42,361 nucleotides of DNA from the NCBI RefSeq assembly GCF_006345805.1, contig NW_021835144.1, forward strand, positions 1 through 42,361. The letters are read 5' to 3'. The stretch is from Octopus sinensis. Its lineage: Eukaryota. The notes below the pieces were generated by a model. It did no database searches, had not been told where the DNA came from, and saw nothing but the letters and a program-made list of their open reading frames with translations. Every line of letters starts with the position of its first letter. The stretch's first letter is position 1. The position numbers were made by a program, and so were the translations under genes. Below, one piece after another: positions 1 to 42,361 of the stretch.

Positions 1-184
1 CTCTCTTCTCTCCTCTCTCTCTCTCTTTCTCTCTCACTAGACTGCATCAAACTGATCCGATTATTGTGACCAATAAATTGATGCGCCACCACTACTTGCG
101 TTACCACTACCACCTCGAATCATCACCACAACAATCATCACTACCACCAACACTACCATCGCTGCTACTACTACTACTACTGGA

Positions 185-800
185 TTTTCTCTGGCTGCCA
201 ATTTTCAATCTCTTTAATTCCTGCTTCAAGTGATTTCATATTCGGTGTAATGATATGGTTTTATATGCTAATCACTGCTTTGAAATTCATTTTCGCGATA
301 AATCAATAAATAAAGATTTGTTAGTTTTTAAATTTCGCACATTTTGGGGGTTATTTTAGCCAATCGTAAGCCGCAGACACATTCGTGTCTGTTTCCATAG
401 TAACGAACAAAGCACGAGAACTCTTTTGTCTTCGAGAAAGCACGTGTTGGCAAATATTTTCCACTCACTGAGGTAGTCGTCAGATATGCTAAAAATAACA
501 GCCAAACAGGCCTTAAATCACGCACCAAAACATTTTTGTTTTAATTTTAGATAATCACATGATTTCCCGTTTGTAGAACACAAATTCGTAAAAGGTTTCT
601 GAAAATTCCAAAATATGAAAAAAAGTTATGAGAGGTTATATGGCAGAATTTGATTGGTTTACAGTTGGCAAACATCTCTGAAAGTTTCATCGCATCGATC
701 CAGCGATTCTGGAGATGTCTTGTCCACGGGCAGACAAACAAACAAACAAACAAACACGACTGAAAACAATACCTCCGCTTTCGCTAAGGGGAGGTGATCA
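185..800 (-). mobile_element. HINE/DINE-1-like non-autonomous Helentron-type element
   Basis: Minus strand starts with hairpin ACCTCC ccttagcgaaagc GGAGGT, then (GTTT)n and a gatcgatgcgatgaaactttc core, the DINE-1-like layout; distal boundary uncertain. Confidence 0.5.
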
Positions 801-1230
801 AACCAGCGAGAAAGGCGTCAACAACAGTAATAACAAAAGATTTTCCAACGTGGCTAGCACCAAAAACAAGAAATGCTTTCGCTAGGCCTAGATGGTTTGT
901 GGCCCCACAAAGGATGCATTTGGGTTTTCGGCCTTCCAGAACAACTAGTTCGACCCAATTGGACATCTGTATAAGGTCCAGGATTTTTCTTATGTTCTAT
1001 GGCTTCACATGAAGCAGGATCTCTATGTTTATCCCGGACCAGTTTTCCGTGCCACTTCGCTTGACTTCTCGGAGTATGTCCGGATCTTCTAATACAACGC
1101 AGGCCACAATCCACCAAAAGTTCACACCAGGCGGAATACCCGATATCCGTAGCCTGGTAGTTATTCTTGATAGATATGTCGGGTAGTGGAGGAACCTGTG
1201 CAAACGGAATCTATTTCAGGGTGTGGACAT
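800..1230 (-). pseudogene. Non-LTR retrotransposon ORF1 (gag-like) remnant
   Basis: ORFs 997-1203 and 784-966 are in one frame split by a stop: YPTYLSRITTRLRISGIPPG...VVLEGRKPKCILCGATNHL, a CX2CX4H zinc knuckle lacking the last C. Confidence 0.6.
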
Positions 1231-1431
1231 GAAGTTGTGTTTGTGCGTGTTTGAGAGAGAAAGAGAGGGAGATCTGGTTTCAAGGGCATTCTGGGTAGCT
1301 TTCTCCAGTTTTTCGTGTTGCTGTTGGTGATGATGGTGATGCTGGAACTGCAAGGGCTGTTGCTGTCTCAGCTAACCTCACACCAACAGAAATAGATGTA
1401 ATCGGCACTGATCCTATACGTACATAAATAA

Positions 1432-1481
<50 letters not shown>

Positions 1482-1484
1482 TAT

Positions 1485-1712
1485 TTTCTTTACTACCCAC
1501 AAGGGGCTAACATAGAGGGGACAAACAAGGACAGACAAACGGATTAAGTCGATTACATCGATCCCAGTGCGTAACTGGTACTTAATTTATCGACCCCGAA
1601 AGGATGAAAGGCAAAGTCGACCTCGGCGGAATTTGAACTCAGAACGTAGCGGCAGACGAAATACAGCTACGCATTTCGCCCGGCGTGCTAACGTTTCTGC
1701 CAGCTCACCGCC
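1485..1712 (-). mobile_element. tRNA-derived SINE family A, full length
   Basis: Minus strand GGCGGTGAGCTGGCAGAAACGTTAG (A-box-like) .. GAGTTCAAATTCC (B-box); homologous to copies at 5733, 22219, 33019 and 39081. Confidence 0.85.
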
Positions 1713-2059
1713 ATATATATATATGTGTGTATGTGTGTGTGTGTGTGTGTGTGCGTGCGTGCTTGCATGCGTGCGTGCGTGCATGCGTGCGTGCGTGCAT
1801 GCGTGCGTGCATGTATGTGTGCGTGCGTGCATGCGTGCGTGTGTGCATGAGTGCGTGCGTGCGTGCGTGCATGTGTGTGTGTGTGTGTGTGAGCGTGCGT
1901 GTGTGTGTTCGCAGTATCAAAAACAAGGGGAGGAAGTTGGTTAAGAAATGCTCTCTTAAACAAGTCAATTACAAGTAGCCCCCCTTTGCAGAAAGACCAG
2001 CAGCTGGCATCGACTTCTGTGTATAGAATAATAGAAGTGGACGGCATGTCTCTCTCTGC

Positions 2060-2121
<62 letters not shown>

Positions 2122-2122
<1 letters not shown>

Positions 2123-2640
2123 TAAGGTATGTAGAAAAATACAACATGGACAAGAACGTATAACTCTTAGAAGACGATACAATAAACACGGACAGGACAT
2201 TCGAAACCCTCAGTCTTCAGTCAAGAACCGGATCATCGTAGTAATTTCGGCTGATTAATCTTGAGATTACTAGATCACGGCCAGCCCTCCAAGAAAAACT
2301 AAGCAACGAGCATTAGAAAAACTAAGCTGGGAGCGTAGATTTCTGGAAGAAGGATCGAATGCATACGAACACCAGGACAGCAAAAGGGACGAATATAAAA
2401 AAACAAAAACAATATGGAATACAGAAACATGAAATACAGAAGCATTAACGGTGAAAACAACAAGTGTCTTACGACTGATAACAAGCAAACAAATTTTTTT
2501 CTCTGGCGCATTGGAAAGGAGCCTTATCGGCGATGCCTATAGCGGCGGACGAAAAAACAACGATGTTAACACGACGCTGGTGAAAGCGAAAGGCAGATTT
2601 CGGCCAGCAGTCACGTGACAGAGAAGAGAGAAAAGAAAAG
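2122..2640. repeat. Interspersed repeat inserted in microsatellite; related segments at 26735-26844 and (inverted) 8540-8660
   Basis: Shared tcttcagtcaagaaccggatcatc..aatttcggct block. Confidence 0.7.
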
Positions 2641-2729
2641 AAAGAGAAGCAAAGGAAGAGAGAGAGAGAGGAGATATATATATTATATATACATATATGT
2701 AATATACATGCATACATACATATATATAT

Positions 2730-2763
<34 letters not shown>

Positions 2764-2764
<1 letters not shown>

Positions 2765-2984
2765 TCTTTCTTTTACTTGTTTCAGTCATTTGACTGTGCC
2801 ATGCTGAAGCACTGCATTTAGTCAAACTAATCAACCCCAGGACTTATTCTTTGTAAGCCTAGTACTTATTCTTTCGGTCTGTTTTGCCGAACCACTATAG
2901 TAGAAGACACCTACCCAAGGTGCCACGCAGTGGCACTGAACTCGGAACCATGTGGCTGGTAAGCAAACTACTTGCCAACAGAGC

Positions 2985-2987
<3 letters not shown>
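2764..2987 (-). mobile_element. tRNA-derived SINE family B, internally deleted
   Basis: Head and tail match 8368-8951 in reverse; the middle is missing. Confidence 0.8.
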
Positions 2988-3015
<28 letters not shown>

Positions 3016-3200
3016 GATTTTGGTCGTTTTGACTGCTCCTTCTAGCGTGAAAAATTACCTATTAAAGGTAGTTTCTCTTGTGTTTAAATGTACACTATTT
3101 AATATTGAGAATATGTTATCTATTGACTTTTTATACATGCTAGGCGACTGGTAGTGAAATTTCTAAAAAATATTAGCTACCCTATATATTTTACGTGTAT

Positions 3201-3289
<89 letters not shown>

Positions 3290-3952
3290 AATGGTAAGAC
3301 AACAACTTTGGGGCTAAACAACAACAAGATCATCATCACCATCATCATTACCATTAGCACGTCGCATCCCCACCTCTATCGTAAACACGGTAGTTAGTAT
3401 CGAAGTGGTCATTTGGCTTGCTAGAAACAACAGCTAGATCTCATCCTTCAACATCACCTCCGCTGCGTTAAACAAGATACATTGATTAACGTAGTCTGGC
3501 CTTCACTAAACATGATGGTCATGTTAGGAACATCCTTTTACTAGAAGTCTGCTGACTGTGGGACGATATTGTTCTAGACACGAACATCCTCCCTCATTGC
3601 TACTACATCCTATACAACCAACAGCTACCACTATACACTACCTCACAACCATCACCGCTACCACCGCTGCGCGCACATCTCACCACCGACTCTACTACAA
3701 CCAATACTCACACCACTACCATTACAGATTTGCCTACCGTCACCATACCACCTCCGCCACCCTCACTGTACCACTCTCAGCTAGAACCATCGCTATACTT
3801 TCGCTACAACCATCCATACCATCGCCACTACTACAGCTACTACTACTACTACTACTACTACCACTTTTTTCTCACTAGACACCACTACTACCACCAACAC
3901 ACTATCACCTTGTACTATTACTACTAATATAACTAAAATCACTACTACTACT

Positions 3953-3997
<45 letters not shown>

Positions 3998-4526
3998 TAC
4001 TACTACCACCAAAACAGTGCCACCTTTGAACTACTACTACTGCTAGTAAAATCACCACCACCACTACTACTGCTACTACTACTACCATAAGCATTACTAC
4101 CGTCACCATAACTACTACTATAACTGCCACCACCACTATTACTACTACTAATAACACCAACACCAACACCACTACTACTACTACTATCATCACAGATACT
4201 ACCACTGCCTCTACTACTACCGCAACTGGTGTCGCTCGCCACCACTACTGTCATTACCACCATCACAGATGCCACTGTAAAGAACATCAGCTGCCACTAC
4301 TAACACCACTACTAACACCAATACCACCACCAATACCTTTACTATCGGTACTACCATCTCTACTACCGCCGCTACAGCATCGCCGTCAGCCACTACCTCC
4401 ACACACACACAGCCACCACAACCTCGACGAACACTACAACCACTACAACAAAAACAGCACCACCACTATCAACCCCCACCCCACCCCACCCCCTCATAAC
4501 CACCGCCGACGCCCCTCCCCCCCGCT

Positions 4527-4919
4527 ATCTCTACAATGAAGCCCCCCGCCGCCACCATCTCTACAATGAAGCCACCCCCCCGACGCCACCATCACCACCA
4601 TCTCTACAATGAAGCCACCCCCCCGACGCCACCATCACCACCATCTCTACAATGAAGCCCCCCCCCGACCCACCATCACCACCATCTCTACAATGAAGCC
4701 CCCCGCCGCCACCATCTCTACAATGAAGCCCCCCCCCCGACGCCACCATCACACCATCTCTACAATGAAGCCCCCCCCCGACGCCACATCTCTACAATGA
4801 AGCCCCCCCCCGACGCCACCATCACCACCATCTCTACAATGAAGCCCCCCGCCGCCACCACTCTACAATGAAGCCCCCCCCGACGCCACATCACCACCAT
4901 CTCTACAATGAAGCCCCCC
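4527..4919 (+). repeat. GC-rich minisatellite, ~11 units of ~29-44 bp
   Basis: Core CTCTACAATGAAGCC followed by variable C-run/cgacgccaccatcaccacc. Confidence 0.92.
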
Positions 4920-5126
4920 ACCCCACCGCCGCCGCCGCCGCCACAGCCACAACCTGACTAAATTTTCCGATTTTTTCTGACTTTTTTAGTCACAACAAAA
5001 GAATTTTCTGTATGTTGCGCTGCCACCCCGACTTTCTTCATATCTTACATAACAGGCCACCACGAACTCGTAGCAACACCATCACCACCATCACCACCAT
5101 CACTACCATCACCATCACCCTCACCA

Positions 5127-5160
<34 letters not shown>

Positions 5161-5732
5161 AAACAAACGAACAGTACATTCTGTGTGTTAGTTATAGTAA
5201 TAGAGCTAGTGTTCACACCACCGCCGCCGCCCCACTGCTACCACCAGCACCACCACCATCTCTATCAGCACTATCACTGTCCCCCCGCCACCACCTACTA
5301 CGCTACCACCACCTCCACCAGCACCAGCACCGTCGCCACCACCACCACCACCACAGGCTCCGCCATCGTCTTCACCAGGTCCAACTTAAGCACAGTCAAC
5401 AACCGGAGCGAACCGCTACGTGGTCGCTCGATCTGCTAAAAACAACAGTCAAAGTTCTCTTTTCGTTTTTTTTCAAATCCCACCCTAAGGACATAGTGGA
5501 TGGTCACTAAAATCAATTAGGAAATTAGGATGGTCACGGCTGGAAACGCTGGATTAGTGTTGTCTCTGAGTGAACATCTAAAAATACAAGAACTATTGAC
5601 CAACTCAGCCTCAAGTCAAGCCCTACGGCTTCAAAATGGTAGTGAAACATATATAGCCAGAGTAGCGTAGTCCTAGATATACTATGCCAGTTGCATAGTG
5701 TGCCTATGATTACAATATACTCTTGTATACAA

Positions 5733-6290
5733 GGCAATGAGCTGGCAGAAACGTTAGCACGCCGGGCGAAATGCTTAGCGGTATTTCCTCTGCCGTTACG
5801 TTCTGAGTTCAAATTCCACCGAGGTCGACTGTGCTTTTCATCCTTTCCGGGTCGATAAATAAGTACCAGTTACGCACTGGGATCGATGTAATCGACTTAA
5901 TCCGTTTGTCTGTCCTTGGTTGTCGCCTCTGTGTTTAGCCCCTTGTGGGTAGTAAAGAAATAGGTATTTCGTCTGCCGTTACGTTCTGAGTTCAAATTCT
6001 GCCGAGGTCGACTGTGCTTTTCATCCTTTCGGGGTCGATAAATTAAGTACCAGTTACGCACTGGGGTCGATGTAATCGACTTAATCCGTTTGTCTGTCCT
6101 TGGTTGTCGCCTCTGTGTTTAGCCCCTTGTGGGTAGTAAAGAAATAGGTATTTCGTCTGCCGTTACGTTCTGAGTTCAAATTCCGCCGGGGTCGACTTTG
6201 CCTTTCATCCTTTCGGGGTCGATGAATTAAGTACCAGTTCCATACTGGGGTCGATGTAATCGACTGACTCCTCCCCAAAAACTTCGGGCT
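5733..6290 (+). mobile_element. SINE family A, one head plus three tandem body units
   Basis: Units start at ggtatttc 5780, 5963 and 6147 (periods 183 and 184 bp), nearly identical. Confidence 0.9.
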
Positions 6291-6390
6291 AGAACAGCTT
6301 TGATCATAGGTTTGTTGATCCAATGATTGCACCCCCGTCCCTTGGGCTAAACATCATAGCAACAACACCATCACCATCACAATCATCATC

Positions 6391-6421
<31 letters not shown>

Positions 6422-6523
6422 GCAATACTATTACCAACATGAGAGCCTACAGCACCACCATCACCACCGTAGTTCTGCCTGACCAAGGATGGCCGTTTGC
6501 TTAACAGTTGCGCCATCACTTCA

Positions 6524-6842
6524 CTCTTTTATTCTTTTACTTGTTTCAGTCATTTGACTGCGGCCATGCTGGAGCACCGCCTTTAGTGAGCAAATCGACC
6601 CCGGGACTTATTCTTTGTAAGCTTAGTACTTATCATATCGGTCTGTTTTGCCGAACCGCTAAGTGACGGGGACGCAAACACACCAGCATTGGTTGTCAAG
6701 CGATGTTGTCCCCTCCAACATCGCTTGACATCGACCCGAGGCTATAGTAGAAGACATTTGCCCAAGGTGCCACGCAGTGGGAATGAACCCGGAACCATGT
6801 GGTTGGGAAGCAAGCTACTTACCACAAAGCCACTCCTGCACC
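6524..6842 (-). mobile_element. SINE family B
   Basis: Reverse complement of ggagtggct..ggttccgggttcattcccactgcgtggcacc..gcagtcaaatgactgaaacaagtaaaag. Confidence 0.85.
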
Positions 6843-7642
6843 TTGAAATAACAAACAAATCTCCCTCAAACGAGAGCTTGCCTCCTTTAAAAATGAGTGG
6901 TAGACCTAGCGGTAGATAAAAAGCGGAATGGCCACATAGGATGATGTAGTCCAGGATACACCATTACTTAGAAGTCCTTAAAGAAATCGCCCCGCGTTCG
7001 ATCTCACTCTGTGCCTTTTCTAATAGTTTTGGATCGGGCTCAGGAAGATGAGGAGATGGAAACTGTACAGAAGCCTACCAGAAGGATTGTCGCTGTACTT
7101 CAAAGCCTTGACACACTCTGCATCACGCTGATTCTGTGTGAGGATCAAGTTAACTATATACAAGTCTGCGGAATACTCAGCCGCTTACATGTTAATTAAA
7201 TGTATAATTAGTTCAGTTGATCAAAGAAACTAGGGTAGTTACCGTCGAAAATGACGAAGGATTCATTTACCGTATTTTCCAACGTACTAGTCGGATTTTT
7301 TCAGACTAATATTTACCGCGGAAAAATGGTGGTTCGACTTATACGCCAAAACGAAAGACCAAAAATTCCACATGAAATGCAGCAGGATTTGGAAAGATAG
7401 TGAAGATGTTTAAATGTTTATGCTACATGTTAATACTATATATCACGTCGACCTGTATGCCAGAAAACACTGTATGTATGAGCTTATGAGGGAAACCTCT
7501 ACACAGTCGCTAAAACTGTTAGAAATAGCGGCTAAATCTTTTTCAAATTAGACCTTTTTGTCTTATAAATGCTCGTACCATATTTTTCATCACACAAGTG
7601 GAATTTACAACCAAAATAATATAGGTTAACTTATACACCAAG

Positions 7643-7904
7643 GTGGAGGCGTGTGGCTTAGTGGTTAGGGTGTCAGCATCATGATCGTAAGATTGTGGTT
7701 TCGATTCCTGGATCGGGCGACTCGTTGTGTTCTTGAGCAAAACACTTCATTTCACGTTGCACCAGTCTACTCAGCTGGTAAAAATGAGTAACGCTGCGAT
7801 GGACTGGCGTCCCGTCCAGCCGGGGAACACATACGCCATAGAAACCCGGAAACCGGGCCCATGAGGATGGCTAGGCTTTAAAAGGGCGCATAAAAATATA
7901 TAAA
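7643..7904 (+). mobile_element. tRNA-derived SINE family D with 11-bp target-site duplication
   Basis: A box TGGCTTAGTGG, B box GGTTTCGATTCC, A-rich tail; TATACACCAAG at 7632-7642 and 7905-7915. Confidence 0.88.
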
Positions 7905-8367
7905 TATACACCAAGACGGCTTTGGCTGACCAAAAATTCCACGTGAAATGCATCAGGACTTGGAAAGACGTTGATGATCTTTGAATGTTTGCTCTACATT
8001 TTACACTACATACTTGTATATACTTGTATGACAGAAAATACTGTAAATCTTTTCTTAAAAGCTGAACTTCAAAAGCCCTCCTGCCCTTCCCACTTCATAT
8101 CGCATTACTCTCGTTGCTGTATCCACTTGTACATCCATCTTGATGTTTTCCAGCATGGTTATTAGAATTAGTCATTCTTTTGTTTATTTAGCAATATTAG
8201 TCATTGGCCATACTTGGCCTTCAGTTTCAAGAGATTTTAGTTTGTAACTATCAAATCACTGTACTTTCTCTACTGTTTATCTTCTTATCAAAGAGGAATG
8301 GCAAAGTCAATGGTAACTCTTTATCATATCGCATTTTCTGGCGTACAAGTTGAAGTTTTCATACTAA

Positions 8368-8951
8368 GGAGTGGCTGTGTGGTAAGTAGCTTGCTTACCA
8401 ACCACATGGTTCCGGGTCAGTCCACTGCGTGGCATCTTGGCAAGTGTCTTCTGCTATAGCCCGGGCCGACCAATGCCTTGTGAGGGATTTGGTAGACGAA
8501 AACTGAAAGAAGCCCGTTCGTATATATGTATATATATGATTCAGAGCGGATCTCAGAATTAACAGCCGAAATCTGCGATGAGGGATCAGTTTCTGACTGA
8601 AGAATGAAGGCTTGAATGACTGTTGTCTTTTTGTTCGTCTCTTCGTGTATTCACGTTATTTATTTATAAAGGTCTATTATATATAATTATGTGTGTGGGT
8701 GTGGTGTGTGTGTGTGTATATGTCTGTGTGTAGGTTCTGTGTGTGTCTGTGTTTGTCACCCTAGCATTGCTTGACAACCGAGGCTGGTGTGTTTACGTCT
8801 CCGTCACTTAGTGGTTCGGCAAAACAGACCGATAGAATAAGTTACTGGGCTTACAGAATAAGTCCGGGGGTCGATTGCTCGACTAAAGGCGGTAATCCAG
8901 CATGGCCGCAGTCAAATGACTGAAACAAGTAAAAGAGGTTAAAGAGAAAGA
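8368..8951 (+). mobile_element. SINE family B, full length, with a nested fragment (~8538-8690) in its internal microsatellite
   Basis: GGAGTGGCTGTGTGGTAAG A-box head, internal (TA)/(TG)n, tail gactgaaacaagtaaaagag. Confidence 0.85.
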
Positions 8952-9084
8952 GAAGCCCAAAACAGTAGATTAATTTATAGATCGTGACGACTTTGGAAGT
9001 CAAAAAATTCTATATGAAATGCAGCAAGATTTGGAAATGACAGTGACGATGTTTGAATGTTTGCACTATAAGAATACCGAGAAA

Positions 9085-9430
9085 TACGAGCAGTGGGGCT
9101 TCTTACTAGGTTTCCGAGATTGCTATCTTTTTTTAAGGCGACGAGAGGTGGTGCAGGAAAGATTGCAGAGGTTGTGGCACCAGAAAGTAGAAGCTGGAAG
9201 TCGCAAGTGAATTTATCTTCAATACGGATAGAAAATGTGTGTGTCTGTGTGTTTGTGAAAGAAAGAGAGAGAGAAGAGAATAGAGATAGTGGTATACAGT
9301 GTATAGGCGTGCGTAAAGAGGACAGCATAGCAGTGGCCTGGTCCCGGTGGAGTGCTGGGTCCACAACTGATCGAGAGTGATATGCTATGTTTTGTCACGT
9401 TGTTTTCATCTAATTGTTTGCTCTCAATGG
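9085..9430 (-). pseudogene. Penelope-like element ORF remnant (RT to GIY-YIG linker region)
   Basis: ORF 8975-9364 contains DFQLLLSGATTSAIFPAPPLVALKKDSNLGNLVRS, resembling the PLE motif IFPxPPLVAxxRxxNLxxLLVRS; interrupted by microsatellite. Family recognised from memory, not by search. Confidence 0.7.
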
Positions 9431-9689
9431 CTCTTTGCTTTCTATATCCTATCAATTCTATAGCAGTTGCTCTCTTCATAGCTACCCTCTACCCACCGAT
9501 TGCTGATTATCGCCCCCACCCCTATGTCCTGTTGGTACGGTTTTTTTACGCTGGTAACGAGTTCAGATTCCAAGGCACTGCAGGGATGACAGCAGCCATA
9601 GCAGACATATTAATAAATAACAATAAATAACAAAACAACAAAACTATAATAAGGATCAACAAAATAGGGAAGAAGTAGAGTGATTCTTA

Positions 9690-10610
9690 CACAATCCCGG
9701 TTTACCGTGGCATTCCAAAGAATCTCTTCAGTTTTTGCTACCAGTCTACAACTGCATAGTCAGTGTAGAATCATGTAGTTGTGCCATTTCCACCACTGTC
9801 ACATAATGTCTATAAAGAGTAGTGGAGAGGAGCACCTCCCTCTACACTAACTTCCGTCTTCAAGTGGTATTTAAGTTGATGATGGCTTGGCTTGGCTTGG
9901 GAGAAACATCTTTCTCCTCCACACGGTTTCCACCACTAGAAATACCAGACAGGGGAAGACTCGACTTTACCAAAAGAAAAATAGTAAGCCGATCTTCATA
10001 ACTGACTCAGCTGATAGCCGAATCCGTCAGGTATGTTGACGTCAACTCTTTCACTTAAATACACATTGGCACGGATATTGAATGGATATTTAACGGACAT
10101 TTACGTCACTCACCGCCCACATCTCGGACGGATTCAGTTGCTGATGGCTCCAGTACATCCACGACTGTAGATCTTATCCCTAACAAACTGAGACACTGTT
10201 CCTTGCTATGCCAAGGACTGGACCTGAAACATTCCTCGCTGTCTTTTTCGACACCCTAATCATTCGCAGGTCATCACCGTTCATACTCTACTCTATCTCT
10301 TTATGAATATATCAGGGTCGAATTTCATCCATTACATTGTTCAACTGACAATGCAATGAAGGTATGTCAGTATTCCTGATACAAAATACCCAACCCCTGT
10401 GTGAATGATCCAAGGTCCAGCTCGCTGATCAAAGAGAACATCTTTAAGAAGACGTATTACAAGTCTATTGACCATCCCTGTTTCCCGTCGTCATTGACCA
10501 AAAACCTCCGCAAAAACTGCATCCTCTGCGCATGCCTGTACAACAACAGGCATGAAATTCCGAAACCACCCTGTGGGAGTTGTTGGCAGTCGATGGACAA
10601 TAGTAATGAA
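9690..10610 (-). pseudogene. L1/Tx1-like LINE ORF2 C-terminal remnant
   Basis: Broken minus-strand frames give CQQLPQGGFGISCLLLYRHAQRMQFLRRFL (GGLG-like post-RT motif) and FQVQSLA*QGTVSQFVRDKIYSRG..RPRCG (zf-RVT-like); many stops. Confidence 0.6.
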
Positions 10611-10868
10611 TGTCAATAAAACAACAACAAATCTGGCTAGAAGCCAATAACCAAAAAACCAACAGACCAACAGTACAACAAGCCAAACATCTTCATTTAA
10701 TAAACACTATTTATTTATTTGGCCTGTTTAGCTTACTGGGTCGGTTATGGTGGCGGTGGAGTGGTGGCAGAGATAATGTTAGGAGTATTAGTACTGTTGT
10801 TACTTATAGGAGTAAGAGCCTTCGTAATGTTAGTAGTACAGGTTAAGGTGCTGAAGGTGGCGTTGTTG

Positions 10869-10900
<32 letters not shown>

Positions 10901-12659
10901 GGTGGTAGTGTGATAGTACAGATCGTCATCGTTGTGATGAGGGGCCGGGGGTGGTTGTGGTGAAGATGGTGAATGTGGTGATGGTGGCGATTGTAGGGAG
11001 CAATGATGGCGACGGTATGGTGCTGCGGTGAGGATGGTGGTGGTGGTGGTGGTGATGGTGGTGGTGATGGTGGTAGTGATAGTGGTGGTAGTGATGGTGG
11101 TGGTGGAGATGGTGGTGGTGGTGGTTGCCGTCATCGTTATGATGCAGCGGGGACTGTTGGCTGGTATTAAGAATGGTTGTGGCAGTGATAGTGGTAGCGA
11201 TGGGTGAGATGGTGGGAGGGGGTGATAGTTGTTGTGATGGTGGTAGTGATTATTATGATGGAGAAGGTGGTGGTGGTGGTGGTGGTGGTGGTGGTTGAGA
11301 AGTTAGCAGTGAATATTTAGTACCATGGAAGGGGTGTCTGTACATCTGCTTAGTCAAAGTCTTTGTATGTCTCCATGAGTGGTGGTGGGTGGTGGTGGTG
11401 GTGGTGGTGGTGATGGTGGCGGAGGAGGAGAGTGGTACTTATCTATGGACAGATTGCTGATAAAAAGCGCCAAAACTACAAGAAACACAATAACAACATT
11501 TAGAAACTCCACCACCACCACTATCATCACTAACAACAACAACAACACAACCCCTATCTCTACTACCGCCAACACCCCACCAACACCACTACCAACACCA
11601 CAAACATCGCCACCATCATTGCCCCCACCACCACCACCACCACCACCACCGTCGTCGTCAACGCCACTGCTCCGACCATTCACCACTACCACCACTACCG
11701 CCATTGCCACCACCACCACCAACAGCAGCAGCATTAGCTTCAGCACCAACAGGCGGGATAGAGTGGAATAGTGGTGTTGGTGGTGGTGTTGGTGGTGGTG
11801 GTGGTGGTGGTGGTGGTGGTGAATGCAGTAGGTAGAATGCAACTGTTTTTTTGTTTTTTTTAACTCTTTCGTTTCTTTGAATAAACTTAAGTTTCCGAGT
11901 AAGATAGAGCAAACAGATTTACATCCTCTGTTTTAACGTCTTTGCAATATACTTTGTTACATATCTTGTTATATGGTCGCTTAAATAAACTTACAGAAAA
12001 AAAAACAAACAGTTTTTTAAAAAAAATTGAAAAGTGAGAGAGCGAGATAACAAATTAAATATAAAAAAATAACGGCAGCCGACATTGGATGTAAAGCTAG
12101 CACACTGAATCATTACCAAGACATCGTTTCGTAATTAAAATTCATTTTTTCTTTTCCTTTCTTTTGTTGTTTTTCGTATCTCTTGATAATTTTAAGTCTT
12201 GCATTCTTGCTCTTTTATGCCTTTTTCTTTCTTTGTTTTTAGCATTTCCTTTCTACTTGCTTCTACATTTTCCCTCCGTTTTTTTTTTCTCTTATAATCT
12301 TTCCTTTTCGCATTTCTGTCACCAATTTCCTGTCTTCTAAAAACTGTCACCGTTTCCACCTTTTCTACCGCCTGCCTCTTCTTCCGAATCATCTCCTGAT
12401 TCTTCTTACAATTGCTCTTGTTGCCACTGGTGATGTTATTGTCGTCGTCGTCGTAGTAGTTGTTGTTGTTATTGTTGTTGTTGTTGCTCTTCTTCTTCTT
12501 CTTCTTCTTCTTCTTCTTCTTCTTCTTCTTCTTCTTCTTCTTCTTCTTCTTCTTCTTCTCTATCATCTTGTCCGCGAACACAAAATTGAAGGAAAAAACA
12601 AAAAGGGACGGGATAAAAAAAAAACGTGTTTACGTCACGAAACAGGAAGTAAAACGAGT

Positions 12660-12693
<34 letters not shown>

Positions 12694-13096
12694 ACGTAAC
12701 AATAATAACAACAAACACAGTAAACACAACAACAAACACAACAACAAGCACAACGAGAAAAACAACAACAACAACAACAACAACAATTCGCGTACCAACG
12801 CTGATTTGACGTAAAAATGATTAACACCCAACTCATAAGAACCAAAAGCAGAACAACAATAACACCAACAACAACAACATCAGGAGTGTCGACACTATCG
12901 TAAGCAACAACAACAAGAATTAGAGCTTCTATGTGGTTTGCTCAACCGACCAGAAATAACAACCAAATCTCTCCCAATTTGCACTTCACCGTCTTTATCT
13001 AGGAAAAGACTTAACATAGTCCGATCTGTGTATAATATATGTTTAAATATGTGTGCGTGTGCATGTCGGCCTCTCTTTCTCCTACCCTCTTCTCTC

Positions 13097-13137
<41 letters not shown>

Positions 13138-13169
13138 CGCTCTGTGTGTGTGTATGCGTGTGTGTGTAT

Positions 13170-13211
<42 letters not shown>

Positions 13212-15548
13212 CTATATACATATATACATTTTTTTTATTCTCTTACTATTTTACATGTTCAGTCATTTGACTGGCGCCCTGCTGGAGCAACACACACACA
13301 CACGCTCTATATATATTATATATATATATATATATAATATATATATATATATATTATATATATATATATTATTGTATATATATAGTAATGTTTGTGTAAA
13401 AGTATGTATGTATGAGAGTAAGATGTGAGTATAAGATGGGTTGGTCATGGCGGGAATGCGTCTGATTATACGTCAAACTGCTGACTCAGGATCGCCCGTA
13501 TACTAAAGAACAACAACAACAATATGTAGAAACGCCGACGAAGACAGCAACAACATCATCAGCAATACTAATCACTTCCACGTGTTTGTTCGACCAGCTA
13601 GAAATAACAGTCAAAATATCCTTCAAAGTAGCCCCTACTGTCTCAAAGAGAACGAAAGATAACTCATGGGTCAATGTAGGCTAAAGCTATTGTTTGAAAA
13701 GAAAAACAGTCGGGGTGGTCGTGTTTGGAACGGATGTGTTGGTAGCCGACGTTGGGTTAGTCAACAACAATCACAAGTCACAAGAAAGAAGGTAACTTGA
13801 GAATATCACGTAAGAAATACCAGTTCGGGAAATGGACGGAGACTATTTTATTGGATGCTAGAAATAGCAGCAAAATGCCCTCACCAATCCTATCCACCCT
13901 GCGTCTACCGTCTGCAGAAAGAAAGAACACATTAGACTAGTGGTCCTTATCCAAGGCTTATATGGTCCTAAAGGATCCATATAAGATTTTATTGTTAAAA
14001 ATTCATCTGTAATAAATTGGTTATATTTCAACGATAGACAAAATATTTTGATAATTACTTTTAATACATTTCTTAATAATGTTTGATTCTTAAAATATAA
14101 TAATGGGATTTCTTTAGACATCAAATGGCTATGAGGGTGCATCCGGGTAAAATAGTAATGAAAGGGGACCATAAGCAAAAACTGGCTGAGAGACGATGCT
14201 TCAGACAGAAAACGTAATACACACACACATACATACATACATACATACATACATACACACACCACATACATACATACATACATACACACACCACATACAT
14301 ATACATACACAGATACATACATACACGCTCCACAAACACATACACACACATACATACAAACATACATACATACATAAACACACATACATACAACAACATA
14401 CATACATACATACATTCATGCATACATACATACTTACATACATACATATATACATACACCACACGCACGTACACACACACACACACACCAATAAACACAC
14501 ACATACATACACACACCACACACACATACACACACATACACACACACACACATACCACACACACACACACACACACGCACGCACACACACAGAAGGGATG
14601 GTCGCGGCTGAAATGTCTTTGACCATAAGACAGCTCATTCAGGACCGACCTGGTGCTAAACTAACAATAGCAATATCATTACCAATGCAAATTTAAACGA
14701 GACAATTCATCCAAGTAAAAGCTACCCGCTCTTTCTTCTTCATTTTCACGACAGACAGACAGACAGACAGAAAGACAAACAGAGAGACAGACAGACAGAC
14801 AGACGGACGGACGGACGGACGGACGGATTGACGGACGGACGGACGGACAGACGGACAGAAGACAGACTGAAGGATAAACCAAGATGGCTTCTCACTTAAC
14901 ATTTACGATGACAGACGACCGTTGACAAATGCTTTGGATAACTCCAACTTCCAGATTCCATAAGAAGAACTGGAGAAAAATTACCGAATTCTATAAATGG
15001 AATCACTTGAAGTTGAAATGAAATTTGTATTCCCTCGCAAAACTTCGGTACAGATCTCTCTCAGAGATTTTTTTTTTCCTGCAAATAGATGTACGCGTGT
15101 TGTTTTTACTTTTTAATGAAATCTAAAAATACAAACTTAAACAGAGAATAGCTTACATAAATATATCTATGAGTTGGGCTGTACATAAATATACATTAAG
15201 ACTTAAACTTAATAAACAACGCACACATACATACATCACACAAACACACGTACATACACTACACACATACACACACACGCGCGCGCACAGAGTTACCTGT
15301 TTACCTTTAGTTTCCTCTGTCTACTTCTCTCTTTCTCTTTCTCGCTGTATATATAGCGAGGGGGAAGCGAGAGACAAATAGATAGATATGTATTAAATTT
15401 ACAACTCCATCAATATACACATCTATAAATAAAAGCGCCACATATACATACACACAAGGCACAACCACACACAGTTTCCTTTCCTGTATGGAAGCCATTG
15501 TTGTGAGGTTTCACTGAAGAGTGGAAGAGAAAGAGATAAGAGCGTGCG

Positions 15549-15592
<44 letters not shown>

Positions 15593-15759
15593 AAGAAAGA
15601 ATTAAAGAAAATAGAAAGAAGCTCTGTGAAAGACAGACAGACAGACAAACAGACGGGCAGACATATTTTGAGTGGTAGACTGACAGACAGACAGAAAGCT
15701 AGTAAGACTTGAAGACCTGTGTGAAACAGAATAGCCGACTGATTGGCTGTCGGAGTTAA

Positions 15760-16945
<1,186 letters not shown>

Positions 16946-17149
16946 TAATCAAAATAAGCAACAAGTCTATCCAAGGTAGAGTAGTACAATTGTTTCATGC
17001 CACTTCATTTTATTAAACACTATAAGTATTACATCAATTTTAAAATGCCGAGCAATCTTCAGCCACTTATAGAATTTTCCAATCAAAAGGACAATGCACA
17101 TTCTTATCCCTATTTCATTTGCCAACGTTATAAAGAGGGTAGATATATC

Positions 17150-17475
17150 ATGGCACCTTGGGCAAGTGCCTTCTACTATACCCTCGGGCCGACCAAAGCC
17201 TTGTGAGTGGATTTGGTAGACAGAAATTGAAAGAAGCCCGTCGTATATATATATATATATGTATATATATATGTGTGTGTGTTTGTGTGTCTGTAGTTGT
17301 CCCCCCAACATCGCTTGACAACCGATGCTGGTGTGTTTACGTCCCCGTAACTTAGCGGTTCGGCAAAAGAGACCATTAGAATAAGTACTAGGCTTACAAA
17401 GAATAAGTCCTGGGGTCGATTTACTCGACTAAAGGCGGTGCTCCAGCATGGCCGCAGTCAAATGACTGAAACAAG

Positions 17476-17478
<3 letters not shown>
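17150..17478 (+). mobile_element. SINE family B, 5'-truncated
   Basis: tggcaccttgggcaagtg..aatgactgaaacaagtaa. Confidence 0.85.
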
Positions 17479-17510
<32 letters not shown>

Positions 17511-17788
17511 GATTGTACGTGTTAGACAAGTGATTTGATCTGAGGCTGTGTTGGGACTAAACCAGTTACTGAACGTAAGACACAAAAGTTAAAACTATTA
17601 AAATTATCGAGAGTCAACAGAAAAGGTTGCAAGAAGCAACGAACATTTTAGAAAAATAAATAAGCAAATGAGGGAAAATTTCACCGGTGCGTGTGTTAAA
17701 TTATAAGACACTAAAAGAGAATGACTCTCCCCAAACACAACAGAATATTAACGTTAGTTAACTATTTATTATTCAGAGACGTCAAAAA

Positions 17789-18010
17789 GTGGTGGAGTGG
17801 TTGAGTGGTTGGCACGCCAGACAAAATGTTTACCGGCGTTTCTTCTGAGTTTAAAGTTCGGAGTTCAGATTACGCCGATGTCGAATTTGGCTTACATCTT
17901 TTCGGGATCGGAAAATAAGTACCAGTCGAGTACTGGACGGATTTCGATGAAATCGACTGAATCCCCCTTACCCCAAAATTTCAGGTCTTCTGCTTTCATA
18001 TAAGAAAAAG
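17789..18010 (+). mobile_element. Degenerate SINE family A
   Basis: ggagttcagattacgccgatgtcga..catcttttcgggatcggaaaataagtaccag aligns to the family A core. Confidence 0.7.
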
Positions 18011-18128
18011 GATTACGTAAACGTTAATACCTTTGTGTTTTTGAATGACTTAAAAGTTCTTTCCACTTTGCAATTCATACACACACACATGTACACACAT
18101 ACATACATACATATAAATATATTATATA

Positions 18129-18174
<46 letters not shown>

Positions 18175-18288
18175 TATATATATATAAAGTTAATCCAAAC
18201 ATGAAAACACAAAGAGAAGATACAACAACGCGAGGACGTGGAACAAATATAGTATTATTGGACGCTCAGGAAGGAAGAGAAGAGGAGG

Positions 18289-18323
18289 GTTTTATGTTTC
18301 GAGCGGAGTTCTTCGTCAGAAAC
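18289..18323 (-). ncRNA. Decayed minimal hammerhead motif (extra-A type)
   Basis: Reverse complement: GTTT-CTGACGA-A-GAAC tcc GCTC-GAA-ACAT-A-AAAC; one mismatch in stem II and stem III one change from palindromic ACGT. Confidence 0.6.
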
Positions 18324-18411
18324 ATAGGAAAAAGAAAGATCCTGAGAAGGGAAGACGGAGGAAAAAAAATCGCCAACGTTACACACGCAGTCACATACAT
18401 ACATACATACA

Positions 18412-18477
<66 letters not shown>

Positions 18478-18484
18478 GATGACC

Positions 18485-18850
18485 GATAAATTTACAGACC
18501 TTTCACCACAAAATCAAAATGACATAGGTCATAGCCCCAAATAATTTGTCATTTGTATGAACATTTGTTGAGCACTTTGGTGGAAAAAATACCCTCTCTA
18601 AGACCAGTTGTGGCGTACCTTATGGAGTACGAATGACTTCCGATGTCCGAGTTCAGTCCATTCGTTCCTCTATTCGAAGCAGAAGATTCAGTCCTTTGCT
18701 GTTGTGATTTCCACCCTTTTTTCTTTCCTGTTGTTGTTTTCTTTCGTCTTTCACTGTGGTTTATTTTATAAGGTCTGGAGGGCATTGTTGGAGAGTTAAA
18801 GGGAAATGTGAAACTTAGAGTTGTGAGATTGTGGAACCTCAAATAAGAAT
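18485..18850 (-). pseudogene. Possible LINE ORF1 N-terminal remnant
   Basis: Complex sequence with a 97-aa basic ORF (18549-18842); only weak resemblance to LINE ORF1, no diagnostic motif. Confidence 0.25.
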
Positions 18851-18887
18851 TTTTAAAAATGAATGAATGAATTCAGCTTGAACTTAG

Positions 18888-19236
18888 ATCCTCTCTCTTG
18901 TTTTGTATATATAAATATATTCGACGCGCTTCTTTCAGTTTTCGTCTACCAAAGCCACTCACAAGGCATTGGTCGTTCCGAGGCTATAGTAGAAGACACT
19001 TGCCCAAGGTGACACGCAGTGGGTCTGAACCCAGAACCATGTGGTTGAGAAGCGAGCTTCTTACCACGCACCCACACCTGTATGTGGAGATGGTAAAAAA
19101 AAAGTCATGCCGACTCGCAAGGGCCGGCTTCCTCGTTACCATGGCGTATATATTCCGCACCTGAACGTATTTCTCTTTTGACTTTCACGTGTAAGAGTCC
19201 ACACACACCTACACACACACGCACGCATATGCATGT

Positions 19237-19268
<32 letters not shown>

Positions 19269-19656
19269 AGACGCAGGCGTGGCTGTGTAGCAAGAAGCGT
19301 GGCTGTGTGGTAAGATTGTGGTTTCGATTGCTGAACCAGTCGAGATGTTCTGTTCTTGAGAGAAACACTTGGTTTTACGTTGCTTCCGCCCACTCGGCTG
19401 GCAAAAATAAGTAGCCCTCGGTCAGGTGCCGAATATATACGCCATGGTAACCGGGAAGCCGGCCCTTGCGAGTGACTTTTTTTACCATCTCCACATACAG
19501 GTGTGGCTGCGTGGTAAGAAGCTCGCTTCCCAACAACATGGTTCCGAGTTCAGTCCCACACTGCGTGTCACCTTTAGCAAGTGTCTTCTACTATAGCCTC
19601 GGAACGACCAATGCCTTGTGAGTGGCTTTGGTAGACGGAAACTGAAGAAGCCCGTC

Positions 19657-19699
<43 letters not shown>

Positions 19700-19738
19700 A
19701 TATATAATATATACATATATACAAAACAAAGAGAGGAT
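18888..19738. repeat. Inverted duplication, arms 18888-19164 and 19422-19738
   Basis: Arms are reverse complements across a SINE B head, a second repeat fragment and outer flank (atcctctctcttgttttgtatat / atatacaaaacaaagagaggat). Confidence 0.9.
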
Positions 19739-19802
19739 GGAGACAAGATAAATAAAAGTTTATTATCATTGACAAGACCAGACTGTTTCAATTGTACCTT
19801 GA

Positions 19803-19835
<33 letters not shown>

Positions 19836-20118
19836 AGTGTGAATGTGTGTGTGTGTGTGTGTTGTGTGTGTCTGTTTGTCTGCTTGTCTGTTTGTCTGCC
19901 TGTCTGTCTGTCTGTGTGTCTGTATTTGTTATCCCCATCACTGCTTGACAACTGGTGCTAGTGTGCTTACGTCCCTGTAACTTAGCGGATAGGATAGGCA
20001 AAAGAGGCCGACAGAATAAGTACTTGGGTGAGGTCGATTTGCTCGACTAAAATCTTTCAAGGCGGTGCTCCAACATGGCCGCAGTCAGATGACTGAAACA
20101 AACAAAAGAACAAAAGAA
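19498..20118 (+). mobile_element. SINE family B-derived composite (head 19498-19660, tail ~19915-20118)
   Basis: Head and tail align to family B; the head is the right arm of the inverted duplication with 18888-19164. Confidence 0.75.
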
Positions 20119-20344
20119 TTCCGAGCGGGTCCTACTATAAGCGCGTGACCCACCTCTTCAAAAAAAATGAGGGCCCCAAACTACAAAATGTGCCTCAAGG
20201 CAACATTTTGCTCGCTGTAGAAGCTGCTTAGATTGTTTTCTGTCCAATACCGAACATTTTCCTTATTGACGAATGCAGACAGATGGCAGTGTATATATTT
20301 TTCTTTCTTTCTTCTTTTTCTTTCTTTCTTTCTTTTTTTTTTTG

Positions 20345-20520
20345 CTGTGAGGAGAACAGCATTGGCGGAAAGATTGTGAATGATATCCTCACAGTATACC
20401 ATGTGGTATTCCTGAACCACCGTCATTCTGCGTCGATGGAACTTGAGATCGCTGTATAAAATTTTCCTGGGGGTTTGATCTGACAATCCTAAACCATAAC
20501 TATATTTCTGGGTTGTACGT
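20345..20520 (-). pseudogene. Possible RTE-like LINE 3' remnant
   Basis: LSDQTPRKILYSDLKFHRRR resembles the RTE C-terminal motif MxxxRxPKxLLYGEL. Confidence 0.35.
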
Positions 20521-20720
20521 ATAACCCTTTAGAATTTAAACTGGACATATCCGGACCAAATGTTCTACCTGTCTTATGTTCAGAGCAACCAGATCTGGCC
20601 TCTCACACCCCGACCCTTAACTGTCATTCTAAAAATAAAACAATCCCATTGTCGAAATTTCGAAGCTGTGGTATTAATGCATGATTAATTGAAAACAATG
20701 AGAATAAATTATGAATATTA

Positions 20721-20885
20721 GGCGCAGGAGTGGCTGTGTGATAAGAGGCTTGCTTACCAGTCACATGGTTCCGAGTTCGGTCCCACTGCGTGGCACCTTG
20801 AGCAGGTGTCTTCTATTATAACCTCGGGCCGACCAAAGCCTTGTGAGATGATTTGGTAGGCGGAAACTGAAAGAAGCCGATCGTA
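20721..20885 (+). mobile_element. SINE family B 5' half
   Basis: ggcgcaggagtggctgtgtg..gaaactgaaagaagccgatcg. Confidence 0.8.
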
Positions 20886-20966
20886 TATATATATGTGTGT
20901 GTGTGTGTGTCTGTGTGTGCGTGTGTGTGTGTGGAGGTGCAAGTGTGTGTGTGTGTGTGTATATGT

Positions 20967-21346
20967 GGAGGCGCAATGGTCCAGTGGTTAGGGCAGCGGA
21001 CTCGCGGTCGTAGGATCAGGGTTTCGATTCCCAGACCGGGCACTGTGAGTGTTTATTGAGCGAAAACACTCAAAGTTCCACGAGGCTCTAGCAAGGGATG
21101 GTGGCGAACCCTGCTGTACTCTTTCACCACAACTTTCTCTCACTCTTTCTTTCTGTTTCTGTTGTACCTGTATTTCAAAGAGGCCAGCTCTGTCACACTC
21201 TATGTCACGCTGAATCTACCCGAGAACTACGTTAAGGGTACACGTGTCTATGGAGTACTCAGCCACTTGCACGTTAATTTCACGAGCAGGCTGTTTCGTT
21301 GATCGGATCAGCTGGAGCACTCTTCGTCGCTACCGACGGAATTCCA
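20967..21346 (+). mobile_element. tRNA-derived SINE family C, full length
   Basis: A box TGGTCCAGTGG, B box GGTTTCGATTCCC; collinear with 28743-29122. Confidence 0.88.
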
Positions 21347-21499
21347 GTTTATGTCTTCCATTTTATACTCTTCTTAGAATGAATGTGTATGTGTGTGTGT
21401 GTGTGCGTTTGTGTATATAGGTGACAGTGTGTCTGTGTCCTCGCAAGTGTAGTTATGAGTAATTGTATATTTATATGTGTTTGTGTATGTATGTGTATT

Positions 21500-21657
21500 T
21501 CGACGAACTTCTTTCAGTTTCCGTTTACCAAATCCACTCACAAGGCTTTGGTAGACTCGAGGCTATTTTAGAAGGCATTAGCTCAAGTTGCCACGCAGTG
21601 GGACTGAACCCGGAACCTGGGAAACAAACTTTTTACTACACAGCCACACCCGAGCCT
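21500..21657 (-). mobile_element. SINE family B 5' half, degenerate
   Basis: cttctttcagtttccg..ccacgcagtgggactgaacccggaacc..cacagccac. Confidence 0.75.
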
Positions 21658-21952
21658 ATTATTCTGAAATCTTGAAACATAGTTACCACCTCTAGGAGTC
21701 ACTCAAAGAACAACCATTTGTGTTAAAAGGAATTCTATTTTTAAAAGAAAAAAATAGATATAATGATAGAAACCCTGGGAAATACCATCGACGGTTTAGA
21801 ACTCGCTATCTGCGAGTCAGTAACGTGATGTGTTACCCAATAGTTCAGTTCCTCTCAAATACATGCTCTAATGGCGTTGCCTCATTGCTAAATGAATCCT
21901 AGGAGTATGTTCAGATATGATTAGTGTTGTATGTGGTATTATTTCTAATATA

Positions 21953-22375
21953 TATTTCTTTATTGCCCACAGAGGGCTAAACATAGAGGAGTCAAACAAG
22001 GACAGACAAAAGGATTAAGTCGATTACATCGGCCCCAGTGCGTAACCGGTACTTTTTAATCGACCCCCGAGCGTAACTGGTACTTATTTAATCGACCCTT
22101 TCAATGTCGATTAAATAAGTACCAGTTACGCACTGGGGTCGATATAATCGACTTAATCCGTCTGTCTGTCCTTGTTTGTCCCCTCTGTGTTTAGCTCTTT
22201 GTAGGTAGTAAAGAAATAGGTATTTCGTCTGCCGTTACGTTCTGAGTTCAAATTCCGCCGAGGTCGACTTTGCCTTTCATCCTCTCGGGGTGGATGAAAT
22301 AAGTACCAGTGAAGCACTAGGGTCGATATAATCGACTAGCCCCACCCCACAATTTCAGGCCTTGTGCCTATAATA
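21953..22375. mobile_element. SINE family A fold-back pair plus a further body unit
   Basis: 21953-22096 (-) pairs with 22106-22218 (+) around a 9-nt loop, then the tail joins ggtatttcgtctgccg. Confidence 0.85.
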
Positions 22376-22493
22376 CATAAGATTATTAAACTAGTGTTTG
22401 GAACATACATTAATATAAACTTTTCATTAAGTTTTCATTAAGATCCTTTAAGACATGAAGTTTATATCTTAGCACCAGTTGGGTGGTTATGTG

Positions 22494-22589
22494 GAAAAAA
22501 TTGACTCCGAGAAAAATTGATGCCGAAAAAAATTAATGCCGTAAAAAATTGATGCCGAAATATTTAATACCGAAAAAGTTTGTGTCGAA
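22494..22589 (+). repeat. Short tandem array, ~6 degenerate units of AAAAAATTGATGCCG
   Basis: Direct reading; 15-16 bp period. Confidence 0.75.
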
Positions 22590-22855
22590 ATGACAAATAT
22601 GGTGAAAAAAATCTAGAAGGTAAATAAAATGATTGGGACATTTCTTTTAGAGTATACTTCCCCTCATTCGATTATTTTTGAAAATAACGAAGAATTTCGT
22701 AAAACACCTTTGTGAGCTAGTGTCAAGGCAGCGAGTCGGCAGAAAATATCCTGGAATTGATTTATTCGACTAAAAGGCGGTGCCCCAGCATGGCCGCAGT
22801 CAAATGACTAAAATAATTAAAACAGTAAAAGAGTATGTATATATGTTATATATGT

Positions 22856-22940
<85 letters not shown>

Positions 22941-23020
22941 GTATGTGTGTTCATGCATGTATGTTATATATGTATGTATATTATAAACTTACTTGGAAAT
23001 GGATGCGTGGCGTTCAATTA

Positions 23021-23088
<68 letters not shown>

Positions 23089-23098
23089 CAACAACAAT

Positions 23099-23130
<32 letters not shown>

Positions 23131-23193
23131 TACGGAGATATACTTGCATAACAAGTGACCTGATCTGAGACTGTGTGCTGAAACGAAACCAAA

Positions 23194-23389
23194 TGCAGCG
23201 TGGAAAGTGTTTATAAGCCATTTAAAAACACACAAAAACCGTTAGATTCGCTTCAACGTTTAAATTTAATTTGCCAAAATATTTTCGTCGCTGTAAGAAA
23301 ATATTTGGGCAAATTAAATTTAAATGTTGAAGGGAATCTAACGGATTTTGTGTGTTTTTAAATGGCTTGTAAACACCTTCCATGCTGCA
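23194..23389. repeat. Fold-back palindrome, 93-bp arms, 10-nt loop
   Basis: tgcagcgtggaa..ccaaaatattttc | gtcgctgtaa | gaaaatatttggg..ttccatgctgca. Confidence 0.92.
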
Positions 23390-23585
23390 ATTGTATACCA
23401 GCCCTCTTCCACACGCACATACATGCTCTCTTATACACGCGCACCTTCGTTTTGGGATCACTACTACTTTTTTATCTTCCCTTCTTCCTAGCTCTCCTGT
23501 GTGACCCCTCTGTCCGGCATTCGCCATGATAGATCGCTAGCTACTACACATTCCTTATTTTCTCTCCTTGTTTCTTTCCGTGTTC

Positions 23586-23621
23586 CTTTCTGTGGAAGAG
23601 CGTAGGCTCGAAACGTTAAAG
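23586..23621 (+). ncRNA. Atypical minimal hammerhead-like motif (A6 replaced by U, extra A)
   Basis: CTTT-CTGTGGA-A-GAGC gtag GCTC-GAA-ACGT-T-AAAG; all stems perfect, core non-canonical. Confidence 0.55.
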
Positions 23622-25056
23622 ACTTTTTCACTTCCCGAACGTTAAAAACTAATACATCTATTTGCTGTCTACACCACCTGTCTTCGTCCGGCGAAATGTA
23701 AGTCATTCTATATAGAATGTAATTCATTCTATATAAGAAATGAAACCTCGAGCTTTAAACCACTTTGATGAGGGCCATGCATGAAACTCTCACCCCTTAA
23801 GCTACATTTGTAACTGCCTGCTGATTAAGAAAACAAAAGTTATACATACATATATATGCAAACACATACACACACAACCGTGTGTATATATATACATAGT
23901 ATAATTTGTTTATATATATGTGTGTGTGTGTGTGTGGTGTGTATAAATGTGTGTGGGAGTGTGTTTTATGTATGTAATAGATATATACATACGCATAAAA
24001 GGTATAAAAGTATATATTGTATGTTGTTATTACTTTCGTTTTTGTTGTTGTTGTTGTTTGTTTATTGTTGTTATCTATCTCACATTTTTCTCTATCATCC
24101 AATCATTTACTCTCTCACCATCGGCAAAACATTCGTTAGATAAAAAAACAACAACAGCAACAACAACAACAACGTCAATAATCTCAATAACAATATTAAC
24201 AGCAACAACAACATCAGCAGCAGCAGTAACAGATGCAATTACATTAGTAACAATGATAAGTGCAACTACAACTCTAGCAGCACCAATACCACCACCGCTT
24301 ACTACTAACAACGGCATCATCAGTGATAAGAGCAATAGTAATAACATAATCAACAAAAGCAACAACAACAGCTACACCATCAGTAAACAAACAACGTTAA
24401 TAACAGCACCGCCACCATCACATCAACGAGTACAACAACAGGAGAACCACCACTACTATCCCCACCACCAATAATAACAACAGTAGCAACATCATCATCA
24501 ACAAATGCGGCAGCCAGTTATTAGCAACAATTAGATTTTTACCAAGTTTTAAATGACTGAGCGAAGAAGAAAACTAAATTTGTTTTCTTCACATTTCTAA
24601 ACAGTCTAAAGTTATTTTCTTTTAACTCTCTTCTTTCCTTCCTAACTCTCATTCTCTACTTCCTTCTTCTCTTTTATTCCTTCCTTCTTTCTTTCTCTCC
24701 ACTAAAGATATTAAGAAAAATATTTTCTCTTTCCAGTTTATTATTTATTTTTCAAAACCAAAAAATTCTTCGTTCGTTTTACGTCTTTTTTTCCGTTTTT
24801 TTTCCTTCTTAATTTTCTTTTAATTTTCTTTTAATGGCTAACACAGAGAAGGAAGGGTAGCACCCGTGATAACACCCCTCACCTAATCTTCACTTTTTCT
24901 TCTTTCTTTCTTTTTTTACTTCGCTTTGCTTTTCCAATTACATTTTCTCATTGGCCGAGAGAATACAAAGGAAGTCAGTATTAACACATATCTCTACTGT
25001 ATTGAGAATTTAACAGCTAACTAAAAACAAAACTGCAGAGAGGAGAATAAAAACAA

Positions 25057-25120
<64 letters not shown>

Positions 25121-25126
25121 TAATAA

Positions 25127-25504
25127 TCTCTTTTACTCTTTTCTCTTTTACTTGTTTCAGTCATTTGACTGTGGCCATGCAACGCCTTTAGTCGATCGAG
25201 CAAATCGACCCCAGGACTTATTCTTTGTAAGCCTAGTACTTATTCTATCGGTCTCTTTTGCCGAACCGCTAAGTTACGGGGACGTAAACACACCAACATC
25301 AGTTGTCAAGCGATGTTGGGGGACAAACACAGACACACAAACATATATATATATACATATATACGACACCAAATCCACTCACAAAGCTTTGGTTGACCCA
25401 AGGCTATAGTAGAAAACACTTGCTCGAGGTGCCACGCAGTGGGACTGAACACGGAGCCATGTGGTTGGTAAGCAAGCTACTTACCACACATCCACTCCTG
25501 CGCC

Positions 25505-25505
<1 letters not shown>
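25127..25505 (-). mobile_element. SINE family B in (TAA)n
   Basis: Near full-length reverse copy ending ccactcctgcgcc. Confidence 0.85.
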
Positions 25506-25543
<38 letters not shown>

Positions 25544-25758
25544 TAATAATAATAATAATAATAATAACCAAAATAATGATGATGATGATTTGTTATTACT
25601 CAATGCCTCCTGTTATTTTCATTTCGTTGGTAAACACAGCAGAAGGCGGAACTGTTTAGCTCTTGTTTCTGTTTGACCTCATCAACGAAGCATACCAAAG
25701 CTTTCACTACCGTCCTTGCCGAGCGAGCGAGCGAGCGATGAATAAACATATACAAATA

Positions 25759-25800
<42 letters not shown>

Positions 25801-25973
25801 TTATATATATATATCGCTAAGTAAATAAATATACAAGATTTGTACGTAGGAAAATAGAATTCTTCAGAGATTAGATAATTCCCGCTTCTGCATTGAAAAT
25901 AATAGATAAGTTAGTGCTAACAGATTTAATTCATGAAGCATTAAAACAAGATTGCTGTAGATATGTGTGTGTA

Positions 25974-26060
<87 letters not shown>

Positions 26061-26613
26061 ATATATCTATCTATGCGCAGTGAGAGAAAAAAAAAGGAAC
26101 CATTTTAGAAAGACGACATGATATAATCCTCTAACAAATGTATGATTCAATTTTCCCGGTAAGTACACGAGCAAAAAAGCACTCGGTAGATATACAAGAT
26201 TAAAACAGGTATTGAAGTCTTGGAATTCTTAGAAATCTTTCGGGATTGAATAAATCAAAGACAGTACTAGCATCAGATAATACGGCTTCTCCTGCATTAA
26301 TGATTTCTCTCTTCTTTTTTTTTTCCTTATTTTTTATTTCTTTTAGATTTCTGTAATGGTTCCTCGTGATCACTGTTTCATCGTAGGAAACTATTAACAC
26401 TTGAAGCTAACAGGGACAACGTTTATTAATGATTTTATGTTAATTAGACTGGCCATGAGGATGCATATATTTACTGCAGAAGGACGAAAGACGGGTTCAT
26501 CTATATTTCAAGCGATATCAAATTATTACTAGTATTACTGGTATTGTCAATTGCATCGAGTCCGAATGGATGGATACATACGTACATACATACATACATA
26601 CATACAACATACA

Positions 26614-26649
<36 letters not shown>

Positions 26650-26668
26650 TGTATATGTATATATGCAT

Positions 26669-26715
<47 letters not shown>

Positions 26716-26842
26716 AAATATATATATATAAATACAAAATGGGACAAGAACACAAAACATACAGAGAACGACACAAAAAACGGACGGGTCATTCGAAGCC
26801 TCTAATCTTCAGTCAAGAACCGGATCATCCTCGCAATTTCGG

Positions 26843-26876
<34 letters not shown>

Positions 26877-27108
26877 GTATATTTGTATGTATGTATGTAT
26901 ATATGTATGTATACATAAATATCGATCGAGGAGAATGATTGCTCAATACAGCATTGATGGATAATTTTTTTATGTTTGTGTATTTAGGCTTAAGGCTACC
27001 ATTGTTTTCATGCTAAGAAAAATATCTTAATATCTTAACAATTTTTCAAACCGATCACATGGAGGGATAGTGTTCGTCTCCATTTGCATGCATATATGTA
27101 TGTGTGTG

Positions 27109-27182
<74 letters not shown>

Positions 27183-27455
27183 CACATATACATACATATA
27201 CATATATATATGTATATGTATGTATGTATGTATGTATGTTTGTATGTATGTATGTATGTATATATATATATATGTATGTATATATATATATATTATATAT
27301 ATATATATGCAGGCACATTTACGTATACACTGACACATACATTTTAAATATGTATCTATATGAAAGCGTTTGTGTGTATGCGTGTGATTGTGCGTCTGTG
27401 GGTGGGTGCGTGCGTGTGAGTGGGTGGGTGGGTGCGTGCGTGTGGGGGGAGGGTG

Positions 27456-27495
<40 letters not shown>

Positions 27496-28742
27496 GTATA
27501 CAAGGTCGACTTTGCTTTCCAATGTTTCGGAATCGTTAAAATAACGAACCAGTTACGTGTTGGGGCCCAATCGAATCGACTATTTCTTCCCCTTAAAATT
27601 ACTAGATTTATCTCCCAAATCTTTTAATCGATTTTCCGCTAAATTGATTAATTAATTAATTAATTTAATTTTTAATTTAATTTTGTGCAACTGCATTACT
27701 TATTTTTATTTTACTTTATTCCACGTTTAATTGTATAACTACTTTTGCCCACCAAACCCGCCTCTACATTTTGGATAACATTTTGTCCCCCATCCCACAC
27801 ACATCTTTCTCATCCCGAATCCCATTTCCTGTTAAATATTTCTCGTCATATTTTGTGTCACGCTGCATTTCCCTGAGAACTACATTAAGGGTACACGTGT
27901 CTGTGGTATACTCGGCCATTTGCAGATAGATTTCGCGAGTAGGTCGTTCTGTTGATCGGATCAACAGGGACCCTCGTCGTCGCAACCGACGAAATCCTTC
28001 TATTGTATGTATGTATGTATGTATGTATGTATGTATGTATGCATGCATGTATGTATGCATGTATGTATGTATGCATGTATGTATGTATGTATGTATGTAT
28101 ATATGTATGTATGTATGTATGCATGTATCTATGTATGTATAAATGTATGTATGCATGTATGTATGTATGCATGTTTTTGTATGTATGCATGAATGCATGC
28201 ATGTATGTACGTACGTATGTATGTATGCATATTTGTATGTATGCATGTATGTATGCATGTATGTATGTATGCATACATGAATGTATGTATGCTTGTATAT
28301 ATGTATGAATGTATGCATGCATGTATATATGAATGTATGTATGTATGAATGTATGCATGAATATATGTATGCTTGTATGTATATATGTATGAATGTATGT
28401 ATGCGCATGTATGCATGAATGATTGTATGTATGAATGTAAGGTCGTGTGTTCGATTCCCAGCGATGCATTGTCTCCTTGAGCAAGACACTTAATTTCACA
28501 TTGCTCCAGTCCACACAACTGACAAAAACGCAATTAAAAGGACCGGCCTTGTCACATTCTGTATCACGCTGCATTTTCCTGAGAACTACGTTATGGGCAC
28601 GTGTGTCTTTGTAGTACCCAGCTACTTCCACGTTAATTCCATAAGCATGCTGTTCGATTGGTCGGATCAACTGGAACCCATGCCATCGTAACCATCAGAG
28701 AGCTAGTTTCTTTTTTTATTTCATTTCATTTTATTTTATTTT

Positions 28743-29122
28743 GGAGGCGCAATGGCCGAGTGGTTAGGGCAGCGGACTCGCGGTCGTAGGATCGCGGTTT
28801 CGATTCCCAGACCGGGTGTTGTGAGTGTTTATTGAGCGAAAACACCTAAAAGCTCCACGAGGCTCTGGCAGGGGATGGTGGTGATCCATGCTGTACTCAT
28901 TCACCACAACTTTCTCTCACTCTTACTTCCTGTTTCTGTTGTACCTGTATTTCAAAGAGCCGGCCTTGTCATTCTCTGTGTCACGCTGAATATCCCCGAG
29001 AACTACGTTAAGGGTACACGTGTCTGTGGAGTGCTCAGCCACTTACACGTTAATTTCACGAGCAGGCTGTTCCGTTGATTCGGATCAACCGGAACCCTCG
29101 TCGTCGTAACCGACGGAGTGCT
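28743..29122 (+). mobile_element. SINE family C, full length
   Basis: A box TGGCCGAGTGG, B box GGTTTCGATTCCC; sits in a (TTTTA)n tract. Tail-related fragments at ~7055-7260, 27850-27995 and 28440-28703. Confidence 0.88.
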
Positions 29123-29219
29123 TCCACCACCATTTTATTTTATTTTATTTCAATGCAACTCTACTCTGGTTTCTCTTCACCTCGAACAGATCATATTTCA
29201 TTGTAGCTCTTCGACCCTC

Positions 29220-29625
29220 CTGGCTGGCTTATGGGTTGGTAGAATCGTGAAAGCAAAGGATAAAATGCTTTACAGCATTTGATCCAATTCTCTACTGTTA
29301 CAGTTCAAACAAAATTCTCATTAGGTCAACTTTACTTTTCCCCTTTTCCGGATCGATAAGTAGTGCTGGGGTCAATTTAACAAACCTTACCTCAACCCCC
29401 CCACCACCACCACCACCTCTAATTTAAGGCCTTATGCCTATGTGAAACATTCATAGTTTACAGGGTGGTAGATTGGCAAAATCGTTAGAGTGCCGGACGA
29501 AACTGTTTGACGTATTTCTTAAAGTTCTCTACAATTCTGAGTTCAAATCCCGTCAAGGTGAACTTTTCCTTCTATCCGATCAAGGTGGATAAAACTGAAT
29601 ACCAGTCTAACACTGGGATCGATGG
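29220..29625 (+). mobile_element. Two degenerate SINE family A copies
   Basis: ggtagaatcg..aggtcaactttac..gatcgataag and ttggcaaaatcgttagag..ctgagttcaaatcc..taccag. Confidence 0.65.
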
Positions 29626-29790
29626 TAAACATTGCTGACGTTGTGACTGGTCTGGAAACCATTATTATCATTGGAGAGTATTGTAGTTCGCTTGAAGCAT
29701 TGTGCAATGTTTGTAAAGAATAAAATATTTTGAATGACACAACAATGCACTATAATACAAACAATGCTGTAATTTAATCATCCATAGTCT

Positions 29791-29830
29791 GATATAATAT
29801 TTCGGAATAAAAATTCCTTCTTCAGATATC
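29791..29830 (-). ncRNA. Minimal type-I hammerhead ribozyme, intact core with extra A
   Basis: Reverse complement: GATAT-CTGAAGA-A-GGAAT tttt ATTCC-GAA-ATAT-T-ATATC; perfect 5-bp stems I and II, ATAT palindrome as stem III, AUU site. Confidence 0.75.
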
Positions 29831-29943
29831 CATAGGAATCAATGGAGTCGCTGCTATAATCTGTTTTCCAACGGCTTTTTCTCGTTTTTTTTTTCAATTC
29901 TATTTCCAGTTCTTGCTGAGTGTCTTCCTGACACCTAAGGCAC

Positions 29944-30011
<68 letters not shown>

Positions 30012-30027
30012 TTATTATTATTATTAT

Positions 30028-30306
30028 TTCCGTAGTTGTATTTTTATAGCGTGCTTTCACTTCACTACCGAGCGCAGCTCTGTGTGCCTTGGTATGTGCT
30101 GTGATTTGTTGTGATGCTCGATGGTTTATTGTATGAAAGTGTTCTGCGTAGGATGTGTGCAGTCCTAGTAGTGCAATTTTCTGTATGTTATACGTGTTTG
30201 TAAGTCCTGGTGTTTTTTGTTATGTATTTTTTTCTTAATATTTTTTTATCATGCCTAAGCACCTACTATCATAGGAATTGTTTCTGTTTTCAGATTCCAC
30301 ATTCTG

Positions 30307-30308
<2 letters not shown>
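30028..30308 (-). mobile_element. 5'-truncated R4/Dong-like non-LTR retrotransposon 3' end in (TAA)n
   Basis: Minus strand with frameshifts reads RMWNLKTE..IP..YITKTPGLTNTYNIQKIALL..AHILRRTLSY, then a 3' UTR; (TTA)n on both sides. Confidence 0.75.
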
Positions 30309-30367
<59 letters not shown>

Positions 30368-30748
30368 TTTTATTATATGTTTGGCTTTTGTTTTGTGTTT
30401 GTGCAAGCTGACTCCAAATCTCACCCAGAGACAAGTTAGAAGTTCACAAGTTGGTATTATGACTAGAGTTCCATGTATTTGATATTGCACAAGATAATGT
30501 TCTAGAGAATGTCTGTGAAAACATAAGAAAATTAAATGTTTGTTTTAAAAGCAATTTGATTATAAGATGATAGTATGATGTTAAGATTACAGTAAAAGGT
30601 GATTATTATTATTATTATCATCATTATTATTATTATTATTATTATTGTTATTATTATTATTATTACTATTATTATTATTATTATTATTTTATTATTATTA
30701 TCATTATTATTATTACTATTACTATTACTATTACTATTATTAATATTA

Positions 30749-31402
<654 letters not shown>

Positions 31403-31427
31403 ATTATTATTATTATTATTATCTTTA

Positions 31428-31469
<42 letters not shown>

Positions 31470-31694
31470 GAAATATTAAAATTGCTAAGTCTCTCTAAAG
31501 GAGACTATGGCAGCGGTACTGGATATTAATAGTTATCGCCAAGCTAATATGGTAGTCCATAAATATAAGACTAAAGCTGCCGTTGATTAGCTCCAAGAGG
31601 CCATCGCCTCTAGCTAGCTATATGACACACGAACCTGTATCCATTATAACCTTCGAACAGGGGAGGTCAGCCGCTTCCCCTTGCTGGTCAGACA

Positions 31695-31737
31695 TCTGCA
31701 GACATGTTTCAGGATATTTGCCCTTTATCAATGCAGA
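31695..31737 (-). ncRNA. Minimal type-I hammerhead ribozyme, inverted second copy
   Basis: Reverse complement reads TCTGCA-TTGATAA-AGGG caaata TCCT-GAA-ACATGT-C-TGCAGA; the stem II change gives a G-U pair and the other change is in the loop. Confidence 0.83.
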
Positions 31738-32077
31738 GTAGCCAGACCCAGCAGGCGTCGCTACTAACCGTCTGTTCGAAGGATTATTTACCTAATTTCA
31801 GTGGTTATAATGGACACAGGTTCGTGTGTCATATAGCTAGCTAGAGGCGATGGCCTCTTGGAGGTAATCAACGGCAGCTTTAGTCTTATATTTATGGACT
31901 ACCATATTAGCTTGGCGATAACTATTAATATCCAGTACCGCTGCCGTAGTCTCCTTTAGAGAGACTTAGAAACTTTAATATTTCTATTTTTGAAAACCAG
32001 TGGATGTATGCCACTGAAATTAGGTAAATTATCCTTCGAACAGACGGTTAGTAGCGACGCCTGCTGGGTCTGGCTAC

Positions 32078-32120
32078 TCTGCATTGATAAAGGGAAAATA
32101 CCCTGAAACATGTCTGCAGA
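32078..32120 (+). ncRNA. Minimal type-I hammerhead ribozyme, U3:A8 core variant
   Basis: TCTGCA-TTGATAA-AGGG aaaata CCCT-GAA-ACATGT-C-TGCAGA: 6-bp stem I, 4-bp stem II, palindromic stem III, GUC site (cut after 32114). Confidence 0.85.
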
Positions 32121-32289
32121 TGTCTGACCAGCAAGGGGAAGCGGCTGACCTCCCCTGTTCGAAGGTTATAATGGACACAGGTTCGTGTGTCATATAGCTA
32201 GCTAGAGGCGATGGCCTCTTGGAGGTAATCAACGGCAGCTTTAGTCTTATATTTATGGACTACCATATTAGCTTGGCGATAACTATAAA

Positions 32290-32332
<43 letters not shown>

Positions 32333-32845
32333 GAGTGAGAGAGCAGTTCATGCCATCAAAGTGACACTGGGGTAAAATATACGAAGCCCAATATACCCAT
32401 GCAACTACCCGTCTGATAAGGGTCACCAGGCACATGCATCACCCATGTGTGCGCGACATGGTGATCTTATATCAAGATAAACAGCACATGACCTTGCAGG
32501 TGGGGCCCAGTTAGAATTTTCTTCAGGTTGAGTAGCCCATCCCGCTCAAAGGTCCCTGAATAAGGTTGTTTAAGGATATTGAAAGAACCACCCATGTTTC
32601 CAGAGGTGAATTATTCAAACCCCAAGAATCCCTCTCAACACATGGCTATGATGCTCCCCCATTATCGTCAGCCACTAAGGGACTTGCTCACTGGTTATGG
32701 TCAAACAACTGACAAGCAAATATGTGGTATTGAGCAGAATATTTGCTGTAGCCCATCTTATACCAAAACAAAACAATGTACATGATAACACTTCCAATCA
32801 GTTAAGATCAGAAGCCATGAGAGCACTGCCTGGTACTGCATCAGG

Positions 32846-32848
<3 letters not shown>
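32333..32848. mobile_element. Unclassified ~515-bp non-coding insertion in (TTA)n
   Basis: Complex sequence sharply bounded by TTA repeats on both sides; no convincing ORF. Confidence 0.45.
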
Positions 32849-32897
<49 letters not shown>

Positions 32898-32952
32898 TAT
32901 TATCATTATTATATTATCATTATCATTATTATTATTATCATCATTATTATTA

Positions 32953-32990
<38 letters not shown>

Positions 32991-33018
32991 GTTATTATTA
33001 TTATCATGGCTATTTTTA

Positions 33019-33170
33019 TGCTGAGTTCGAATTCTGCAGCGGTCGACTTTGCCGTTCATTCCTTTCGGGGTCGATAAAAATAAGTACCAGATGAGATGAG
33101 AACTGGGGTTTATGGTATTGAATTAGCCCCTTACCCGAAATGGTTGGCCCTGGGCCAAAATTTCCAAATA
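33019..33170 (+). mobile_element. 5'-truncated SINE family A
   Basis: ctgagttcgaattc..ggtcgactttgccgttcattcctttcggggtcgataaaaataagtaccag. Confidence 0.75.
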
Positions 33171-33557
33171 TTATTATTGTTGTTGTTGTTGCTGCTGCTG
33201 CTGCTGCTGCTGTTCCTGTCGTTGTTATAAGAATGCAGAATGCATAACAGAAAAGGGCGTATGCTTTTAATTTCTCATATACATACATACATACATACAT
33301 ACATACATACATACATACATACATACATACATACATCATATATATATATATTTATATATATATATATATATATATAATGTATGCAAATATGCCGAGATAC
33401 GTGTTCGTATGCATGCGTGTTATGTACACACACACACACTCATACATATATATATATATATGTATTCATATATCTATATAAATATACATATATATGTATA
33501 TGTGTATATATTTATATATGCACACCCAAACATGCATATATATCTACAAAATATATA

Positions 33558-33600
<43 letters not shown>

Positions 33601-33912
33601 CATATATATAAAATAGTATATATATGTATGTATATATATATATATATATATATAGATATATATATATATATATATATTCGTTCCACTTTGAAGAAGCGTC
33701 GGAATATTCAAACAATGCTTAAGATGGATTATAATGATGCAAGTTTTGTTTTATTACTTAGAGATCCTTGCAGTACTTTCCTTCACACTCCCTCTCTCTC
33801 TCTCTCTCTCTCTCCCTCTCTTTCTCTCTCTCTCTCCCTGTCATACACGTATACACACACACAGGCGCAAATATACTCACATATGTATTTACACACGCAT
33901 AGAAAGGAAGAA

Positions 33913-33965
<53 letters not shown>

Positions 33966-33994
33966 AGATAGATAGATAGACATATGGATAGATT

Positions 33995-34071
<77 letters not shown>

Positions 34072-34374
34072 GTAGGTAGAAAGCAGGAGGGAGTGCGTTA
34101 ATGAGAAATCCATTTACGTATTGTTGTCTTATGAATTATATTTGTGGGAGGGCTCCAAAGATGTTTGCCAAGAGAGAGCTGCTGGCCTAATGAAATCATC
34201 AACAGATGGTCTGAGCGAAACAAACAGGGAAGAGGCCTGATGGGTGAGCAGGGGGAGGGGAAGAAACCTTCACATCGGCATCGCGTACGCATAGCTGCTA
34301 GTGCGCATGCGTCTGTGAGCGTGCTTGTGTGCGTCTCAGTGTGAGGGTGTGCCTGTGTGCGTGTGTGTATCTGT

Positions 34375-34665
34375 GGGTGTACGGTTGTGTGTGTGTGTAT
34401 GGTTTTTGTGTGTAAGGATGTGTGTATGTGTGTACGGTTGTGTGTTTGTGTATGGTTGTGTGTGTAAGGTTGGGTGTGTAAGGTTGTGTGTGTGTGTGGT
34501 TTTGCGTGTAAGGCTGTGTGTATGTATGTGTACGGTTGTGTGTTTGTGCATGGTTGTGTGTGTACGGTTGTGTGTGTATGTATGATTGCGTGTGTATGTA
34601 TGGTTTTGTGTTTGTACGGTTGTGTGTGTGTACGGTTGTGTGTGTGTGTACGGTTGTGTGTGCGC
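34375..34665 (+). repeat. (TG)n-derived minisatellite with recurring TACGGTTGTGTG / TAAGGTTG units
   Basis: Direct reading; ~14-20 bp period. Confidence 0.8.
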
Positions 34666-34821
34666 GTGCCTTTGTGTGAATGTATGTGTTTGTGAGAGAC
34701 AAAGAGTGTACACATGCATCAATATGTGTGCGCATACATATGTATGTATATATATATGTATATATATATATATATATGTATACATATATATGTATGTATG
34801 TATGTATGTATATATGTATAA

Positions 34822-34854
<33 letters not shown>

Positions 34855-35083
34855 GCAAACACGACTAAATAAATAGTTGAAACTGCTGGCCTTGTGCCAA
34901 AATCTGAAACCATTATCAATTAGATGGATGTACTAATTAATATTCATTTTGAAGGCTGCTTCTACTGCTAATAGCTAATTTATTCAGTGCTCATCAGCTT
35001 TTTCGTGCATCAGTGGTTGTTTGGCCAGTATTACGCTTTATCGGTTTGGGTGATTTTCGATCTGGCATTCAGAGCTTGACTAG

Positions 35084-35131
35084 CTGTTGCTGATGATCCG
35101 CAAATTACGGTGAAATCACGTGATATAGTGG
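35084..35131 (+). ncRNA. Type-I hammerhead ribozyme motif, partly decayed
   Basis: CTGTTG-CTGATGA-tCCG caaatta CGGt-GAA-ATCACGTGAT-A-TAGTGG; canonical core, 10-nt palindromic stem III, G-U-rich stem I, first stem II pair mismatched. Confidence 0.7.
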
Positions 35132-35744
35132 TTCCAACCACCAGTGCTGACGAAAATGTTGTCAGCCGATATAGAAGTAGTCTGGGCTTGTTAGCATTTG
35201 TTACCTACACGACATGATTTCTCGAGACGTATACCGCAGTTTAAGGCGTTCTAAAAGAAAAAAAAAACACATCTCATTTAGGCTGGATGCTCTGATCTTA
35301 TAGATAGGCACCGAATTAGTACAAGGGATGATGAAATTCTTAAATTCTTGTTGCATGATGCTAATTATTGTAATAACCATTCTCCGATCTTTTGACATAT
35401 TTGTAAAGAAAGATTTCCAGTTCGCTTCACCCACCCGCATGGGTAGAGCCGTAAACAAAGCTGCATTGGAATGTGTACCTCGGATGGATATGTACGGCAG
35501 CTGAACCAACTGAATGCACATAAATGCTACGTCACAAGACATTTGGATATGTATGCAACAGAAACACGTGTCGCATTGGAATCTAATGTGAATCTAATGA
35601 GAATAAAACTGTAATAAACAAGTTTTGAAGTTATATAATCCTCCACTCATCTTTATGATGTGTATATATGTGTGTGTGTGCGTGCGTGTGTGTATGTATG
35701 TATATGTATATGAATGCATGTATGTATGTATATATGTATATCAA

Positions 35745-36050
35745 ATGGTGGAGGAACTCTTGAGAGTCAACGGCCATCCAATAAATGTCTTAAGGCTGTA
35801 TCATGCGCGGGGTCATAGAAATAATCGGAATGAATACCCGATCGCGCGGTTAAACCATTGGGAGTGAAGGACTCCTAGCCTTTGTTAGGGCATCCTTCTA
35901 GGAGAAGGTAACTCAGGTAACTGGGATAACTCCGACATAAAACCTGTGGCTCAGTGGTTACTGATGATGTTGACTTGTTCTTCTTTTCGGATTATAGCTG
36001 CTGTTGCTTAGTGAGTGGGATTGACTCAGTGCACAGCCTTTCCTCACTTT
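35745..36050 (+). mobile_element. Possible RTE-type LINE 5' UTR-derived repeat
   Basis: ttagggcatccttctaggagaaggtaactc resembles a motif I recall from RTE 5' UTRs; no ORF follows. Confidence 0.3.
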
Positions 36051-36232
36051 AAAAATAATCTTCTTGCACAGGCATTGCACGATAGCAACATTGTTCGTGA
36101 TTGTTGGTGGTGCTGTGAGTCTCAACTGAATGGCTAGCTGTAGCCTTAAAAAGCAAATAAAAGTCACATTCGATCTCAGCACCAATAACAGTTAAGCTTC
36201 GTGCAATGGCCATACTCGATAACGAGGGAGCA

Positions 36233-36278
<46 letters not shown>

Positions 36279-36488
36279 GTTTAGCAGAAGCAATAAAGTG
36301 ACTCAAGGTGTGCCATTTAGCAGAGTGCCAACGCACGAAACTATTAGACCTTGAGTCACTCTGAAATACATGTACTCATAGTTTGAGTTCTATTTTTCCT
36401 GTTTGTATCAACGTGCCTATATATATACAGACAGACAAACAACCAGCCAGCTAGCCAGACAGACAGACAGGCAGACAGACAGACAGAC

Positions 36489-36564
<76 letters not shown>

Positions 36565-36782
36565 GAAAGTTTAAGTCAGCCTTCCTTTTACATGTATACA
36601 CGTATATATATTTTGTACCTTTAAACCCAAGGTTTTTATTTGTTCATTTGAATAATTGTCTCCATATCTGCTTACTCGGCTTCCCCTAATGGCCACTCTT
36701 TACTCTCCTAACTTGATCTTCGGTGAAGACATCGGGGTGTAAGTTGAAATCATTTGAACGCTACTAAGTGTTTTCTATACTG

Positions 36783-36841
<59 letters not shown>

Positions 36842-36887
36842 CTCTCCCTAGGTACATACATAATACGTACATATATATATATATAAA

Positions 36888-36926
<39 letters not shown>

Positions 36927-36933
36927 TAAATAT

Positions 36934-36964
<31 letters not shown>

Positions 36965-37322
36965 TAATAAATAAAACATATGCATATATATATAAACATA
37001 TATGTACGTACCTACCTCTACATGTATATATACACGCATATATGAGTACAGGACACCAAAAAAAAAAACGTCGAACACAATGAGAAACGAAAACATAGAC
37101 ACAAACCCAAGGAACTGGACATTTTTTTAAACAACAAAAAAATAGAGTACAGGACAATTAACACAAAGAGAAAACCCCTTCTTCAGTCGCCATGGTTTCA
37201 TCTACTCTATATATATATATACCAGAGCAAGCACATGAATGCGAAACAAGGTAGAAAAAATAGTAATCGAATGCGAGAGATAGAGTATTATGCTTTATTA
37301 AAAGGCAGCAAAAAATCAAAAG

Positions 37323-37362
37323 ACTGTTACTCAGAATTTCACGTTCCCGTTCGTCGGACAGT
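37323..37362 (-). ncRNA. Minimal hammerhead-like motif, C4 variant
   Basis: Reverse complement: ACTGT-CCGACGA-ACG ggaa CGT-GAA-ATTC t GAGT-A-ACAGT; three stems present, GUA site. Confidence 0.7.
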
Positions 37363-37383
37363 TTTGTTCAGATTCTAAACCAA

Positions 37384-37424
37384 ACTGCCCGACGAAGGGG
37401 AACGTGAAAGCCCTGAGTAACAGT
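37384..37424 (+). ncRNA. Decayed inverted copy of the C4-variant hammerhead-like motif
   Basis: actgc-CCGACGA-agg ggaa cgt-GAAA-gccctgagt-a-acagt; mismatches in all stems relative to 37323-37362. Confidence 0.5.
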
Positions 37425-37507
37425 TTTTTGTGATATTGTTGCTACTTTTTAATAAAGTGCCCCAGCATTGCCACAGCTCGAGAACTGAAACTAGATGAAA
37501 TATATAT

Positions 37508-37626
37508 ATCACCGTCACCGTGTTTGACCAGACTATCAGATGTTGCTACACATCGCTGGTCACAATGCGCTTCGCATTGTTTTTGCCTTCAAATGACGCC
37601 ACCCCGCTAGCTAAGAGAGCAGGCCA
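37508..37626 (+). repeat. ~115-bp interspersed repeat in (TA)n; second copy at 41385-41502
   Basis: gaccagac.atcagatgttgctacacatcgctggtcacaatgcg.ttcgcattgtttt.gccttc..gagcaggcc in both. Confidence 0.85.
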
Positions 37627-37642
37627 GATGATATATATATAT

Positions 37643-37690
<48 letters not shown>

Positions 37691-37736
37691 ATTATATATA
37701 TATGTAAAATAATATGCGACAATTATTCAATAGCCA

Positions 37737-37799
37737 AGATAAAACTCTGAGTTTCGGATGCCGAAGTGGAAATCCACAACACCATCTCTTCGGTTATCT
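37737..37799 (-). ncRNA. Hammerhead-like motif, C4 variant with long stem II
   Basis: Reverse complement: AGATAA-CCGAAGA-GATG..GTGG attt CCAC..CATC c-GAA-ACTC a GAGT-T-TTATCT; 6-bp stem I, near-palindromic stem III, GUU site. Confidence 0.68.
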
Positions 37800-37828
37800 G
37801 GCCATCTCCTCTATTTACATAATATTGA

Positions 37829-38173
<345 letters not shown>

Positions 38174-39080
38174 TGATTCTCTGTGACAAAGTGTATATCA
38201 TCATATCGCAAACGCCTTTGCCATTTCTCGGCTCAGCCATTTCGCAATACAACCTATTGCTCCAATTACAGTATTTCTCACTCCAAATAACATTCTAGAC
38301 CACCACCACTACACAGTACTCCTGTAACTACAACCACCACCACTCAACTCAGATTGATCCATACTGTTGTCTACACGATATGATTTCTCGCGTCGTTTAC
38401 CACAGTCTAAGGCGTTCTAAACAACATGTAAGTTTGGTTGGCTGCGCTAATTAATATTCGCTATAAAGGCTGCTTCTAATGCTAATAGCTAATAGACGCG
38501 GCTGTGTGGTAAGAGCTACGAGAAGCATTTATCTCAAGTTTCGTGAAGACACGTGATTTTGTCATTGTTTCATATCCTCATCGCTTCCTCACTCACAGCT
38601 CAAACTCACGCATGCGCATACACACGTATATTTACGTGCACAGAGACGTACACACACCTACACACGTACATAGACGTACACACTTGCATATAGATATTCA
38701 AACTCATTTCCTTATTCACACACATGTATACTTAATTAATTGTTAAAGCTCGTACCACTGGTTTCGTACGTCATCTCTTCGCTTTTTTTTTTTGGTTTAC
38801 ATTTTAACTTCTGTGTCATCTCTCTCCTCCTCTATCTCCCCCTCCCTTTCCCTCTCTCTCCCCCCCTCTCTCTCTACCTATCTATCTATCTATTTTTGTA
38901 TATAGTTTATGTTTTTTCGTCAGTAATCCTACTTATTTACCCTTCCAAACAACTGTCCAACGATCTCTCTATATACCTATCTTTCTATGTCTCTGTCACT
39001 ACATATATATGAGTAAAAGTGTGTGTGTGCGTGTGTGTATGTGTGTGTGTTGTGTGTGTGTGTGTGTGTGTGTGTGTTTA

Positions 39081-39292
39081 AGGCAATCAACTGGCAGAAT
39101 CGTTAGCACACCAGACAAAGTTCTTAGTGAAGCGACATGTTTTCTGGCGTTACCTTCTGGGTTCAAATTTCACCGATATCGACTATGACTGTCATCTTTT
39201 CGGCGAATGCCAGGTTGATGAAAATTCCTAGTCCCCTCTTCTGCCCCCCCCCCCACCACCAATCTCAGTTTTGTACCTATTATAGGAAGGAT
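39081..39292 (+). mobile_element. Degenerate SINE family A
   Basis: aggcaatcaactggcagaatcgttagcac..ctgggttcaaatttcaccga. Confidence 0.7.
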
Positions 39293-39395
39293 TATATGCG
39301 TATGGGTAGCTACACCAGCAAACAAACACACACGTATTATTATATCTACATATATACATACATATACACGCATACGTGCATACACATACACACAC

Positions 39396-39456
<61 letters not shown>

Positions 39457-39557
39457 GCACATATAAGTATACATACACACATATATGCATACAGACACGT
39501 ACGAGTACATACATATATACATACATACATGCATGCATACATACATACATACATACA

Positions 39558-39589
<32 letters not shown>

Positions 39590-40375
39590 CACATATATAC
39601 ACATATACATACAAACACACATACTCGCATACACACATTCACATACATACATACAAACATGCATACACTCATACTCACACACATACATACACACATACAC
39701 ACACATACACATAGCTACACACACATACATACACACATACACACATAGACATACATACATACATGCATATACATGCGTTTACACATACATACATACATAC
39801 ATACATGCATACATATACACACATAGATACGTACATACATACATGCATACATGCATACATACACGCATATACACATGTGTATACACGCATACATACATAC
39901 ATACATACATACATACATACATACACATTCATCAGTCTCAAGTTTCCCGGTCTCTCCATTTTTATCCCTTTCCCCCTTTCCTCGTTTTCCTGATTACTTT
40001 TCTAGAAGACGTCAACGGTTTTTGTCTTTTAAACTAATTCTTTTTTGCATTTATCTCCCTTCAAAAGCCTGACTGTCTGACAGAGACAGAATAAAGTGAA
40101 CCGCAGAGAAAGAAACCGTAGGAAGAAGAGAGAGAGAGAGAGAGAGAGAGAGATAGTGGGGATATATAATGGGAGAAGGTGTACGATATAGAGGGGGGAA
40201 AGGTTGACAGAGCAGCATGGGAAGGAGAGAGAGATAGAGGGGAAGAGAGAAAGAGAGAACGTTAAGTATACAAGTAAATAGACAGACGAATGAGTTGGCA
40301 GACAACCTAGGATATGGAATAGCTGGACTAATTACCATACACATACACGCCACATTATATATATATAAATATAAT

Positions 40376-40438
<63 letters not shown>

Positions 40439-40647
40439 ACATACATACATACACATGTACACAATACATACACGTATACATGTTCGTACAAACGCTCTCA
40501 TAGGCGTATACATAAATGCAGAACCATACACACGTACACATGCACTCGAATAGAAAAAGCTGGCATGAAACCCAGGATATATAGAGCCATTACACTAATA
40601 GACACACACACACACACACACACACTCACACACGCACGCACGCACGC

Positions 40648-40684
<37 letters not shown>

Positions 40685-41500
40685 TGTATATATATGCACA
40701 TATGCATACATATACATATGGTTTTAAACAAAGAAATAAGCATGCCTGCGTAGTCCTTACATAAATACTTAAAGTATAATTGGTGTTAACTTTATTTAAT
40801 TATATATTTTTTACGTTTAATTCACGACTAGCTGGTCTGTTTACCAATTTAATAGTGTTTGAGATTTTCTGATACCTCCTCCCCGCAGTAATTAGAGTTG
40901 CGTGCATTAAATGTTCAATGCTGAGAGGAAAACGATTTAATTTTCGACCACACATGTGGCCATCTTTGGAGAAATGTTGGAAGGTTTCTGTTTGTTATTT
41001 TTTGTTTGTTTGTTGTTACTGTTTTGTCTTTTTGTTTTGTTTTGTTTTATTTTTGTTTATAGTGTACTGCATGAGTTGGCAAAAAGCATTAAAACATGGA
41101 GTTAAATATTTGATTTAGGCACCAACAAGCTGTCGTTCTTCGTCAGGGATTGCTAAACCTCCTAGAAATAGCAGCCAAATCTACTTCAAGTCACATATCA
41201 AAATAAAGGACATATTAAATAATGTAGTTTTAAGTAGTTCTAAAAAAACGATGCAATGGTCATAGTTGGAATGTCTTTTACTTATAAGTATGTCAGGTTA
41301 AGATTATCAAAGTGATAAACAACCATAGTAACAAGAATGATTAGATTCATCACCATTCGTTCAGTAGTTCAAATATATATATATCACGTGACGTCACGTG
41401 ACCGACCAGACCATCAGATGTTGCTACACATCGCTGGTCACAATGCGTTCGCATTGTTTTAGCCTTCGAACGACGCCATCCCGCTGGCTAAGCGAGCAGG

Positions 41501-41537
<37 letters not shown>

Positions 41538-41570
41538 ATATATATATATATATATATGAGTGTATGTATC

Positions 41571-41632
<62 letters not shown>

Positions 41633-41635
<3 letters not shown>

Positions 41636-42361
41636 TTATATATATAAAACTGAGAATGTGTGTCTGTCTGTCTGTCTGTGGTGTGTTTTCCTAAAACTTG
41701 AGAACTACACAACCAATTTCATTCAAATTTTACATATGCCTTACTTAGGGTCCGGGGAGTGTCATCGACAAAAGAAATGTTCAACTTCTTGCCTAGAGCG
41801 GGCCCACAGCAATAACATATCTTCTCCACTACGATTCCCTAAAACTTGAGAACTACACAACCAATTTCATTCAAATTTTACACATGCCTTACTTAGAGTC
41901 CATGTAGTTTCATGGGCAAAAGAAATGTTCAACTTCTTGCCTAGAGCGGGCCCATAGCAATATCATATCTTTTCCACTATTTCAGTATTACGTGTTAAAA
42001 GTGAAGCAAAAATATTTCTCTATTTTATGTCAGATGCTTTCACTTTAACAATAAAAATAATAATAACAATTGAATTATATGTAGTAAGTAATAATTAAAA
42101 TCAAACTAAAGTATAATATAAGTAAAAATAGCAATTGGTATAAAATTGCATCAATGATTTGAACTTGAATAAGTGGTTTCACATGAATGGGAATTAAATT
42201 AAAAATAAAATTAGCGTGCAGAAATGGAATAGTCCAGATGGATAATAAAAAATTAAATTAAAGAAAAGACTATTGTCTGTAAAGTATACAATGTAGAGAA
42301 AAAAAGAAGAGCTAACAATTCCAGTCTGTTATATATTTTGAGTATTGTTATCACTAGCGAT
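41633..42361 (+). mobile_element. Non-autonomous Helitron-like element, 5' part, with 148-bp internal tandem duplication
   Basis: Starts TCTTTATATATATAAAA after (TA)n, followed by (GTCT)n; 41690-41831 is repeated at 41838-41979; no 3' CTRR end identified. Confidence 0.55.

Follow-up and report, generated by a model that had tools for sequence, protein, structure and literature searches.

The window analysed here, the whole 42,361-nt stretch of Octopus sinensis contig NW_021835144.1, carries at 31468-32292 an insertion in which a minus-strand arm of 337 nt stands head to head with a plus-strand arm of 490 nt, inside an (ATT)n tract. The left part of this target is an (ATT)n/(GTT)n microsatellite (31289-31467) and the right part an (ATT)n microsatellite (32293-32332), which hides any target-site duplication. 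Repeat finding and self-BLAST pair 31523-31804 with 32011-32292 as an inverted repeat of 282 nt with 6 mismatches, and 31468-31651 with 31803-31986 as a second one of 184 nt with 5 mismatches; 31803-31931 recurs directly at 32164-32292 (129 nt, 1 mismatch), at a spacing of 361. The plus arm comprises 1.36 units of this 361-bp period. No ORF is present in 31468-32292, where no stop-free stretch in any of the six frames exceeds 69 codons, and the unit lacks the RT and GIY-YIG ORF of an autonomous Penelope-like element (PLE). An earlier note, made from the window alone, had described an inverted and partially tandem layout with few mismatches, a 361-bp period and no ORF, and these repeats confirm it.

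We numbered the unit q1-361 along plus-strand positions 31932-32292. In these coordinates the minus arm is q80-361 joined to q1-55 and the plus arm is q233-361 joined to q1-361. The first part of the minus arm (q80-361; 31523-31804, minus strand), delimited by repeat and unit alignment, is an inverted, 5'-truncated copy; the second (q1-55; 31468-31522, minus strand) is a "tail" of the 56-nt class with two small predicted hairpins, which brings the arm to its end at the distal initiation site T, and ends at q55-57 recur throughout the family. The arms share a 2-nt overlap at the inversion junction (31803-31804). From there the plus strand carries a partial tandem copy without a hammerhead (q233-361; 31803-31931), whose 5' end sits at the base of the rod described below, a region of frequent stops, and then the full unit (q1-361; 31932-32292), which ends at the proximal initiation site E. 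At sites that are neither diagnostic nor CpG, the arms differ at 4 of 205 positions (2%), against a mean of 4.9% over 56 inversions. The copy is thus younger than average, yet not fresh, and its description as young and recently mobile holds in a relative sense only: it is only moderately young.

The insertion lies in a 22-kb intron of a calmodulin-like gene with plus-strand exons at approximately 15830-15975 and 37917-38159. This gene is divergent and single-copy in the assembly, with paralogues at 72-77%. The assembly (2.72 Gb, about 30 large contigs, microsatellite-rich) contains no allelic or empty site, the host exon being single-copy and the left flank another repeat. Positions 30815-31285 are a separate fixed-length repeat of 470 bp (2,705 candidates, 86-88%) with (ATT)n on both sides, and 32335-32845 are a very high-copy repeat of about 500 bp, bounded by (ATT)n, with a summed contig depth far above that of the 361-bp unit.

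Hammerhead motif, rod and sister families

The full unit carries a type I hammerhead motif at 32079-32119 on the plus strand. Helix I is formed by 32079-32083/32115-32119 and helix II, spanning 32091-32104, by 32091-32094/32101-32104 (AGGG/CCCT); the core TTGATAA occupies 32084-32090, GAAA 32105-32108 and the palindromic helix III, AC-AT-GT, 32108-32113, while C17 is 32114, after which cleavage is predicted, at the same site as in the earlier note. Core positions 3-9 with GAAA, the 3:8 pair, a GUC cut triplet and helices I to III are all found, with U3 (32084) and A8 (32089) replacing C3:G8. The numbering and the role of the 3:8 pair are consistent with the hammerhead papers. A second type I hammerhead lies on the minus strand at 31696-31736 (U3:A8 core 31731-31725, predicted cut after C31701) and differs by one helix II change, from G-C to G-U. 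Helix III, with 2 bp closed by a palindromic loop of 2 nt, is of the dimer type, and a monomer assay of 3:8 mutants, as had been proposed, would therefore probably give little cleavage. Helix II is short (4 bp), and in the main subfamily A10.1-U11.1 stands in place of the usual G-C; G10.1-C11.1 is listed as highly conserved in the PLE literature (PMC4209133). An Rfam scan of 30500-33500 gave no hammerhead family match up to E 10, probably because of the variant core and the 2-nt loop.

The motif sits at the tip of a plus-strand rod (32033-32165) with a predicted energy of -62.1 kcal/mol (z -6.37), which none of 200 shuffles equalled; the reverse strand folds at -51.3 (z -4.04). In the centroid structure helices I and II are formed, the core is open and helix III is unformed. 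The compensated U3:A8 hammerhead at the tip of a longer rod, as first described from the window, is accordingly present as a motif with a predicted catalytic fold. The U3:A8 core itself is not new: about 1,300 U3-A8 motifs, found via the Cercyon PLE, were published for Schistosoma mansoni (Cervera and de la Pena 2014, PMC4209133). The same core also occurs in the present genome's dominant autonomous PLE.

The copy-number check advised in the earlier note showed the unit to be multicopy and not single-copy, with 2,641 first-look genome candidates (best others 97% among the 40 scored) and at least 1,553 exact matches to an 18-mer family marker, against 0 for the control. A hammerhead pattern that left positions 3 and 8 free had 454 exact genome matches against 0 for its reversed control, so the motif is not a product of chance; among the 100 matches listed from these 454, T3 occurred in 99 and A8 in all 100. 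In 337 pieces from 119 loci we found 125 full hammerheads, 122 with U3:A8 and 3 with C3:A8, having helix III palindromes AC-AT-GT (91), AC-TA-GT (13) and AC-GC-GT (2). One subfamily (L002, L135, L141) swaps helix I and helix II pairs on both sides and keeps U3:A8; the helices covary as those of a hammerhead do. Shared substitutions in the rod and helices keep plus-strand pairing in 15 of 19 cases (15:4) and private ones in 97 of 272 (97:175; Fisher p 3e-4, in a test whose cells are not independent and some of whose sites are CpG), while only 5 of 19 shared substitutions keep pairing if the minus strand is taken as the RNA. The compensatory changes across subfamilies and sister families fit selection on the hammerhead fold.

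The unit has the make-up of a non-LTR retrozyme: it is non-coding, multicopy, a few hundred bp long and equipped with a type I hammerhead. Its GC content is 43.8%. Tandem arrays, a further point raised from the window, do exist in the family as head-to-tail repeats with at least two hammerheads (L010, L035, L036, L037, L038, L200), but they are rare: two cleavage sites occur in only 1 of 107 sampled arms, and the arrays observed are short, reaching no more than about 3 units.

Two sister families, B (period about 352 bp, 2,110 candidates) and C (3,220 candidates), are 64-72% identical to the unit over the hammerhead and the 3' part. Most of their copies carry canonical C3:G8, with 4-nt palindromic or near-palindromic loops, and since these families are homologous to the unit the 3:8 swap is natural covariation among homologues. 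The family B rod follows the design of that in the unit with a different sequence (z -7.0); the one stretch of family C that was folded is not outstanding (z -0.7). C3:A8 in L065 was considered as a family-level intermediate and rejected, most family C copies being C3:G8.

An RNA-templated insertion pattern with two start sites

For an end census, 76 loci were picked in chromosome order via the 18-mer. The 3' ends of 107 of 126 arms fall at q345-361 (E) or q48-66 (T), 56 nt apart, and the 5' ends are variable. Half of the sampled loci have no inversion, and solo arms end at T in 16 cases, at E in 14 and elsewhere in 4. Among 82 loci there are 43 head-to-head junctions, 33 of them with two canonical ends (the 10 with a non-canonical end were left out), and 31 of these 33 have one E and one T end, that is, exactly one tail (p 6.5e-8 vs independent choice). 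The same rule held in all 10 classifiable inversions of family B and in all 3 that could be classified among 6 candidates of the autonomous element. Targets are mostly (TA)n or (ATT)n, with duplications of 8-12 bp where the flank is unique (L142, L147, L164, L166, L008, L017). Two fixed 3' ends, an optional tail, 5' truncation, inverted and partial-tandem insertions and AT-rich targets are the hallmarks of Penelope elements, and the Penelope-type insertion suggested by the window copy is borne out across the family. The pattern is that of RNA-templated, target-primed insertion from two start sites.

The 5' ends bear on the form of the template. At the cleavage site (q182-186) lie 0 of the 124 arm 5' ends from the 76 loci, with 2.1 expected, and coverage runs across it, with 74 arms at q193 and 66 still at q178; the 8 ends observed in q181-190 are not a significant excess (P 0.07). 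The rod-base region q215-234 holds 22 arm 5' ends vs 11.5 expected. Since 5' ends do not pile up at the cut site, which reverse transcriptase reads through, the template is narrowed to a circle or an uncut multimer, and a linear cleaved monomer is not supported as the main template.

Inversion arms are discordant in 36 of 1,195 comparisons at subfamily sites (3.0%), which matches tandem units (26 of 888, 2.9%) and is far below random loci (36%); both arms therefore derive from one template or source. Two random templates, unrelated RNAs paired via the palindrome, were rejected on the same agreement at subfamily sites. Fold-back copying of one arm from the cDNA of the other misfits the window copy, in which neither arm is contained in the other. 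Taken with the arms being of the same subfamily, the near-absolute one-tail rule argues for one complex that uses two start sites asymmetrically, and so constrains the mechanism of PLE integration.

The tails of the unit's own family, A, and of family B (L083-L107) open with a common TACCGCT-R-C-Y-GT motif, at 31936-31947 in the window (1,966 pattern matches vs 185 for the control), a candidate protein-binding site between the two start sites. At L002:1855-2120 one tandem unit departs from the adjacent one at 12 of the 40 subfamily sites, every one of them in q118-206; this unit is a chimera of two subfamilies, possibly made by a template switch.

A candidate autonomous helper

A GIY-YIG search of the genome gave 5,029 candidates, and the 150 that were scored are dominated by a 781-aa RT plus GIY-YIG ORF. 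In Pfam its GIY-YIG match is over the cut-off and its RVT_1 match (E 1e-6) just under it, and it has a DKG motif and a CX4CX2C linker. A CX2-5CxxC linker is tied to Neptune, and Nematis also has a Zn-finger-like motif in its linker (PMC8557442); on these motifs we provisionally regard the dominant autonomous element as Neptune-like. Its pLTR contains TTGATAA...GAAACATGT, a U3:A8 hammerhead with the ACATGT palindrome of the unit, and a pattern for this hammerhead has 683 matches, with T3 in 99 of the 100 listed and A8 in all listed. The tail is about 35 nt, vs 56 nt in the unit, and the targets are (TA)n.

The likeness between this element and the unit is limited to the hammerhead core and palindrome. 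Linkage to RT plus GIY-YIG ORFs, for which the earlier note had advised a search, was not found: in 44 GIY-YIG loci, taken from the 150 scored of 5,029, no pLTR is homologous to the unit outside the ribozyme, and tblastn with two PLE proteins gave no match in the 38 family loci L001-L038 (loci L128-L217 lay outside this test). The few unit matches in GIY-YIG loci come from copies of family A, B or C that inserted separately next to them. The helper candidate is unproven because flanking homology is lacking, and the common ACATGT could be chance because a 2-nt palindromic loop has only four forms. That the helper is a PLE of the Neptune-like RT plus GIY-YIG type is nevertheless likely.

A predicted duplex between the unit RNA and the helper RNA has an energy of -6.2 kcal/mol, and one between family B and the helper 0.2. 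Retrozyme and helper RNAs might conceivably form a heterodimeric hammerhead, cut in trans and so bring the non-coding RNA to an RT dimer that assigns each target strand one start site; we consider this improbable, and propose it because the U3:A8 core and the ACAUGU palindrome are common to both RNAs and inversions carry a single tail.

In other PLE families of the genome the core is C3:G8 or a candidate U3:A8. The 3' regions of L052, L053 and L057 and the minus strand at L153:2956-2998 contain short motifs resembling hammerheads, in which a TTGAAAA or ATGAATA core is accompanied by GAAACCGGT; they suggest further 3:8 variants, U3:A8 and possibly A3:U8. The dominant PLE (L069:674-2110, plus strand; L073, L079) has a separate 479-aa ORF upstream, which is in a different frame from the RT-EN ORF and overlaps it by about 78 nt; this upstream ORF has only a weak, probably spurious Pfam match, and a two-ORF layout is unusual for EN+ PLEs. 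Wide-spaced hammerhead pairs were considered as a possible autonomous element and rejected, these being duplications, separate insertions or an unrelated coding insertion. The last of these (L031:2170-5800) is internally repeated, has CCHC-like motifs and lies between two family copies; one ORF scanned in it has no Pfam match.

Relation to known elements and origin of the copy

Every component described here has precedent, and the unit represents no new system but a new family of a known type of mobile element. Mussel retrozymes are 350-390 bp long and are expressed as circles (Cervera and de la Pena 2020, PMC7229834), and animal retrozymes have been argued to derive from PLE pLTRs in a study in which one of nine dimers cleaved (Li et al. 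2026, 10.64898/2026.07.22.740005). Like the metazoan non-LTR retrozymes of these reports, the unit is ORF-less, within or near the 350-390 bp of the mussel elements, below 45% GC and equipped with a type I hammerhead, and it is dispersed as monomers, dimers and short multimers for which PLE dependence has been proposed. Unlike them, as they are described there, its core is U3:A8, its loop III is a 2-nt palindrome of the dimer type, and its insertions are mostly sub-dimer, inverted and tail-bearing. The window copy lacks the two consecutive hammerhead-bearing units by which Li et al. define an "active" element, which concerns the copy and not the family.

PLE hammerheads are reported to have a palindromic helix III, dimer dependence and low activity, and to fit a circle model (PMC4209133); their cleavage as dimers has been reviewed (PMC6765202). 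The unit resembles these pLTR hammerheads, that of Cercyon included, in being type I with a palindromic 15.2-16.2/loop 3 and predicted dimer activity, in U3-A8 covariation and in opposite-strand pairs 100-700 bp apart. It differs from those in the same account (PMC4209133) as a self-repeating 361-bp non-coding sequence built on a 133-nt rod, with a 4-bp helix II starting from A10.1-U11.1.

Insertions of EN+ PLEs have an inverted and partial-tandem layout, often with a tail at one end only (Craig et al. 2021, PMC8557442). Work on Poseidon PAc placed an RT start site on either side of the tail and showed AT-rich (ATT) DNA being cut, and extended, on both strands; the hammerhead there is assisted by protein and is dispensable for insertion in vitro (Frangieh et al. 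2024, PMC11167929). The family shares with these elements the partial tandem, the inverted 5'-truncated copy, the tail at one end, microsatellite targets, two RT start sites and a hammerhead site that is read through; it departs from the EN+ PLEs of these two papers in its 56-nt tail (30-40 typical) and in having no ORF. The one-tail rule was counted here (31/33, 10/10, 3/3), whereas PAc in vitro was reported with no apparent strand difference in start site (PMC11167929). Non-autonomous Chlamys elements such as MRC1 (PMC8557442) are likewise PLE derivatives with head-to-tail insertions, but they generally have 3' sequence in common with an autonomous family, and no such homology was found for the unit. 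Full-text literature searches, whose coverage excludes most subscription journals and Repbase, turned up no paper on cephalopod hammerheads or retrozymes; published supplementary motif tables may already list the family.

In the reading we favour, with a probability of about 0.85, a high-copy 361-bp repeat that has a U3:A8 hammerhead motif and no ORF gave rise to the locus as a daughter insertion, and this repeat is likely a Penelope-like retrozyme that is non-autonomous and depends on a Neptune-type RT/GIY-YIG protein acting in trans. Tandem source loci, which are rare (L010, L035, L036), would be transcribed, and two hammerheads would pair via the palindromic helix III, probably with protein assistance, and cut. 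The monomer may then quite plausibly be re-ligated into a circle of about 361 nt; more tentatively, an uncut multimeric transcript could serve as the template. The PLE protein, probably a dimer, would nick both target strands, and the two 3' ends would prime at different sites, E and T, of a single RNA or of sibling RNAs from one source. The two cDNAs would run beyond unit length or stall at the rod, and the joining of their 5' ends by microhomology would yield an inversion, a partial tandem and one tail. The earlier note had proposed that tandem loci of the family could yield RNA of about 361 nt, linear or circular. The window copy, which has a single hammerhead on each strand and whose read-through transcript would fold into a long hairpin, is a daughter and no such source, and it is a dead end unless paired in trans. 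Contigs from four sequencing runs, only guessed to be RNA, cover most of the unit and cannot show transcription or circles.

Against this reading stands L210, an older inversion with an unpaired C3:A8 core in both arms (L210:1102-1144 and 1286-1328), which suggests that a broken core may still be copied, by mobilisation of an inactive ribozyme, or else gene conversion. It is one of several points that agree with a rather unlikely alternative, in which the mobile family is the same and the hammerhead is inactive in vivo, the rod and motif being kept as a protein-binding or inactive fold and a few tandem master loci supplying the copies through read-through transcripts that stay uncut. The missing 5'-end peak at the cleavage site and A10.1-U11.1 agree with it as well, as do the independence of PLE insertion from hammerhead activity in vitro (PMC11167929), the 8 of 9 Xenopus retrozyme dimers reported without cleavage (10.64898/2026.07.22.740005) and the Naiads, described as making inverted insertions without canonical hammerheads (PMC8557442). 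Re-ligation into a circle would, however, likewise erase a 5' peak, and compensatory changes have kept the core, helix I, helix II and the palindrome across subfamilies and sister families.

It is very improbable that the copies are only the 5'-truncated 3' ends, or solo pLTRs, of an undetected autonomous PLE. Their insertion hallmarks are all those of PLE pLTRs, and the GIY-YIG survey scored only a part of its candidates; yet the arms run from q361 to q1 and then through q57-361 again with the 361-bp period, so that what follows the tail is the unit itself and no ORF, a sister subfamily has an array of about 7 units, and the PLE proteins had no tblastn match in L001-L038. A DNA-level repeat, either a MITE-like foldback or a satellite unit with an incidental hammerhead, would suit the inverted arms and the tandem arrays of sister families and is largely excluded, since the loci without inversion, the variable 5' ends, the unequal inversion ends and the shared substitutions that favour G-U pairs on one strand only together indicate an RNA template. 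An assembly fold-back or chimeric-read artefact, for which the unplaced 42-kb contig might speak, is hardly credible given the mismatches between the arms (6 in 282 and 5 in 184 positions) and the dozens of chromosomal loci that show this layout bounded by the same pair of ends, in some cases with target duplications of 10-12 bp.

With homologous families in one genome that have C3:G8 or U3:A8 and differing helix III palindromes, the unit and its relatives are a test bed, a ready-made panel on which the 3:8 pair and dimer specificity can be examined; the family is also useful for probing how asymmetric the twin priming of PLEs is. Family B (L083-L107, L229-L232; C3:G8, about 352 bp) looks younger, at 95-98% among its top matches, and one of its subfamilies forms the arrays of about 7 units; it is the better substrate for circle detection.
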